64,000 nucleotides of DNA from Rhodothermaceae bacterium bin80 (GTDB lineage: Bacteria > Bacteroidota > Rhodothermia > Rhodothermales > Bin80). The notes beneath the pieces were generated by a model. It was not told the origin of the DNA. It made no database searches and was given only the letters and a program-made list of their open reading frames with translations. Positions 1 through 64,000 of the stretch are shown here, one piece after another. The DNA is taken from NCBI GenBank assembly GCA_002238805.1, contig MPNB01000005.1, positions 10,256 to 74,255 of the forward strand, read 5' to 3'. Position 1 is the stretch's first letter; every line of letters begins with the position of its first letter. Position numbers and translations under genes: made by a program.

Positions 1-1
1 C

Positions 2-988
2 AATGTTCTAGCACACTTCTATTTCAGCAACCCAATCGCGATCACGGTTGAAGGTGCGAACATACTCACAAGATCACTGATCATCTTTGGTCAGGGAGCC
101 TTGCGCTGTCATCCTTGGGCTTACAAGGAAGTTTCGGCATTGGCTGCAAAAGATGTTGATCTGTTCGATCGTGCGTTCATTGGCCATATTGGACATGTAG
201 TACGCAATGCTGCACGATGTTTGCTGTTGGGGATTACCCGCGGTCATGCAGCTATGGTTCCTGGTCAAGGAATCGTGCGACAATACATTCGGCGGCTCAC
301 GTGGGCATCAACCGCGTTCGCGTTTCTGGCAGACTTGGCCATGGCTTCCCTGGGAAGTTCACTGAAACGAAAAGAGAAGATTACTGGTCGCCTTGCCGAC
401 ATCTTTTCCTGGTTGTATATAGCCTCAGCCACAATTCGTCGGTTTGAAGCCGAGGGACAGCGCAAAGAAGATATCCCATACTTCCAGTGGTCCATGGAGT
501 ATGCACTCGGCGAAATTCAACGGGCATTTGAAGGTCTGTTTGCGAATATAACCGTGCCAGGTTTCACATGGTGGATGCGTGGACCGGCGTTACTGTGGTA
601 CAGACTGAACAGCTTCGGGCGGGGCCCATCAGATCGGGTGGGCCACAAGGTTGCTCAGCTTATGCAGGTGCCAGGCCCACAGCGCAACCGAATTGCAGCA
701 GGTGTTTATTTGGGCGACGACAAAGCGCGCGGGCTGCGACGTCTGGAGCACGCACTGGATCTGGTGGCAGCCGTTCGGCCGATTGAAGCAAAAGTCTCAA
801 AGGCCGTACGTACCGGTCAGTTGGCCCGCAAACCGAAGACTACTCGGTTTGAGAGAGCCCACGCGGCTGGAATCATCACCGACGAAGAAGCAGCAAAGAT
901 CCATGAGGCAGCGGCAGCCTCATGGGAAGCAATACAGGTTGACGATTTTGACGAGGCGTCATACCTGCGTCATCACGCATCAGCATAA
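2..988 (+). CDS. acyl-CoA dehydrogenase, C-terminal part (FadE-like; 5' end lies outside the window)
   Basis: The frame is open from position 2. The translation reads ...TVEGANILTRSLIIFGQGALRCHPW... and then RLADIFSWLYIASATIRRFEAEGQRKEDIPYFQW. This is typical of long FadE-type acyl-CoA dehydrogenases with the extra C-terminal domain. Confidence 0.8.
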   Translation, partial: NVLAHFYFSNPIAITVEGANILTRSLIIFGQGALRCHPWAYKEVSALAAKDVDLFDRAFIGHIGHVVRNAARCLLLGITRGHAAMVPGQGIVRQYIRRLTWASTAFAFLADLAMASLGSSLKRKEKITGRLADIFSWLYIASATIRRFEAEGQRKEDIPYFQWSMEYALGEIQRAFEGLFANITVPGFTWWMRGPALLWYRLNSFGRGPSDRVGHKVAQLMQVPGPQRNRIAAGVYLGDDKARGLRRLEHALDLVAAVRPIEAKVSKAVRTGQLARKPKTTRFERAHAAGIITDEEAAKIHEAAAASWEAIQVDDFDEASYLRHHASA

Positions 989-1008
989 CAGAATATGAGA
1001 ATGAGTCC

Positions 1009-1470
1009 ATGACCGTAACATTACTGATTTTACTCCATGTTTTGACTGCCTCAGCTTGGTTTGGGCTAAGCATACGGTTGGGCAGTCAAGCCAAACTCGC
1101 TGCGACTGGGCAGGTAGCTGTTTCCGTCGACGGTCTGCGTACAGTCTCGCTAATGGGCATTATGCTCATAGCTACATTCGTGTTCTCAATGGTACTGCTT
1201 ATGGTTGGAGGCGGATATCCTGGGCAAATTCAATACCACGCGGCCTCAGCTTTGATTGTTGTTCTGTTGGGGATACAGTTCGTGTTCCTGCGTCCGGCCT
1301 GGAGACGATTACACACCGCCGTCGAAACTGGGAGCAAAAACACGGAATCAGAAACAAATGGTAATGAGGCATCAACCCACGCCCGTAAGGTCTCCATGTA
1401 TGCAGGCATCGGTCACCTGTTCTGGTTGATTCTATTGGTTCTCATGTTTTGGAACAGATTGATCACTTAG
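1009..1470 (+). CDS. hypothetical integral membrane protein
   Basis: 153-aa ORF with four hydrophobic helices. It starts 20 nt after the upstream stop. No family was recognised. Confidence 0.5.
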   Translation: MTVTLLILLHVLTASAWFGLSIRLGSQAKLAATGQVAVSVDGLRTVSLMGIMLIATFVFSMVLLMVGGGYPGQIQYHAASALIVVLLGIQFVFLRPAWRRLHTAVETGSKNTESETNGNEASTHARKVSMYAGIGHLFWLILLVLMFWNRLIT

Positions 1471-1551
1471 ACATATACCTACGCTGTGCACGGGGTGTCC
1501 ACCCTGCGGTGCATTTCGGTGCCCTCATGTATTACATCTAATTCAGCGTTG

Positions 1552-1746
1552 ATGGCGACTAAGCGTATGAACGAGAGTTGGCAGCAGGTCTGCAGCCAGA
1601 TAGAGTCCATTTGGAGCGAGGCGGATTTTAATGAGAGAGAGATGAAGAAGGCGCGCGGCAATATGCGCAAGATGGTCCAACTCATTCACGATAAAACCGG
1701 TGAGCCAAGGAGCGAGATCTTTCAAAAGATCAGCGCCATTATTTAA
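1552..1746 (+). CDS. small hypothetical protein
   Basis: The ATG at 1552 gives a 64-aa charged helical product (MATKRMNESWQQV...FQKISAII). There is only ORF evidence. Confidence 0.3.
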   Translation: MATKRMNESWQQVCSQIESIWSEADFNEREMKKARGNMRKMVQLIHDKTGEPRSEIFQKISAII

Positions 1747-1790
1747 GCGCGTCGCAGTGGCAGAGCCCCCAGGTTCGCCGAAAATCTGCG

Positions 1791-3779
1791 ATGGCTTGGT
1801 GCTTCCTTATTTTACTGCTCTCACAGATCCCTCCTACGGATTTGCAGGCGGCCCGTCAAGCGGTCGCTAGTCAGGAGTACGAGCGTGCGGTCCAATTACT
1901 AGACGAGTTTCTCGAATCAGACAGTAACCACATTGAAGGTCACTACCTTCGTGGGATCGCATTACGTGAACGCGGCCGGAGCCCCACACTCAAAAATCGA
2001 CTGCAGCGTCTACTGGCACGCAGTGCGGCTGATTTTGAATTCGTGGTTGCGCAGGATTCTGCATATCAGGATGTTCTTTTTCAGTACGCGATCCTTAAAC
2101 GGTATAAGGAAGACTTGGAGGGGGCAATCACCTTGGGAGAAGCCCAACTGAAGCACCAGCCAGATTTGGATTACGTACTGCCTCGTCTGTTGTCGTTTTA
2201 CTGGCGCTATGTCGTGACGACTGCGCCCGAGAAGGCAAGATTGTGGTTACGGAGTCAATCAGGTCCTCTAGCTCCGCTTTTTGTCGGTCGTGCATACGAA
2301 CGACAGGGCATGTACGATACGGCGGAAGCAATCTATACCGAAGACGAGGATACAGCGGAAACTCCTCTGCTTCTTGCGCAGGCACGATTGAGCTTTGCAC
2401 GAATGCGTCCGGAGATTGGTACAGAAACCATCGAAGAAGCGATTTCCAGCATAGACGCAAAGGTAGATGCGCTGGTCTTCTTCGAAGAAATAAAAACTAT
2501 AGCCAGTCCGGCAGAGGTAGCTGCCTTTGAGCGTATTGAAGAGCTTGAAGAGTACCGCAAGTTTTTCAGGGTGTTTTGGACCAGCCGGGATCCCATGCCG
2601 GCTGCCGCTTATAACGCACGTATGGCTGAACATTACCGTCGGCTGCGTATTGCTGAGCAGAGTTTTCTGTTCAATGGGTTCCGTTCGTGGTTCCGTAGTG
2701 CGTTCACACATGATGAGACCTATTTTCCGGTTACATACCAATTAAGCTCTGATTTCAATGATCGTGGTATCATATTCATGCGCCACGGAGAACCCGACGA
2801 CTATACCGTAGGCGAAGCCAATTCCTGGCTATACAATGACTCGCTGCTAGTTTTCCACTTTGCTCCGACCTGTATGGGCCAGGTATGTGGAGTTACAGAG
2901 CATTTTGTGCCTTCGCCTGTTGGACCAACGTTCGAGCCGGCTCTTGTAGGGCTGGATGCACTGGATGCGGAACGGAAGAGTGCAGACTATCTCGTACATG
3001 GATTGAGCACAGACCGGCATCAATGGTCATCCGATATTCGGCACTGGGAGGTGCCATATGTCGTTGGCGCATTCCGTGGGCTTGACGGACGAACCTTAGT
3101 GGAGATTTACTACGAAGTTCCATTGCACGAAACTGCGCGTGTGCGCGGCCCCGACTCGGTTGTTGTAGAAACCGGTTTCGCGATTCATACCGACGACTGG
3201 GAACGCATCAATTACGCACGGAAACAGTCGCAATATGGCCGTGGAGAGAAGCCCTTTGTCGACCGATTCCAAGTAGACTTATCCACAGATCGGTTCAATT
3301 TTTCACTTCATGCCCGTGTGCTGGATGGCGTACATCTTCGTGCGTACAGATTTGACTATCTCGTGCCCAGATATACAGATTCTGGTTTGCAGCTGAGTGA
3401 TATGCTTTTGGCAGACAGTATAGCTGTGCTTCCGGATGCGGTTGAGCGTGATGAGGTGATCCTACATGTGAATCCATCTGGACAATTCGAAAGATCTGTA
3501 GCTCCGTTCGTGTATTTCGAGATTTACAATTTGACACGGGAACCAGACGGGCAAACAAGATACCGCATTGCATACACACTCACACCTGCCGACGCAGGTC
3601 AGGAGGAGGCAATTACTTTGCAGACGAGCGAACAGCGAAGCACCGATACATCGCCCCTTTCGTATGTAGCCATTGATCTGGGGGAAGCTTCAGACGGAAG
3701 CTATACCATAGAGGTGGAAGTAGAGGACCTTGTAACTGGTATGGCAGTCAGAACCGGACGGGCGCTGCACCTGAAATAG
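1791..3779 (+). CDS. GWxTD-domain protein with N-terminal TPR-like region
   Basis: 662 aa with a signal-like N-terminus and TPR-like helices. The block FFRVFWTSRDP...YNARMAEHYRRLRIAEQSF...NDRGIIFMRHGEPD matches my recollection of the GWxTD family. Confidence 0.65.
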   Translation: MAWCFLILLLSQIPPTDLQAARQAVASQEYERAVQLLDEFLESDSNHIEGHYLRGIALRERGRSPTLKNRLQRLLARSAADFEFVVAQDSAYQDVLFQYAILKRYKEDLEGAITLGEAQLKHQPDLDYVLPRLLSFYWRYVVTTAPEKARLWLRSQSGPLAPLFVGRAYERQGMYDTAEAIYTEDEDTAETPLLLAQARLSFARMRPEIGTETIEEAISSIDAKVDALVFFEEIKTIASPAEVAAFERIEELEEYRKFFRVFWTSRDPMPAAAYNARMAEHYRRLRIAEQSFLFNGFRSWFRSAFTHDETYFPVTYQLSSDFNDRGIIFMRHGEPDDYTVGEANSWLYNDSLLVFHFAPTCMGQVCGVTEHFVPSPVGPTFEPALVGLDALDAERKSADYLVHGLSTDRHQWSSDIRHWEVPYVVGAFRGLDGRTLVEIYYEVPLHETARVRGPDSVVVETGFAIHTDDWERINYARKQSQYGRGEKPFVDRFQVDLSTDRFNFSLHARVLDGVHLRAYRFDYLVPRYTDSGLQLSDMLLADSIAVLPDAVERDEVILHVNPSGQFERSVAPFVYFEIYNLTREPDGQTRYRIAYTLTPADAGQEEAITLQTSEQRSTDTSPLSYVAIDLGEASDGSYTIEVEVEDLVTGMAVRTGRALHLK

Positions 3780-3784
3780 CAAAA

Positions 3785-4780
3785 CTATTTTTTCCGTGCA
3801 ATCACGTATTGGCTGAGTGCATGCATCGCTTGGCGGGCGTCCGAATCCGGGAAGCTCTCCAATAGGGTTTGTGCCTTTTTAACATGGTATTCCATGCGCT
3901 CCTGCGCGTAGGCGAGTCCCCCTGTGGTCTCAACAAAATCGAGAACGATTTTTCGATTATGCTGGCTTTTTTTACCCCTGCGGATAATTTTCAGCATTCG
4001 CCGGCGTTCAGCCGGATTCGCGACTTTTAGGGCGTGTATCAGAGGGAGCGTAACCAGTTTCTTTTGCAGATCAGCTCCTACGGGCTTTCCGATTCCGCCA
4101 GCTCCAAAGTCAAATAGATCATCCCGTATCTGGAAAGCCAGCCCTAACTGTTCGCCGAACTCGCACATATACCGTACACTGGTTTCGTCAGTATTTGCAC
4201 TCAGAGCACCACAGTGGGTACATGCGGCCAAAAGAGATGCTGTTTTGTCCGAAATGATCCGGTAGTATGAATCCTCATCAATATCCAGGTTTCGTGTTCG
4301 CTGCACCTGACGTAGCTCCCCTTCACTCATGCGCTGCACAGCATTGCTAAGAACACGAAGCATGTCAAAATCATCGTGTTCCAGAGCCAGTAATAGACCG
4401 CGGCTCAGAAAATAGTCGCCGAGGAGTACCGCTACTTTGTTGCCCCAGAGCGCATTGATTGAAAAGGATCCACGTCGCTTTTCAGACTCGTCCACGACAT
4501 CATCATGCACAAGCGTAGCCGTATGGAGCAGTTCTACCAGTGCAGCAGCACGGTAACTACGTTCGCTGATGCCACCACAGGTTTTTGCCGCCAAAAGCAC
4601 CAGCAGCGGTCGAACGCGCTTACCTTTTTGACGCAGGATGTACCGCAGAATCAGGTTCAGGAGCTTATGCTCCACGCGCACCGCGGCCCTGAAGTGATGA
4701 TAAAACTCCTTAATGTCATCTTCCACAACCGACTGGATATCTCGCAGCGCGATCGCAGGTTCTGCCTGGTTTGCCACCAT
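3785..4780 (-). CDS. polyprenyl diphosphate synthase (IspB-type, long chain)
   Basis: Both aspartate-rich motifs are present: LVHDDVVDESEKRRG and FQIRDDLFD. 331 aa. Confidence 0.9.
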   Translation of the reverse strand: MVANQAEPAIALRDIQSVVEDDIKEFYHHFRAAVRVEHKLLNLILRYILRQKGKRVRPLLVLLAAKTCGGISERSYRAAALVELLHTATLVHDDVVDESEKRRGSFSINALWGNKVAVLLGDYFLSRGLLLALEHDDFDMLRVLSNAVQRMSEGELRQVQRTRNLDIDEDSYYRIISDKTASLLAACTHCGALSANTDETSVRYMCEFGEQLGLAFQIRDDLFDFGAGGIGKPVGADLQKKLVTLPLIHALKVANPAERRRMLKIIRRGKKSQHNRKIVLDFVETTGGLAYAQERMEYHVKKAQTLLESFPDSDARQAMHALSQYVIARKK

Positions 4781-4833
4781 CCAGTCTGACCTGATTGCAA
4801 GACGGTCGTAAACGATAACTTATTCAATGGTGT

Positions 4834-5058
4834 TCAATTGTGGACCATTGGGGATGAGCTTTGTAGTACTCCCAGGCGTGTTCGGGGCACCGTCGCCTCT
4901 ATCTCTTCCTTGTCTAACCCATGTCGTGGCCTCAAAAGCAGAGAGATCCGAGTTGTATCCCAAAGATGCCACCCATCAGATATCTTGTGAAGAATTCGAT
5001 CCAGCCATTCATGGGCATCAGAATCGTTTGCTACGCATACGTAAATTTCTACGCGCAT
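4834..5058 (-). CDS. small ORF immediately downstream of the AAA ATPase (possible remnant of a partner gene)
   Basis: 74 aa, starting 5 nt after the ATPase stop. The N-terminus RVEIYVCVANDSDAHEWLDRIL weakly resembles the strand-plus-acidic start of Toprim/DUF4276-type partners. Only about 50 nt remain before the ispB-like gene. Confidence 0.35.
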   Translation of the reverse strand: MRVEIYVCVANDSDAHEWLDRILHKISDGWHLWDTTRISLLLRPRHGLDKEEIEATVPRTRLGVLQSSSPMVHN

Positions 5059-5063
5059 CCAAG

Positions 5064-6302
5064 TTATCTCCCCATGTTGCGTACGGAAGCACGTCGGATG
5101 GCCAATACCTCCTCATAGTCTTCACTGAAGACCCCGTCTGGCCAGCTACTCATTTCGCCACAATCGTTTATAGTAATTTTTTGCAACACAGACCCATGCT
5201 CTGGCTCGGTATTAATCCAATATACAGCTACATGATCGTGCGGTAGTCGCCCCTCTGCGATCCAGCGTCGCGCACGAAGCAAAATCATCTCCGAGTGCGT
5301 CTCAATGATCATGGGTCTGGCAGATCCTGACAGATTGCTTAGCAAAAGTTCCGCAACATGAGCATGGGCAGCTGGATGAAGCTCTGCTTCTGGATGTTCA
5401 ATGATGTCAACACCCGGCCCTGCCTGTTTTGCAGTTAGCGCTGTCACTACGACGGGAAGAACCTGCGAAAGCCCTCCACCAGATTGGCCAAGAAGTACAT
5501 CAGAGCCATGTGCCGGTGATCCCACTATTAGATCAAAGTATCTACCCTCGGTTCTAACGTTAAGACTCACTTCGAAAGCTTTGTGATACCACTCCCTAAC
5601 GGAACCTCTCAGATCATCATCTGCAACTAAAATAATCGGTGCCGCTGCTCCCTTTGCTTCATGCACACTTGAGATTGGTTCTTCTATCGTGAAACGTGAT
5701 GACGAAAAACTGCGTGGGCACTCCAAATAGCGAACACCATTGGCCCATTTTCTGATCTCTTCTGCTTGGGCATCAACCCAGTCTGGCAGCTGGTGGGGTT
5801 TCCGCGGCAACAAACCTAGCCAGTTGATCTGGTGCCTACTCGTCTCTCCTCCCGAGACAGATACTTCGTAAGGAGATTGTTGGTCGAGAACTTTTCTTCT
5901 TGCCTCAATCCGATCACTTCCGCTGCTAAAACTCCATTTGAGAATCTGGCGTTCGGATGGCTTGGACGGCCTTAACACATTCTGAACAGTCACCGATAGG
6001 GAAGATTCGCTGCCCTCATGCACAAGTACAGCAGACAGGGACAATCTACCATGTACAGAATGCCTGTTCACCAAATCCACGAAAGTTCTGCCATGGCGAA
6101 CCCCACCCGAACTCATTAATAGTGGTTCGCGGATATCATCCCCTGAAGGAGCTAAGCTGCTTGCCAATAAATGGAACGCTTGGGCTAGTGCTGTTTTACC
6201 AGAATTGTTAGCCCCTACAAGGATGGTCAGAGGGGCAATTTCAACACTTGTATCCCCACGGTAACTCTTATATCGTTTAACACTTAAACTTCGAAGTTCC
6301 AC
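5064..6302 (-). CDS. AAA-family (ABC/SMC-like, AAA_15/21 type) ATPase with DUF3696-like C-terminus
   Basis: Walker A is LTILVGANNSGKTALAQ. The signature-like block is GQSGGGLSQVLPVV and the Walker B/D-loop is VDIIEHPEAELHP. The C-terminus reads IIETHSEMILLRARRWIAEGRLPHDHVAVYWI...WPDGVF. Confidence 0.8.
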   Translation of the reverse strand: MELRSLSVKRYKSYRGDTSVEIAPLTILVGANNSGKTALAQAFHLLASSLAPSGDDIREPLLMSSGGVRHGRTFVDLVNRHSVHGRLSLSAVLVHEGSESSLSVTVQNVLRPSKPSERQILKWSFSSGSDRIEARRKVLDQQSPYEVSVSGGETSRHQINWLGLLPRKPHQLPDWVDAQAEEIRKWANGVRYLECPRSFSSSRFTIEEPISSVHEAKGAAAPIILVADDDLRGSVREWYHKAFEVSLNVRTEGRYFDLIVGSPAHGSDVLLGQSGGGLSQVLPVVVTALTAKQAGPGVDIIEHPEAELHPAAHAHVAELLLSNLSGSARPMIIETHSEMILLRARRWIAEGRLPHDHVAVYWINTEPEHGSVLQKITINDCGEMSSWPDGVFSEDYEEVLAIRRASVRNMGR

Positions 6303-6733
6303 GGCTTTGCACGCTGGCAGCTTGGGTCACCTTGGAGACGATATTTCGCCAATATCGTTCCGTATTCCCATTCTATTCGGCTCTCAAAGATCAGCCCTAT
6401 CTGAGACCATAACAACATTCAGAGAATCTCTGATCAAGCATTGCTGGCCACCAAATCCACACAGATGAGAGTGTTTTGTAAGTATCCGTCCGAGAACACC
6501 AAGATAGCACCCACTTTTTCATTAGACCTATAAAGAGAAGCGAAACTTTGGGCATAGGATTATAGCGGATTGTGCCGAATTACTCCGTGATGTATCTTGG
6601 ATCGGAATCACGCCCTATCTCGTGGATGGCACATATCACAACGAAGGGCGAAGGGTCGGAAAAAGATTGCTGCTTCCCTGAACATTTCTCAGTACGAAGT
6701 ATACGACAATAATAATACCCTTACGCTGCAACA

Positions 6734-7567
6734 GTGGAAAAATCAGTTCAAATATCCATCAGTCCAAAAAAATCAGGACTTGGAATGCTGACAATTCAAG
6801 ATGCCATGGAGCAAGTACGGGATTTCTTTGATTTGCTATCTGATGAAAATAATCAGCATGTAAAGTGGATACTAGAACATGCCCAATTCAATTCGCCTCT
6901 CGTAATTACAGCAAAGCCAATTGATACCCAAACCAATGAGTCGGCCTATGAGGCTATCAACTCCACTGTTAGGGATATCGTTTCGGCGATTACGAATCTT
7001 TCTTCCCCGCAACCTCATCCAGTCAATCTCTCCGGCCGGAAGCTTAAGAAGATTACACAGCTATTACAAAGAAACACTAACGGGATAGAGCGAACCGAGT
7101 GTGATTTTGGAAATGGGATTGAGCAAGTGGTTATTGATCAAGATTTTGCCGAGGTAGGCCTTAAACTGTTGACTCAAAAAAGTGATTTGGGTGACCTACT
7201 TGCGACTTTTCCAGTACAGGGATATGGCTCAATCGCTGGATCTCTCGTTCAGTTGGGTACGCACTACAACAAGCCCGCGATTCAAGTTGAGGAGTTTAAT
7301 ACTGGAAACAAAATATGGTGCCAAGTAGATCAGCTTACGCTAACAAAGTTGAACGAAAAATTACGTGTCAAAGACTTTTGGGAACATCGAGAGGTCCGTG
7401 TACAGGGCATGTTAGATTTCGATGGTATCGGAAAACTTACTCGTATAATTGATGGTACGGTTTCTTACTTGAATCGTAGGCAAGTGCCTCTTGATGAGTT
7501 GCATGACCCTGGCTTTTCTGAAGGACATTCATCTGAAGAATACTTAGAACGGTTGAGGGAAGATTAG
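6734..7567 (+). CDS. uncharacterised 277-aa protein, partner of PIN nuclease (cassette 1)
   Basis: The GTG start at 6734 is supported by N-terminal alignment to its paralogue at 8527-9384. The stop TAG directly abuts the PIN start. No family was recognised. Confidence 0.7.
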   Translation: MEKSVQISISPKKSGLGMLTIQDAMEQVRDFFDLLSDENNQHVKWILEHAQFNSPLVITAKPIDTQTNESAYEAINSTVRDIVSAITNLSSPQPHPVNLSGRKLKKITQLLQRNTNGIERTECDFGNGIEQVVIDQDFAEVGLKLLTQKSDLGDLLATFPVQGYGSIAGSLVQLGTHYNKPAIQVEEFNTGNKIWCQVDQLTLTKLNEKLRVKDFWEHREVRVQGMLDFDGIGKLTRIIDGTVSYLNRRQVPLDELHDPGFSEGHSSEEYLERLRED

Positions 7568-8104
7568 GTGGAGCGCTTACGTAAATACTATTGGGATGCT
7601 TGCGTATGGATTGATCTGATTACCCAATCTGACGAGGACAGATTTAAGAGATGCCTCCATGTACTTTCAGAAGTTGAGAAGCATAAAGCCGAGTTGTGGA
7701 CATCGGCATTTACCTTAGCCGAAGTCTATAAACGCAAATGTGACGGTGACACTGCATCAATGCCCGAAGACCAAGATGATACGTTTGAATCATACTTTGA
7801 ATCAGGCTTGGTTAAACCTATTCTTGTAGACGTGCAGGTAGCAAAAGTATCAAGACGACTTTGTAGAAAATATCCTGGATTACGAAAACCGCAAGATGCA
7901 ATTCATGTAGCGTCTTGCGTTATTGGAAACATTGATGAATTAGGGAACTATATACTTAATTGTACCAATACAGAACGTTTTCCCGATATTGTTTGCAGTA
8001 TAAGCTACGATTGGCTCTTTTTGATCAATCGAATTTTGGGGAGGTTCCCTGGATATCAAACAGATCCTTTGGGTTCGGGAGTTGGGGTGGCTCGCAGATG
8101 CTAA
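7568..8104 (+). CDS. PIN-domain protein (cassette 1), with aberrant C-terminal region and possibly inactive
   Basis: KYYWDACVWIDLI (Asp), FTLAEVYK (Glu) and KPQDAIHVASC (Asp) are present. The HTFD motif of the paralogue is GNYI here. The ORF reads on into the antisense of the paralogue's 3' end. Confidence 0.6.
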   Translation: MERLRKYYWDACVWIDLITQSDEDRFKRCLHVLSEVEKHKAELWTSAFTLAEVYKRKCDGDTASMPEDQDDTFESYFESGLVKPILVDVQVAKVSRRLCRKYPGLRKPQDAIHVASCVIGNIDELGNYILNCTNTERFPDIVCSISYDWLFLINRILGRFPGYQTDPLGSGVGVARRC

Positions 8105-8546
8105 GCCTTTTTCCGTTGAAGCATATCAAATGATCGTCGAAACGTGTTAAATGGTTTGAGTCAAATGTGTGTAGTACATCCACGTCATAAACCAAGCACG
8201 AGGCGACATGCACTGCATCTTGGGGCTTCTTCAATTTGGGATACTCCCTGAGCAGTCGCCGTGCTACCATACCCACGTTTTGAGTTACCTGAAGCACCTC
8301 GACATTATTTCTTAAGTAATCTTCAAAGTCTTGGTCTTTGTTCTCTGGAAGCTGTACTCTGTCCCCATGGCATTTCACTTTATAAACCTCTGCCAGCGTG
8401 AACGCAGAAGTGTAAAGTTCTGCGTTCTTGTTGCCAACAAGATTTATTACATGTAAGCAGCGATCCACTCTGTCTTGATTCTCTCTATTAATGAGATCAA
8501 TCCAAAGGCACGCATCCCAATAGTACTTAATAGGCTGATCCGCCAT
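8025..8546 (-). CDS. PIN-domain nuclease (cassette 2)
   Basis: The ATG at 8546 gives MADQPIKYYWDACLWIDLI. All four acidic positions are present: YYWD, TLAEV, PQDAVH and LHTFD. It overlaps the upstream gene by 20 nt. Confidence 0.8.
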   Translation of the reverse strand: MADQPIKYYWDACLWIDLINRENQDRVDRCLHVINLVGNKNAELYTSAFTLAEVYKVKCHGDRVQLPENKDQDFEDYLRNNVEVLQVTQNVGMVARRLLREYPKLKKPQDAVHVASCLVYDVDVLHTFDSNHLTRFDDHLICFNGKRLSICEPPQLPNPKDLFDIQGTSPKFD

Positions 8547-9384
8547 AATCACCCTCACGGAGTTTGTCTAAGTACTCTCTGGCGGATAAGCCTCCTGTAA
8601 AGTCTGGGTCAAAAAGATCTTCAAGAGAAACGTCACTTTCTTCGACTATTTCCACATAACCATCTATCACCTTCTCCAAATTCCCGTCTTTCTTATAGAA
8701 TATCTTGCCCTGAACACTTACGCGCTTTTCGCTCCATACGACACAGGCACTCATTTTTTCCCATTTCTGCAATTCTGCGGCAGCCAATTGGCACCAAATA
8801 GACCTTTTAAGATTGCTAGCCCAAATTTTCACTGACGGCCGATTATCGTGCGTGCCTATGTTCATGAGCGTACCCTCAACAGATCCCAATTCTGTCCGTT
8901 TTCGGTTTTCATACATGCAGCTGTAAATAGGGTCGGGTGGCAACGCCAGTATGCGCAGACTACTTTTTGCGCTTTCGGGCTTGATCTCTAGGGACTGTCC
9001 AATGTGCGGTAGTCCGCAAGTCGTGCTGGCAATGCCATTCAGGTTTCTTTCTAGCATTCTCTTGGTCGCGTCACGGACGACTTTGGGTGTATCTGGATTC
9101 CATGTTTGCCCAGACGAAATGTCGCGGTAAAGGGTGTGGAAGGCACGGGCATTCGGCTCCACGATATCATAATCAATGTCTAACGTTGTTGCGTTATGAG
9201 GCACGCACTCCATGGTTAACGGATTCTGCCTAGCGACTGTCTTAATGTTAAACAAGACCTTCTTGTTGTTTCCCCCCTTGAGTATTTTGAAGAAATCCGC
9301 TGCTTGGTCAAGTGCATCGTGAACATCAAGTACGCCTTTCCGGCCTGTAGACGCCTCAACCGAAATTCTAAAAGGTTCGTTCAT
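8527..9384 (-). CDS. uncharacterised 285-aa protein, partner of PIN nuclease (cassette 2)
   Basis: The ATG at 9384 (MNEPFRISVEAS...) aligns with the N-terminus of the 6734-7567 product. Several blocks are shared (see findings). Confidence 0.7.
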   Translation of the reverse strand: MNEPFRISVEASTGRKGVLDVHDALDQAADFFKILKGGNNKKVLFNIKTVARQNPLTMECVPHNATTLDIDYDIVEPNARAFHTLYRDISSGQTWNPDTPKVVRDATKRMLERNLNGIASTTCGLPHIGQSLEIKPESAKSSLRILALPPDPIYSCMYENRKRTELGSVEGTLMNIGTHDNRPSVKIWASNLKRSIWCQLAAAELQKWEKMSACVVWSEKRVSVQGKIFYKKDGNLEKVIDGYVEIVEESDVSLEDLFDPDFTGGLSAREYLDKLREGDYGGSAY

Positions 9385-9557
9385 TAAGTCACCTGTTCGT
9401 TGCTCTGGCAAGTATACGTATTCTGTTATTCTATGATGCAAATAGTCCACCTGAAGATACAACACCTAGGACAATTCCCTAAGGTTTGATTCCTACGAGC
9501 ACCAGTGGTACAGCTGGCACTCCTCAACCTTGACGAATAACATTCAGTAGGTCACGC

Positions 9558-9794
9558 TCATAGTAGGGAATACCGCTTGACATTTCCTTCTCCAGAGACT
9601 TCATCATCTTCTTCGATCAAACACTTCTGTTCAATTACCTGCATAATCGCTCTTGTCTCTCCCTTTAATCGAGCGATGTCTTCACCCTTGTGCTTCCACA
9701 CTTTAACCCCTGCACCTGCTGTATACAGCTTACGAGCAGTCTTCTGTCTTTCTTCTGCTACTTGGAGTTCGAGTGCAGTGATCTTGTACTCCAC
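9558..9794 (-). CDS. small coiled-coil-like hypothetical protein
   Basis: 78-aa charged helical ORF, same strand as and upstream of cassette 2. There is only ORF evidence. Confidence 0.3.
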   Translation of the reverse strand: MEYKITALELQVAEERQKTARKLYTAGAGVKVWKHKGEDIARLKGETRAIMQVIEQKCLIEEDDEVSGEGNVKRYSLL

Positions 9795-10032
9795 TTCTAA
9801 CTCATCAACGGAAACGCCTTAAAGATTTCGAAACCACCCGTCCCCCCAGCTGAGACACTACGGGAATTACCATTCGATGGTAATTGTCTGTGATTCTGAG
9901 CTCCTTTGAAGAATACTTCTACGAAAAATGCTGTACTTGTCTTGGTTGAATAAACGGATTGTTGTTAAATAGAGCCGAAGTGCGACTAATCACCATGGTG
10001 AACCTGAAGGCAAACGAACTATTATTCCCCCT

Positions 10033-10046
10033 CCCCCCCCCCCCCC
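10033..10046 (+). repeat. homopolymeric C14 tract (C5-T-C14 overall from 10027)
   Basis: Read directly: ttattccccctccccccccccccccaaaatttt, just 5' of the methyltransferase remnant. Confidence 0.9.
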
Positions 10047-10048
10047 AA

Positions 10049-10503
10049 AATTTTCACCCCAATACTATCTGGACAGGGTATAACCTTTATGTAATGCGTG
10101 GCATGAACAGTGCCCCCGTCGATCTAATCTATCTTTATCCCCATTCAATAGCAAAGCCAACCACGCCGCTCCTATTTGTAGTAAAGCTACGGGGGCAACT
10201 CTTAAAGATACTTGGACATTATCAGACATAGATACTGAATGGCATGATGTGATCGAAAAGCCTTATCCAGCCTCTGACTTGTGATCATGGCGGCCATGAC
10301 GGATAGCGATGAGTCCTATCTCTCCTACATGGCAATCCGGTTGCCGGAAATGAAGCGCTTAATGAAGGAATTTGCTTCCATTTGTCTCCACTGTGATCCC
10401 ACCTTAAGCCATTATTTGAAGCTGGCCATGGATGTCATATTTGGTTGAACAAGTTTTCAATATGAAATTCTCTGGCATTATGGGCGCGGAATACTCACCT
10501 CTT
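10049..10503 (+). pseudogene. decayed N4/N6 DNA methyltransferase (PF01555-like)
   Basis: Frame 1 reads HPNTIWTGYNLYVMRGMNSAPVDLIYLYPHS, so the DPPY/F motif is mutated to YPHS. A shifted frame reads SYLSYMAIRLPEMKRLMKEFASICLHCDPTLSHYLKLAMDVIFG*TSFQYEILWHYGRG. There is a frameshift and an in-frame TGA, and the gene is truncated at about 10503. Confidence 0.7.
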
Positions 10504-10504
10504 A

Positions 10505-10553
10505 AGAATCTGGCGTCCGATGACTAGGACTGCCTTAGCACATTCTGAATAAT
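10505..10553 (-). pseudogene. decayed fragment of a second copy of the AAA ATPase gene
   Basis: By hand alignment it matches 5941-5990 at 42 of 50 positions with one 1-nt gap. The minus-strand translation IIQNVLRQS*SS aligns with VTVQNVLRPSKPS of the intact gene. Confidence 0.6.
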
Positions 10554-10623
10554 TCCCGAAAGCTTGTTCATGCGTTCATGGGCGTACTAGACAGTGACGT
10601 TACGACTTACAGACTCACAAAAA

Positions 10624-11640
10624 TCAGCCAAAGCCATAGCTACTGCGTCGCAGCAGGAGCAGGAAGAACGGTACACCGCAGAGGGCGGTTACAATGCCAA
10701 CCGGCAGCTGTGCTCCTGGCAGGAGGGCTCTCGCTACAAGATCCGCCCATAAAAGGAATACCGCGCCAGCGATAAAGCTTGCTGGCAGCACGCGTCGATG
10801 AGTTACGCCGACTATGGAACGCACGGCGTGGGGAACGATCAGACCAACGAATCCAATCGCTCCGCTTGCAGCAACGATAGATCCGGTAACCAGTGAAGCC
10901 AGGACAATCAGGATTCGCTTTATAGATTCAACCGGGACTCCCAGTGAGTGAGCAGATTCATCACCGGTTAGCATCCCATCCAAAGGGCGTGCCAACACAA
11001 TTAACGAGACAAAACCTATCAACACGGCTATTGAAGGCCAGATCAGTGCACTCCAGGTTGCCAGATGGAGTGACCCCAGCAGCCAAAAAAGCACTGACCT
11101 TAGTTTATCGGGCTCCGGCGACGATAGGGTAATAAAGGAAGAAAGGGCACCCATGAGTGATGCAACAGCGACCCCGGCCAGGAGCAGACGTGTAACCGAT
11201 AAATGCCCCCGACCACCTGCAACACTGTACACGATGAGAATTGCACACAAGCCTCCTGCAAACGCTGCCACCGGCATAGAAACCGCCTTAGAGATCAAGG
11301 GGGGTAGGAAACCCAGGTAAAACAGTGATGCGCCTGCTGTCGCCCCGCTAGAAATCCCCAGGATATACGGTTCTGCCAAAGGATTACGTACAAGCGTTTG
11401 CATCGCTGTACCGATAATCCCTAACCCTCCCCCGACAATAAGGGCAAGCAAGGCACGAGGGAGGCGAAGCTGCCACACGATGCGATCTGCAATGGGATCT
11501 GGAGCAATGCCGTATCCGAACGTAATATGATGCCACAGCACAGACAGTGCTTCGGAAAATGATACCTCATCTCCCGCGCTCACGGAGATGATTACACTAA
11601 AAAATGCCAATACCAGTAACCCAATTATCCAGCGATTCAT
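10624..11640 (-). CDS. FecCD-family ABC transporter permease (iron-siderophore/cobalamin type)
   Basis: 338 aa and polytopic. Typical FecCD/BtuC blocks are present: LRLPRALLALIVGGGLG and GAIGFVGLIVPH. Confidence 0.9.
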   Translation of the reverse strand: MNRWIIGLLVLAFFSVIISVSAGDEVSFSEALSVLWHHITFGYGIAPDPIADRIVWQLRLPRALLALIVGGGLGIIGTAMQTLVRNPLAEPYILGISSGATAGASLFYLGFLPPLISKAVSMPVAAFAGGLCAILIVYSVAGGRGHLSVTRLLLAGVAVASLMGALSSFITLSSPEPDKLRSVLFWLLGSLHLATWSALIWPSIAVLIGFVSLIVLARPLDGMLTGDESAHSLGVPVESIKRILIVLASLVTGSIVAASGAIGFVGLIVPHAVRSIVGVTHRRVLPASFIAGAVFLLWADLVARALLPGAQLPVGIVTALCGVPFFLLLLRRSSYGFG

Positions 11641-12560
11641 GGATTAATCACCGCGTCAGGATGCAAAACTTGTGCAAGAGTCCATGCCCCGGACACAAGA
11701 CGCGGTCCAGGCCGTAAATAGAGATCGGGGTACAGTCCATAGATTCGGCCGGATACTACCGCGGGTACAATATCCCAGGTTGAGTGATGAGAAATAAGTT
11801 TCGTGACATCGTACTGTGGGCCGAATGAGCCCACAATTACGTCAGGCCCTGAGCTTAACACGAATTCGTCAGTGAGTACAGGGGCACGTGTTGTCAATGT
11901 TTGTGTGATGCTGTAACCACCGGCTAAATCAATCATATCGTGAATGTAACTTCCTTGCCCAAAAGCATAGAGTGTTACGTCATTGATCAAGAACAGTGTA
12001 CGCGGTCGCTCAGATAAGTCGGCAGTGAGCACCGCCAGTTGCGCGAGCGAGTCTTCGAGTTCAATTGCCCGGCGTGTCGCTGCCTCTGAGGTGCCGAGTA
12101 GGTCCCCCAGGGTTCGAATCGCCCGGGGTACATCCGGGAGCGTATTCACCGCAACGAAATACACCGGAATGCCTATCGATGAGAAGATGTCAGCCTCCTT
12201 CGGGCTGTTTACTTGCTCACTTGCAAGTACTAGTTCTGGGTCAAGAGCGACAATAGCTTCAAAATCTGTTGGAATCATGCCATATTTTGGCAATGAATCA
12301 ACGGCTGGAGGATAGTCATCGAATGTTGTTACCCCCACTATTTTTGATCCAGCCCCTGCAGCAAATGCAAGCTCCGTCACACTTGGGGCAAGCGTAGCGA
12401 TCCTCTCTATTGTGGGAGGCAATACCACAGTACGCCCCAAATCATCCTCGACAGTCCGTCCCTCAGGAAAATTGGATGAACAGCCGATTAAGAGTAGGCA
12501 AAGCAGGCAGACTTGACGCATGGATTGGGATGGAGGATGTGGCACTGGTGAATAGGTCAC
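11637..12560 (-). CDS. periplasmic substrate-binding protein (BtuF/FhuD-like, cluster A)
   Basis: It overlaps the permease start by 4 nt. A lipoprotein-like signal is present (LLIGCSS). The block RIATLAPSVTELAFAAGAG..VGVT is typical. The start may instead be at 12521. Confidence 0.85.
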   Translation of the reverse strand: MTYSPVPHPPSQSMRQVCLLCLLLIGCSSNFPEGRTVEDDLGRTVVLPPTIERIATLAPSVTELAFAAGAGSKIVGVTTFDDYPPAVDSLPKYGMIPTDFEAIVALDPELVLASEQVNSPKEADIFSSIGIPVYFVAVNTLPDVPRAIRTLGDLLGTSEAATRRAIELEDSLAQLAVLTADLSERPRTLFLINDVTLYAFGQGSYIHDMIDLAGGYSITQTLTTRAPVLTDEFVLSSGPDVIVGSFGPQYDVTKLISHHSTWDIVPAVVSGRIYGLYPDLYLRPGPRLVSGAWTLAQVLHPDAVINP

Positions 12561-12637
12561 AAGTTACACTAAGTTCTCTTGTTGCTCTATCAAGTGAATC
12601 GCGCAGATGCCAAAAACGTTGCCTCAGAGAGCTTGAA

Positions 12638-13297
12638 ATGAACTCAAGCCAGTTGGCTCAAATGATTGACCATACCAGGCTTGCTCCTGATACTACGGTG
12701 CAGGACGTGCACATTCTATGTGAAGAGGCTGTCCAACACGGGTTTGCAAGCGTGTGTATTCCTCCATGTTATGTGGAGGAAGCTGCCCGAATGCTCGCGG
12801 AAGAATTACCTTTGGTATGCACCGTAGTAGGTTTCCCGCTGGGGGGGAGCCGAAGTAGCGTTAAGGCTATGGAGGCGACGATGGCTGTTGAAGACGGCGC
12901 AACGGAAATTGACATGGTCATGGCTATCGGATTATTCAAGAGTGGGGCATACAAGTCGGTAACAAAAGACATTCAGACGGTAGTCCAAGCTTGCGAGAAC
13001 GGGGCTCTGGTAAAAGTGATCCTTGAGTGCGTGCTGCTCACAGAACAGGAGAAACGCATAGCGTGCTTGCTGGCGCGTGATGCAGGAGCCGCCTACGTAA
13101 AGACCTCCACGGGATTCGCAAGTGGGGGAGCTACGGAAGCGGATGTGTCCCTCATGCGTAACACTGTTGGACGCGATCTTGGCATCAAGGCAGCGGGCGG
13201 GATACGCACCGGGACTTCTGCACTCGCAATGGTGCGTGCGGGTGCTGACAGGATTGGGGCCAGCGCTTCGCTGGCAATTATTCAAGAAATGGATTGA
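12638..13297 (+). CDS. deoC: deoxyribose-phosphate aldolase
   Basis: The ATG at 12638 gives MNSSQLAQMIDHTRLAPDTT...VCIPP...VKVILE...YVKTSTGF...IKAAGGIR, which are canonical DeoC blocks. Confidence 0.9.
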   Translation: MNSSQLAQMIDHTRLAPDTTVQDVHILCEEAVQHGFASVCIPPCYVEEAARMLAEELPLVCTVVGFPLGGSRSSVKAMEATMAVEDGATEIDMVMAIGLFKSGAYKSVTKDIQTVVQACENGALVKVILECVLLTEQEKRIACLLARDAGAAYVKTSTGFASGGATEADVSLMRNTVGRDLGIKAAGGIRTGTSALAMVRAGADRIGASASLAIIQEMD

Positions 13298-13843
13298 ATG
13301 GTCAGGACGGCTAATACTTTAACCTTTATTTTTCTATTGTTTTTTGCAGTTGCTTGTTCGGGCCCGGCAACAAGGCCGCTTACGAACGTTTCATCTGTAG
13401 AGGAGGATGTCTCAATTGATTGGTCTGAGCATGAGGATTTCGATCTGGAAGCCTATCGGGAGCCCCCCGTTGCCTCTTCGGTAGGGGTGGTGCACGATGT
13501 GCCCGAACTGCTGCTTTCCAGCAACAATGTAGTGCGCTATTCCCGTGAAGAACAAGCGGGTTTTCGAATTCAGATTGTATCTACGCTCAGTAAACAGGAA
13601 GCAGATCAGGCGGTCGAAGATGCTCTTGCATGGTGGAGAGATTTTGAACAGGATGATTCACTCCGTGACCTATACCCACGATCCGAGCCTGAACCACCAG
13701 TATATCAGGACTTTCGTGCACCCTACTATCGCGTTCGGATAGGTAATTTTATTCGTCGTGCCGACGCTGAGCTCCTTCTTGAAGTAGTCGAGAAAAGCTA
13801 TGCTAGTTCATTCATAGCGCCCGACCAGGTGATTGTCGAATAG
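13298..13843 (+). CDS. SPOR-domain lipoprotein
   Basis: The signal ends in a Cys (FAVACSG). The C-terminus FRIQIVSTLSKQEADQ...YYRVRIGNFIRRADAELL has the SPOR pattern. Confidence 0.7.
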   Translation: MVRTANTLTFIFLLFFAVACSGPATRPLTNVSSVEEDVSIDWSEHEDFDLEAYREPPVASSVGVVHDVPELLLSSNNVVRYSREEQAGFRIQIVSTLSKQEADQAVEDALAWWRDFEQDDSLRDLYPRSEPEPPVYQDFRAPYYRVRIGNFIRRADAELLLEVVEKSYASSFIAPDQVIVE

Positions 13844-13847
13844 AGGG

Positions 13848-14657
13848 CTACCGAAGGGCCGACTCGAGCTCTGTTGCCGCGTCCGTCCGCGCGTCTCTAT
13901 ACTTAACGATAACCGGCACATACGTGGCTATCCCGTGCTCTCGTGCGAAAAACCCGGGCTTATCGCGACTTCCCGGCACAACAACGGCCCCCGGAGGAAC
14001 CTCTCCAGTTTCGATTACACGTTCGTGAACCAAATCGTACAATCTCGTAGCGTTTGTCAAAATTACGCCCGGAGCCAACACTGCACCCTTGCGAATTACG
14101 CAGCCTTCGTAGATGCCGCAACCTCCGCCGATGAAGCTGTCATCTTCTACAATGACAGGTAGTGCGCCCGGGGGTTCCAGGACTCCGCCAACCTGTACGG
14201 CAGCGGAGAGATGAACCCGTTTTCCGATCTGGGCGCAACTGCCCACAAGAGCATGCGAATCGACCATGGTTCCTTCATCTACGTATGCTCCGGTATTGAT
14301 GTACATTGGGGGCATACAAATAACGCCAGGACCGACGTATGCTCCGGTCCGAATGGATGACCCACCCGGTACGAGCCGGACTTGATCGTTCACCCCAAGG
14401 GGTTTCAGAGGAAAGGTGTGTTTATCAAAGAAGGAAGCCGGTGCAGCAGTGAGCTCTTCGAGTTTACCTGTACGGAATCCATACAACAGCCCTTTCTTTA
14501 CCCAGGCATGGGCTTCCCAGTTGCCGTCTGCATTTTGGGAAGCAGCGCGTATCATTCCGGTGTTCAGACCTTCTATAAGGTAGTCGAAGCCAAGCGCCTG
14601 CAGATCAGGGTCATTAGACGCAAGGTGCTGTCGAATACTTGACCGGGAGGGAATCAT
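13848..14657 (-). CDS. dapD: 2,3,4,5-tetrahydropyridine-2,6-dicarboxylate N-succinyltransferase
   Basis: 269 aa with hexapeptide repeats. The blocks WVKKGLLYGFR and RLVPGGSSIRTGAYV are typical of the short DapD form. Confidence 0.85.
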   Translation of the reverse strand: MIPSRSSIRQHLASNDPDLQALGFDYLIEGLNTGMIRAASQNADGNWEAHAWVKKGLLYGFRTGKLEELTAAPASFFDKHTFPLKPLGVNDQVRLVPGGSSIRTGAYVGPGVICMPPMYINTGAYVDEGTMVDSHALVGSCAQIGKRVHLSAAVQVGGVLEPPGALPVIVEDDSFIGGGCGIYEGCVIRKGAVLAPGVILTNATRLYDLVHERVIETGEVPPGAVVVPGSRDKPGFFAREHGIATYVPVIVKYRDARTDAATELESALR

Positions 14658-15404
14658 TCAAGTATTGCGGCTGTGTGCGGCACAGGCAGCTCCGATGATA
14701 CCCGCCTCATTCTGGAAATGTGCTGGGGCAAGGCGTGCTCTTGTTCCGAGTAAATGAAAGTAATTTCTTACACGCTTTGGCCTGCTAACACCACCTCCAA
14801 GAATGATCAGTTCAGGGTCAAGCAGGAACTCGACGTAACTCAGGTACTCCTGCAGGCGTTTGGCCCAGTCCCCCCAGGATAGATTCTCGCGTTTTCGTAC
14901 ACTATTGGCGGCCCAGGCCTCCGCAATCGTGTCGTGCATACGCAAATGACCAAGCTCGAGATTAGGTACAAGAGTGGATCCCACGAACAGGCTTGAGCCA
15001 ATACCTGTACCAAGTGTTAGTACAAGTGTTTTGCCTGGGACATCCTTGCCTGCACCGTAATGAATCTCGGCATAACCGGCAGCATCGGCATCATTGAGTG
15101 TAACAACATCAGAATCAGTGGTGCGTGAAAATAACGCCTCTATGTTCGTACCAATCCAGGAGGGATCAATGTTGGCTGCTGTGCGGGCGATACCGTTATG
15201 AACGCGTACGGGCATTGCTATTCCGATCCTTCCGCGCCAAGAAAAATGATGAACAATAGCACGTACAGTTTGCGCAACCTCTTCCGGGTGTGCGCCCTTT
15301 GGTGTGGGAAGGCGAAAACGTTCGGAAGTCAGTTGTCCAGATGCTATATCGACCGGAGCTCCTTTGATTCCAGTTCCACCTATGTCTATTCCGAGAACTT
15401 CCAA
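14658..15404 (-). CDS. ROK-family (polyphosphate) glucokinase
   Basis: The N-terminus VLGIDIGGTGIKGAPVD and the blocks LNDADAAG and GTGIGS are present. 248 aa with no zinc-finger ROK insertion, as in PpgK-type enzymes. Confidence 0.8.
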   Translation of the reverse strand: MEVLGIDIGGTGIKGAPVDIASGQLTSERFRLPTPKGAHPEEVAQTVRAIVHHFSWRGRIGIAMPVRVHNGIARTAANIDPSWIGTNIEALFSRTTDSDVVTLNDADAAGYAEIHYGAGKDVPGKTLVLTLGTGIGSSLFVGSTLVPNLELGHLRMHDTIAEAWAANSVRKRENLSWGDWAKRLQEYLSYVEFLLDPELIILGGGVSRPKRVRNYFHLLGTRARLAPAHFQNEAGIIGAACAAHSRNT

Positions 15405-15633
15405 CTCAAATACAAATAAGCGTAGCAGAAACAGAAAGATAGTACGTAACTTAGCATTATTGGCGTTATGTGCGCCATGTCGAACATTTATAAGAGAAAA
15501 ATATTGGAAATTATATTGATGACCAGACTCTTACTTGCCATTCTCCTTGCAGGTTTTCTTTCCATAGGTGCCTGTCAGTGTTCCGAAAAGCCGGAGCAAC
15601 CTCCGATTGCAGCTCTGCCGTAAAGGGGTGGGT

Positions 15634-17496
15634 ATGCGGATTCCAAAAAACGTTATAGAGCAGGTGCGTGATGCCTCAGACATTCTGAGCATTGCACAGG
15701 ATTACGTACGGCTGAAGAAGGCTGGGCGCAATTATTTAGGGTTATGCCCATTCCACAGCGAGAAAACGGCGTCCTTTAATGTGAGTCCAGCAAAAGGATT
15801 CTTCAAGTGCTTTGGATGTGGCAAAGGCGGAGACACGATCACCTTCGTGATGGAGATCGAACGACTAGAATTCTTAGATGCAATTCGATGGTTGGCGGAT
15901 CGTGCAGGAATAGAAATTCCAAAGACGAAGGAGGAAGGAAAAGCCTACGACAAACGGGAATCTGTGTATGCGGCTCTTCGCTTTGCATCCGAGTACTATG
16001 TTCGGAAGCTCAAGGAACCAAATTCCGGCGCGCGAGCACGCGAATATCTACATGGACGTTCATTAACCGAGAAAACGATAACGCGGTTCAGTCTGGGCTA
16101 TGCTCCTGATTCATGGGATAGCTTAATAAAGGCGGCAGCAGATGTGCACATCAAGCCCGAAACTCTGGAAAAGGCCGGATTGATAATTAAGCGGGATGAT
16201 GGCAGTTACTATGATCGATTTCGGGGACGAATTATGTTTCCTATTCGGTCACATGTGGGAAAAATTATTGGTTTCGGAGGACGGATCCTTGTGGACCACC
16301 CAAAAGCACCAAAGTACCTCAACTCATCTGAAACGGACGTCTATCATAAAAGCAATATCCTCTACGGTCTGTATCAGTCCAAACGGATGGCGCGCCAGGA
16401 GGAGAGTATTCTTCTGGTGGAAGGATACACGGATGTTCTGGCACTTGACCAGGCAGGTGTTGGATCAGCGGCATGCTGCGGGACTGCACTTACTCTTCAA
16501 CAGGTTACACTATTGGGACGATATGTGAAGGAGATCCGATTACTCTACGATGCAGATCGTGCAGGTATGGAAGCGACCGAGCGCGCAATTGACGTTGTTC
16601 TTGCGGGGGGGGTAGCTGCAAGCGTTGTATCGCTGCCGGAGGGGGAGGACCCGGACTCATTTGTGCGTGAAAAAGGTGCCGATGCGTTTAAGCTGCACCT
16701 TAAAACGGCTACCAAAGATTGGATTGATGCTTTTTTCGCTGCGTCTCTTTCAGACGACGGATTTGGCACGCTCCACAAGAAACGGCAGGCGATCTCTGGA
16801 GTAGCCAAACGCATTGCTTATACGAAGGATGATATTCTTCGGAAAATGTACGTACAGAAGGCTAGTCAGCTGTTCGCGATCCCTGAGGGCGACATGGCTC
16901 ATGAAATTACACGATACGCCAGGAGCAACCAGCCACAACAACAACCCACGCAGACTCCACCGGAAAGCAGTACCAGCGCCGAGCCTGTTAATTTTGATGC
17001 GATTTCCGAACCAGAAAAAATGCTTTTACAGTTGATGCTGGAAGAAGGTGGGCCAATGATAGAGTATATCCTCGGAAACATGGGGTATGATGAGTTTCAG
17101 GAAGGACCATCCCGCAAGCTTGTAGACGCATTAATTAAGGGCTACGAGACACATGGAGACGGTATACTGTCTGCGATTCAATCTAAGGGAATTAATGCTG
17201 ATGAGATCACCCAACAACTGGTTGCGCATGTTCTGGTGCCGCGGCATGAAATTTCCGAAGGATGGGAGGCTAAGAAAATTAATGTCCCTCGACTGAACGA
17301 AAACTCGAAACGCATTGCTCAGGATTGTATGATGCGCGTTAAGGGGAAGGTTGTCGAAAGGGATCTGCAACGCGTAAAACATGAGATGATGAATGCCCCT
17401 GAGGGTAGCGAAGAGCAGAGTAGACTGCAGAAGGAGTATCTAGGCCAGAAACAATATCTGCTCAAAATTAATAACAGGACACTCTTTGACGACTGA
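15634..17496 (+). CDS. dnaG: DNA primase
   Basis: The ATG at 15634 gives MRIPKNVIEQVRDASDI. The zinc ribbon is CPFHSEKTASFNVSPAKGFFKCFGCG and the Toprim block is LVEGYTDVLAL...YDADRAG. Confidence 0.92.
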   Translation: MRIPKNVIEQVRDASDILSIAQDYVRLKKAGRNYLGLCPFHSEKTASFNVSPAKGFFKCFGCGKGGDTITFVMEIERLEFLDAIRWLADRAGIEIPKTKEEGKAYDKRESVYAALRFASEYYVRKLKEPNSGARAREYLHGRSLTEKTITRFSLGYAPDSWDSLIKAAADVHIKPETLEKAGLIIKRDDGSYYDRFRGRIMFPIRSHVGKIIGFGGRILVDHPKAPKYLNSSETDVYHKSNILYGLYQSKRMARQEESILLVEGYTDVLALDQAGVGSAACCGTALTLQQVTLLGRYVKEIRLLYDADRAGMEATERAIDVVLAGGVAASVVSLPEGEDPDSFVREKGADAFKLHLKTATKDWIDAFFAASLSDDGFGTLHKKRQAISGVAKRIAYTKDDILRKMYVQKASQLFAIPEGDMAHEITRYARSNQPQQQPTQTPPESSTSAEPVNFDAISEPEKMLLQLMLEEGGPMIEYILGNMGYDEFQEGPSRKLVDALIKGYETHGDGILSAIQSKGINADEITQQLVAHVLVPRHEISEGWEAKKINVPRLNENSKRIAQDCMMRVKGKVVERDLQRVKHEMMNAPEGSEEQSRLQKEYLGQKQYLLKINNRTLFDD

Positions 17497-17682
17497 GTTT
17501 ATGTACGTTGTCGTTTTGGTGAGGGGTAGTAGACCTGTTTTCCGGTGTGAGTTGGCTGAGTTTCTGCGAAATTTTTCGACACTCCGGGCTTGTTGGGTGG
17601 TGGCTTGTACTTGGACACTTGTCCCACGCTGCCGGCTTGGTAACCTTCTCTATGTACGGGTCCCGGCTGCCGCCCTGATGGA

Positions 17683-18450
17683 TCACACGTTTGCCAATGC
17701 TCGCCCAGTAGGAATTATGAGGACCTCTTCTATTGCCTTCAATTCGGAAAGAAGCCTGTCAAGATGCGCAGCGGAAAGAGGCCCCCAGCCCTCTTCATCC
17801 AAACCGTGAGCGTTGAAGATCAGCCATCCGCCGGACGAGGCCAGAAAACGATTAACCTCTTCCGTAAGAAATGTGTCAATATTCCCGGGACCGTGGCTGC
17901 TGCAAATCAGCTTCTTCTGCCCGGCGTGTGGCAGCGCATTAATCTGCGCATAACCCGTTCGAAAAGCCTTCACTTGATCGGCTAGCCATTCCTCTATGGC
18001 AGGACTTGAAGCGTTGTAGGGAAAGTTGAAAATGGCTTGCTTGGGTTCGAATCCATTCAGTGCTTCGCTGAAGTAATCCAGGCCGCGCATGATCAAGTCC
18101 TTTGCGTCCTGCAGCGGCACCTCGGTCAAATTCTGGTGCTTATACCCATGAGGCATGACTTCATGGCCACGCGCAACCAATTCGTTCCACAGCCCAAAGT
18201 CACCTACTGGAAAATGGTGATAGTCGTTGGGCAGAACGAAATCATCATGGTGGGCCGTGGCAATAATGTTGATGCAGGCCGACAACCCGTGCTTCTCAAA
18301 GATCTTCGCCGTTTCTAAGCTCGATTTACGGAATCCATCATCGAAGCTGAGCGTGATTACGTGTGTCTTCTGCCGCTTGGTCGCTGCTACAAGTGCAGAC
18401 AATCCCACACCCTTCAAAAAGCTCCGGCGGGTGATGGGATCCAAACGCAT
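17683..18450 (-). CDS. polysaccharide deacetylase-family protein with Tat-like signal
   Basis: The N-terminus is RRSFLKGVGLSALVA. The block ITLSFDDGF and later His residues match the NodB-type fold. Confidence 0.7.
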   Translation of the reverse strand: MRLDPITRRSFLKGVGLSALVAATKRQKTHVITLSFDDGFRKSSLETAKIFEKHGLSACINIIATAHHDDFVLPNDYHHFPVGDFGLWNELVARGHEVMPHGYKHQNLTEVPLQDAKDLIMRGLDYFSEALNGFEPKQAIFNFPYNASSPAIEEWLADQVKAFRTGYAQINALPHAGQKKLICSSHGPGNIDTFLTEEVNRFLASSGGWLIFNAHGLDEEGWGPLSAAHLDRLLSELKAIEEVLIIPTGRALANV

Positions 18451-18452
18451 GG

Positions 18453-19925
18453 CTACTTCACGGTTCGTTTTCGAGACTCCATCAATCGTTTCAGTCGAGC
18501 CAAAGTGTCTGCATAGATGGGATCATCGACCAGATTGTTGATCTCCATCGGGTCCACTTCGTAATCGTAAAGTTCGGCACCTGCATTTCCACCATTCCAT
18601 TCGGTGTACCGGAATCGTTCAGTGCGAATCGAATATCCCATCACGCTCCGATCGCTTATTTCAGGATGCATCCATGCGGCCCTGCTCCAGCCAACCGTAA
18701 AAGCAGTAGCTCTGCCCAGGCGGTCCGTGTCCTCCAGGATGGATCGCAGGCTTGATCCCTTGAGGTGCTCAGGTGCCGGCAGGCCTGCCATATCCACCAG
18801 TGTGGGATACAAATCCACTAACTCTACTAGTGCCTCTGTGCCAGAGCCTTTCTGCAGCCCCTCCGGCGCAGCGACAATGAGCGGGACTCGAACGGATCCC
18901 TCGAACAAATCGCCCTTCTGCCAGAGTCCGTGATGCCCCAAATGATATCCGTGATCGGAGACGAACACAACAATGGTATTGTCGTCCAGATCCAGTCGCT
19001 CCAGCGCATCTAGGAGGCGACCCACCTGCGCATCCATAAACGATACTGAAGCATAGTAGGCCTGAATGATTTCGCGACGCTTTTCCATGGTCAGTTCGCG
19101 CTGCCTCGGTCGATCGGCCAGAGCCGCAATTGGGATATCAACTCGATCACCTGGCTGCTCGAGAACGGGATCGATCTGATCCAGCGGATACAATTCAAAG
19201 TAGGGGACCGGAGCCACAAACGGCGTGTGCGGGCGATAGAATCCGATCGCGAGGAACAGGGGCGTGCCCGTCCGAGATGGGTGTTGCTCTTCCATGATCC
19301 GAATAGCTGCAGCCGCGCCTAACTCATCCGTATGGAATCCATCTTCCGGATCCACGCTCAGCCAGCTTAGCGTTCCGCCATACTGATTTGGAACGAGAGT
19401 ATGTATGCGGTCGTGAACCTCGCGATCGATTCCGCGCGGATTCACGGTTTCGGACCACGACGCGGGATCATCCATACCGTCCGAGCCGATTTGCCTTGGA
19501 ACGCCATAGTGGAAGAGCTTTCCTACGCGGGCTGTATGGTACCCGTGCTCCCTAAACCATTGGGGAAGTGTAGGAATATCCGGAATGTGTTGACGGAAGC
19601 TGTCCCGATTGGTCAGTACGCCGGTTTGTTCCGGGTAGAGTCCGGTTAGAAAGCTGGATCGACTAGGGTTGCAGACCGGATACTGACAGTATGCACGATC
19701 GAATCTCACGCCGCGAGCAGCTAAGCGGTCGATATACGGGCTGCTTACCAGATCGTGGTCGTATGTACCGAGGTCCGTGTTTAGGTCGTCAACGGCAATG
19801 AAAAGGACATTTGGCGGATCCGATTCTTGTGTACACGACGCAGCAAACAGCCCGAAGACAAGCATGATCGTCGGAAAAACCAAGTCGGACACGCAGCAAT
19901 AGCGATGTCGTGTCTTGCGACTCAT
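18453..19925 (-). CDS. formylglycine-dependent sulfatase
   Basis: NVLFIAVDDL and the sulfatase signature CNPSRSSFLTG (CxPxR) are present, plus VVFVSDHGYHLGHHG. Confidence 0.88.
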   Translation of the reverse strand: MSRKTRHRYCCVSDLVFPTIMLVFGLFAASCTQESDPPNVLFIAVDDLNTDLGTYDHDLVSSPYIDRLAARGVRFDRAYCQYPVCNPSRSSFLTGLYPEQTGVLTNRDSFRQHIPDIPTLPQWFREHGYHTARVGKLFHYGVPRQIGSDGMDDPASWSETVNPRGIDREVHDRIHTLVPNQYGGTLSWLSVDPEDGFHTDELGAAAAIRIMEEQHPSRTGTPLFLAIGFYRPHTPFVAPVPYFELYPLDQIDPVLEQPGDRVDIPIAALADRPRQRELTMEKRREIIQAYYASVSFMDAQVGRLLDALERLDLDDNTIVVFVSDHGYHLGHHGLWQKGDLFEGSVRVPLIVAAPEGLQKGSGTEALVELVDLYPTLVDMAGLPAPEHLKGSSLRSILEDTDRLGRATAFTVGWSRAAWMHPEISDRSVMGYSIRTERFRYTEWNGGNAGAELYDYEVDPMEINNLVDDPIYADTLARLKRLMESRKRTVK

Positions 19926-20246
19926 CTCCGCGACTGGAATTTGGTCTTGTTCGCGCGATTAGGTCGGCGGTTAGCGGACCGTGCGTAAAATCTGCGAAGC
20001 ATATCTCCAACTGGAACGAAATAAAGATATAGGCTCTTCCCCAAATATAGTGGAAGAGCCATAAGATTGAGCAACTAGGAAGTATTGGTCCAGTCAGTCG
20101 CTATGAGTAAATTCAAGATCGCGAAACACCAGCTGTACTGGGAATTGCAGTCTTTGTTACTGCTCTAATTCCGGGTTCTTTCAGAATGCGGGCTCCTTAA
20201 TCAAACGATCAGCGTATGATTTTGTAGTGCACAGTCCACACCAAGG

Positions 20247-20663
20247 TCAATAATAGCGTTCCAAGCGTTCCCGACTCTCGGGGCTATATTGCTTACGTAT
20301 CCAGTACGTTTTCGCATCGGGATCAAGTTTGCGGCGTAGCGGATCTCTGCCGAAAAGCCGCATGAACAAGCCAGTAGGAATAAACAGCAGCACGAAGATC
20401 AGGGTTAGCAGGACACGGGTCATTATGAACCCAAGAAGCACCGCCAGTGCCATCCATGGTTTATACAATAGCCTCAGAATTGCTGGGGCTACAAGTCCGG
20501 CTATTAAGAACGATACCCCAATACTAGATACCACAATTACTCCCGGAGCAGTGCGCCAGTAAAGCACGCCTGCAATGACGAGAAGCGCGATCCCCAGTGT
20601 GATGCCAAAGGAGCGCAGTTGACGCCGGTCTGGACTAAGTGAGTGCAGCTCTTCGCGCAGCAT
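20247..20663 (-). CDS. SxtJ-like small membrane protein
   Basis: 138 aa with three transmembrane helices. The pattern LRSFGITLG...PW..L...LG......L...F....P.G...R..G.DPL...D....YW resembles the SxtJ family from memory. Confidence 0.45.
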   Translation of the reverse strand: MLREELHSLSPDRRQLRSFGITLGIALLVIAGVLYWRTAPGVIVVSSIGVSFLIAGLVAPAILRLLYKPWMALAVLLGFIMTRVLLTLIFVLLFIPTGLFMRLFGRDPLRRKLDPDAKTYWIRKQYSPESRERLERYY

Positions 20664-21345
20664 CCCGATACTCTGTGGCCTGTCGTGTGAGATTGCGAAA
20701 TAAAGATCTTAGCCTCATCCGCTCTGGATGAAACTGTACGCCAATATGAATGCCATCCGTACGTTCTATTGCTTCGATGATACCATCAGTGCTTCTGGCG
20801 CTCACGATGTAGTTGATTCCCGCGTCAAGCACGGCCTGGAAATGCCGCGAGTTCACTGTGCTGAGGTCAGATTCCCAAATGCGCGCCAAGTGGCTTCCCG
20901 GTACTACAGCTACAGGGTGGCTCTGTGCTCCACGTTTCTCGCTATGCACAGAGGCGCCGTCTACTTGCTTTTCTACGTCAGCATACAACGATCCACCGGC
21001 CCGGACGCAAAGCAATTGCATTCCGTAACAAATACCGAGAATCGGCAGATTTCGTTCGACCGCAGTATTCAGTATCAGGTTGTCTGATTCCCATCGTCCT
21101 GGATTCACGGCTTGCAGCTGAGCGGGCAGGCTCCCCACTGTCCTTGCGGTAATGCCCGGTCCTCCTGGAATGATCAGCCCATGAATTTGATCGCACAACT
21201 GTGCCGCCTCTTCAATAGTACTGACAAGCGGCATAAGCACCGATTGTCCGCCGGCATCTTTGACCGCACTCACATAAGCGTGATCAAGCCGGTACTTCCC
21301 ATCCTCAAAGGAGGTTGTTATGCCTATTAGTGGTCTCACGGGCAT
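20635..21345 (-). CDS. class I glutamine amidotransferase / gamma-glutamyl hydrolase (peptidase C26 family)
   Basis: The nucleophile elbow is ILGICYGMQLL and the catalytic His-Glu is GVQFHPE. Confidence 0.8.
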   Translation of the reverse strand: MPVRPLIGITTSFEDGKYRLDHAYVSAVKDAGGQSVLMPLVSTIEEAAQLCDQIHGLIIPGGPGITARTVGSLPAQLQAVNPGRWESDNLILNTAVERNLPILGICYGMQLLCVRAGGSLYADVEKQVDGASVHSEKRGAQSHPVAVVPGSHLARIWESDLSTVNSRHFQAVLDAGINYIVSARSTDGIIEAIERTDGIHIGVQFHPERMRLRSLFRNLTRQATEYRDAARRAALT

Positions 21346-21668
21346 TTGATACCACGTAGAGTAATGCGGTTGGAGTGATGCCTGTTGCCTCCTTTGCGCA
21401 GGGCAACAAGCATGTGGCCTTCAGATTTGTACGTACTGCTTACATGCAGAGACAACTGTCCGCTGTCGATCAATTCGGTCAATGCAGACTTGACCGTGTG
21501 TCTATTGGAGCCTGTTGTAGACTTTCCGTGAATAATTCGCACCGAATCTCTGCCACGACGGGCAGACTTAGTAATCAGTGCACGACTCAAACGCAATGCC
21601 TCATCAACAGAACATCCGTGCAAATCCAGCTCCGGGCGAACATTGTCGTCCGTAAGGCGCGCTTTCAT
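21336..21668 (-). CDS. Smr-domain protein
   Basis: The blocks LDLHGCSVDEAL and VRIIHGKS are present. The ATG at 21668 forms an ATGA overlap with the arsC stop. Confidence 0.7.
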   Translation of the reverse strand: MKARLTDDNVRPELDLHGCSVDEALRLSRALITKSARRGRDSVRIIHGKSTTGSNRHTVKSALTELIDSGQLSLHVSSTYKSEGHMLVALRKGGNRHHSNRITLRGIKCP

Positions 21669-22093
21669 GAGTCGGAAGGGTTGAAATATTCTTGGATCCA
21701 AGCCTGAATCTGGTCCCGTACACGCCTGAAGGCCGTACTTTTTGCTTGATCGGAACCAGTGGTTGCACGTGGGTCCTCGAAGCGTTGGTGTATGTTATTC
21801 TTGGCTGGAACATAAGGACAGTGCTCATGTGCAGAATCACAGACGGTCACGACAGTATCCAGATTTACTGATAAAAATTCGTCAACCCCCTTGGAAGTAT
21901 GATGACTGATGTTAATGCCGATTTCTTCCATGGCACTGACTGCAAATGGGCTCACGCCACTGGGTTCGGTTCCTGCACTGTGAACCTCGTAATAGTCTCC
22001 AAAAATGTGTCTCAACAGCCCCTCGGCCATTTGTGAGCGGGAGGAATTGTGAGTACAGACAAACAACACTCTAGGTTTATGCATGGGAATCAT
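21665..22093 (-). CDS. arsC: arsenate reductase / low-molecular-weight phosphotyrosine phosphatase family
   Basis: The P-loop is VLFVCTHNSSRSQMAEG and later Cys residues are present (TVCDSAHEHCP). There is an ATGA overlap with the dnaE stop. Confidence 0.85.
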   Translation of the reverse strand: MIPMHKPRVLFVCTHNSSRSQMAEGLLRHIFGDYYEVHSAGTEPSGVSPFAVSAMEEIGINISHHTSKGVDEFLSVNLDTVVTVCDSAHEHCPYVPAKNNIHQRFEDPRATTGSDQAKSTAFRRVRDQIQAWIQEYFNPSDS

Positions 22094-25000
22094 GCATCAT
22101 ATTGATTATTTCTTCTCCATTCAAGGTAAACCCCTTTCACTCCGAACGTAGACTCCAGAACAGACATTAACTCTGGAGTTGCCGCTACTTTTGCTTTTTC
22201 GCCGACCAATCTCAGATCTTGACCATTCACTTTAATCACGAAGTGAAGCTCCTTCTCGCCCTTGTTAGCTTTGCAAGCATCCACAAAACGGTTTAAGTCT
22301 TCATTTTTCAGTTGCTCAAAATCTGGAGTAATGACAATATTATCAAGGAGCTTATCGCGCAACGCAGCCAACGGGATTATGCGGTGGCTCAGGATTTTTA
22401 GAGTCCCCCCACCATCCTCTACTGTGCCTTCTGCCATCACCATAGTGCCCTCGGTGAGAATGCTTTTTGCTTCGGCGTGTGTGGATGGGAAACAGACAAC
22501 TTCAGCCTGCCCAGTATAGTCCTCAAGTGTGATATTAGACATCTCTTCTCCCTTGCGGGTCTTCCTGGTTTTTACTGCTGTGATGACACCACAGACCGTA
22601 CAGGGAGGTCTTAGATCTCCCTCGGCAGTCAAGGTGGGCAAACCCGCCAAGGTGTTTGTGGCACAGGAGCGCTGCTCAATCTTCCAGTCATCCAACGGAT
22701 GCCCGGAAATATAAAACCCTGCCAGTTCACGTTCCTGCTCGAGTATTTCGGTATGTGACCATTCTGCACACTTCGGTAGCGCAGGTTCTGGATGTATGGT
22801 CAGAGAATCTTCATCGGCAAATAAAAACCCTTGTCCTAGCATCTCATCCCTCCGTGCAGATTCGGCATACCGGATAGCCAGATCCAGGGCATCAACAATC
22901 TGTGCCCGATGCTGGCCAAACTTATCCAAAGCACCTACACGTGCCAGAGAGTCGAGTGTTTTCTTGTTTAGGATGTGGGAGTCAAGTCGCTTCACGAACT
23001 GAAAGAGTGTCTTCGCGGGACCGTTCCTCTCCCTATTTGCTACGATTTTGTCAACAGCTCCCCGGGCAACCCCCTTTACTGACGATAATCCAAAATAAAT
23101 GACACCTTCTTTGTTAACCGAAAAATCCCCTGTGCTGTAGGTAACCGACGGGGGCTGAATCTTGAGGCCCAGGCGCCTCGCTTCGTTCAGCATGGCAATG
23201 AACTTCTTGGAGTCTCCTGATACATTAGACATTACTGCTGCCATGAATTCAGCAGTGTAGTGAGCTTTGAGGTACGCAGTTTGGTACGCAACAAGCGAGT
23301 AGGCGACACTGTGGCTGTTATGCACCACGAAGCCATTGGCGGAGTAATTATGGTCTTCTGCCACGCTCAGGTCGTACGTGTGTGCGTGTCCCGCATATAC
23401 GATCCGTGCAATGCTCTCCCAAGTGATGCTGGTTTTGGTCCTTGTTGCACAGGCAAGGCCACCACCGAGGTCGATTTGCGGGATAGTTTCTTGCGGATCC
23501 ATGGTTGCCACCTTATCACCGGTGTGCAAATTCCCCAGACGCTGCCAGCCGCCCTGCACGCGAAACCGGTGTGTAGATGTTGCACGGATACGACGTCCGT
23601 TATTTGTGATCAGCTCAAGAACCGGCTTAAATCCATTATAATAGACGGCTTCCACTTTCCGGGGAGCTATATCTCCCTCACTTGTGAGTGCATAGACCAG
23701 GAAATCTTCACATCCCTGTTCGTGAAGTGTTCGAACAGTCACCTGCGCGCCGGTACGTGCATCGGTAACCAAGGTCGACTCTTCCACACATTTATTGAAT
23801 CCGTAGCCCGCGAACTTGTCCATCATATCGAAGACTTCATTCGCCACTTCATCGGAAACGCCGCGTTCGGCTGCTCCCTCAACGAAGCGGTTACGTTCGG
23901 CTCTCATCACGGATTTTTTCTTCTTGCCCATGGCCCGTCGCAAGACATCAGCTGCTCCGAGCGAATAGCCGCCCATGACCTGGGCTATCTGCATGACCTG
24001 TTCCTGAAAAACAGGGATTCCATAAGTAGCTTCAAGTACCGGTTTCAGGCTCGGATGTGGATACTGTATCTCTTCGTCACCGTGCTTTCGTTTGATATAG
24101 TTTGGAATCAGATCCATGGGCCCTGGCCGATAGAGAGCATTCATGGCCGTCAAATCATCTAGCGAGGTGGGCTTTAACTGGACAAGCCACTTGCGCATGC
24201 CTTCCGATTCGAACTGGAAGATGGCGCTCGTGTCCGCTCTTTGGAAGAGTTCAAATGTTTTGGGATCATCCAGCGGTAATGCATCCATATCCGGTGCGCT
24301 GCCGGTGCGCTGCTTGATCAGGTTGCATGTATCGTCAATAATAGTCAGGGTTGAAAGCCCAAGAAAATCCATCTTGAGCAGGCCAAAGTCTTCTACCCAG
24401 TCTCCCGAGTATTGGGTCGTCAGTACCTGTTCGTCTTTGTTTTTTGTGGTTGCCACCGGAACATGGTCGCTGACTATGCTAGGTGCTATAATGACACCGG
24501 CAGCGTGCACGCCGGTATGCCGGGCACATCCCTCCAAAGTCTGCGAAACCCTGAGAAGTTTCTGGATCTCCTTGCGCGTGGAGGTCTTGAGTTCTTTCAG
24601 TTCTTCAACGGAATCCAAAGCTGCGTCGAGACCGCTTTGGCCATAGGGGATTGCTTTGGCAATCTTGTCGGCTTCCCGAAGCGGGATTTTGAGGACGCGC
24701 GCCACATCTCGAATAGCTGTACGTGCTCCCATGGTGCCGAACGTAATTATTTGACTTACGTTGAGCCGCCCATACTTTTCGACCACATAGTCAATCACCT
24801 TGCTCCGACCGTGGTCATCAAAATCGATGTCAATATCCGGCATCGATATCCGCTCTGGATTGAGGAAACGTTCAAAGAGCAGATCATACTTGAGCGGATC
24901 TACGTTCGTGATCCCGAGGCAATAGGCCACAGCACTGCCAGCAGCCGAACCTCGCCCAGGACCTATGGATACCCCCATTTTACGTGCTGCGGTCGTAAAG

Positions 25001-26031
25001 TCCTGTACAATCAGAAAGTAGCCGGCATAACCCATCTGAGAGATTATGCCCAGTTCATGATTCAAGCGAGCTTGCACATCCTCTGAAAAATCAGGATACC
25101 GCTCCCTGCCACGCTCAAATACTAGGTGTTTCAGATATTTGTCAGAATTGCTCCCAAATTCCTCAGGAATCTCAAAATGGGGCATAAGAAGCTTGCCAAG
25201 TGGTATCTCGAATTGGCACTTCTCTGCAATGGCCAGACTGTTCTCCATCCAGGTGGCTGCTTCCAAGGTTTTCCCCAGGACGGCATGCATCTCATTCGCT
25301 GACTTCAGATAGAATTCCTGCTTGTCAAAACGGAGGCGGTTGGGGTCATCAAGATCCTTGCCGGTCTGAAGGCAGAGTAGAATGTCATGTGCATCGGCAT
25401 CCTCTTTTGCCACATAGTGGACATCATTTGTAGCAACGACCTCAACGTTGAATTCCTGCGCCCACATCAGGAGTTGTTCGTTTACCCTTTTCTGTTCCTC
25501 AATACCATGATCCTGGATTTCCACATAGTAGTCTTCTCTACCGAATATATCCAGATACTTTTTGAACCAGTAACGGGCCTCTTCCAGATTCCCGTCAATA
25601 ATGGCACGGGGAACCTGTCCCTGCAGGCAACAGGTTGTTGCTACGAGACCCTCGTGGTAATTTTCGAGAAGTTCGAAGTCAATACGGGGTTTGAAATAGA
25701 ATCCGTCCAAGAACGAGAGCGAGGACAGTTTCATCAGGTTTCGGTAGCCTTGCTCGTTCTTTGCCCACAGAACCTGATGGTACCGTACCCGAGTATCGCG
25801 TTTTTTCATGGAGCCCGGGGTCACGTAGAATTCGCACCCTATGACGGGCTTTATTCCATTTTTACGGGCTGTTGCGTGGAATTCCGGCACACCGTACAGA
25901 TTACCGTGATCAGTGATGCCCAAGGCGCTCATTCCCAGTTTGCGGGCCTGTTGCACGAGCTTATCAATGCGTGCGGCTCCATCCAGTAGAGAATAGGAGG
26001 TGTGGCAGTGCAGGTGGCAGAATTTAGGCAT
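22090..26031 (-). CDS. dnaE: DNA polymerase III alpha subunit, interrupted by a mini-intein
   Basis: The PHP domain starts FCHLHCHTSYSLLDG. Other blocks are GPGRGSAAGS, PDIDIDF and the C-terminal OB region. 1313 aa including the 158-aa insert. Confidence 0.97.
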   Translation of the reverse strand: MPKFCHLHCHTSYSLLDGAARIDKLVQQARKLGMSALGITDHGNLYGVPEFHATARKNGIKPVIGCEFYVTPGSMKKRDTRVRYHQVLWAKNEQGYRNLMKLSSLSFLDGFYFKPRIDFELLENYHEGLVATTCCLQGQVPRAIIDGNLEEARYWFKKYLDIFGREDYYVEIQDHGIEEQKRVNEQLLMWAQEFNVEVVATNDVHYVAKEDADAHDILLCLQTGKDLDDPNRLRFDKQEFYLKSANEMHAVLGKTLEAATWMENSLAIAEKCQFEIPLGKLLMPHFEIPEEFGSNSDKYLKHLVFERGRERYPDFSEDVQARLNHELGIISQMGYAGYFLIVQDFTTAARKMGVSIGPGRGSAAGSAVAYCLGITNVDPLKYDLLFERFLNPERISMPDIDIDFDDHGRSKVIDYVVEKYGRLNVSQIITFGTMGARTAIRDVARVLKIPLREADKIAKAIPYGQSGLDAALDSVEELKELKTSTRKEIQKLLRVSQTLEGCARHTGVHAAGVIIAPSIVSDHVPVATTKNKDEQVLTTQYSGDWVEDFGLLKMDFLGLSTLTIIDDTCNLIKQRTGSAPDMDALPLDDPKTFELFQRADTSAIFQFESEGMRKWLVQLKPTSLDDLTAMNALYRPGPMDLIPNYIKRKHGDEEIQYPHPSLKPVLEATYGIPVFQEQVMQIAQVMGGYSLGAADVLRRAMGKKKKSVMRAERNRFVEGAAERGVSDEVANEVFDMMDKFAGYGFNKCVEESTLVTDARTGAQVTVRTLHEQGCEDFLVYALTSEGDIAPRKVEAVYYNGFKPVLELITNNGRRIRATSTHRFRVQGGWQRLGNLHTGDKVATMDPQETIPQIDLGGGLACATRTKTSITWESIARIVYAGHAHTYDLSVAEDHNYSANGFVVHNSHSVAYSLVAYQTAYLKAHYTAEFMAAVMSNVSGDSKKFIAMLNEARRLGLKIQPPSVTYSTGDFSVNKEGVIYFGLSSVKGVARGAVDKIVANRERNGPAKTLFQFVKRLDSHILNKKTLDSLARVGALDKFGQHRAQIVDALDLAIRYAESARRDEMLGQGFLFADEDSLTIHPEPALPKCAEWSHTEILEQERELAGFYISGHPLDDWKIEQRSCATNTLAGLPTLTAEGDLRPPCTVCGVITAVKTRKTRKGEEMSNITLEDYTGQAEVVCFPSTHAEAKSILTEGTMVMAEGTVEDGGGTLKILSHRIIPLAALRDKLLDNIVITPDFEQLKNEDLNRFVDACKANKGEKELHFVIKVNGQDLRLVGEKAKVAATPELMSVLESTFGVKGVYLEWRRNNQYDA
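23317..23790 (-). mobile_element. mini-intein (158 aa, no homing-endonuclease domain) within dnaE
   Basis: The host motif GYGFNK|SHSVAYS is split. The insert begins with Cys (CVEESTLV, block A), has the TxxH block B (RATSTHRF) and ends ...DHNYSANGFVVHN, followed by Ser +1. Confidence 0.88.
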
Positions 26032-26996
26032 ATTGGTGGGGCAGCTTGTCTGAATAAGTTACGCCGAACGACGGAGATAGAATGCAATTGTGGTTGTTCG
26101 CTGTGCTCATAATACTGCTCACTGGGTGAGAACACAGCTCCCATCGCAACAATTTACTCGCATAATCGCCGTGAACATACTGCTATGCGGCCAGATAAGG
26201 TGTTGTTACTCCCTTGATAGTCAAAAGGATACAAAAAGAACAACATCCCCCACGGAAATCCAGGCTGTAGGTCGTTTGGAGAACCAAGAAGGTAAATACC
26301 TATTCCTGTAATGATTCAGTATGAAAACAAGGCAGATGAAATCACCGAACAAATGAATCATCTACCAATGATAAATTAGATACCGATGCAAATGGATGCC
26401 AACTGAATTGAGCCAAAAGGTCCTAGGGCAACAGCAGTTTTAATGCTCCGAAAATGAGGAAATGCTGGATATGGGGCTTCTACTGAGGCAATGATTTGAA
26501 ATGTGGAGTGTTCACCATTATTGTAGTCTATGCAGATGCGGTACTATGTGCTCGTATGGTTTTAATGCAAAAAAGAACTCACATTGGTCTGCGTGGCTTA
26601 ACCCCGCCCTGTTCATAGAGAAAAGACCGGACAATGAGAGTTCTTCAGTATATGTTGGGGAGCATTTTCGAGTTTCTGCTTGGTAAAATACGACGGATTG
26701 CATGCATTTACTTGAAGCCATCCCTCTGATGCTCCCATTTTCCGTGTCCTCCGCGTCCTGGGCACACGAGATTTGGCCGACACGGCATTCTTCTGTGGCC
26801 GACACATAACTAGGACGTGCGACGTTTCGACGCTCGGAAAAAAAGAACTAATCAAGAGGCAGGGGCGGTCACGTTGACCGCTATGGAGGCGGACGCTCCA
26901 CCAAGTCATAGAAGCCCCCCAGCTCCTCATAGGCGACGGCACGCATCTGAAGGTTTGCATAGCCGCGCCACATGATGGTGTGGCCTGGCGGTGGAT

Positions 26997-29100
26997 ATCG
27001 CGGTAGGGACCCGAGTTTCCCCGGGCCCCCCGCACAGATCCGGACGAGCGCGTTAACGCATCCGGCTCCTCCCTTGGGTTGCATTCGCATGCATGACGGT
27101 AAATCGTCTTGCCGGCCAGTCGTGGCGGATGGTCAGTTTCGGCCAATAGCGCTCTATCAGCGTGTCCAGTTGCTTCCATGTCGTTCGATCCCGCTGGGAT
27201 CGTTGACGTAGTACGCGCATCCAGACCCATGTCAGACGCTTATAGCATCGTTTTAGTGACTGCATACTCCATGGTACTGCGTAATAGTTCAGCCATCCAT
27301 TGAGCACCTGTCCAAGCCATTTCCCCGTTTCGTGCACCGGTTGGTGCATCCGTTGCCGGAGCTTCGTATACATACGTTTCACAAAGCGCGCCATGCGCTT
27401 CGCGATTGGCTTGCGTCCTAACCCAAATCGTCCTTTCCGTGTCTTACGACAGTAATGCGTAAAACCCAGAAAGTCAAAGGTCTTGGGACTGCTATCTCCG
27501 CGCTTCTTTCGGTCTCCCTCTGCAAAACGACCAAACTCAATCAGCCGAGTCTTGACAGGGTGCAGACGCAATCCGAATTTCTCCAATCGCTTCCGCAGGT
27601 CCCGAAGGAAACGCTCCGCTGCCTCCTTATACTGAAAACACACCACAAAATCGTCCGCATAGCGGACCATATACGACTCGCCTCCAATGTTTTGTGATTT
27701 GCGCTGTGACTTGAACCATAGGTCCAGCACGTAATGAAGGTAGAGGTTGGCCAAGATCGGCGAGATAACCGCGCCTTGCGGCGTGCCCTGCTCGCTTTCC
27801 CGCCAACTCCCATCCTCCATCACCCCCGCTTTCAGGAACTTCATGATGAGCCGCAGCACCCGCTCATCTCCGATCCGATGGCGCAGGAAACGCATAAGCC
27901 ATTCCTGGTCTACCTCATCGAAGAACTTGCGAATATCCGCGTCCACCACATAATTTACCTTCCGGCGTTCGATCACATACGCTAAGGCATCCAGCCCGTC
28001 GTGGGCATTACGCCCTGGTCTGAATCCATAGCTAAACCCACAGAATTCCATCTCATAGATGGGCTCCAGGATACACCTCACCATCGCAGTCTGGACGATT
28101 TTATCTTCCAAGGCTGCGATCCCGAGCGGTCGTGTACCTCCGTCAGGCTTGGGTATATTTACCCGCCTGCTTGGGGTCGCTCGAAACGTTCCGCGGTGTA
28201 CGCGCGTGCATAGGTCCTCTATTCGATGATCCAGGTCCGCGCCGTACGCCTTCCACGTCATGCCGTCCACCCCCGGTGATGCATCCCGCTTTAATGCGAG
28301 ATACGCCGCTTTCAGTGAATCAACATTGATGTGGTGCAGAAGCGTTGTGAGTTTCTCCTTCGGGTTCCGTTTTACGAATTCCCGTATCCGCGCAATCCCC
28401 TGGTGCACACGCGCCCATTTCTGCGCATGGTGTGTGGTAGAATCTTGCGGATTCCCCTTGGGTAGAGGCCTTCGCTCCGACAGCTCCGCGGTTGGTCCCT
28501 TGTTCGCTGCCTTCTTCACTACTATGCCTCTATCTGACTTCTCCATCTCGTGTATCTTAGGCTATGACGTCTTCCGCCTTCCCTAAACAGCCCTGTGCGA
28601 CTACAGGACAAGATGGAGACCTCTCAGGTCCCGACAAAATGCGTACACACGTCCGTGAGTTCTTCGACACCGTGGGCCCGTAATCCGTCTCACCATTACG
28701 ATGGATTACGTTTTGCCTTCGGACAGCAAGACATCCTCGGCGACCCAAATGATACGCCTTTCGATGCTCATTAGCTCCGGCCATACGCACCTCTACCGAC
28801 ACTTCATCATGACCCTCACGGGTCATAACGCACGGCTTGAGGAAGCATGTGATTGGTTTCATCTTCATACTACGGGACTTTCACCCGCTACATTTTGTCA
28901 GTTAGCCTGACGTACCCTGCTCGACGTTCACTACGCGTTCCGGCCCGCATGGTCGCTAAGCTACTCGCGTAGCCCGTTAAACCTCAGTGCTTCATATCAT
29001 TTCGTTCCCTCAATAATCCAGTAGGGCCGCTACCACCGGGAGGGACGGGGGTGGGGGGGTGTTCGCCCCCGCCACAGGAAAGCGCCTTTTCACGGCGCAC
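26997..29100 (-). mobile_element. bacterial group II intron, apparently full length (about 2.1 kb)
   Basis: On the minus strand the 5' end is GUGCGCC at 29100. Domain V is at 27068-27037 (GAGCCGGAUGCGUUAACGCGCUCGUCCGGAUC: AGC triad, 2-nt bulge, tetraloop). Domain VI has a bulged A at 27004, 7 nt before a 3' ...GAU end at 26997. The RT/maturase ORF lies inside. Confidence 0.8.
27053..28546 (-). CDS. group II intron reverse transcriptase/maturase (no endonuclease domain evident)
   Basis: RT blocks are present: PKPDGGTRPLGIAALEDKIVQ, GTPQGAVISPILANLYL and YADD (MVRYADDFVVCF). The maturase/X-domain block is LNGWLNYYA. Confidence 0.95.
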   Translation of the reverse strand: MEKSDRGIVVKKAANKGPTAELSERRPLPKGNPQDSTTHHAQKWARVHQGIARIREFVKRNPKEKLTTLLHHINVDSLKAAYLALKRDASPGVDGMTWKAYGADLDHRIEDLCTRVHRGTFRATPSRRVNIPKPDGGTRPLGIAALEDKIVQTAMVRCILEPIYEMEFCGFSYGFRPGRNAHDGLDALAYVIERRKVNYVVDADIRKFFDEVDQEWLMRFLRHRIGDERVLRLIMKFLKAGVMEDGSWRESEQGTPQGAVISPILANLYLHYVLDLWFKSQRKSQNIGGESYMVRYADDFVVCFQYKEAAERFLRDLRKRLEKFGLRLHPVKTRLIEFGRFAEGDRKKRGDSSPKTFDFLGFTHYCRKTRKGRFGLGRKPIAKRMARFVKRMYTKLRQRMHQPVHETGKWLGQVLNGWLNYYAVPWSMQSLKRCYKRLTWVWMRVLRQRSQRDRTTWKQLDTLIERYWPKLTIRHDWPARRFTVMHANATQGRSRMR

Positions 29101-29140
29101 GATGAGCACAGATTAGCGCTCCAAAGTACTGGTTTACAGG

Positions 29141-29252
29141 GTGTCCCAGATCAATCGGAACGGTGTCCCAGATCAATCGGAATCAGTGTCCCAGATCAAT
29201 CGGAACGGTGTCCCAGATCAATCGGAATCAGTGTCCCAGTTCGATCGGAGTA
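29141..29252 (+). repeat. five tandem 22-23-bp direct repeats, GTGTCCCAGATCAATCGGAA(CG/TCA)
   Basis: Read directly. The copies start at 29141, 29163, 29186, 29208 and 29231, and the last is degenerate (GTGTCCCAGTTCGATCGGAGTA). Each contains a GATC. The super-period is 45 bp. Confidence 0.9.
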
Positions 29253-29517
29253 TGCAGTGACAAATCCCAGCAACCCCAGAAGCATCGTGTAGACGAGTTG
29301 CTGGACGAGCCGTGCGCGAATCCTCGTTACGGTGGATTTACGCTCCGTGAGGCTGCGCGTAAAGTGGTGTTGCGGAGGGATGATCCACCGTCGGATCGCT
29401 CCATGCACGAACCAGGAGACACAGATATGCGGACACAGTCGTAGTGGAAATTTGCAAAATCTTTTCAACTATTCAACATAATTCCCTTTTACATAGCAGC
29501 CCAGCGCGATTTCGGGT

Positions 29518-32394
29518 TCAAATTGGTGAATCATCGAAAACCTGTTCACCTTGCTTACCCGAAAATATCTCTCTGAGCAGGTCTGCTGTATGAGTTTTTT
29601 GACGACTCATCTCCTCGGGAGAACCAGCAAAAAGAATCTCCCCACCTGCCTCGCCTCCCTCCGGCCCCATATCCACAATGTAATCAGCGACTTTTATTAC
29701 ATCGGGGTTATGTTCGATCACCAGCACGGTATTGCCTCTGTCCACCAGCTTCTGCAAAACATTCAGAAATAACCGAATATCCTCGAAATGCAGTCCGGTC
29801 GTTGGCTCATCAAATAGGTACAGTATCTTCCCTTTTCCCGGACGTGAAAGCTCTTTGGCCAGCTTCACTCGCTGCGCCTCTCCACCAGAAATCGTAGTTG
29901 ACTGCTGCCCTAAACGTATGTATCCCAGACCAACTGAGAGGAGCGTATCCAGCTTCTTAGCAATTTTAGGCAGATTGGCAAAAAAGGCAGACGCCTCAGT
30001 TACACGCATGTTCAGAACATCCGAAATAGTTTTGCCCTTGTAGGACACCTCCAATGTTTCCTGATTGTAGCGTCTGCCTTGACATGTGTCACACTCTACA
30101 TACACATCAGGCAAAAAATTCATCTCCAAACGATCAATACCGGCCCCTGAACAGGTCTCGCACCTCCCACCTCTCACATTGAACGAAAAACGCCCCGGCA
30201 TATAACCCCGTGCTCTAGACAGAGGTAAGCCAGCAAACAGTTGCCGAATTGCCGTGAACAAGGTGATGTACGTGGCCGGATTGGACCGGGGCGTTCGCCC
30301 AATTGGCTTTTGATCGATGTTGATCACCTTATCAATGAACCCATGCCCCTTCAGTTTCCCATACGGCAACCCTCGTGTCACGGCATGCGGAATTTTCCAG
30401 GACATCAATGCAGGAACAAGCGTTTGATTAATGAGCGAACTTTTTCCCGACCCACTAACACCAGTCACGCAAATGAATGTCCCTAAGGGTAGTGTAAGCG
30501 TAACATTCTTCAAATTGTTGCCTGTGGCCCCGGAAAGCACAAGGGCTTTCTTTGATATCTTCCGACGCTTCTCTGGAATTTCTATGCAACGCTGCCCCAG
30601 GAGATACGGCAAGGTCAACCCCTTTTTGGAACTGCCATTTTGCCGTAACATTGCTGGAGAACCAGCATACACAACCTCCCCACCCTGATCACCTGCACCA
30701 GGACCCATGTCAATGATATAGTCGGCTGACTCAATCATATCACGATCATGCTCAACGACCAGAACCGAATTACCTAGATCACGCAACCTGCGCAGGGACT
30801 CTATCAGACGTCGATTATCCCGGGCATGTAACCCAATGGAGGGCTCATCCAAAACATATAGGACACCTGTTAGCTGTGTACCAATCTGTGTGGCCAAGCG
30901 AATACGCTGGCTTTCTCCGCCAGACAATGTGACGGCCGGTCGGTCCAACGTTAGATAACCAACACCAACGTCAATCATGAACATCAGGCGCTCCTGAACC
31001 TCCTTAACAATGGGAGCAGCAATCCGGGCCTGTCGCTTACCAAAGCGAACTGTATTCAGGAACTCGCGCAGGCTAACCAGATCCATCTGTGCCAGGTCAG
31101 CAATCGTTTTTCCGGCAATTCTGTACGAAAGTGCCTCACTAGAGAGACGCCCTCCCCTACATTCAGTACATGGCCGACTTACCTTGAAGCACTCAAGTTC
31201 TCTTTGACCTTTTTTGTCCGCAGCCTTGTATCGAGTGTCCAAAATGTTGTAAAGGCCTCGCCCATCCGGAATTTTGTAGACGTACTTGGCACCACCCACC
31301 ATAATATCATGATATTGATAGGATCCATGGAGTACCTCATCCCATGCAGGTTTGCTGATCTTCTTCACTGGTGTAGCTAACGAAAAACCCTTTTCCTTCA
31401 ACACCAGTTCTATCTCCTCGATGAGGTAATAATCCCTCCAAGAGTCAAGAGGCAAGATTGCACCGTTCTCAATACTGAGTGAGCGATCCGGCACAAGCAA
31501 ATCTTCATCCCAGCAATCCTGCATCCCAAGGCCTCGGCACACATTGCAGGCGCTGGATGGCGAGTTGAACGAAAAGGTCCTCGGCGAGGCCTCCTGATAG
31601 GATTTTCCTGTTTCTGGATCATAGAGGTGACGACTGAATATGCGATCCTTTTTGGATGTTTCTGCTAGAATCAATGCTCCTTTCCCTAGCTCCAATGCCG
31701 TCTTGACCGATTGAGCTATGCGGGCCTCCATACCATTCTCGATACGCAAACGATCCACAACAATCTCGATGTTATGCGTGCTGTACCTGGCAACCTTCAT
31801 ACCCGGCTTAATCACACGAATCTTACCATTGACACGGACTCTGGTATAGCCCTGACGAGACACACTTTCAAAGAGCTCCCCATAATGTCCTTTGCGACCT
31901 TTAATCACAGGCGCAAGCAGCATAATTTTTGCACCAACAGGGTACTTCTGGATCGCTTCAATAATTTCACCCGTAGACTGCCTGATAAGCGGTTTACCCG
32001 ACGACGCCGAGAAAGAGGTAGCTGCGCGTGCATAAAGTAGCCGCAGAAAATCGTAGATCTCAGTAACCGTACCAACCGTCGACCGGGAATTCCTGGTGAC
32101 GGTCTTCTGGTCAATTGCAATGACTGGGGAAAGCCCTTCAATGTGATCAACATCAGGGCGCTCAGGCATCCCGACAAACTGTCGGGCATATGCACTCAGG
32201 CTTTCCATGTACCGTCGCTGGCCCTCGGCATAAACAGTATCGAAGGCCAGTGAACTCTTTCCCGAACCCGAAAGACCCGTCACAACAACCAGTTCGTCGC
32301 GCGGAATATCCACATCCACATCCCTCAGGTTGTGTTCACGCGCACCTCTGACAAGAATGTACTCGTCCCTGCGTTCTCCGTTTCGGCCATCCAT
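29518..32394 (-). CDS. uvrA: excinuclease ABC subunit A
   Basis: 958 aa with two ABC modules ([24 protein letters not shown]; [16 protein letters not shown]) and zinc-finger Cys clusters. Confidence 0.97.
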
Positions 32395-32415
32395 TAGCGG
32401 GCCTGTTTGCTCCCC

Positions 32416-32718
32416 CTAGATTTCCGACTCCGTGGTGGGATCCCGGAAGTAGATTTCGGAATTGAACATTTCCTCGACTGCAACCTCGGTGGGCTTAGGT
32501 CGCTCCTCATGCTCAATGGATATACGGCGCTGTTCTTCCTGGAAATGCGGATCTTCCAGTTCGGGATCAAACCCTTCAAAGTACGCGAGACGCGTATCAA
32601 GTTCCGACTTCATTTTGATCGCAGCTTGGCGCGAACGCTTCGAAAGGATCGCAACGGCTTCAAACAGGTTACCTGTCTGTTCAACCAGCGCATCAATATC
32701 GACTGTTTTAAGCGGCAT
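32416..32718 (-). CDS. rpoZ: DNA-directed RNA polymerase subunit omega
   Basis: 100 aa. The block [15 protein letters not shown] matches the omega core helix of Bacteroidota-type RpoZ. Confidence 0.7.
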
Positions 32719-32763
32719 GAGTAGTTTATAAGCACGAATTCGTAACAGACCATTGACACTCTA

Positions 32764-33252
32764 ATGCAAAAATATAGTTCCTGCTTAATGTTAATCTCCG
32801 CACTCCTGCTATCCGCAAGTTGTGAGACCGCACAACTGCCTGAGCTGACGGAAGAAGACCTAGCCGAACTGCTCCCCTATGTATCACTCGGCCGCGGACT
32901 ACAGGCTTCACTCGACACAACCACTGTACGCGTGATCACAGATGTGGCTACGTGGACTGCATATGCGGATTCACTTCAGCCACTGATGCCCTTCACCTCC
33001 GTAGACTTTGAAACAGAGATGGTTCTACTTGCCGCCGTTGACGTTAATTCTGGAGGATATGACCTGCGTTTTGAGCTCCTCGAAAGTCTTAGGGATACGG
33101 TGGTCGCAACCTATCGGCTGTTCTCCCCAGGCTCCGATTGTCGTCCATCTTTCTCCACCGGAGTTGCTTTTGAGGCCATTCGAGTCGAACGAACACAGAA
33201 TACAATCAGATTCGTGCAAATCGAAGAGGCACTGGACTGCGGACCAAAATGA
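32764..33252 (+). CDS. lipoprotein, PrcB C-terminal-domain-like
   Basis: The signal ends LLLSASC. The block VDFETEMVLLAAVDVNSGGYDLRFELLE resembles the PrcB_C pattern. Recognition is weak. Confidence 0.45.
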   Translation: MQKYSSCLMLISALLLSASCETAQLPELTEEDLAELLPYVSLGRGLQASLDTTTVRVITDVATWTAYADSLQPLMPFTSVDFETEMVLLAAVDVNSGGYDLRFELLESLRDTVVATYRLFSPGSDCRPSFSTGVAFEAIRVERTQNTIRFVQIEEALDCGPK

Positions 33253-33463
33253 GGTAGTGGCCGCAAACAAATCCTGCATCGGGATCTGGAAAAACAAGTA
33301 CCGTGTAACCGAAATTGTAACGCTGAACAGTATGCCGCTTCGCATACCCCGGACTCAGGATTAGGACAAGATCTCCAGTATTGGAATTGATTAATCCTGA
33401 TCGAAATACACCGCCAACCTGATCACCGGCGACTGCTCATTCCACTGGCCGACATACCTTCTC

Positions 33464-34210
33464 TCAACCCAATGCAGTTGATGTATCCTGGTTCACCAGT
33501 ATGGGGTTTTCAACACGGACATCGCTTTCTACTAAGCCATCCCGCAAACGAACAATGCGGCGTGCATGATGCGCAACCTCCTCTTCATGCGTTACAACCA
33601 TAATCGTGTTACCCCTGCGATAAAGCGTCTCGAAGAGAAGCATGATCTCCTGACCTGTCTTGGTATCGAGGTTCCCGGTTGGTTCATCGGCTAGGACCAA
33701 CGCCGGGTTATTTACCAAGGCACGCGCAACGGCAACCCGTTGGCGCTGTCCGCCGGACAGTTCGTTTGGTTTATGTGTTACCCGATCCGACAATCCAACC
33801 TGCTCCAACGCACGCGCAGCCATTTGGCGACGCTGGCCGCGTGTCTTGCCACTGTATATGAGCGGAAGCTCTACGTTCTGCATACAGTTAACGCGCGGCA
33901 ATAGATTAAAAGTTTGAAAAACAAACCCGACCTCGCGATTACGGATTTCTGCTAATTCATTATCAACCATCTCGCCCACATTCTGTCCGCGAAGGAGATA
34001 GCTCCCATCCGTAGGTGTATCCAGGCAGCCGATCATGTTCATGAGTGTGGACTTGCCGGAACCACTGGGTCCCATGACTGCCACGTATTCATTCGGGTAC
34101 ACATCCAAGCTTACTCCATCCAATGCGCGGACAATCTCCGTGCCCATAGGATAGAGCTTCCTAACATCGCGTAACTGAATTAGCGGATGACCGCTTGCTC
34201 CATTATTCAT
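33464..34210 (-). CDS. ABC transporter ATP-binding protein (MacB/LolD type)
   Basis: The Walker A is GPSGSGKST, the signature is [15 protein letters not shown] and the Walker B is [12 protein letters not shown]. Confidence 0.92.
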
Positions 34211-34226
34211 CTAAAAATTGTCGGGC

Positions 34227-35588
34227 TTAACGTTCCTTGATCAAGTCTCCATCGCTGAGTTCACGACTTACGGCACTGTACGGACCATTCACTACCCGCT
34301 GTCCCTCTTCCAGACCTGCCTTGATTTCAATGTACTGATCATCCGAAATTCCAGTCTCGACTGCTGTTGCGACAACCTTCATTTCGTCGTCCACTACAAA
34401 GACCATCCGCCGCAGATATTCTTCGTCCGACGACGAAACCGATCCAATCTCACTGTCGTTGCTGTCGGCCGCTGCCGTCGAGTCTGATTCTGAGTTGGCG
34501 GTAGCGGCTCGCCGGGCACGAGTTCTATTGATAATTCTGAAGTCCCTTACGGTCACGGCCTGAATTGGAATAGCAACGACCTCGGCAACCGTGCTTGTAA
34601 AGATGTCAACTGTTCCACTCATACCCGGTCTGAAGCTTGGATAGTCTTGAATCGAGGGAGTCTCGCTGAGGATACCTGGGGACTGTGCAGCAGGATTGTG
34701 GGGGTCCAGGATACGGATTTTGACCGGAAAGTTCGTCACCTGCTCCTGAAATGTACTTCCTTGCAACCGGGCCGAGTTTGCGATTTCTGTAACGACCCCC
34801 TTAAAGTAGCGCTCAGGATAGGCATCCACTTCAATAGAGGCGGTGTCACCAAGCATAACATTGACCACGTCGTTCTCACTGACCTCCACTTCCAATTCCA
34901 TTTGTTCCAAACGTGCCACCTTCATAACCGTAGTACCCGCTTGAAGCTCATTGCCCGTCACGCGTTCACCTAACTCAATATCCAATTGGCTTACCGTTCC
35001 GGACATCGGTGCATAGAGTACGGTCTTGCTGAGTTGTTCCTTGACCTCCCGCAGACGTGCCTCTGCGCTCTCCACATTAAACGTTGCCGCGTCCAGATCT
35101 GTCTGAGCTATCTTATGCTGAGTTTTGCTCTGCTCATATTGCTCGAGAGGGATGACCTCTGCCTCGTACAGTTGACGTTGCCGCTCGAGTGTCTGCTCCT
35201 GCAACAGGAGACTTGCTTCGCGCTGAGATAAGTTCGCCTTGGCCTGTGAAAGCTGTGCTTCAGCCTGCTCTACCTGAGCCTCGTAATAGTCCGGTTTGAT
35301 ACGTGCCAGAAGCTCTCCCCTGCGAACCTGCTGACCTTCAACGACAGGTAGTTGCACGATTTCACCGGAGACGTCCGGGCTAATCACGATTTCTACTTCC
35401 GGCTGCACGCGTCCAGACGCGGTCACCGTTTGTGTGACTGTTCGTAATTGCGCTGTAACAATCTCCACGCTTTCTGCGTTGGGACCACCGAAGAAACGCT
35501 GCCCAGCAAGACCCAAAATCACCAGAAGGATCACTGCTACCGCAACGAATATCAGAAGATTGCGAGTACGATTCTTTTTCTTTGCCAT
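34227..35588 (-). CDS. efflux transporter periplasmic adaptor (HlyD/MacA family)
   Basis: The ATG at 35588 gives MAKKKNRTRN and a transmembrane helix. A long coiled-coil hairpin follows, flanked by barrel-sandwich blocks (GRVQPEVEIVISPDVSG...; YAPMSGTVSQL). Confidence 0.85.
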   Translation of the reverse strand: MAKKKNRTRNLLIFVAVAVILLVILGLAGQRFFGGPNAESVEIVTAQLRTVTQTVTASGRVQPEVEIVISPDVSGEIVQLPVVEGQQVRRGELLARIKPDYYEAQVEQAEAQLSQAKANLSQREASLLLQEQTLERQRQLYEAEVIPLEQYEQSKTQHKIAQTDLDAATFNVESAEARLREVKEQLSKTVLYAPMSGTVSQLDIELGERVTGNELQAGTTVMKVARLEQMELEVEVSENDVVNVMLGDTASIEVDAYPERYFKGVVTEIANSARLQGSTFQEQVTNFPVKIRILDPHNPAAQSPGILSETPSIQDYPSFRPGMSGTVDIFTSTVAEVVAIPIQAVTVRDFRIINRTRARRAATANSESDSTAAADSNDSEIGSVSSSDEEYLRRMVFVVDDEMKVVATAVETGISDDQYIEIKAGLEEGQRVVNGPYSAVSRELSDGDLIKER

Positions 35589-35595
35589 GGTAATC

Positions 35596-36975
35596 TTAAT
35601 CAAATAGTGGCTGGCTTGGATCCAGCTCACCAGTGTAGTAACGAATCAATCGTTTACGCACGAAAATGATGTATCGTGCAGCAATTGCCTCCTGTGACGC
35701 CTGCACAAACTCAGATTGCGCCTGCGTAAGTTCAACGAGGGTAGCCGCACCCACGTTATAACGCTCACGGGCTGCATCCAACGCCTGCTGCCGGTAAACC
35801 AACTGTCTCTCAGTGACCTCCAGTTCTTTTTCTGCAATCACGTAATCGAGATAAGCCTGCCGAACTTCAACGCCGACCTGTTGCTGGGTTGTCTCAACGC
35901 CGAGTCGTGCATTTTCGTACGATATCTGCGCTCGCTGCTTTTGAGTGCGTGTGCGAAGACGATTAAAGACTGGCACACTCACCGACAGCGAAATTGACTC
36001 AGAACGATTCCGCTCCAACTGCCCGCCAAAACTAAATGCCTGTATCCCACTGTTATAACTCGTACCCGCAAATGCCGAAAAGCTGAGTTGCGGTAACATG
36101 CTGCCGGACGCTGCACGAAGCCCTTGCTGGGCTGCCAGTACGGAAATTTCCTGTGCGCGTAAATCACTTCGCTGCAGCCGTGCGCGCGTGATGAGATCAG
36201 TTAGATCAAACTCCTCTGGCAACAAGTATTCATCCTCCAATTCCGGCACCACAAACTCGTAACTGCCCAGCGGGTCCAATTGTAAAATCTGCAATAAATT
36301 GGCCATAACCACCTGCGACTGCTGCTCGACCTGCAGTATAGCCAGCTCTGCTGATTCTACCGCAGCCTGTTGCTGGTACAGATCCGATACCGGGCGTGTA
36401 CCAACCCGTACAAATTCCTCAATCTGAGCCAGAAGCTGCTGAGCAGCGGCTAGGTTTTCCTGCTGAACAGATATCTGTTCCCTCGCCTGGATATAGGCGA
36501 GAAACTGAGTTGCAACCTGGAACACCACCAATTGCCGCTGACGCTCAAGATCAAAGTCATTTGCAGTCACGTTGAGTCGACTCTGACGAAGAATCGACTG
36601 TCTCTGGAACCCGTCAAACAGCGTCACAGACGAGGATGCACCCATATTGAATCGTGAGTTGGCCGTTGTGCGGAGCTCACCAACATTTGTGTCAAAGGAT
36701 AACCCGAAGCTTGTCCCGCCTCCTGTGCTCACGTTAAAGTTTGGCAGATATGCCGCACGCGCAGACCGAACATCAATCTCGCTGAGTCGCAACTGGTTGG
36801 CACTCTGTCGCAGCTGAGTGTTCTGATCCAATGCAATGCGTACCGCATCCTGAAATGTAATTTCCTGCTGTACCTGGGCTGACGCAGTGAGTGTGAAGAT
36901 GGCCAGCAAACTCACACAAAACATGTGCGAAGATACCAGTGAAGGGAGCCGAATGGTCATGACCGTGCTCATCAA
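35596..36975 (-). CDS. TolC-family outer-membrane efflux protein
   Basis: 459 aa with a signal peptide. Duplicated coiled-coil/beta repeats are typical of the OEP family (LTFQDAVRIALDQNTQL...). Confidence 0.85.
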   Translation of the reverse strand: MMSTVMTIRLPSLVSSHMFCVSLLAIFTLTASAQVQQEITFQDAVRIALDQNTQLRQSANQLRLSEIDVRSARAAYLPNFNVSTGGGTSFGLSFDTNVGELRTTANSRFNMGASSSVTLFDGFQRQSILRQSRLNVTANDFDLERQRQLVVFQVATQFLAYIQAREQISVQQENLAAAQQLLAQIEEFVRVGTRPVSDLYQQQAAVESAELAILQVEQQSQVVMANLLQILQLDPLGSYEFVVPELEDEYLLPEEFDLTDLITRARLQRSDLRAQEISVLAAQQGLRAASGSMLPQLSFSAFAGTSYNSGIQAFSFGGQLERNRSESISLSVSVPVFNRLRTRTQKQRAQISYENARLGVETTQQQVGVEVRQAYLDYVIAEKELEVTERQLVYRQQALDAARERYNVGAATLVELTQAQSEFVQASQEAIAARYIIFVRKRLIRYYTGELDPSQPLFD

Positions 36976-37173
36976 AGAAGTTTGGGAGGAATTTGTTTTA
37001 CGATTTTCATGGGGCGATGCTGCAATCGGCTATTCAAGCCTACGAAACAGTGTCTGCCATTGTTACACACAAAACGATATACATGCGGGCGTTATTGATC
37101 ACAATAGTCGCGTCCGCCTTCATAGACGACCAGTATTCTGTATTCACTCCGGCGCCTTATGAAGGCATGGATT

Positions 37174-38013
37174 TTACATATCGTGCACTTTCAAATCTTC
37201 GCGTCGGTGTTTTTGGCGAAGTTTACGGAGGGCTTTTTCTTTAATCTGTCGCACTCGCTCTCTTGTTAAATCAAAACGAAGACCGATTTCTTCCAGTGTC
37301 AGGGGATGCTCGCGACCAACTCCGAAGTATAGGCGGGTGATCTCCGCCTCACGCGGACACAGGCTGCTAAGCGCCACCTCAATATCAATCTTCAGTGACT
37401 CCCCGCGCAGCGGTTCGTCAGGTGGAGCTATTTCGTTGCTGGGCAGCACATCCAACAGGCTGTTCTCGTCCTCTTCATTAAAGGGAGCGTCCATGGACAA
37501 ATGCCTGGCAGTGCGCTGCATCGCACTGCGAACCTTTTCGATATCAATCTGGAGATCAGTTGCCAGTTCTTCCAGATTTGGATCACGTTCATGCTCCTGT
37601 GCCAGCCGTGCACTGCTCTTACGAATCTTGCTTATCGTGCCAATCTGATTCAGAGGCAAACGCACCACCCGCCCCTGTTCAGCCAGTGCCTGCAGGATAG
37701 ACTGGCGAATCCACCACACGGCATAAGAGATGAACTTGAATCCACGCGTCTCATCAAACCGTTTGGCAGCTTTGATGAGACCATAATTGCCTTCGTTAAT
37801 CAAGTCGGTGAGATGCAACCCCTGCCCTTGGAATTTTTTCGCAACCGAAACTACGAAGCGAAGATTGGCACGGGTAAGCTTCAGAAGCGCCTCCTCATCG
37901 CCCTGTTTAATTTTCCGTGCTAACTCCGCCTCCTCCGCTGGCGTCACAAGATCAATTTGACCTATCTCTTTCAGATACTGATCCAGCATTCGCTGGCGAC
38001 GTGGGACGTACAT
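37174..38013 (-). CDS. rpoD: primary-like sigma-70 factor (short Bacteroidota-type SigA)
   Basis: Region 2 is [12 protein letters not shown]...[18 protein letters not shown]...[13 protein letters not shown]. Region 4 is [28 protein letters not shown]. Confidence 0.9.
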
Positions 38014-38107
38014 ATGTGAGCGACTCCGGTAAATGTGTTTCGATTACGTGCTGGGCTATAACGCTGCTCGACAGTTTACACAGTTGATGCCATCTATGAT
38101 CCGTTAA

Positions 38108-40444
38108 TCAGATATCGACCGCCTGTTTCTTAAGGATAAACACTCCCTCCCGCCGACTCGTCACCACAATAATGCCACTCTTGAAGTACGGATAACTGCT
38201 CCAGGTTCCGTTGAATCCAGCTTCATCGGTTCCGTACGGTGTTGTATCAAAGTATCCGATCTCCACCGGATTATCCGGTGTTGATACATCTACGAGTCGC
38301 AGACCACTCGCATTATTAGTCTGATACATCAGATCACCGTGTACATAGAGGTTATGATCCGTAGCCGAAGTGGGCCCATAGAACTCACGTACCATTATTG
38401 GATCACTCAGGTCTCTGACGTCCCAAACCAGCGTGCGTGTTTTATCAACCTTCCCAGCGATTTCATCCAGTTCGTCATTCTGATAGAAGTAAGAATGGTC
38501 TTCTGAAAGCCAGCCCTGGTGCACATATCCGGCATCGGGATAAGAACCTGTTCCAACCGGAACCGGGTTCTCCTTATCGGTGACATCCGCGATACTTATT
38601 GCGGTTTCGTTGGCACCAATGCAAATTTCACGTCCGGTATATTCGACATCTGGTCCATCGTAGATCACGCACTGCGCATCGTGACTGTACCCGGTCTTAC
38701 GGCGCCCGGTCGTTTCATCTGCGAAGCAACCCGCAAAAACGGGGGCCTGGGGCTCACGAATATCAATCATATGGAGACCGCCTCCGCATGTCTCGCCTCC
38801 GGCGGAAGCACCAACAGCAAAAGCAAAACCGGTGTCCTCATTGATAACAATATTGTGAGCACTGTGAATCTGGTCGTAGTGCGCAGTTTTCTCAAACTGC
38901 ACCGGTGGATTCGTCACCTCTCTCAATTGCGTTAAGTCAAAGACTTGCATCCCATGCTCCCGTGCACCGTCGGCGACAATAAACGCATGATCCTTATACA
39001 CCTTGATATCCCGCCAGGTACTTCCCGGCGAGCCTTCTGTACGCGGCAGTGTACCCAAATATCTCGGCATGGACGGATCGCTTAAATCAATAAAAACCGT
39101 TCCCTCCAAATGACCGATCAAGCCATATTCAGTACCGGTTTCGGGATCCGTCCAGCCCCACACATCGCTCAGGCGCACACCGCGATTCATCTCCATTTCC
39201 TGGTTGGGCAGGAACGCCAGTAAATCTACTAGACCACAACCAAAGCTTTCGGCCTGTCCTCCGGCACAAGTCGCCTGGGTTCCGACAATACTTGGCATAG
39301 GTCCCCCTGCATTAAAAATCTCCTGTGTTACCTCCCAGGTATCATTCCTGAACTCCACCAGTGAAGCACTGCCTTCTCCATAGGCTGCACCCGGCGCACC
39401 CACCGCAATAACTGATCCGTCAATTGCTAAAACTGATCCAAATCTTGGGCCGGGCCCGCGAACAGGAGTGTAGTTGTCAGAATCAGCATATCCATTTTCC
39501 TGCACCGGATATACGCGTACTTCCCCATCCATATCTGCGGCCATTGGCGCACCAACAACAATCCAGCGAGGATCCTGGATCTGGACCTGTGCACCAAAAA
39601 ACTGGCGTCCTGAGGGATCATTCGGGGTAAGAATCTCCCACTCACTCCACGTCGCATCGTCGCCATCACCCAGGCGCCAGACAGCCACTGCACCCAGTCC
39701 ACTGTTGTGCCGAGGCGCACCAATGGCTGCCCGATTTCCTTTTAGATCTACGGAGGTTGCAAACGCCGACTCCGTGCCCAACTCTCCACATGAAAATGTT
39801 TCGACAAGCCCCCATTCATCGTTGCCGTATTCGTACAAATACGCACTACAGGCCCCAGGAGATCCTACAAGTAAACGCCCCTGATCCATCGAAAGCGTCA
39901 TTCCATACATTGACACCGCCTCCGTACCGGGATCGACAAGTTTTGTACCCTCAACCCAAACGTCATCCGAGTTGCGATAAAAAACAGACACATCGCCTGT
40001 ACTTCCGTTGGGCTGCGCAGCACCTACAGCAATCCATCTCCCATCTGCTGCGAGTGCACTGCCAAAGGTGGGGTGCTCTGACTCAAGTCTTCCTGTTTGA
40101 ACAAAGTTACCCGCTCCATCCTCTTGCTCGAAAATAAAAACGGCTGTTGCGCTTGCAACAACCAAGGTTCCGTTTCCATACGCAATCGTACTACCAAACC
40201 CATCATTAACATGAGCATCTGGAGCACGCAGTGAACTGCTCAATAACCACTTCCGATCTGCATCACGCAGATAAACATGAACCATTCCCGGGTTTTTGAA
40301 ACCCCGGGACTCAGCTACAAAAAGGTGACTATCTCCGGCAACAATCGCTCCACCGAAAGCAGCCAGTGATTCAGGAGGAGGTGCTCCTGTAACGGGCACT
40401 GTCAATGCGGCCAAAATGGCCAAAACCGAAAGAGTTCGCATCAT
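38108..40444 (-). CDS. secreted protein: FG-GAP-like repeats plus choice-of-anchor-B/LVIVD-type beta-propeller
   Basis: The N-terminal half has repeats of the form FG..L...G..IAVGAP. The C-terminal half is paralogous to 52813-54372 (shared ICIG(A/S)NET.ISIADVTDKENPV and DHNLYVHGD). Confidence 0.7.
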   Translation of the reverse strand: MMRTLSVLAILAALTVPVTGAPPPESLAAFGGAIVAGDSHLFVAESRGFKNPGMVHVYLRDADRKWLLSSSLRAPDAHVNDGFGSTIAYGNGTLVVASATAVFIFEQEDGAGNFVQTGRLESEHPTFGSALAADGRWIAVGAAQPNGSTGDVSVFYRNSDDVWVEGTKLVDPGTEAVSMYGMTLSMDQGRLLVGSPGACSAYLYEYGNDEWGLVETFSCGELGTESAFATSVDLKGNRAAIGAPRHNSGLGAVAVWRLGDGDDATWSEWEILTPNDPSGRQFFGAQVQIQDPRWIVVGAPMAADMDGEVRVYPVQENGYADSDNYTPVRGPGPRFGSVLAIDGSVIAVGAPGAAYGEGSASLVEFRNDTWEVTQEIFNAGGPMPSIVGTQATCAGGQAESFGCGLVDLLAFLPNQEMEMNRGVRLSDVWGWTDPETGTEYGLIGHLEGTVFIDLSDPSMPRYLGTLPRTEGSPGSTWRDIKVYKDHAFIVADGAREHGMQVFDLTQLREVTNPPVQFEKTAHYDQIHSAHNIVINEDTGFAFAVGASAGGETCGGGLHMIDIREPQAPVFAGCFADETTGRRKTGYSHDAQCVIYDGPDVEYTGREICIGANETAISIADVTDKENPVPVGTGSYPDAGYVHQGWLSEDHSYFYQNDELDEIAGKVDKTRTLVWDVRDLSDPIMVREFYGPTSATDHNLYVHGDLMYQTNNASGLRLVDVSTPDNPVEIGYFDTTPYGTDEAGFNGTWSSYPYFKSGIIVVTSRREGVFILKKQAVDI

Positions 40445-40480
40445 TTTAAGATGTAGGCGTTCTTAATTTAGCGTAAGAGT

Positions 40481-40557
40481 TGGTGGGCCCTACGGGATTC
40501 GAACCTGTGACCTCTCGCGTGTGAGGCGAGCGCTCTAAACCACTGAGCTAAGAGCCC
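40481..40557 (-). tRNA. tRNA-Val (anticodon CAC), CCA encoded
   Basis: The reverse complement is GGGCTCTTAGCTCAGTGGTTTAGAGCGCTCGCCTCACACGCGAGAGGTCACAGGTTCGAATCCCGTAGGGCCCACCA. It folds as a cloverleaf with anticodon loop CUCACAC, and the T-stem has one A-C mismatch. Confidence 0.88.
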
Positions 40558-40998
40558 TTAACCAGACAGATACTCCCCTAGGGGCCGACCATGAACCTTT
40601 TTAACTGACCAGAGGTCCGCTTCTAAAACAAGTCGACTACCACCACTCAACCCCACTACCGAAGTGGATGCATGTCGCGAAGCACCGGCCACAAGCCCCG
40701 CCGCCAAAACAATCGCAACAGCCGTGCCGACCAAAATACTGGTGTGTGGTGGACGGATTGGACTGGCAAACGGCAAATGACGAGACAGTCGCCTACGAAC
40801 ACATGCACGTAGTCCAGTTGGAGTTCGCAAACGATGCTCGCACAACAAACGTCGTGTGCAACGCAAGTACCTGACTTGGCGCGCAAGTCCTCTATCGCAT
40901 TCCACACACTCCTCAAATGCGGCGCGAACGGCATGATCCATCGTTCCGTCCACATACTCGCACAGGAGTTCGTCCATCCAGGAGGCTTTGCTCAACAT
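40558..40998 (-). CDS. putative zinc-finger (zf-HC2-like) anti-sigma factor
   Basis: The N-terminus is LLCEYVDGTMDHAVRAAFEECVECDRGLARQV and a single transmembrane helix follows (ILVGTAVAIVLAAGLVAG). No adjacent ECF sigma gene is present. Confidence 0.4.
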   Translation of the reverse strand: MLSKASWMDELLCEYVDGTMDHAVRAAFEECVECDRGLARQVRYLRCTRRLLCEHRLRTPTGLRACVRRRLSRHLPFASPIRPPHTSILVGTAVAIVLAAGLVAGASRHASTSVVGLSGGSRLVLEADLWSVKKVHGRPLGEYLSG

Positions 40999-41187
40999 GA
41001 GCGAGAGTAGCTATATACCATCCATACGATCAGTTTCCGGGGTGAAATTGACTCCTTGCTACATGACGTAATGAAGGCGAAACACGAATGTTTCTTGATT
41101 TGAACCAGACCAAAGCATTTCGGGCATTCATAACATGAAAGCGTTTGCAAAAGATCTTCACGGAACCTCCGTGTAGTGCCAACGCAA

Positions 41188-42264
41188 TTAGTTCCGCAAA
41201 GGTTCAGACAATAGCCGTGTGATCAAAAGTGTCATGATCACACGTGGACTGCGTTTGGAGAAGCCTTTAATTTCGCTGTCCACACTCAAAAACAGTTGCA
41301 TGGCCCATTCGATTTCTGGTAGCGACCAGTTACGGGCAGCCTTCCTGTACTTATGGATCATGGTGTACGGAATGCCGGTCCGCTTGGTAATATCTGCCGG
41401 CTTGAGGCCATGTGAGGGACAGCCGTGCAATTTCCAGAGCTTAAGGAAATGGCTGTTTAGTACGGCCAGAATTTTTAAAACCTCGCCCCGCCTCGAAGAA
41501 GCGCCGAGTAATAACTGCTCTGCAATCCTGTGCGCCTCAACCCATCTGCGATCCGTGATGGCATCCTGTAGCTCAAATATATTGATCTCACGAGTTTGCC
41601 CACTGGCCTGCAGAACATCCTGTTTCGTAATCACTCTCGTCTCAGACGCACCCACATAAGTGATGAGCTTTTCAATCTCCTGGACCAATAGAGCCAGTCT
41701 GGTACCTAGAAATTCTATCAGTAGTTGTCCGGCACTGTTTTCCAGTTTGTAACCTCGAGAACTGGCATATTCACGCAAAAACGGTCCCACCTGACTGCGC
41801 CACAACGGAGCAAACTCCACAACCTTTGCGATTTTTGGGGTTTTTTTCAGCGTGCGATAAGGATCCGCATTGAACCTTGGGCGAGTTTCGCAAACAAGGA
41901 ACACAATTGCTGCTGGATTTGGCCATTTAGCCAGCGTTGTAAACAGTTTGTTTCCCTTGAGTTGATCAAATGCCCGTATGATGACAACACGCCGCTCAGT
42001 CAGCATGGGTGCCATTTGGCATATACCGAGTACATCTTTAGCGGCTATATCCGGCCCGTAAACTACATCAAGGTTAAAATCACGATCCTCCGGGGGAAGA
42101 GTATGATCAATCAGAATCTGCTGCAGCTGATCCGGGAAATACGGCTCCGCTCCATAGAAGAGGTAGACTGGTTTAAAGTGTCCCGCCTCAAAATCTTTTT
42201 TCAGATCCCTATAGAGATCAAGCGCAGATTTTTTTTTGCGTCTCCCGCCTGCTGCTGACATCAC
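41188..42264 (-). CDS. holA: DNA polymerase III delta subunit
   Basis: 358 aa. The N-terminal block is PVYLFYGAEPYF and the overall helical C-terminal pattern fits HolA. Confidence 0.8.
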   Translation of the reverse strand: MMSAAGGRRKKKSALDLYRDLKKDFEAGHFKPVYLFYGAEPYFPDQLQQILIDHTLPPEDRDFNLDVVYGPDIAAKDVLGICQMAPMLTERRVVIIRAFDQLKGNKLFTTLAKWPNPAAIVFLVCETRPRFNADPYRTLKKTPKIAKVVEFAPLWRSQVGPFLREYASSRGYKLENSAGQLLIEFLGTRLALLVQEIEKLITYVGASETRVITKQDVLQASGQTREINIFELQDAITDRRWVEAHRIAEQLLLGASSRRGEVLKILAVLNSHFLKLWKLHGCPSHGLKPADITKRTGIPYTMIHKYRKAARNWSLPEIEWAMQLFLSVDSEIKGFSKRSPRVIMTLLITRLLSEPLRN

Positions 42265-42716
42265 CAGGAACGATAAAGCCTTTCTGCTACAGTACGAAGC
42301 GTATCCGTATCATGCTGCAAGGCGGTTAAAAGGAATTTGTAGACATCCACACCATCTGTAATCTGCTGTGACCAGGCCTCCATACTTAGATGTTCTGCAG
42401 CGGCAATGACAGATCTCCGGGCGGATTCAACCTGCACAAGAATATCCTTCATAGGTATGCTATTCCAATCTACGGACAAGGCCTTCGGGGCAATCTTACG
42501 TCCAGATATATTTTTCAGAACGGGGAGAATTTTGTTTCGATCCCGCGTGATGATAGCGCCGTAACACTGTTTGACTGATGGTCCGCGGTCAGTGTTGGTA
42601 ATTTGCGACTCATGCAGACGTGGGGAGATCTGTCGCAGTGCGGCAATCTCGTCTATTAGGTAGCGCAGTTGATCCAGTACTGCGCCGCGACGGCGCGCTG
42701 GATCTGGCTCAGTCAT
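42261..42716 (-). CDS. hypothetical helical protein
   Basis: The ATG at 42716 overlaps the upstream stop by 8 nt, and the gene's stop forms an ATGA overlap with the holA start. No family was recognised. Confidence 0.5.
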
Positions 42717-43452
42717 CGTCTGAAGAAGGACGGCCCTCCCATGTATTGCCAGCGGCAATGGGGGTTTCCGAGCGCAAATGCGTGTTCTTCAACTCCGGCA
42801 TTTGCGTCTCAGCCAGCTCACGCACATGATGGCGATCCCTTAAACTGTGCAGATTGTTATCCGTGCGGTGCTGCCATGCATCCGCATTCTCCTGCTTATT
42901 ACGGGCTTCCTCCAGATAGTCAAGCCGGTCTGTGAGCCGCTCTGCGGGTACCAACAAACGATCAAGCCCAAAGATTGCCTCATCCCGTCCCTGAAAAGTA
43001 AGATCGTACTCCTTCGACATCACGATGGCTTCCTCTGGACAAACTTCCTCACAGAATCCGCAATAGATACAGCGGAGCATATTGATCTCGAACCAGGCCG
43101 GTTCACGTTCTTTGCTGCTGTGCGGATCATCTACCTCGCGAGACTGCATCGATATTGCCATGGGTGGGCATGCCTTCGCGCAAAGATTACAGGAAACGCA
43201 GCGCGGCGTACCTTCCTCTTCTACAAGAACGGGCCGCCCACGATAAGAGTCAGGTGGCTCCCAGAGTTCATCCGGATACTCTGTCGTATAGGACGGCTCC
43301 TTAACCATTTTGCGGAAGCTGTATCTGAGCCCTTTGAAGATTTCCGGGAGGTATAGCCGTTCCCAGAAATTGAGATTGCGTTCGTTCTCAGATTTGGTGT
43401 TCTTCGGTACGCCAGGCATGGGGTTATCTACCACTTGGCCTCTGGATATCAA
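42709..43452 (-). CDS. NuoI-like 2x[4Fe-4S] ferredoxin subunit with C-terminal extension
   Basis: The block [18 protein letters not shown] is present with two CxxCxxCxxxCP motifs ([24 protein letters not shown]). No other nuo genes are adjacent. Confidence 0.7.
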
Positions 43453-43472
43453 ACCGGATGGTTATTGTTCCA

Positions 43473-44789
43473 TTATTCATCTTCCGGAGATTTACGCCGA
43501 AAAGCCAGCGTAATCGGAACCCCCGCGAAACCATACGCTTTGCGAAGCTGGTTTTCGAGATAACGAATATAACCGGTCTCAACACCCTGGGGATGGTTGC
43601 AGAAAAAAGCAAAGAGTGGCGGAGATACCCCGACTTGGGTGACATACTTGATCTGCACATACCGCCCACGCCAAGTGGGAGGATGATAGCGCCCGATTGA
43701 TTGCTGCACCGTTCGATTGAGTTCGGACGTTGGCACACGATATGCTGCATTGCGCATTATCTCCAGACAAATATCCAGCACACGGTGCGCACGCTTACCC
43801 GTAAGTGCGGAAACAAACAGAATCGGAACGTAATCCAATGTCTTCAGACGCTCCCGGATCGCACGTTCAGTATCCCTGGCGGTGTTTGTTTCTTTTTCAA
43901 CGAGATCCCATTTGTTAACAACAATCACCAGACCTTTTCGCAGTGTCTCCGCTTCCTTGAGAACATTAATGTCCTGGGCTTCCAAGCCCACCGTCGCATC
44001 CAGAAGCAGTACTGCAACATCACAACTACGAATCGCACGTTCTGTGCGCAGTGTAGCGTAAAACTCGATGTTCTCACGAACCTTGGTGCGACGTCTTAAC
44101 CCGGCCGTATCAACCAGCGTGATTGCCTCTCCCTTATAGGTCAACTCTGCATCAACGGAGTCTCGCGTTGTGCCACTGATTTCTGTTACGATAGAGCGTT
44201 CCTGTCGCAGCAGGGTGTTGGTGAGTTGGGATTTTCCGACGTTCGGCCGTCCGATAAGCGCAATCCTAACTCCATCGTCATCTTCACTTTGTTCTTTCTT
44301 GGGTAGTGCAGCAACAACAGCATCCAGAAAATCGCCTGTGCCCATCCCATTCGTAGCACTTACGGAATAGACTTCGCCCAGACCCAGACTGTACATGGAT
44401 GCGGCTTCCCACTGACGCTTCTCATTATCTGCTTTATTGGCAACGACGAATACTGGTTTGTTACTTCGTCGGAGCATCCGTGCCATTTCCTGATCAAGGT
44501 CAGTCACGCCTGCCATAACATCTGTGACCAGTAGAACAATGTCCGCTTCTGTGAGCGCAATCTGTACCTGTTCGCGTATTGCACGCTCAAAGCGGTCTGC
44601 ACTTCGCGGCACATACCCACCCGTATCCACGAGTGCGAATTCTTTTCCGTTCCAGATTACCTGACCATAAATGCGATCCCGCGTAACGCCGGGAGCGTCA
44701 TGGACAATCGCTTGGCGCGATTCCGTAAGTCGATTAAACAGCGTAGACTTACCCACATTCGGACGGCCAACAATCGCAACTAGCGCCAT
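43473..44789 (-). CDS. der: ribosome-associated GTPase Der/EngA
   Basis: Two G domains are present ([14 protein letters not shown] and [14 protein letters not shown]) with a KH-like C-terminus. Confidence 0.96.
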
Positions 44790-44912
44790 GGTTCTCTGGA
44801 CTTATCGAACTCCTGTCTAAGCTTCCTGCAGCTGTTTACTGCAATATCTCAGACTAATAACCGTACAGCAGGATTCGTCAGGGCTTTTTTGTTCTCTGCA
44901 CCACACTTTGGA

Positions 44913-46916
44913 CTATTCCACATCAACATCTTCTCCACACCGTTGGCTCATTTTCCTGCAGCGTGTGATGATACTTTCACGGCTTGCATGTACGTTAATC
45001 ACGTAACTCTCGTGCCTCGGGATTTGCACAAATCTGCTTCCAGGTCCAGCAATTGGAGGCGATTCCGCAGGGAAAATATCTATATTCTTCCTGTTGCCCG
45101 ACAGCCGTTTATAATTCCCCTCTGGATCTATGTCCAAAAGGGCCGCAGTAACGCTCAAAAGGACCCTTCTGTATGATCTCTCTCCCTTCCACTCGCCAGA
45201 GTTCATGCGCCAACGAGGACCTTTCAAAGGCCTATCCTCCCAAGGCCAGCATTTCAGTGCCCATTCGGCAAGCTCCTCGCCACGTTCAACCAAATCGTTC
45301 TCCTTCCAGTCCGCATGCTGTTCAGAAAGTTGTCGCGTAAGCGTAACACTACTCTCCTTATAGAGCTCACGCTTCTCGTTATAGCCTCTATTACTAATTT
45401 CTGAATTGAAGTCCAGTCCAACCAGTGTAAGGTTTACAAGACTGTTTAAGTAGTTGTCGCGTATTTCGTCTACGTCATCCCCCAAGTAGTTTTCCCATTC
45501 CTTACCTAGTGTTCTCGGCATTATGTGCTCCAGTGACAAATCCTCAATCCTCGGTTGAGCTGGTCCTTTCCATATTTCTGAGTTGATAGTATATAGGATG
45601 GCCTTGGCTGCACCCGAAGCTTTACTTCCGTACGCTTTTCTCTTCTTTATGCCCTCCCTGACTTCTTCAGCACTGGGCACCGCGATTCGTGATCGCCGAA
45701 GCTTTCGAATTTCTCCAGTCCAGTGGTGACTGAAGTCTTCGGTATACCGAGGGCCCTTGCCATGCGCAAGTCTTGCAGCCTCAGTGTTGAGACCATTTGT
45801 CGGCTTACCTGCAAGCCATAGCCGCGTTAGCCAAGTACTGATTGCCTCTAAGGTTTCAATAAGTTCTTTTGCAGTTGCCCCAGTGCTATCAGGTCTTGTG
45901 GCATCATCCAGCAAACGGAGTATGAGTGGCCGAAGAACATCAATTCCAAGGCCCCGAAAATATTTCAGTAATTGATTGATGCGCTTATTTTTATACTTGT
46001 CGCCCCTACCAGTTATTATCCCATAGAGCTCCGCCAATCTGGCAAGGTCCTTGCACAACCAGATTCTGTCGTTCTCTGTATTCGAAACGTGCCACCATCT
46101 CCGCAAGTTTTCGTAGGTCCGCGTTTTGCCGCTATTTTCCCCCGTCTTCCACCGAAGAAAATCCCGAAGAAATTCGTCTATGTACTTGGGTTCTTGGACA
46201 GCTCCCAAATATGTCTCGAGTACGCACCAGTAACCTCGGTATACTTCGTCCTGGGCTTTCCTATCCAGCCCCATTAGGAGCCAATTTTTGGCCTTTTCTC
46301 CTTCTGTCAGTGGAACACCCGTTGCATTCAGGCTCTCGAAAATTTGCTGCGGATCGTCAGATGGACCACACCTGAAGCTTATAACTTGAAAGCGATTCAG
46401 TCCACCCATCAACCGAGATGGACCAACATCAGTCGTTGCTTTTCGTAATATTTTCCAAGCCGCAGTGACTTTACCTTCACCTCTGGGTTGGCCCTCAAGT
46501 ATCCGTCTATACTCCTCGTCATCCTCGCCCTGCAGCTCCATCGTTATTGATGAGTCCAAACTGTTTTTCAACAGAATATCCCAGATCTTCTGGGCATTCC
46601 ATTGCCCGGCTTTGCCATTTGGTCCCAACTCCCTCGCAATGCAGATTAATAGAATACTGATGGTTGCGAGACGTTGCTGTCCATCAACAACATGGTCTAA
46701 GGCAGGTGTGCCCGGCGGAGTACTTTCGGAATAGGTTATGAGCGTACCACCGAAATGTTGGACATTCTCATCTCTTACCTGCGCAATTGCTTTCAAATCT
46801 TGGACCAAGCGATCAATCGTTTTCTTGTCCCAACTATACCTGCGTTGCCACCTGGGCACAGAATATCGGACATTTCCTTGAAGCAATTTGAGAAAGCTAA
46901 CTATTTGGGCACGCAT
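44913..46916 (-). CDS. DUF262/DUF1524 (GmrSD-family) nuclease
   Basis: The ATG at 46916 is the likely start. The DUF262 blocks are YSVPRWQRRYSW and VVDGQQRLATI. The DUF1524 His-Me finger is LEHIMPRTLG...NSLVNLTLVGLDFNSEISN. An extra domain of about 120 aa sits at the C-terminus. Confidence 0.85.
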   Translation of the reverse strand: MRAQIVSFLKLLQGNVRYSVPRWQRRYSWDKKTIDRLVQDLKAIAQVRDENVQHFGGTLITYSESTPPGTPALDHVVDGQQRLATISILLICIARELGPNGKAGQWNAQKIWDILLKNSLDSSITMELQGEDDEEYRRILEGQPRGEGKVTAAWKILRKATTDVGPSRLMGGLNRFQVISFRCGPSDDPQQIFESLNATGVPLTEGEKAKNWLLMGLDRKAQDEVYRGYWCVLETYLGAVQEPKYIDEFLRDFLRWKTGENSGKTRTYENLRRWWHVSNTENDRIWLCKDLARLAELYGIITGRGDKYKNKRINQLLKYFRGLGIDVLRPLILRLLDDATRPDSTGATAKELIETLEAISTWLTRLWLAGKPTNGLNTEAARLAHGKGPRYTEDFSHHWTGEIRKLRRSRIAVPSAEEVREGIKKRKAYGSKASGAAKAILYTINSEIWKGPAQPRIEDLSLEHIMPRTLGKEWENYLGDDVDEIRDNYLNSLVNLTLVGLDFNSEISNRGYNEKRELYKESSVTLTRQLSEQHADWKENDLVERGEELAEWALKCWPWEDRPLKGPRWRMNSGEWKGERSYRRVLLSVTAALLDIDPEGNYKRLSGNRKNIDIFPAESPPIAGPGSRFVQIPRHESYVINVHASRESIITRCRKMSQRCGEDVDVE

Positions 46917-47085
46917 TTCATGTTGATCTGGTTGTTGTAAACAAAGCAATTCATTCCGAGCAACCACATATGGTAAGAAGCAACCACAACAACCTTCTTG
47001 CTGCTGAATAAGGTGATACAACCAAGTGCTTCAATGCACTCGGGAAACTAAGCATTTGCGACCTGATCTTGGTCCAACGGAGAAA

Positions 47086-47745
47086 TCAGCCCCTCAAGCT
47101 GAAAGCTTCCTGTCGCTTGAAGGCATAGATCGATCGATTCAGTACCTGTGTGTTGAATACACCAAGTTTACAGAGCGTATCAAAATCGCGAACTTTGAGA
47201 CCCGTGACTTTCGTGAAGAGGTCTGGCTCGACGTTACGAATCACATCTACAAGACTTTCCTCCCTGTAGTCCGTTAAGTACATGAAAATTGGAATTCTGG
47301 CGAGAAATCGCAAAAGCGCTTCTTCAATCTTCTTGCGGTGTTTAGCCATTTCTCGCTTTTCCCTGCTAACAGCTGACTTTCGCCTACCCTCCGCCCTGGC
47401 CTTCTTCAACGACTTTTCTGCGGTTACAATTTTTGTTGCGTGCTTGCGCAGGGCACGAAAAGCTTCAATGTTTTCCAGAGATCGCAGGAGTTCCTCATCG
47501 TTAAGGATACCCTCCAGTACATTACGACTGAGATCTATCATGCGCGGGGATTGCCACCGCTTAGCCAACATGGCTGAACCAACACCAGATGTCGCCATAT
47601 CCATCAAATCTGTCTCATTTAACTCAGTCAGTTTCCCATCATCATAGGCAAGTATGGGCAGGAAATTCAAAAACTCACGCACTTCAGACCTGGCACTGCC
47701 CTCGCCTTTCGCGTTGGCCTGTTGCGCACAGAATCCGTACACCAT
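47086..47745 (-). CDS. 219-aa helical hypothetical protein (possibly a gene remnant)
   Basis: The ORF is bounded by an in-frame TAA six codons upstream of the ATG. It has a Lys/Arg-rich coiled segment followed by IPIFMYLTDYREESLVDVI...FTKVTGLKVRDFDTLCKLGVFN. The family was not securely recognised. Confidence 0.45.
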   Translation of the reverse strand: MVYGFCAQQANAKGEGSARSEVREFLNFLPILAYDDGKLTELNETDLMDMATSGVGSAMLAKRWQSPRMIDLSRNVLEGILNDEELLRSLENIEAFRALRKHATKIVTAEKSLKKARAEGRRKSAVSREKREMAKHRKKIEEALLRFLARIPIFMYLTDYREESLVDVIRNVEPDLFTKVTGLKVRDFDTLCKLGVFNTQVLNRSIYAFKRQEAFSLRG

Positions 47746-48029
47746 TTCCAGCGTGCGATTTTACGCAAAGTCGTATATGTAGGCTTCCGACTTGGTCACC
47801 TCTTGCCTGTTGGATTGTCATCCTTCAAACGCGTCCAAGGTGACTGAATCCGGAATGCATCCTGAAATGCGCGGCACTACAAGCTACATTAATTTGTAGC
47901 AAAATTAACAACCCCACGCGTATTTGATTAACTTGATTATCCTTGCCATGATTCGTCGCGTATACTCACGAGCTTGAATCCACTGGCAGAAAAAAATTAT
48001 TGGAATATATCCGAGCGAGAGAGTAACTC

Positions 48030-48647
48030 ATGAATGATGGACTTTCCCAGCACGAAGCTAGACTGCTTACCGGTCAAGAAGCGTTTCACGGGCAGAAAGT
48101 CCTGCCGCCGCTCCAACTGATTGACTTTTGGCGCTGGTCGGGCTCCATGCTTTCAGATAACACCACTCGAGGAGTTCTTGCTGAGTTTCTCGTTGCGGCG
48201 GCACTGGGACTTCACAAAAAGGTAAGGAGGGCATGGGATGAGTGTGATATTCGCACGACATCTAATACCTTAATAGAAGTGAAATCTGCAGCCTATAATC
48301 AGACATGGAAACAGTATAAATCTTCTACGATCCGGTTTGGGGTAGCACCTCACAGAAGCTGGAACGCGGAGACTGGAAAGTTCAGAGAAGGAAACAGGCG
48401 GTGGGCTGACATCTATGTTTTCTGCGTGTTTAAGGGAAAGAACTCTCTTGACTGCCTTGATATGAGTGAATGGGACTTTTATGTCATTGCTACCAGAGTC
48501 TTGGATCAAGAAGTTCCTCAGCATAAAACGATTGGTTTGAATTCTCTTAAAAAGCTCTCTCCACACAAATGCAGCTTCGAAGTTCTGCAAAAGGTGATTC
48601 TGGATGTCGAAAAGGAGGTAAAGGAGAATAGGCCCTCGTCTTTATAA
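48030..48647 (+). CDS. PD-(D/E)xK-like nuclease-fold protein, orphan
   Basis: The helix GVLAEFLVAAALG is followed by WDECDI....LIEVKSA (D...ExK spacing). 205 aa. Confidence 0.5.
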   Translation: MNDGLSQHEARLLTGQEAFHGQKVLPPLQLIDFWRWSGSMLSDNTTRGVLAEFLVAAALGLHKKVRRAWDECDIRTTSNTLIEVKSAAYNQTWKQYKSSTIRFGVAPHRSWNAETGKFREGNRRWADIYVFCVFKGKNSLDCLDMSEWDFYVIATRVLDQEVPQHKTIGLNSLKKLSPHKCSFEVLQKVILDVEKEVKENRPSSL

Positions 48648-48954
48648 ATGTGTCATCGTTCCCACATTGAAAAGTCCATGCCCAGGTACCAGATGGTGTA
48701 GTTGTCTGGCCTGAATTAGTTTGACGGCAGCTTAAGTTTGACCTCTCCCTATTCTCCTCCCAATCGGTTGTTTTTGAGGATCAAATCTCTTCATTGAAGC
48801 CTCAACTTCCTTTTTTTCGTGGCGAACCCCCAGATAGGGGGAAGTTCAGGCCCGACGATTTCCCGATACGCAATCCACGCGCAGCCACCCATTATTTGTC
48901 AAAAAGTATCTGGGGACGAATATGCTACTATCAGAGGCCGCCCCAATATGTGAG

Positions 48955-49773
48955 CTACCGAAGGCGGTCTTTGTGCTCAATGTAGAGCGCCCGAAATAGC
49001 ATGTACGACGTTTGAGCGGTCTCTCTCGTGAACCAGTAATTGACACCTGCACCGACCGCCGCACCAGCCAACGGGATGGTCTGTAACAGTTTTCGGCCGA
49101 CCAAATTCTTTGCCAGCTCACGTGGCACATGCCTGGACTGGTCCGAAAATACCCCACGAACACGCCCCTGGTAAGTGCCGCCGCCCGCATAAGAGGCGGC
49201 GGCTATGCCCACTTCGTGCAAGGCACCGCTGCGGGCCTCCCGAGAATTGGCTGCCGCCGCATTGTAGATCGACAATACGATCGACCCATGCTCAGGCCCC
49301 ATCATCGGAAATCCATATGCCGCCCCAATCCGCTGAATGAGATGAAGATTAATCGCGAAGAGCAACGGAATGTCTGCTGCGATAAGCATTACTCCACCCA
49401 GTCCTGTTCCGCCCCCACTGAGCGCAGCCATTACAGTATTCTGGGTGAACAGGCCCTTAGCTATGGTGTCGAGTGTTTCCAGAGGCGCGGTGCGTAAATC
49501 TTCGACGTTTTTGATATCCAAGCCCCTCTTGCGCGCCTCAGATTGGATACTGCCCAAGTCAACGGCCCACTTGGTGGCATCGTTGAGCTTAGATAAAAAG
49601 ACACCAATAGCATCACTCATTTGATCTACGAGACTGGTTGGGACTCCTTGCTCCACCGCCCAGTCTACCGGACGCATGACCCAGTCCATCGCTCGAGCAA
49701 CAAGGGAAGCATCGCCACGCAACCACGCGTCAACTTCCTTCTGTGCAGATCTTTCGTAAGATGTAAGCTGCAT
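48955..49773 (-). CDS. EcsC-family protein
   Basis: The block SGGGTGLGGVMLIAADIPLLFAINLHLIQRIGAAYGF matches my recollection of the EcsC family core. Confidence 0.55.
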   Translation of the reverse strand: MQLTSYERSAQKEVDAWLRGDASLVARAMDWVMRPVDWAVEQGVPTSLVDQMSDAIGVFLSKLNDATKWAVDLGSIQSEARKRGLDIKNVEDLRTAPLETLDTIAKGLFTQNTVMAALSGGGTGLGGVMLIAADIPLLFAINLHLIQRIGAAYGFPMMGPEHGSIVLSIYNAAAANSREARSGALHEVGIAAASYAGGGTYQGRVRGVFSDQSRHVPRELAKNLVGRKLLQTIPLAGAAVGAGVNYWFTRETAQTSYMLFRALYIEHKDRLR

Positions 49774-49815
49774 GACAACGCGTAAATTTCAGCCCAGTAT
49801 GATCAATGTAACCTC

Positions 49816-50616
49816 CTACAGCAATATCAGACCCAGTACCCCAACTCCTACGCAATAGAACGCAAATGTATGCAGTCGTCCACGGCGAACAAAGTCAAGA
49901 ACCACACGAATAGCAAAAATGCCTGCGCCGTACGCCATAACCGTACCAAGGAGTATCGGCAACCAGTCCACGGCTTCCAGAGATTGCAAAAGAGCCATCC
50001 CCTTGATCAGCGTCGCTCCGAGAATAGCCGGCAGAACCATTATGAATGAAAAATCCGCAGCAGCTTCAGGTTTAATGCCGAACAACAACCCAGTACTGAT
50101 AGTAGCCCCTGATCTGGACATCCCCGGAAGAAGTGATACCGCCTGTGCAACACCCATAAACAGAGACTTCCATAGTGTGATCTGGCCACCCTGCGACCGT
50201 GCCAGTATCGTAAATCCAAGCAATACCCCCGTCACGATCAACATCATGCACGCGAACCAAGGGCGCGCATAGGTCCATTCTAAGTGTAGATCAAGGAACA
50301 CATACGCCATACCGGCAGGGATGCTCGCGAAAATTACCAACCATGCTGTCCGCACGTTTGTATTAGTGTGGTAGGCTTTGCGGGTATGCAGTAACGTGCG
50401 GACCGTATCTGTTACAATCGCCCCCAATCGATGCCTGTACACCGTCATGATGCTGAATGCCGTGCCTGTGTGAAGCAAAACTTCGAACGTCACATCCGGC
50501 GTAAGCTGAATCCCAAGCACATGCTGCGCGAGAACAAGATGCCCGGAGGAAGAAACAGGGAGGAACTCTGTTAATCCCTGCAATAATCCCAGTATTATCG
50601 CCTGCCACCACGTCAT
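49816..50616 (-). CDS. uppP: undecaprenyl-diphosphate phosphatase
   Basis: The ATG at 50616 gives MTWWQAIILGLLQGLTEFLPVSSSGHL, and the later block PGMSRSGATI is present. Confidence 0.92.
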   Translation of the reverse strand: MTWWQAIILGLLQGLTEFLPVSSSGHLVLAQHVLGIQLTPDVTFEVLLHTGTAFSIMTVYRHRLGAIVTDTVRTLLHTRKAYHTNTNVRTAWLVIFASIPAGMAYVFLDLHLEWTYARPWFACMMLIVTGVLLGFTILARSQGGQITLWKSLFMGVAQAVSLLPGMSRSGATISTGLLFGIKPEAAADFSFIMVLPAILGATLIKGMALLQSLEAVDWLPILLGTVMAYGAGIFAIRVVLDFVRRGRLHTFAFYCVGVGVLGLILL

Positions 50617-50650
50617 GGATAAATATTTTTGTCGCGCAACTGAAGATATC

Positions 50651-52282
50651 TCATGGCAAGGCGGGTTCAACCATCACGACTTCCTCACGACTCACGGCAA
50701 CCTCACCAGTTGGAGTACCCCGTACCTTACGAACGTACTTGCGCGGGGTAACAATAACCGGAGCCACACTGCTGGTTCGTGCCTTGCTGTGCCAAGCCAC
50801 AATCGCCGCCGCCTGCTCTATTAGATGATTGCTTGGCCGCGCATCACGCCCAGGCAACCTTAGAACCGCGTGCGCCCCGCTTACCCCACGTGCATGCATC
50901 CATAAATCAAACGGACGTGCATACTGGAGTGTTAGGACCTCACTCTCCTTTGCATTACGACCAACCCACAGTTCATAGGGGGGCACAAGAGGGTAGCGCC
51001 TGAAAGGTTGATTGGGGCGCACAGACTGCTTATGTGTCTTCTGGAATGCTTTGAGATCCTTTTGCGTTCGGGTTTTTTCCAATGCCTGCAACTGCTGCTT
51101 CAATGACTCCGCTTTCTCCTCGGCCTGTCTGATGAGTGTATTCAGGTGCGCACGGGATGTGCGTGCCTTGCGTGCTTTCGAGTAATAGCGTTCAGCATTC
51201 TGCAGAGAGTTCAGTGCCGGATCCAGTGATACAGTCAATTCAGTTTCGGGATTAAAAACATCCTGGATACGCACACAGTGCTTACCTGTCGGCAACGGCG
51301 GTGAGGCCATCAAAATATGTCCCAATCGTTCATATTCATCTGCACGCGAGGGACGAGACCGCTCAACTCTCATTCGTTCGGCTGAACGCTCAGCTTTGTC
51401 CAGCATCCGCACGAGGGTTTTTCGTAGAGGTTCATACTGTGCGCGATAGGCCCTCTCTGAGAGCGCATGTCGCGCATAAGTATGCAGCCCATTATCTATA
51501 TCGCTGTACACACGTACATCCTCCCCACTTCGCGCCTTGAGGGGAATGAGTGAGATCGCAGCTGGATCCTGGTACACATACAAGGGTCCTTGTGCACTCA
51601 GCAGCCGTTTGTGCAATGTCTGGGCCACTTCAAATACCAGAGTCGCATCAAGTGTTTCTGCGCTGCGCCCCTTCAACTCCTGAACCTGCATAACTTCCCT
51701 GGCCTGATCCCTATTGAAACGCACAAAAATACGTTGTATGGCCTTTATTGCACTGCCGCGTGCATCCTTCCAACGCTTGGCAAACTCCACAACATTCGTG
51801 GGCTCTGGCGCAGCGCACAAAGGGGGAAGCTCCGCGGGGGCACGTTTACGAAACGCCTCCTGTACCTGGCCTTTTTTGTTTGCCAGAAGCACATTGGCGC
51901 GAGCCCCATACAGATGCGCCTGAAGCTGAATACCTCCCGTACACTTCAAAGTTAGAACGCGATCACTATCCGAAACCATGATCTCTATAATTGACCGCCC
52001 GCGTAGTAATCGTAACAGGGGCTTAACGTTGCGTCTTGGGCGCCCTACCTCTGTACGCCTGAATGCACCGATAATTGGCGCGTGTGTCAGGAATGACGCC
52101 GCCGTAACAGCACCATCCTGTTCGAGTGCTACGGTCAATTCCCCCGGTGAATGGGACCAAGCATCCAGAACTTTGCTGCCTGGAAGAATCTCATTCCAGG
52201 CGCGGGCAAGCCGGCGTAACAGATAATAATTGTTTAGCATCCTGGATGCTGCACAAAAAGGCAGCACTTGTTCGATCGACAC
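50651..52282 (-). CDS. NFACT-family (FbpA/RqcH-like) protein with DUF814 region
   Basis: 543 aa with a coiled-coil middle. The C-terminal block WVGRNAKESEVLT...DLWMHARGVSGAHAVL is the NFACT-R signature. The exact start is uncertain. Confidence 0.75.
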   Translation of the reverse strand: MSIEQVLPFCAASRMLNNYYLLRRLARAWNEILPGSKVLDAWSHSPGELTVALEQDGAVTAASFLTHAPIIGAFRRTEVGRPRRNVKPLLRLLRGRSIIEIMVSDSDRVLTLKCTGGIQLQAHLYGARANVLLANKKGQVQEAFRKRAPAELPPLCAAPEPTNVVEFAKRWKDARGSAIKAIQRIFVRFNRDQAREVMQVQELKGRSAETLDATLVFEVAQTLHKRLLSAQGPLYVYQDPAAISLIPLKARSGEDVRVYSDIDNGLHTYARHALSERAYRAQYEPLRKTLVRMLDKAERSAERMRVERSRPSRADEYERLGHILMASPPLPTGKHCVRIQDVFNPETELTVSLDPALNSLQNAERYYSKARKARTSRAHLNTLIRQAEEKAESLKQQLQALEKTRTQKDLKAFQKTHKQSVRPNQPFRRYPLVPPYELWVGRNAKESEVLTLQYARPFDLWMHARGVSGAHAVLRLPGRDARPSNHLIEQAAAIVAWHSKARTSSVAPVIVTPRKYVRKVRGTPTGEVAVSREEVVMVEPALP

Positions 52283-52812
52283 ACCCCACCGGATGCACTC
52301 GAGATTAGCAGTGTTGTACCTCAGCAGGTCAAAAATTGAACCATGGATACGCTTCCTCTTCTACTCTACCACGATTTGACTGGTTACAGATGCGCTAAAC
52401 CGGTCACCGTTACCATATTGTCCATCAATGCGTCAAAATTATGCGAACAAACTGTATCGCTAACCGCCGAGTCTGATAAGTTGCGGAATACTACTAACAT
52501 AGCCTGTACGATCATTGATATCGCAGCAGCACAGCGTCGATGCGAGTAATGCAAACGCCACACTCGATTGCTCGAAAATGTGTGCCTAATTCCCATGAAA
52601 TTATTTCGTTGTTGCCGTAGGAACTATCACGCACGAACATCCGAAAATACTCCTCGCTGCAGTTACGGACTTGTGAGGGGCTCCATGAGGGAATAAACCA
52701 TGGCTGTGTTTGTCGGTGGATTTTTAGGTATATTCTTACCGTGGTTCTACCCAAAGACGCACCACAGTGGTGATATCCACGGGTTGGGTGCACTTATATT
52801 GACGAGATCACA

Positions 52813-54372
52813 ATGAAACGTTACATCTGCCTCGCCACCCTTGCCCTTTTTATCACGCATTTAGCCGGTGCACAACAGATCCCGTCGATGATTGGTTCAC
52901 GCGTGCAATGTACTGACAACACGGCCGCCGGCCACGCATGCAGCAACGTTGACATGCTATCCCGCTTGTCGATGCAGGATATGGAGATTGAGTACATCAA
53001 CGACATTTGGGGGTGGGTTGACCCGGATACAAAACGTGAATATGTACTCCTAGGTGCGTTCTCTTCAGTAGTTTTTGTTGATGTTACTGATCCCATAAAC
53101 CCCATTTACCTGGGCCAACTACCAGGCCATGATTCACAAGTGAAGACCCTTTGGCGTGATATGAAGGTTTACAAAAATCACATGTATGTAACGGTTGATG
53201 GGAATGGCATGAATGGTGTACAGGTCTTTGACCTAAGTCAACTGCGCTCTTATAGTGGCATCCCTATCAACTTCCAGGAAACTGCTGTCTACAGCGCGAT
53301 CACAACTGCGCACAACATTGCTATAAATGAGGAGACCGGCTTCGCATACGTTGTGGGGTACAGGCTGTCGCATTTGGGGGGGGGTGTCGCTGATACATGT
53401 GGTGGGAGAGGACTGCATATCGTGGACATCCGGGATCCGGTCAATCCAGTCTACGCCGGCTGCTTTTCAGATTTATTCACCGGCAGAGGCGGCAGTGGGT
53501 ATACACACGATGTTCAATGCGTAATCTACCGCGGGCCGCAGATCAAGTACCAAGGCAGAGAAATCTGCATCGGATCGAACGAAACCCACATCAGCATAGC
53601 CGACGTGACCGATAAGGAAAACCCCGTGGCATTGGCAGCAGCAGACTACCCGCACGTGGGGTATTCACATCAGGGCTGGCTCACCGAAGACCATAAATAT
53701 TTCCTGATGAATGATGAGTTTGATGAGCGGCATGAGAATCCGGTAACTAACACGCGCACAATTATTTGGGACCTGTCCGACCTTGATGACCCAATCTACC
53801 ACTCCTCGTTCAGTCACTCGACAACATCAATCGACCACAATCTCTACGTGCACGGCGACTACCTATACGCAGCCAACTATACCACCGGCCTGCGCATCGT
53901 GGATATTTCAGATATCAAAAAACCCCGGGAAGTGGCACACTTCGACACACATCTGATCTCCGATAACAAAGGTTTTGACGGAGCTTGGAGTTCATTTCGC
54001 TTTCCTGAGAGTGGCACTACAGTAGTTGGCAGTTATCCAGACGGTCTATTCATTCTAGATCCGATGCCGGGCATGATTACGAGTACTGATGGATCGGCAG
54101 AAATCCCTGAATCCTTTTCGCTCTCGTCTGCATACCCGAACCCTTTCAATCCTACTACATCCACAGTGCTCGCACTGCCTGAACAGGCTGAGGTGCGCGC
54201 AGAAGCTCTTGATCTGCTTGGGCGGTCCGTCAATGTGATACACCACGGGGTACTGCCTGCAGGCGAGCATACGCTGACCTTTGACGCAGGGAATCTGCCA
54301 AGCGGAACTTACTATATCCGGGTTCAGACAGACCGATATGTGACCGGCACGAAGGTCATATTGATCAAGTAA
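52813..54372 (+). CDS. choice-of-anchor-B/LVIVD beta-propeller protein with T9SS C-terminal sorting domain
   Basis: A signal peptide is present and the core is paralogous to 38108-40444. The C-terminus is SAYPNPFNPTTSTVLALPE...GTYYIRVQTDRYVTGTKVILIK (T9SS type A CTD). Confidence 0.82.
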   Translation: MKRYICLATLALFITHLAGAQQIPSMIGSRVQCTDNTAAGHACSNVDMLSRLSMQDMEIEYINDIWGWVDPDTKREYVLLGAFSSVVFVDVTDPINPIYLGQLPGHDSQVKTLWRDMKVYKNHMYVTVDGNGMNGVQVFDLSQLRSYSGIPINFQETAVYSAITTAHNIAINEETGFAYVVGYRLSHLGGGVADTCGGRGLHIVDIRDPVNPVYAGCFSDLFTGRGGSGYTHDVQCVIYRGPQIKYQGREICIGSNETHISIADVTDKENPVALAAADYPHVGYSHQGWLTEDHKYFLMNDEFDERHENPVTNTRTIIWDLSDLDDPIYHSSFSHSTTSIDHNLYVHGDYLYAANYTTGLRIVDISDIKKPREVAHFDTHLISDNKGFDGAWSSFRFPESGTTVVGSYPDGLFILDPMPGMITSTDGSAEIPESFSLSSAYPNPFNPTTSTVLALPEQAEVRAEALDLLGRSVNVIHHGVLPAGEHTLTFDAGNLPSGTYYIRVQTDRYVTGTKVILIK

Positions 54373-54976
54373 GAAACTTAAGCAGGGCGAAGCCCCCTGC
54401 GAGGAGCACTGCAAAAGCAATTGCGAGCCAGTTAAAGTAGCGATCAACGAAGCTGCGTACTGGTTCTCCAAAGCGCCAGATCAGGATGCTCACAAGCATG
54501 AACCGTGCTGTGCGACTGGTAGCTGAGGCCAAGAGGAACAGTGGAAAAGATGTGTCAAAGGCACCGGCACTGACGGTGAAGAGCTTATAGGGAATGGGCG
54601 TGAATCCTGCGGTAAAGATGATCACAAAACCCCACTCTTCAAACCTCTGCCCCAAATCCGCATAAACCGCCTCACTGAATCCGGGGATATTGTGAAAGAA
54701 AAACTGTGCGAGCGCCGTAAACCCATCGGGGGTCAGCCACGCGTAATGACCCAGTGCGTATCCAATCATCCCGCCACAAAGTGAACCTGCACTGCACAAG
54801 AGCCCGAAGTACAATGCCTTCCTGCGTTGGCCCAGTGCGAGCGCAATCAAAAGTACATCCGGGGGAATAGGAAAGAACACCGACTCAGCCACGGCCAGCA
54901 CAAACAGCGCCACCGCACCATAGGGGGACTCGGCCCAGCCGAGTACCCAATCATATAGCCGCCTGATCCAGTGCAA
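54365..54976 (-). CDS. YqaA/DedA-superfamily membrane protein
   Basis: The block ESVFFPIPPDVLLIAL is typical of the YqaA (VTT-domain) family. 203 aa with several transmembrane helices. Confidence 0.7.
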   Translation of the reverse strand: MHWIRRLYDWVLGWAESPYGAVALFVLAVAESVFFPIPPDVLLIALALGQRRKALYFGLLCSAGSLCGGMIGYALGHYAWLTPDGFTALAQFFFHNIPGFSEAVYADLGQRFEEWGFVIIFTAGFTPIPYKLFTVSAGAFDTSFPLFLLASATSRTARFMLVSILIWRFGEPVRSFVDRYFNWLAIAFAVLLAGGFALLKFLT

Positions 54977-54982
54977 GACTAC

Positions 54983-56389
54983 CTACTCTATCCCGACGCG
55001 TTCTCTGAAACGCGGATGATTGTATATCTCCGGCGGACAATGCTCCCTGAACTGCTTCTTGTACTCTGGATTTAGCTCAAAGGACTTTGACAGCGCATCC
55101 AGGCACAAATCAACCTTCCCGAGCATAAACAGAAGTTCAGAATACTGATACCATGCCTCTGAGCACTCCGGATCGAGTTCGATTACACGCTCATAAGCTT
55201 TGCATGCCTTGCGTGTCTCTCTGTTTTGGGACAGCACTGATGCATACTCCATCCAGACTCGATAATCATCAGGCAGTAACTCTGTCATCCTCCTGAACGA
55301 GTTCGCCGCTTTCCGTGTGTATCCTGCAATTAATTCGGCATCGCCCCTACAACACCAGAAATCCAGATTATCATCAGAAAGCTCGGTAGCCCGGGTATGA
55401 GCCTTAACGGCTAAACGGTGCCGCCCCATCGCCGTATAGCAGCAACCGAGTCCATGCCATGCCATAGCAAAGTCAGACTCAACATCGAGCGCCTTCCGAA
55501 ACAAGCGAACGCTGCGATCCAAGTCATCCAGCTCTGCAGCAGCAAGCGCCATATTGCAATACGCCTGCGCATCATCGCCCAGACGATCAAGAACCTCCTG
55601 ATAACACTCTATCGCCTCCTCAAAGCGCCCAAACAGTGCTAGTGTGTTACCTCGATTATGGTAACCCGGTATAAAGCTCGAGTCAATATCCAGGGTGAGG
55701 TCGTAGCAGCGTAGGGCCTCCTCCATCCGCCCGAGTTTCGTCAGTACGACTCCTTTATTAAACCAGGTCTCACACGAATACGGATCTAAATCAATTTGGC
55801 GAGAATAGGCATCCAGACTAGCCTCGGAATCCTGAAGAAGATCGTAGCAGTACCCGAGCTCAAACCAAACATCCGGATGCTCCGGGTTTCGATCTGCACA
55901 CATCTGCAGGTTAGCAACAGCCTCTTCGATCTTGCCTAGCCGGGCCGATGCACAACCCAAATGGAAGTTAGCATCCTCATTAAGCGGATCCACACGAACA
56001 GCCTCATCAAAACGCTTAATGGCCTCATCGACACACCCAAGTGCCTCAAGCGTTAGGCCCATATTGAGCAAAATCTCGCTGTCCTGGGGATTTAGACTGA
56101 GCGCTTTTTCCAATGACTGGTGCGAATCTTCATAACGGCACAGGTTCCCTAACAAAACACCCCGCTTGAGCCAGGTATATGCAGAAAAAGGCTGAACTGT
56201 CAGAATCTGATCTATTGCAGAAAGAGCCTCCTCAAACCGGCCGGATTCAAAGTAATGGAATGCTATTTTATCAAGCGAATCAACATCAAAATACGTTCCA
56301 GGACTCCTGCGCTCAAAAGCATTGATCAAGGCCTTGATATTCTGACCCTCAGACGAATCGTCGTCTCTGTAATCATAATAAATACTCAT
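54983..56389 (-). CDS. tetratricopeptide-repeat protein
   Basis: More than 10 consecutive 34-aa TPR units are present (e.g. AWFNKGVVLTKLGRMEEALRCYDLTLDIDS). Confidence 0.85.
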   Translation of the reverse strand: MSIYYDYRDDDSSEGQNIKALINAFERRSPGTYFDVDSLDKIAFHYFESGRFEEALSAIDQILTVQPFSAYTWLKRGVLLGNLCRYEDSHQSLEKALSLNPQDSEILLNMGLTLEALGCVDEAIKRFDEAVRVDPLNEDANFHLGCASARLGKIEEAVANLQMCADRNPEHPDVWFELGYCYDLLQDSEASLDAYSRQIDLDPYSCETWFNKGVVLTKLGRMEEALRCYDLTLDIDSSFIPGYHNRGNTLALFGRFEEAIECYQEVLDRLGDDAQAYCNMALAAAELDDLDRSVRLFRKALDVESDFAMAWHGLGCCYTAMGRHRLAVKAHTRATELSDDNLDFWCCRGDAELIAGYTRKAANSFRRMTELLPDDYRVWMEYASVLSQNRETRKACKAYERVIELDPECSEAWYQYSELLFMLGKVDLCLDALSKSFELNPEYKKQFREHCPPEIYNHPRFRERVGIE

Positions 56390-56458
56390 TGAACTACCTC
56401 AATGGGCTTATCAAGCGTATGCTGCAAGTTACGCAAATACGCCCGAAATTTCAAATGT

Positions 56459-57046
56459 ATGGGGATTTTTTTGCTCCAGGAAAACCTGATTTTCAGCTAT
56501 TCTGTAACTCTGCCAGCCGGAACACGCTGGATCCCCCGGTGTAAGGTATACGTCAACTCACACGATACTGCATTGTCCAGACTCTCCAAAGATCAGCGCC
56601 GGGAAGTCCGCGACCGCTTTCAAGCATTTCTAAAACGTAGAGGCCTGCGGCAAACCCGGGAACGACTTGTCGTTCTTGATGCCATATACGATGCCAAAGG
56701 TCACATAGATGCAGATACGCTGCACTTTCAACTGAAGCAGCAGAAGCACTCTATCAGCCGTGCGACCGTCTACAATACGCTCAGTCTGCTTCTGGATTCC
56801 GACCTCGTGGTCCGTCATCAGTTCGGAAACTCACAGGCCAAATATGAACCCTCCTTCCGCTTTTGGCAGCATGATCATTTAATCTGTCTGGATTGTCACC
56901 ACATCATGGAATTTTGTGATCCACGCATCCAAAGCATCCAGGAAATGGTTGCAGACATATATGCTTTCGAAATAAAGCGCCATGCACTTAACCTCTACGG
57001 TCACTGCCAGCGAGCAGACTGTGCCAACCGCAGCGCAGCAGCGTGA
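56459..57046 (+). CDS. Fur-family metalloregulator (start uncertain; TTG at 56573 also possible)
   Basis: The blocks are LRQTRERLVVLDAI...HIDADTLH, the winged helix SRATVYNTL, and HDHLICLDCHHIMEF...HALNLYGHCQRADC (CxxC pairs). Confidence 0.8.
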   Translation: MGIFLLQENLIFSYSVTLPAGTRWIPRCKVYVNSHDTALSRLSKDQRREVRDRFQAFLKRRGLRQTRERLVVLDAIYDAKGHIDADTLHFQLKQQKHSISRATVYNTLSLLLDSDLVVRHQFGNSQAKYEPSFRFWQHDHLICLDCHHIMEFCDPRIQSIQEMVADIYAFEIKRHALNLYGHCQRADCANRSAAA

Positions 57047-57121
57047 GTAGACAACCACCTCACCAGCTTCTGCGCGAATTGGCCCACCCTCAGCTCCACC
57101 ACACACACTGTATACGATTCC

Positions 57122-60100
57122 CTAATCTTTCCACACGGATGAATCATCGACCTCTGGGCGCTCCCAATAAAACAGGCTGCGATTCCGCGGATGATGTCCG
57201 ATTTCGTTCATGGTTGATGCATCGTAAAGGCGGCCGTTAATCATCACATGCGACACATTTACTGACTGACGCAAATCTTGAAGTGGATCACCGTCAATGA
57301 TCGCAAGGTCCGCGAGCTTTCCAGGCTCAATTGAACCCAGCTCCTGCTCCAGTCCCAGATAGCGCGCACCATGCAACGTAGCACTGCGCAGGGCCTCGTG
57401 TGCCGTCATGCCCCCCTGCTCCAGCATCCATAACTCCCAGTGTGCCGCCAGGCCCTGAAGCTGACCATGGGCTCCGACCTGCACTATGTTGCCCTGATCA
57501 ATCAGCTTTTTCGTTTGCCGGGCAACTTCAATGTAGTAGTAGTCATCCTCTGCAGCTGTGATCCGTCGCCGGGAACGAGCATCTACAATTGAGCGCGGTA
57601 CAAATTGCAGCAGCCGCTCATTCTCCCACACGTTATCCTCTTGGTACCAGTAATACTCGCCCGAAAGTCCACCGTAGTTCACGACCAGCGTAGGGGTGTA
57701 GCCCGTCTCTGTGGCCTGCCATAACTGAAGCACATCTTCGTACAGGGGAGCGACCGGTAGATTATGCTCAATGCCCGTATGCCCGTCCAGAAGCATGGTC
57801 ACGTTGTGGAAAAAGGTTGATCCTCCCTCAGGCATAACCAGTATCTCCTGTTCTCTGGCAGCCTGCATTACCTGTTGACGCTGCTCCCGACGGGGCTGAT
57901 TGTAACTCTTGACCGAAAACGCCCCCACGGCCTTCATACGCCGCAGGTGGGACCGTGCATCATCCAAATTGTTGACCACCGCCTTAAAATCGCCGTCGGC
58001 TCCGTACAGAATGGTTCCGGTAGAATAAATCCGAGGCCCGACAATGCGCCCGGCCCGCACCATCTCGCTGAGTGCGAACACCGTTCCTGTGTTGGCAGAT
58101 GGGTCATGGGCAGTAGTCACTCCAAAAGCCAGATTCGCATGGTATCCCCAGTTTTGCTCCGGGAGCGGCCCACTCACAAAGTGGTTTGCATGTGCATGCG
58201 CATCAATAATACCGGGAATAATCGTCTTCCCCGATGCATCAACAACCAGTGCATCGTCTGGCACTTCCACATTCTCGCCAACCGCTACAATATGTGCCCC
58301 ATCTACCACTACCGTACCCTGATCAATCACTTCATCTCCCCGCATCGTAACAATCCTGGCCCCTGTAAATGCTATCCGGCCGGACGGCTGATCCACCTGT
58401 GAGCGCAGCCCGATCGCCATCCCGACTGTGTCTGCGGGCGGTAAGGAGTCCGGAGCCCCGGCCACAAAAGAAAAGCTGTTAGCCAAGTCGCGCGTATAGT
58501 ACTCTGGCCCCAGTACCCAGTAGAGCTCCTGACTGTCTGCGGACCAGTGTAAGCTAGTACCTGCATCTCGAGTCACCTTGGAGATCGGAATGGCTTTTGT
58601 CTCTTTGTTCAATGCAACCGCAGAGCCGGTTTCAACATGAGGGGCGATATACACATTAAAAAGATCTGAGAACGCGACCCAATTACCATCTGGACTCGGC
58701 ACTATGTTAGCCACGTATTTTAGCGTATAGTGTGTGCGCTCATCGGCGCCGCTCAAATGAACACTGCGATAGGACTTGTTCAGACCACCTCCAGACAAAA
58801 AATATATCCGCTCACCGGTAACATCGAAGCGGGGCTCTCTCCCATTTTCCCGGATAAGCTGTGGCTCACCTCCTGCAGCAGGCATCCAGTACAGTCCCGG
58901 CTCTGTTCCGTGCAGGTAACCCAGAAGCGAATTCCCTGTACCTCGGCGATAAACAATCTTCGAACCATCCGGGCTGTAACGGGGTGTATGATAGTAGCCT
59001 GGACGCTCTGTGAGCAGTTCAGGAGCACCACCGTTCAAGGGAACACGATAGATGTGTCCGAGCGCAGCATCGCTCCATGTGGTGTAAACGACGTATTGGC
59101 CATCCGGACTGAATGCGGGTTCATGCTCAAAATGATCATCTTCGGTCAACCGTACGGGCTCACTGTCCGGCAATGACTTCTTCCACAGCTGACCCAATGC
59201 ATTGAACACCAGCGTCTGTTTATCCGGTGAAGTAACAGCCTGCCTGATCATCTTTACATCAAACGATTCCGCATGCACAGACTGAGGATAACGCACTGTA
59301 GCCGCTACACGCTGCTCTACATTAGCCGTGAACGGAATCAGCGTCACTGTACTTGACTCAACCCCAATCCGGTACAAGTGGCCCTTGGCCCAGATAACGA
59401 TACTCTTGGAGTCTGGCGTCCAGTCAAAGCCCGGATAGACCCCAAAAATCGCCCAGGCCTCCTGCTGATCATGACTGAGCCCGTCAAAAAGGGGCCGCTG
59501 GGCACCTGTCTGGCGGTCATACAGATACAGCACGCTCTTGGAGCGCACACGGCGCACAAAAGCAACCCACCGCCCATCCGGTGACGGCTGTGCCCGTACA
59601 GCCCCTCCACTTCCGGTAATTAGGTTGATTATGCGCCCTGTCTGACGATCCAACCGTCGAATGACATAGATCTGCCCGTGAGGATCCTTGTTATACTGGA
59701 ACGTACTGCCACCGCTCATATCTTCACTGAAGTAAACGTAGCGGCCGGAGGGGCTCACAGCAATATCATTGCCCTGGTCCTGTTGGTCATTCTTGCGTTT
59801 TGTGAGTTGCAGGCCCGCACCCCCGCTTATATGATACATCCAGACCTCACCCGCTCCCAGTGAACGCGTACTGGTGAAATGTTTGCGTCCGAGCAAATAT
59901 TCCCCGTCGGGAGTCCAGGCAGGTCCATTCAAAAGGCGGAAATCTTCCTTGGTAACCTGCTGCAGATCGGTTCCATCGGCAGCCATCGTCCACAAATTGT
60001 CCCCTCCACCCCGATCACTCGTAAATGCAATCCGGCCACCCTCTGGACTGAAGCGTGGCTGCACATCGAACGCAGGTCCACTAGTAAGTGCCTGGGCCTC

Positions 60101-60322
60101 ACCGCCCCCAATCGGCAGTGTATACAGGTCTCCCAGAAGATCGAACACGATGGTTTGTCCGTCCGGACTCACATCCAAGTTCATCCATGTTCCTTCGCTG
60201 ACCGTGAACTGGACAATGTTGGCTGGACCATGCTCGGCCGAAACATCCCACTTCTGTGCCTGCGCTGTGGAAACGCAGATCAAACCAGTCAGGAAAGAGA
60301 AAAAACAGGGGCGGATATTCAT
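57122..60322 (-). CDS. TolB-like beta-propeller fused to amidohydrolase-superfamily domain
   Basis: A signal peptide is followed by repeated SPDG....F blades (PRFSPEGGRIAFTSDRGG). The C-terminal domain has the metal-binding block IIPGIIDAHAHANHF, then GVTT, then HG. Confidence 0.8.
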   Translation of the reverse strand: MNIRPCFFSFLTGLICVSTAQAQKWDVSAEHGPANIVQFTVSEGTWMNLDVSPDGQTIVFDLLGDLYTLPIGGGEAQALTSGPAFDVQPRFSPEGGRIAFTSDRGGGDNLWTMAADGTDLQQVTKEDFRLLNGPAWTPDGEYLLGRKHFTSTRSLGAGEVWMYHISGGAGLQLTKRKNDQQDQGNDIAVSPSGRYVYFSEDMSGGSTFQYNKDPHGQIYVIRRLDRQTGRIINLITGSGGAVRAQPSPDGRWVAFVRRVRSKSVLYLYDRQTGAQRPLFDGLSHDQQEAWAIFGVYPGFDWTPDSKSIVIWAKGHLYRIGVESSTVTLIPFTANVEQRVAATVRYPQSVHAESFDVKMIRQAVTSPDKQTLVFNALGQLWKKSLPDSEPVRLTEDDHFEHEPAFSPDGQYVVYTTWSDAALGHIYRVPLNGGAPELLTERPGYYHTPRYSPDGSKIVYRRGTGNSLLGYLHGTEPGLYWMPAAGGEPQLIRENGREPRFDVTGERIYFLSGGGLNKSYRSVHLSGADERTHYTLKYVANIVPSPDGNWVAFSDLFNVYIAPHVETGSAVALNKETKAIPISKVTRDAGTSLHWSADSQELYWVLGPEYYTRDLANSFSFVAGAPDSLPPADTVGMAIGLRSQVDQPSGRIAFTGARIVTMRGDEVIDQGTVVVDGAHIVAVGENVEVPDDALVVDASGKTIIPGIIDAHAHANHFVSGPLPEQNWGYHANLAFGVTTAHDPSANTGTVFALSEMVRAGRIVGPRIYSTGTILYGADGDFKAVVNNLDDARSHLRRMKAVGAFSVKSYNQPRREQRQQVMQAAREQEILVMPEGGSTFFHNVTMLLDGHTGIEHNLPVAPLYEDVLQLWQATETGYTPTLVVNYGGLSGEYYWYQEDNVWENERLLQFVPRSIVDARSRRRITAAEDDYYYIEVARQTKKLIDQGNIVQVGAHGQLQGLAAHWELWMLEQGGMTAHEALRSATLHGARYLGLEQELGSIEPGKLADLAIIDGDPLQDLRQSVNVSHVMINGRLYDASTMNEIGHHPRNRSLFYWERPEVDDSSVWKD

Positions 60323-60351
60323 GAACCTATTGGTCGGGTTTGGTGCCCGGC

Positions 60352-61617
60352 TCAGGCCACGAATTTTCGAAAAGCCACCGAAGTATTGTGGCCGCCGAAG
60401 CCAAATGCATTGGACACCGCTACGTCTATTCGACGTTTTTGCGGCTTATTGAACGTGTAGTTCAGATCACAATCTGGATCTGGTGTGACAAAATTTATCG
60501 TCGGAGGCACGATGTCATTACAGATCGCTTGAATCGTTGCGATCGCCTCAATCGCTCCTGCCGCACCCAGCAAGTGTCCGGTCATGCTCTTGGTGGAAGA
60601 GACATTCATCTCGTAAGCGTGCGCACCAAAGACCTGTTTTACGGACTTGGTTTCTGCGATATCCCCTAAGGGTGTGGCGGTCCCGTGCATGTTGAGGTAA
60701 TCAACATCTTCGGGCTTCAAATGTGCATCGGCCAGCATATTGCGCATCGCGAGCATTGCTCCATGCCCATTCGGATCGGGGGCCGTGATATGGTTGGCAT
60801 CAGCACTCATACCAATCCCAATGATTTCGGCATAAATGTTTGCTCCGCGGGCCTGTGCACGCTCGAGCGATTCAATCACAAGAACCCCGGCCCCCTCACC
60901 AAGCACGAACCCATCGCGGGTTTTGTCGAACGGGCGACTGGCTGTCGCAGGATCATCATTACGTGTTGAGAGCGCCCGGAGGGCGTTAAAGCCTCCGATC
61001 CCCAACTCGCTGATTGCAGCTTCCGCCCCACCACACAACGCCGCATCAATCATACCACGCTGCATCATCATGAAAACATCACTGATGTTGTTATTACCCG
61101 TAGCACAAGCACTAACTACACAGTAATTGGGACCGCGGAATCCATAACGAATCGAAACATGTCCACTAACAATATCCGGTATCAACTTCGGGATAAAGAA
61201 CGGGGAAATACGTCGGGGACCATGCTTAACGTAGCCCTCCGTCTGCTCATGAAAAACCTGGAGCCCCCCAATCCCGCTACCAATGATCACAGCAGTCCGA
61301 TCTCGCTCGTCCTGGGACATCTTATCCGGTTCCAGGCCCGAATGCTCCACTGCCTGCGCAGCTGCAACCACCGCATACTGGGCAAAAGGATCCATCTTCC
61401 GCGCTTCCCGCCGATCAAAATGATCGGAAGGATTGAATCCCTTTACCTCGCAAGCAAACTTGGTAACGAATCTCTCTGTGTCGAAGTGGGTGATCGGTGC
61501 TGCACCACTCCTACCCTCCACCAATCCTTCCCAGAAGAGATCTGGAGAGTGTCCAAGAGGGGTCAGCGCCCCCATCCCCGTCACTACGACACGACGCGAT
61601 TTGTGTGGAATGGCCAT
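60352..61617 (-). CDS. fabF: 3-oxoacyl-ACP synthase II
   Basis: The block VVVTGMGALTPLG is present, with active-site ACATG, NMHGTATPLGD and SNAFGFGGHN. Confidence 0.96.
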   Translation of the reverse strand: MAIPHKSRRVVVTGMGALTPLGHSPDLFWEGLVEGRSGAAPITHFDTERFVTKFACEVKGFNPSDHFDRREARKMDPFAQYAVVAAAQAVEHSGLEPDKMSQDERDRTAVIIGSGIGGLQVFHEQTEGYVKHGPRRISPFFIPKLIPDIVSGHVSIRYGFRGPNYCVVSACATGNNNISDVFMMMQRGMIDAALCGGAEAAISELGIGGFNALRALSTRNDDPATASRPFDKTRDGFVLGEGAGVLVIESLERAQARGANIYAEIIGIGMSADANHITAPDPNGHGAMLAMRNMLADAHLKPEDVDYLNMHGTATPLGDIAETKSVKQVFGAHAYEMNVSSTKSMTGHLLGAAGAIEAIATIQAICNDIVPPTINFVTPDPDCDLNYTFNKPQKRRIDVAVSNAFGFGGHNTSVAFRKFVA

Positions 61618-61642
61618 GCCTAAAGCGTCCGGTAAGGAGTCG

Positions 61643-61879
61643 TCAAGAGGTCTTTTCGGCGAGGTACTCTATCGCTTTTCCAACGGTAGCGATCGTCTCA
61701 GCATCCTCATCTGGAATACTTATTTCGAACTCTTTCTCGAACTCCATGATCAATTCGACGGTATCAAGGGAGTCTGCTCCTAGGTCGTCGGTGAAGGAGG
61801 CATCCGCCTGAATGCTGTCCTCGTCTACGCCTAACTTGTCGGCCACTATTGCCCTGACCCTATCTTCCAGTCCTGCCAT
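61643..61879 (-). CDS. acpP: acyl carrier protein
   Basis: 78 aa with the phosphopantetheine site [17 protein letters not shown]. Confidence 0.96.
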
Positions 61880-62066
61880 TGCTATTTTTGTTATGTCTTG
61901 ATGTTAAGAATACACAGCATACTACTTCACGCAGCGCCGAAGCACCAAATTACGGCAAAATCGTGAATTTTTTACTGTTTCGTGAGTTGAACCGTAAATT
62001 CTCCCGTTGAACCAGCCATACCGCATAACGGTTCTAGTCTTTCTACACTTGGTTATATCACTTTTA

Positions 62067-63227
62067 ATGGCCTATTTATTTACATCTGAGTCAGTGTCCG
62101 AAGGACATCCAGACAAAGTCGCAGACCAGATCTCGGATGCCATCCTGGACGAATACCTAAAACAGGATGCAAACAGCCGTGTCGCCGTTGAAACAATGGT
62201 TACCTCCAACAACGTCATCCTAGCCGGCGAAACCCGCGCTTTGGCACAGGTGGATCACGAGGCGGTGGTCCGTAAAGTTCTTCGCCGCATTGGGTATACC
62301 TATACTGATCTGGATTTTGCCGCCGACTCGGTTTGTGTAACCGATCACATTCATGAACAAAGTGACGATATATTCGATGGTGTCGGAGACTTGGGCGCCG
62401 GGGATCAGGGCATGATGTTCGGGTTTGCCTGCCGCGAGCATGAGTTGTCACTCATGCCAATGCCCCTCATGTACGCCCACCAACTCGTATATGAACTGGC
62501 CCAAATACGTAAGCATGAATCCATTATGCCATATCTGCGACCAGACTCGAAGAGTCAGGTAACCGTTCAGTATGACCATACAGGAAGGATCCCGCAGAGA
62601 ATCCACACTATAGTTATCGCCACGCAGCATGATGCCGACATTGAACAGGACCAGATCAGGGCGGATGTGAAAACCCACCTGCTACCGCGTGTTATTCATC
62701 CCCGTTTCATTGACGATGAGCTAATACTTTATGTCAACCGTACAGGACAGTTCGTGATCGGCGGACCGCATGCCGACGCTGGATTGACCGGCCGCAAAAT
62801 CATCGTGGACACTTATGGCGGACGGGGGGCACATGGAGGCGGTGCTTTCAGCGGGAAAGATCCATCGAAGGTGGACCGTTCAGCTGCGTATACCGCACGC
62901 TACGTAGCTAAGAACGTAGTGGCAGCCGGTTTAGCCGATATGGTCGAAATCCAGCTTGCCTACGTAATCGCCAAACCTCAGCCCGTGTCTATCTACGTTA
63001 ACTCATCCGACACTGTAAAACACGGTCTTTCGGATACCGACCTGACGGAAATCATACGGAATACTTTTGATTTAAGCCCCGCGGGCATCACTAATCACCT
63101 CGGACTCAGACGGCCCATCTATCAGAAAACTGCTGCCTACGGCCATTTCGGTCGCAGCCACTTCCCATGGGAACAGCTGGATGCGGTGGAGAAACTCCGC
63201 GTCTACACGAAGTCTGCAGCCGCATAG
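62067..63227 (+). CDS. metK: S-adenosylmethionine synthetase
   Basis: The ATG at 62067 gives MAYLFTSESVSEGHPDKVADQISD. The blocks GAGDQGMMFGFA and GGGAFSGKDPSKVDRSAAY are present. Confidence 0.96.
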   Translation: MAYLFTSESVSEGHPDKVADQISDAILDEYLKQDANSRVAVETMVTSNNVILAGETRALAQVDHEAVVRKVLRRIGYTYTDLDFAADSVCVTDHIHEQSDDIFDGVGDLGAGDQGMMFGFACREHELSLMPMPLMYAHQLVYELAQIRKHESIMPYLRPDSKSQVTVQYDHTGRIPQRIHTIVIATQHDADIEQDQIRADVKTHLLPRVIHPRFIDDELILYVNRTGQFVIGGPHADAGLTGRKIIVDTYGGRGAHGGGAFSGKDPSKVDRSAAYTARYVAKNVVAAGLADMVEIQLAYVIAKPQPVSIYVNSSDTVKHGLSDTDLTEIIRNTFDLSPAGITNHLGLRRPIYQKTAAYGHFGRSHFPWEQLDAVEKLRVYTKSAAA

Positions 63228-63244
63228 ATGACCAACACCTCAGT

Positions 63245-64000
63245 ATGGGATACAAGTCCCTTATCGTATTAGCACTCATACTCCTCTACACTATTCGCGC
63301 AGAGGCCCAGGATCGTCGCGGAGCAATAGAGTCGCTCCCGGCAACCTCCCAGGCTGCCGTCGTAACTGAGAACATCTGGGGGCATATACCCAGTACACGC
63401 GTACAGAACGGCAGGATTGATGAAGAGCTTGGGATTTTTCGAGCAGTTTATCAGCTGAACCCGACGATCACCCCGGAAGCCACTGCTGAGGCAACCGCGC
63501 GCAAATGGTTGGCCGACGATGGCACCCGATTCGGTATCGGCACACCTGATGTACTCGAACTGGTCAATGAAAAACAGTCCTTCGGTGCACAGCATCTAAC
63601 CTTTCAACAAACACTGGCCGGTGTCAAAGTATACGGGCGCTTCGTGCACGTAAATCTGGATAAAACGGGCTTGCCTGTTATGGCAATCAGCGGCTATGCC
63701 CCTCACCTGGAGGGTATCACCTCTTTTAATCCTGTACCTGCATTAAACGCAACACAAGCCGAATCCCTAGCACAACGTGCGATTTCTGAATCAGGTGCAA
63801 GTTCAAGGGCCCCCGAACTCCTCATACTCCCCGACAATCCACCCCGCTTGGTCTGGCGCGTTATCGTCTGGCCGGATTCCTATCCGGGCGAATGGGAAGT
63901 CGTACTGGATGCGAACACAGGAGCACTGATTCATTTGATGGATTTGCGCATGTTCTCTCGTGCACATACAGAGGACTTACCTGTCCAACAGGCCCATCTC
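63245..64000 (+). CDS. secreted metalloprotease precursor, N-terminal FTP/PepSY propeptide region (3' end lies outside the window)
   Basis: My own translation from the ATG at 63245 stays open to the window end. It gives a signal peptide (MGYKSLIVLALILLYTIRAEA), then GAQHLTFQQTLAGVKVYGRFVHVN (FTP-like), then LVWRVIVWP...WEVVLDANTGALIHL (PepSY-like). This is as in M4/thermolysin-type precursors. Confidence 0.55.
   Translation, partial: MGYKSLIVLALILLYTIRAEAQDRRGAIESLPATSQAAVVTENIWGHIPSTRVQNGRIDEELGIFRAVYQLNPTITPEATAEATARKWLADDGTRFGIGTPDVLELVNEKQSFGAQHLTFQQTLAGVKVYGRFVHVNLDKTGLPVMAISGYAPHLEGITSFNPVPALNATQAESLAQRAISESGASSRAPELLILPDNPPRLVWRVIVWPDSYPGEWEVVLDANTGALIHLMDLRMFSRAHTEDLPVQQAHL

Follow-up and report, generated by a model that had tools for sequence, protein, structure and literature searches.

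A predicted VapC-type toxin with a large uncharacterised partner protein, carried by IS1595-family insertion sequences and probably inserted into a homologous toxin gene in a Rhodothermaceae genome

The closest described systems are the VapBC modules, including R. felis VapBC2, Shigella VapBC/MvpAT, the VapBCs of M. tuberculosis and FitAB. The module described here has in common with them the VapC fold with its four acidic residues, an upstream gene overlapping the toxin gene, mobility and multiple copies, and decay of the toxin before its partner. It differs in the upstream protein (hereafter the partner), which is 3-4 times the size of VapB, lacks an AbrB, RHH, HTH or Phd domain and gave no match to any antitoxin family known so far. 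VapB antitoxins are labile, whereas the partner is an acidic protein for which a three-domain fold with an OB-like barrel is confidently predicted. In Tn3-family transposons, toxin-antitoxin pairs, including those with PIN toxins, are located beside the transposition genes, and a stabilising effect on the element has been proposed for them (Lima-Mendez et al., 2020, PMC7157771). The present module is likewise a toxin-antitoxin-like pair inside a mobile element and next to transposition genes, but the transposon family and mechanism are different and the antitoxins in Tn3-family elements are classical small ones. Here the pair sits downstream of a DDE transposase of the IS1595 family and has a novel large partner. 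In the main text of the NetFlax study, PIN toxins occur in combination with a large variety of unrelated antitoxin domains, such as PanA and RHH_6, and swaps are shown to be common; in that text, neither an OB fold nor a partner of this kind appears (Ernits et al., 2023, PMC10440598). Our literature search found no description of the partner-PIN module or of OB-containing antitoxins, and none linking the IS1595 family, or its passenger genes, to a PIN module.

The window analysed here is a stretch of 64,000 nucleotides of contig MPNB01000005.1 from Rhodothermaceae bacterium bin80, and its relevant features are listed in Table 1. Homologous loci elsewhere are designated by L numbers. The open reading frames that an earlier note on this DNA had assigned to two cassettes were all found at the positions given there. 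The ATG of partner 2 has AGGTGA 6 nt upstream, and an alternative upstream GTG at 8558 is a less likely start for PIN2 than the ATG. The island has a GC content of 42-46%, compared with 50-53% in the flanks. The earlier note also described defence-type neighbours. These are an AAA_15/DUF3696 ATPase matching the PADLOC candidate PDC-M55A (E 9e-71) and a short ORF with a DNA-methylase match below threshold. As for an RNA component of the type III-like kind, no Rfam family and no tRNA was found in the region.

Table 1. Coordinates of the two cassettes and associated features in the window
Feature	Position	Strand	Remarks
Partner 1	6734-7567	+	277 aa, intact; resident cassette-1 lineage
PIN1 ORF as read	7568-8104	+	178 aa; GTG start directly after the partner 1 TAG (0-nt gap)
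PIN1 5' part (codons 1 to ~125)	7568-7942	+	Truncated toxin gene, pseudogene
IS1595-family terminal inverted repeat GGGAACTATATACTTAATTGTACC	7943-7966	+	PIN-proximal element end; outer end at 7943
PIN2	8025-8546	-	173 aa from ATG 8546; intact, VapC-type
Partner 2	8527-9384	-	285 aa, intact; 20-nt overlap with PIN2
Filler between cassette 2 and PIN1 remnant	9427-9800		Holds 78-aa ORF (9558-9794, -)
Probable PIN1 3' remnant LINGNALKISKPPVPPAETLREL	9801-9869	+	Frame runs on to TGA at 9891-9893

The proposed relatedness of the two large proteins is borne out by an end-to-end alignment with 29% identity (E 1e-40). The similarity of the two nucleases is equally clear: the proteins are 51% identical (E 3e-49), both match Pfam PF01850 (PIN2, E 5e-12; PIN1 5' part, E 1e-7), and 36 of 41 nt are identical around the YYWDAC codons, where about 35 of 40 had been counted before. 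The AF2 model of PIN2 has a pLDDT of 90.6, and the PDB structures most similar to it are those of VapC toxins (target TM 0.64-0.77), at a sequence identity of only 12-20% to the solved VapCs. Across 73 homologues, residues D11, E53, D110 and D129 vary little or not at all. RefSeq names this PIN 'type II toxin-antitoxin system VapC family toxin'. The PIN assignment holds, with a VapC fold and all four acidic residues, and PIN2 is an intact predicted VapC-type toxin. L001, a homologue of cassette 2, lies at a different genomic site in a related genome; its PIN is 80% identical to PIN2, and the nucleotide identity to L001 is 86% over window positions 8081-9426.

PIN1 is different. Its homology to all other PINs, including those of L014/L016, ends at nt 7941 (codon ~125). 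PIN1 lacks the LHTFD motif, which hardly varies, provides the fourth acidic residue and is present in 10 of the 10 other aligned PINs. The last ~53 codons of the PIN1 ORF are made up of the IS end, followed by the antisense of the PIN2 3' end, and the 178-aa ORF is a chimera. The sequence blocks shared by the two PINs had been said to cover the acidic positions; because the chimeric PIN1 lacks LHTFD, they cover three of the four in this protein. With the last 44-48 residues of the PINs of L016 and L014 as queries, we searched the whole window. The segment starting at 9801 was the second-best match after PIN2 (E 2e-4 and 5e-4), and the next matches had E values of 0.06 or worse. It lies on the strand of PIN1, and about 16 codons are absent between the two PIN1 pieces. 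From this similarity, the segment is probably the 3' remnant of PIN1. Thus, of the two module copies described earlier, one alone is intact, that of cassette 2; in cassette 1 the nuclease gene is truncated, and partner 1 is left as an orphan. Partner 1 has DNA relatives in Rhodothermales/Bacteroidetes MAGs (L018, 79% nt identity; L014-L016, 70-71%). Its dN/dS against these sequences is 0.20-0.28, and the partner is thus under purifying selection.

The terminal repeat at 7943 starts 1-2 nt past the PIN1 breakpoint and points into cassette 2. It differs at one base in 13 from GGGAATTATATAC, the repeat that brackets transposase-partner-PIN elements in L007-L012 and L017, and it resembles the repeats of L020, L030 and L033. 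Its distance to the PIN2 stop is 82 nt (101 nt in L009), and it has the expected place and orientation. The repeat occurs once in the window: no second inverted repeat was found there, tblastn detected no transposase remnant, and the sequence ATGAATTA preceding 7943 does not recur near 9800 as a target duplication. The 78-aa ORF in the filler has no Pfam match and no relative in any fetched locus. Thus, the window copy retains one terminal repeat of the type seen in related elements, but it differs from them in having no transposase, second repeat or duplication, and appears to be an immobilised remnant. Since there is one repeat, no transposase and no duplication, the insertion history rests on the breakpoint, the repeat and the short remnant (E about 1e-4). 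From these we infer the following order of events. Cassette 1 would be the resident copy. An IS1595-type element with cassette 2 would have inserted into PIN1 at nt 7942/7943, inactivating PIN1. A later deletion may then have removed about 16 PIN1 codons together with the transposase and the inverted repeat at the far end; with the transposase and far repeat deleted, the insertion would now be immobile.

The earlier note had taken the two cassettes for a duplicated module. Local duplication is rejected because of the low identity of the two partners, because the lineages are unlinked elsewhere, and because the copies are joined at an IS end. The cassettes represent two old lineages, both of which are present but unlinked in the related Rhodothermales genome OZ242302.1 (L003, L018). 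In place of duplication, the arrival of cassette 2 on an IS1595-family element that broke PIN1 would make the two cassettes neighbours by insertion.

In related loci, such as L009 and L020, the transposase has a DDE_Tnp_IS1595 domain and an N-terminal zinc ribbon (PF12762 and PF12760). An IS1595 transposase is located directly upstream of the pair in L007-L012, L017, L020/L021, L029 (plasmid pMOC1), L033, L035 and L040, where the L040 transposase is a 117-aa fragment with a weak match. In L001, the transposase is located downstream on the opposite strand. The order in the element is left repeat, transposase, partner, PIN and right repeat, and both inverted repeats are present in L007-L012, L017, L020, L030 and L033. 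The terminal repeats of the related elements are 23-25 bp long and begin with GGnnAtTATATAC, and A/T-rich target duplications of 8 bp were found in all eight related copies checked. These features are close to those of the ISNwi1 subgroup of the IS1595 family, with its repeat consensus ggnnatTAT and 8-bp duplications. One MAG has five transposase-partner-PIN copies that are 99.9-100% identical, and a Methylobacterium plasmid carries another such element. Many partner homologues are located outside any IS. According to these sequence comparisons, insertion sequences of the IS1595 family often carry the module as a passenger.

The PIN is encoded behind the partner and translationally coupled to it. 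Wherever the sequence downstream of the partner could be read in a distinct locus, a PIN gene came next, four of these PINs being decayed. In 18 loci other than the window, the gap between the two genes lies between -26 and +31 nt. When the search was started from the PIN, the partner was found upstream in three of three look-ups. The partner and PIN identities co-vary (r 0.88), and none of 2000 Mantel permutations gave a value as high. As to the survey of homologues suggested in the earlier note, the partner is systematically followed by the same PIN subtype, and the genes overlap or abut. Scanning metagenomes contributed no more than two loci. We also looked for a third, small gene conserved upstream of the partner; such a gene is common to close relatives only. 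The PIN is broken and the partner intact in cassette 1 of the window, in L018 (stop codons), in L005 (in-frame stop) and in L013 (deleted after 9 codons). From the sequences, this repeated decay of the PIN beside an intact partner fits toxin/antitoxin logic. The reverse case is observed in L002/L004, where the partner is frameshifted and the PIN intact; if the frameshift is not a sequencing error, the case speaks against the toxin-antitoxin reading.

The partner family is widespread: clustering at 50% identity gave at least 427 clusters whose representatives matched at E up to 0.001, with a length of ~280 aa throughout, and the members bear only the name 'hypothetical protein'. Searches of Pfam, NCBIfam, PADLOC and PHROG gave nothing below E 0.001 for the partner; the best PHROG match, of unknown function, has an E value of 0.006, and the best match among PDB sequences was not significant (E 0.07). 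The partner is thus a conserved family that merits the description 'uncharacterised'. With 277-285 aa it is also, as had been remarked, far larger than VapB and matches no DNA-binding family: no AbrB, RHH, HTH or Phd family was detected in the window partners or in 121 family members, among which the search returned only two unrelated single-member chance matches. In the AF2 model of partner 2 (pLDDT 93), the N-terminal part is made up of two domains, a barrel of OB-like type spans about residues 163-246, and there is a conserved tail of acidic-aromatic character. By Foldseek, the barrel has weak, generic matches (E about 1e-3, target TM 0.5-0.59 over ~100 residues) to the anticodon-binding N-domain of LysRS/AspRS, Teb1, Stn1 and Rim1 SSB, without support at the sequence level. 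The net charge is about -8 for the whole partner, nearly neutral (+1.2) for the OB-like domain and about -3.7 for the tail. The tail (residues 261-280 of partner 2; D-P-D-F-T-G-G-L-x3-E-Y-L-x2-L-R-E-G) is among the most conserved segments, so its earlier description as conserved and acidic is upheld. These sequence features fit a toxin-binding element, and the tail may contact the PIN.

The most likely function suggested by the sequences is that of a type II-like toxin-antitoxin pair. The PIN would be the toxin, and the partner would neutralise it by direct binding, probably via the conserved C-terminal tail. The gene arrangement would allow the partner and PIN to be made together. Located on an IS1595 element, the module would penalise loss of the element and play an addiction role. 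As a whole, we consider it probable that the module is a VapC-type toxin-antitoxin pair with a large new antitoxin, carried as IS1595 cargo, and that cassette 2 was inserted into PIN1. One could also suppose that the partner aids the PIN rather than inhibits it, as the RNA- or DNA-binding specificity subunit of a two-subunit nuclease. The likeness of the OB-like barrel to the domains and proteins named above, and the strict linkage and co-divergence of the genes, would agree with such a role; the barrel matches, however, are weak and of a generic kind, the OB domain has almost no net charge in a protein that is acidic overall, and the partner is intact after PIN loss in four lineages. A subunit without a nuclease to serve is unlikely to persist. 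This is the least probable of the explanations. It is also very unlikely that the partner and PIN are accessory transposition genes that serve the IS1595-type element in strand processing, target choice or transposition control. The tight transposase-partner-PIN operons of L020, L029 and L033, with a transposase-partner spacing of 18-21 nt, and the conservation of the trio within inverted repeats, seen in metagenomes as well as in several genera of Alphaproteobacteria, are in favour of it, as is the precedent of toxin-antitoxin pairs in the Tn3-family transposition module (PMC7157771). However, the intact pair occurs without a transposase in L003, L006, L022, L023-L028, L032 and L034, and the L012 and L017 elements retain the pair while spacing and other cargo vary. 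Moreover, most IS1595-family elements are not known to have partner or PIN genes.

An anti-phage role, which the earlier note had proposed as one possibility, would in the form of abortive infection overlap with the toxin-antitoxin reading and differ from it only in its biological role. The partner would be a sensor, its OB-like domain recognising phage nucleic acid or protein, and the PIN would be held inactive until infection and then freed to cleave tRNA or rRNA. The partner is big and multi-domain like typical sensor antitoxins, and some neighbours point the same way: the PDC-M55A-type ATPase and the short ORF with the sub-threshold methylase match in the island, T5orf172, Eco57I or DEAD-helicase genes in L001 and L040, and an HNH gene in L032. 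Over its full length, the partner also has remote structural similarity to three phage proteins that are uncharacterised. One of them bears the label DUF6575, and this domain is part of an E. coli defence system that has been validated (PMC9519451). However, these matches reach a TM of only 0.29-0.36, and the DUF6575 lead was rejected as too weak (TM 0.29, without sequence support). In addition, partner 1, partner 2 and PIN2 match no PADLOC model (PADLOC-DB 2.0.0) at E up to 1, PIN1 has a PADLOC match at chance level only (E 0.035), many loci either belong to IS elements or are flanked by housekeeping genes (for example, enolase and OYE), and no homologue was found among 50,697 phage genomes. 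These results do not support the anti-phage proposal, and we regard it as unlikely.

Returning to the preferred toxin-antitoxin pair carried by IS1595 elements, a joint reading may be offered tentatively, although we would sooner doubt it than accept it. The pair may be a retention or control module of an IS1595 subgroup, working as poison and antidote, in which the OB-barrel antitoxin perhaps couples toxin release to a nucleic-acid signal. If so, cells losing the element would be killed or arrested, and the release signal could be, for example, excised or phage DNA or RNA. The partner would then be a new antitoxin class with an undescribed three-domain fold, and the module would be the first toxin-antitoxin module built into a simple IS family.

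According to these results, a sizeable unnamed family is the obligate partner of one VapC subfamily. Public annotation currently presents such a VapC as an orphan, with a 'hypothetical protein' next to it, and the partner is a candidate for a new antitoxin architecture to test. That a simple IS family routinely carries a predicted toxin module bears on the persistence of insertion sequences and on the spread of toxin-antitoxin genes. The stretch analysed here would record an incoming toxin-bearing element disabling a resident homologous toxin.

The four ORFs of the two cassettes, each pairing a gene for a ~280-aa partner protein with one for a VapC-type PIN nuclease, were confirmed where the earlier note had placed them (table). 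The kinship that it claimed for the cassettes also holds: partners 1 and 2 are 29% identical over a full-length alignment (E 1e-40), the PIN1 and PIN2 proteins are 51% identical, and 36/41 nucleotides are identical around the YYWDAC codons. Both PINs match Pfam PF01850. The likeness between the cassettes is judged from the sequence not to be due to chance.

Features of the cassettes, of the partner 2 model and of the surrounding island
Feature	Position	Strand	Remark
Partner 1	6734-7567	+	ORF
178-aa ORF (PIN1)	7568-8104	+	GTG start at 7568 directly after TAG
Partner 2	9384-8527	-	AGGTGA 6 nt before ATG
PIN2	8546-8025	-	20-nt overlap with partner 2
N-terminal beta-alpha-beta-beta-alpha domain	partner 2 residues 1-90		AlphaFold2 model
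Small middle domain	partner 2 residues 101-158		AlphaFold2 model
Beta-barrel	partner 2 residues 163-246		AlphaFold2 model
Two short C-terminal helices	partner 2		AlphaFold2 model
412-aa AAA_15/AAA_21/DUF3696 ATPase	5064-6302	-	same low-GC island as the cassettes
ORF	9959-10231	+	no Pfam match
Run of ~16 C (poly-C)	near 10030-10047		between the methyltransferase-like remnants
ORF	10281-10448	+	sub-threshold PF01555 match (E 0.003, 18.1 bits, cut-off 26.7); contains ICLHCDPTLSHYLK

In an alignment of 11 PINs, the L-H-T-F-D motif with the fourth acidic residue is kept in all except the 7568-8104 product, which diverges from the subfamily past residue ~125. Thus, the earlier statement that the shared PIN blocks cover the acidic positions holds in PIN1 for three of the four. 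The closest relatives of cassette 1 at the DNA level are L014-L016, loci from Rhodothermales/Bacteroidetes MAGs, and the homology to them extends from 6726 to 7941 and ends there. Right after this end, at 7943, starts GGGAACTATATACTTAATTGTACC, which has 1 mismatch in 13 bases to the terminal inverted repeat GGGAATTATATAC of related elements; GGCGATTATATACTTGACGCACC and GGCAATTATATACTTGACAAACCC are further similar terminal repeats. The repeat is oriented into cassette 2 and is located 82 nt past the PIN2 stop. In L009, a related locus with a transposase-partner-PIN element between inverted repeats, the corresponding repeat end is 101 nt past the PIN stop. Queries from the C-terminus of the L016 and L014 PINs (44-48 residues) were run against the whole window. 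The top match was PIN2 itself, the second was 9801-9869 (+) (LINGNALKISKPPVPP..., E 2e-4 and 5e-4), and the remaining matches had E values of at least 0.06. The breakpoint, the repeat and this remnant indicate that PIN1 is interrupted by ~1.86 kb containing cassette 2. At the right-hand junction ~16 codons are absent, and no transposase remnant, second inverted repeat or 8-bp duplication was found in the window. In the 178-aa 'PIN', the closing ~53 codons come from reading through the IS end and, in antisense, the 3' end of PIN2.

The low-GC island (~5000-10500) has 42-46% GC, against 50-53% in the flanks. The full length of its ATPase aligns to PDC-M55A, a candidate-defence model of PADLOC (E 9e-71), and there is a weaker match to NsnB; no partner gene of the ATPase was identified. 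The stretch 9959-10448 (+) may be what is left of an N6/N4 DNA methyltransferase gene; a DLIYLYP string in its first ORF recalls, in our impression, the DPPF-type motif. A ~62-nt direct repeat (~80% identity; 5938-5999 and 10502-10562, 4.56 kb apart) brackets both cassettes, with one copy inside the ATPase gene and its counterpart shortly before the FecCD gene ends.

Some related cassettes are carried by insertion sequences. One Rhodobacteraceae MAG contains five copies, 99.9-100% identical, within a 2,931-bp element with the order inverted repeat GGGAATTATATACCAAAGTCACA, transposase, 58-aa ORF, partner, PIN and inverted repeat again. The transposase belongs to the IS1595 family (PF12762 and PF12760). 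Each of the 8/8 copies checked, namely these five and the Limibaculum, Parasphingorhabdus and Methylobacterium sp. Leaf85 elements, has an 8-bp A/T-rich target duplication of its own at its borders. One of the five, L007 (CATOSB010000009.1, 1692-9039), is broken up by nested insertions. Among these is a 1,601-bp element, present twice and in one case splitting the transposase gene of L007; the partner and PIN are still intact, and the outer repeats and the TAAAAATA duplication are kept. Methylobacterium oryzae CBMB20 also has the transposase-partner-PIN trio, on its plasmid pMOC1, where the annotation reads 'IS1595 family transposase / hypothetical protein / VapC family toxin', and so do the metagenome loci L033, L035 and L040; the inverted-repeat pair is present in L033 and in metagenome locus L030. 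In L001, the closest relative of cassette 2 (86% nucleotide identity over window 8081-9426), an IS1595 transposase adjoins the partner-PIN pair. The flanks of L001 match window 46204-48227, which places it at another position in a related genome. There, ~10 kb (L001 1660-11712; T5orf172, Eco57I-like, partner-PIN and IS1595 transposase genes) separate the sequence that matches window 46204-47867 from the one that matches 47877-48227, and a 137-nt segment (window 47844-47981) is repeated at L001 11712-11848. The stretch resembles an island with a repeated attachment-like sequence at its borders, and it has no tRNA. Homologues with no nearby IS are found between enolase and OYE reductase (L023-L028) and in small-gene islands (L022 and L034).

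The systematic linkage to this PIN subtype raised earlier is borne out. A PIN match is directly downstream of the partner in 14/17 genome-scan loci (phmmer), and the PIN gene follows in 6/6 distant homologues (22-33% identity to the window's partners). In the two close homologues P0002 and P0004, it overlaps the partner by 17 nt. In the reverse search, starting from the PIN, the gene just upstream encodes 260-288 aa and lacks a Pfam match in 3/3 subfamily members (Methylobacterium sp. Leaf85, Mesorhizobium and a metagenome lineage). Across 19 pairs, the identity between partners tracks that between PINs (Pearson r 0.88; 0/2000 Mantel permutations reach r). The PIN of L018 is a remnant bearing stop codons, that of L013 is gone after 9 codons, and that of L005, included in the 14, has an in-frame stop. 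The L015 contig stops 319 nt beyond the partner, and its DNA homology to the window reaches into PIN1, to 7814. The rearranged Rhodothermales copy L019 (JAJEFL010000079.1, 4494-5527) has a cassette-1-type partial partner with a disrupted N-terminus; directly behind it, in the PIN's place, is an ORF that to us resembles the N-terminus of an unrelated transposase, and a 3' PIN fragment is at the contig start. Not counting the IS hit here, four independent lineages show a decayed PIN beside a partner that is intact and under purifying selection (orthologue dN/dS 0.20-0.28). The sole possible opposite case is the L002/L004 partner, in which a long-read MAG shows one frameshift that may be a sequencing error. 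Decay of the PIN with the partner kept is the asymmetry predicted by a poison-antidote pair.

As previously noted, the partner cannot be placed in known families: partners 1 and 2 have no Pfam, NCBIfam or PADLOC match and no significant PHROG or PDB sequence match. An exhaustive profile search gave 427 cluster representatives at E <=0.001 and 291 at E <=1e-10, nearly all of 270-290 aa and, where named by a source, always 'hypothetical protein'. No known domain family recurs among 121 members (two single-member chance matches only), and their profile has no significant PDB match. The acidic C-terminal tail (charge -3.7; whole protein ~-8) is conserved as proposed, residues 261-280 being among the family's most conserved. 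The AlphaFold2 model of partner 2, built on the family alignment, is confident (pLDDT 93, pTM 0.68). By Foldseek against the PDB, the barrel alone matches, to OB folds (LysRS/AspRS anticodon-binding domain, Teb1, Stn1 and Rim1; E ~1e-3, target TM 0.5-0.59). Among viral models, three uncharacterised phage proteins match full-length (E 1e-9 to 4e-8), with TM-scores of just 0.29-0.36. As a VapC relative, the PIN is unremarkable: the structures nearest to the PIN2 model (pLDDT 90.6) are VapC toxins (R. felis VapC2, several M. tuberculosis VapCs, Shigella VapC and FitB; target TM 0.64-0.77), and in RefSeq PINs of this subfamily carry the name 'type II toxin-antitoxin system VapC family toxin'.

These results indicate that partner and PIN act as a two-gene module, autonomous and mobile, in which both genes co-evolve and a VapC is the predicted toxin. 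Since, in addition, the PIN decays while the partner stays, the module is most likely a VapC-type toxin-antitoxin with a new, large putative antitoxin. Its likely PIN-binding element would be the acidic-aromatic tail, which is conserved and is encoded where the partner gene meets the start of the PIN gene. If the partner were instead an RNA-binding subunit co-operating with the PIN, its acidity, its nearly neutral barrel and its retention once the PIN is lost would not fit.

The anti-phage role suggested earlier gains no positive support: the cassette proteins have no PADLOC match, no homologue was found in phage genomes, the genomic contexts of homologues are mixed, and the window neighbours are one ATPase that matches the PADLOC candidate PDC-M55A and one short ORF whose match to a DNA methylase is below threshold. 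A role of the pair in transposition itself is unlikely because it is maintained with no transposase in many genomes.

In the libraries and literature searched, no description was found of the partner family, of its steady pairing with this VapC subfamily or of recurrent carriage of the pair by IS1595-family elements. The ISNwi1 subgroup has passenger genes. As IS cargo, the toxin-antitoxin module would stabilise the element. A parallel proposal exists for the toxin-antitoxin pairs within Tn3-family transposons, which are proposed to stabilise those elements (PMC7157771).
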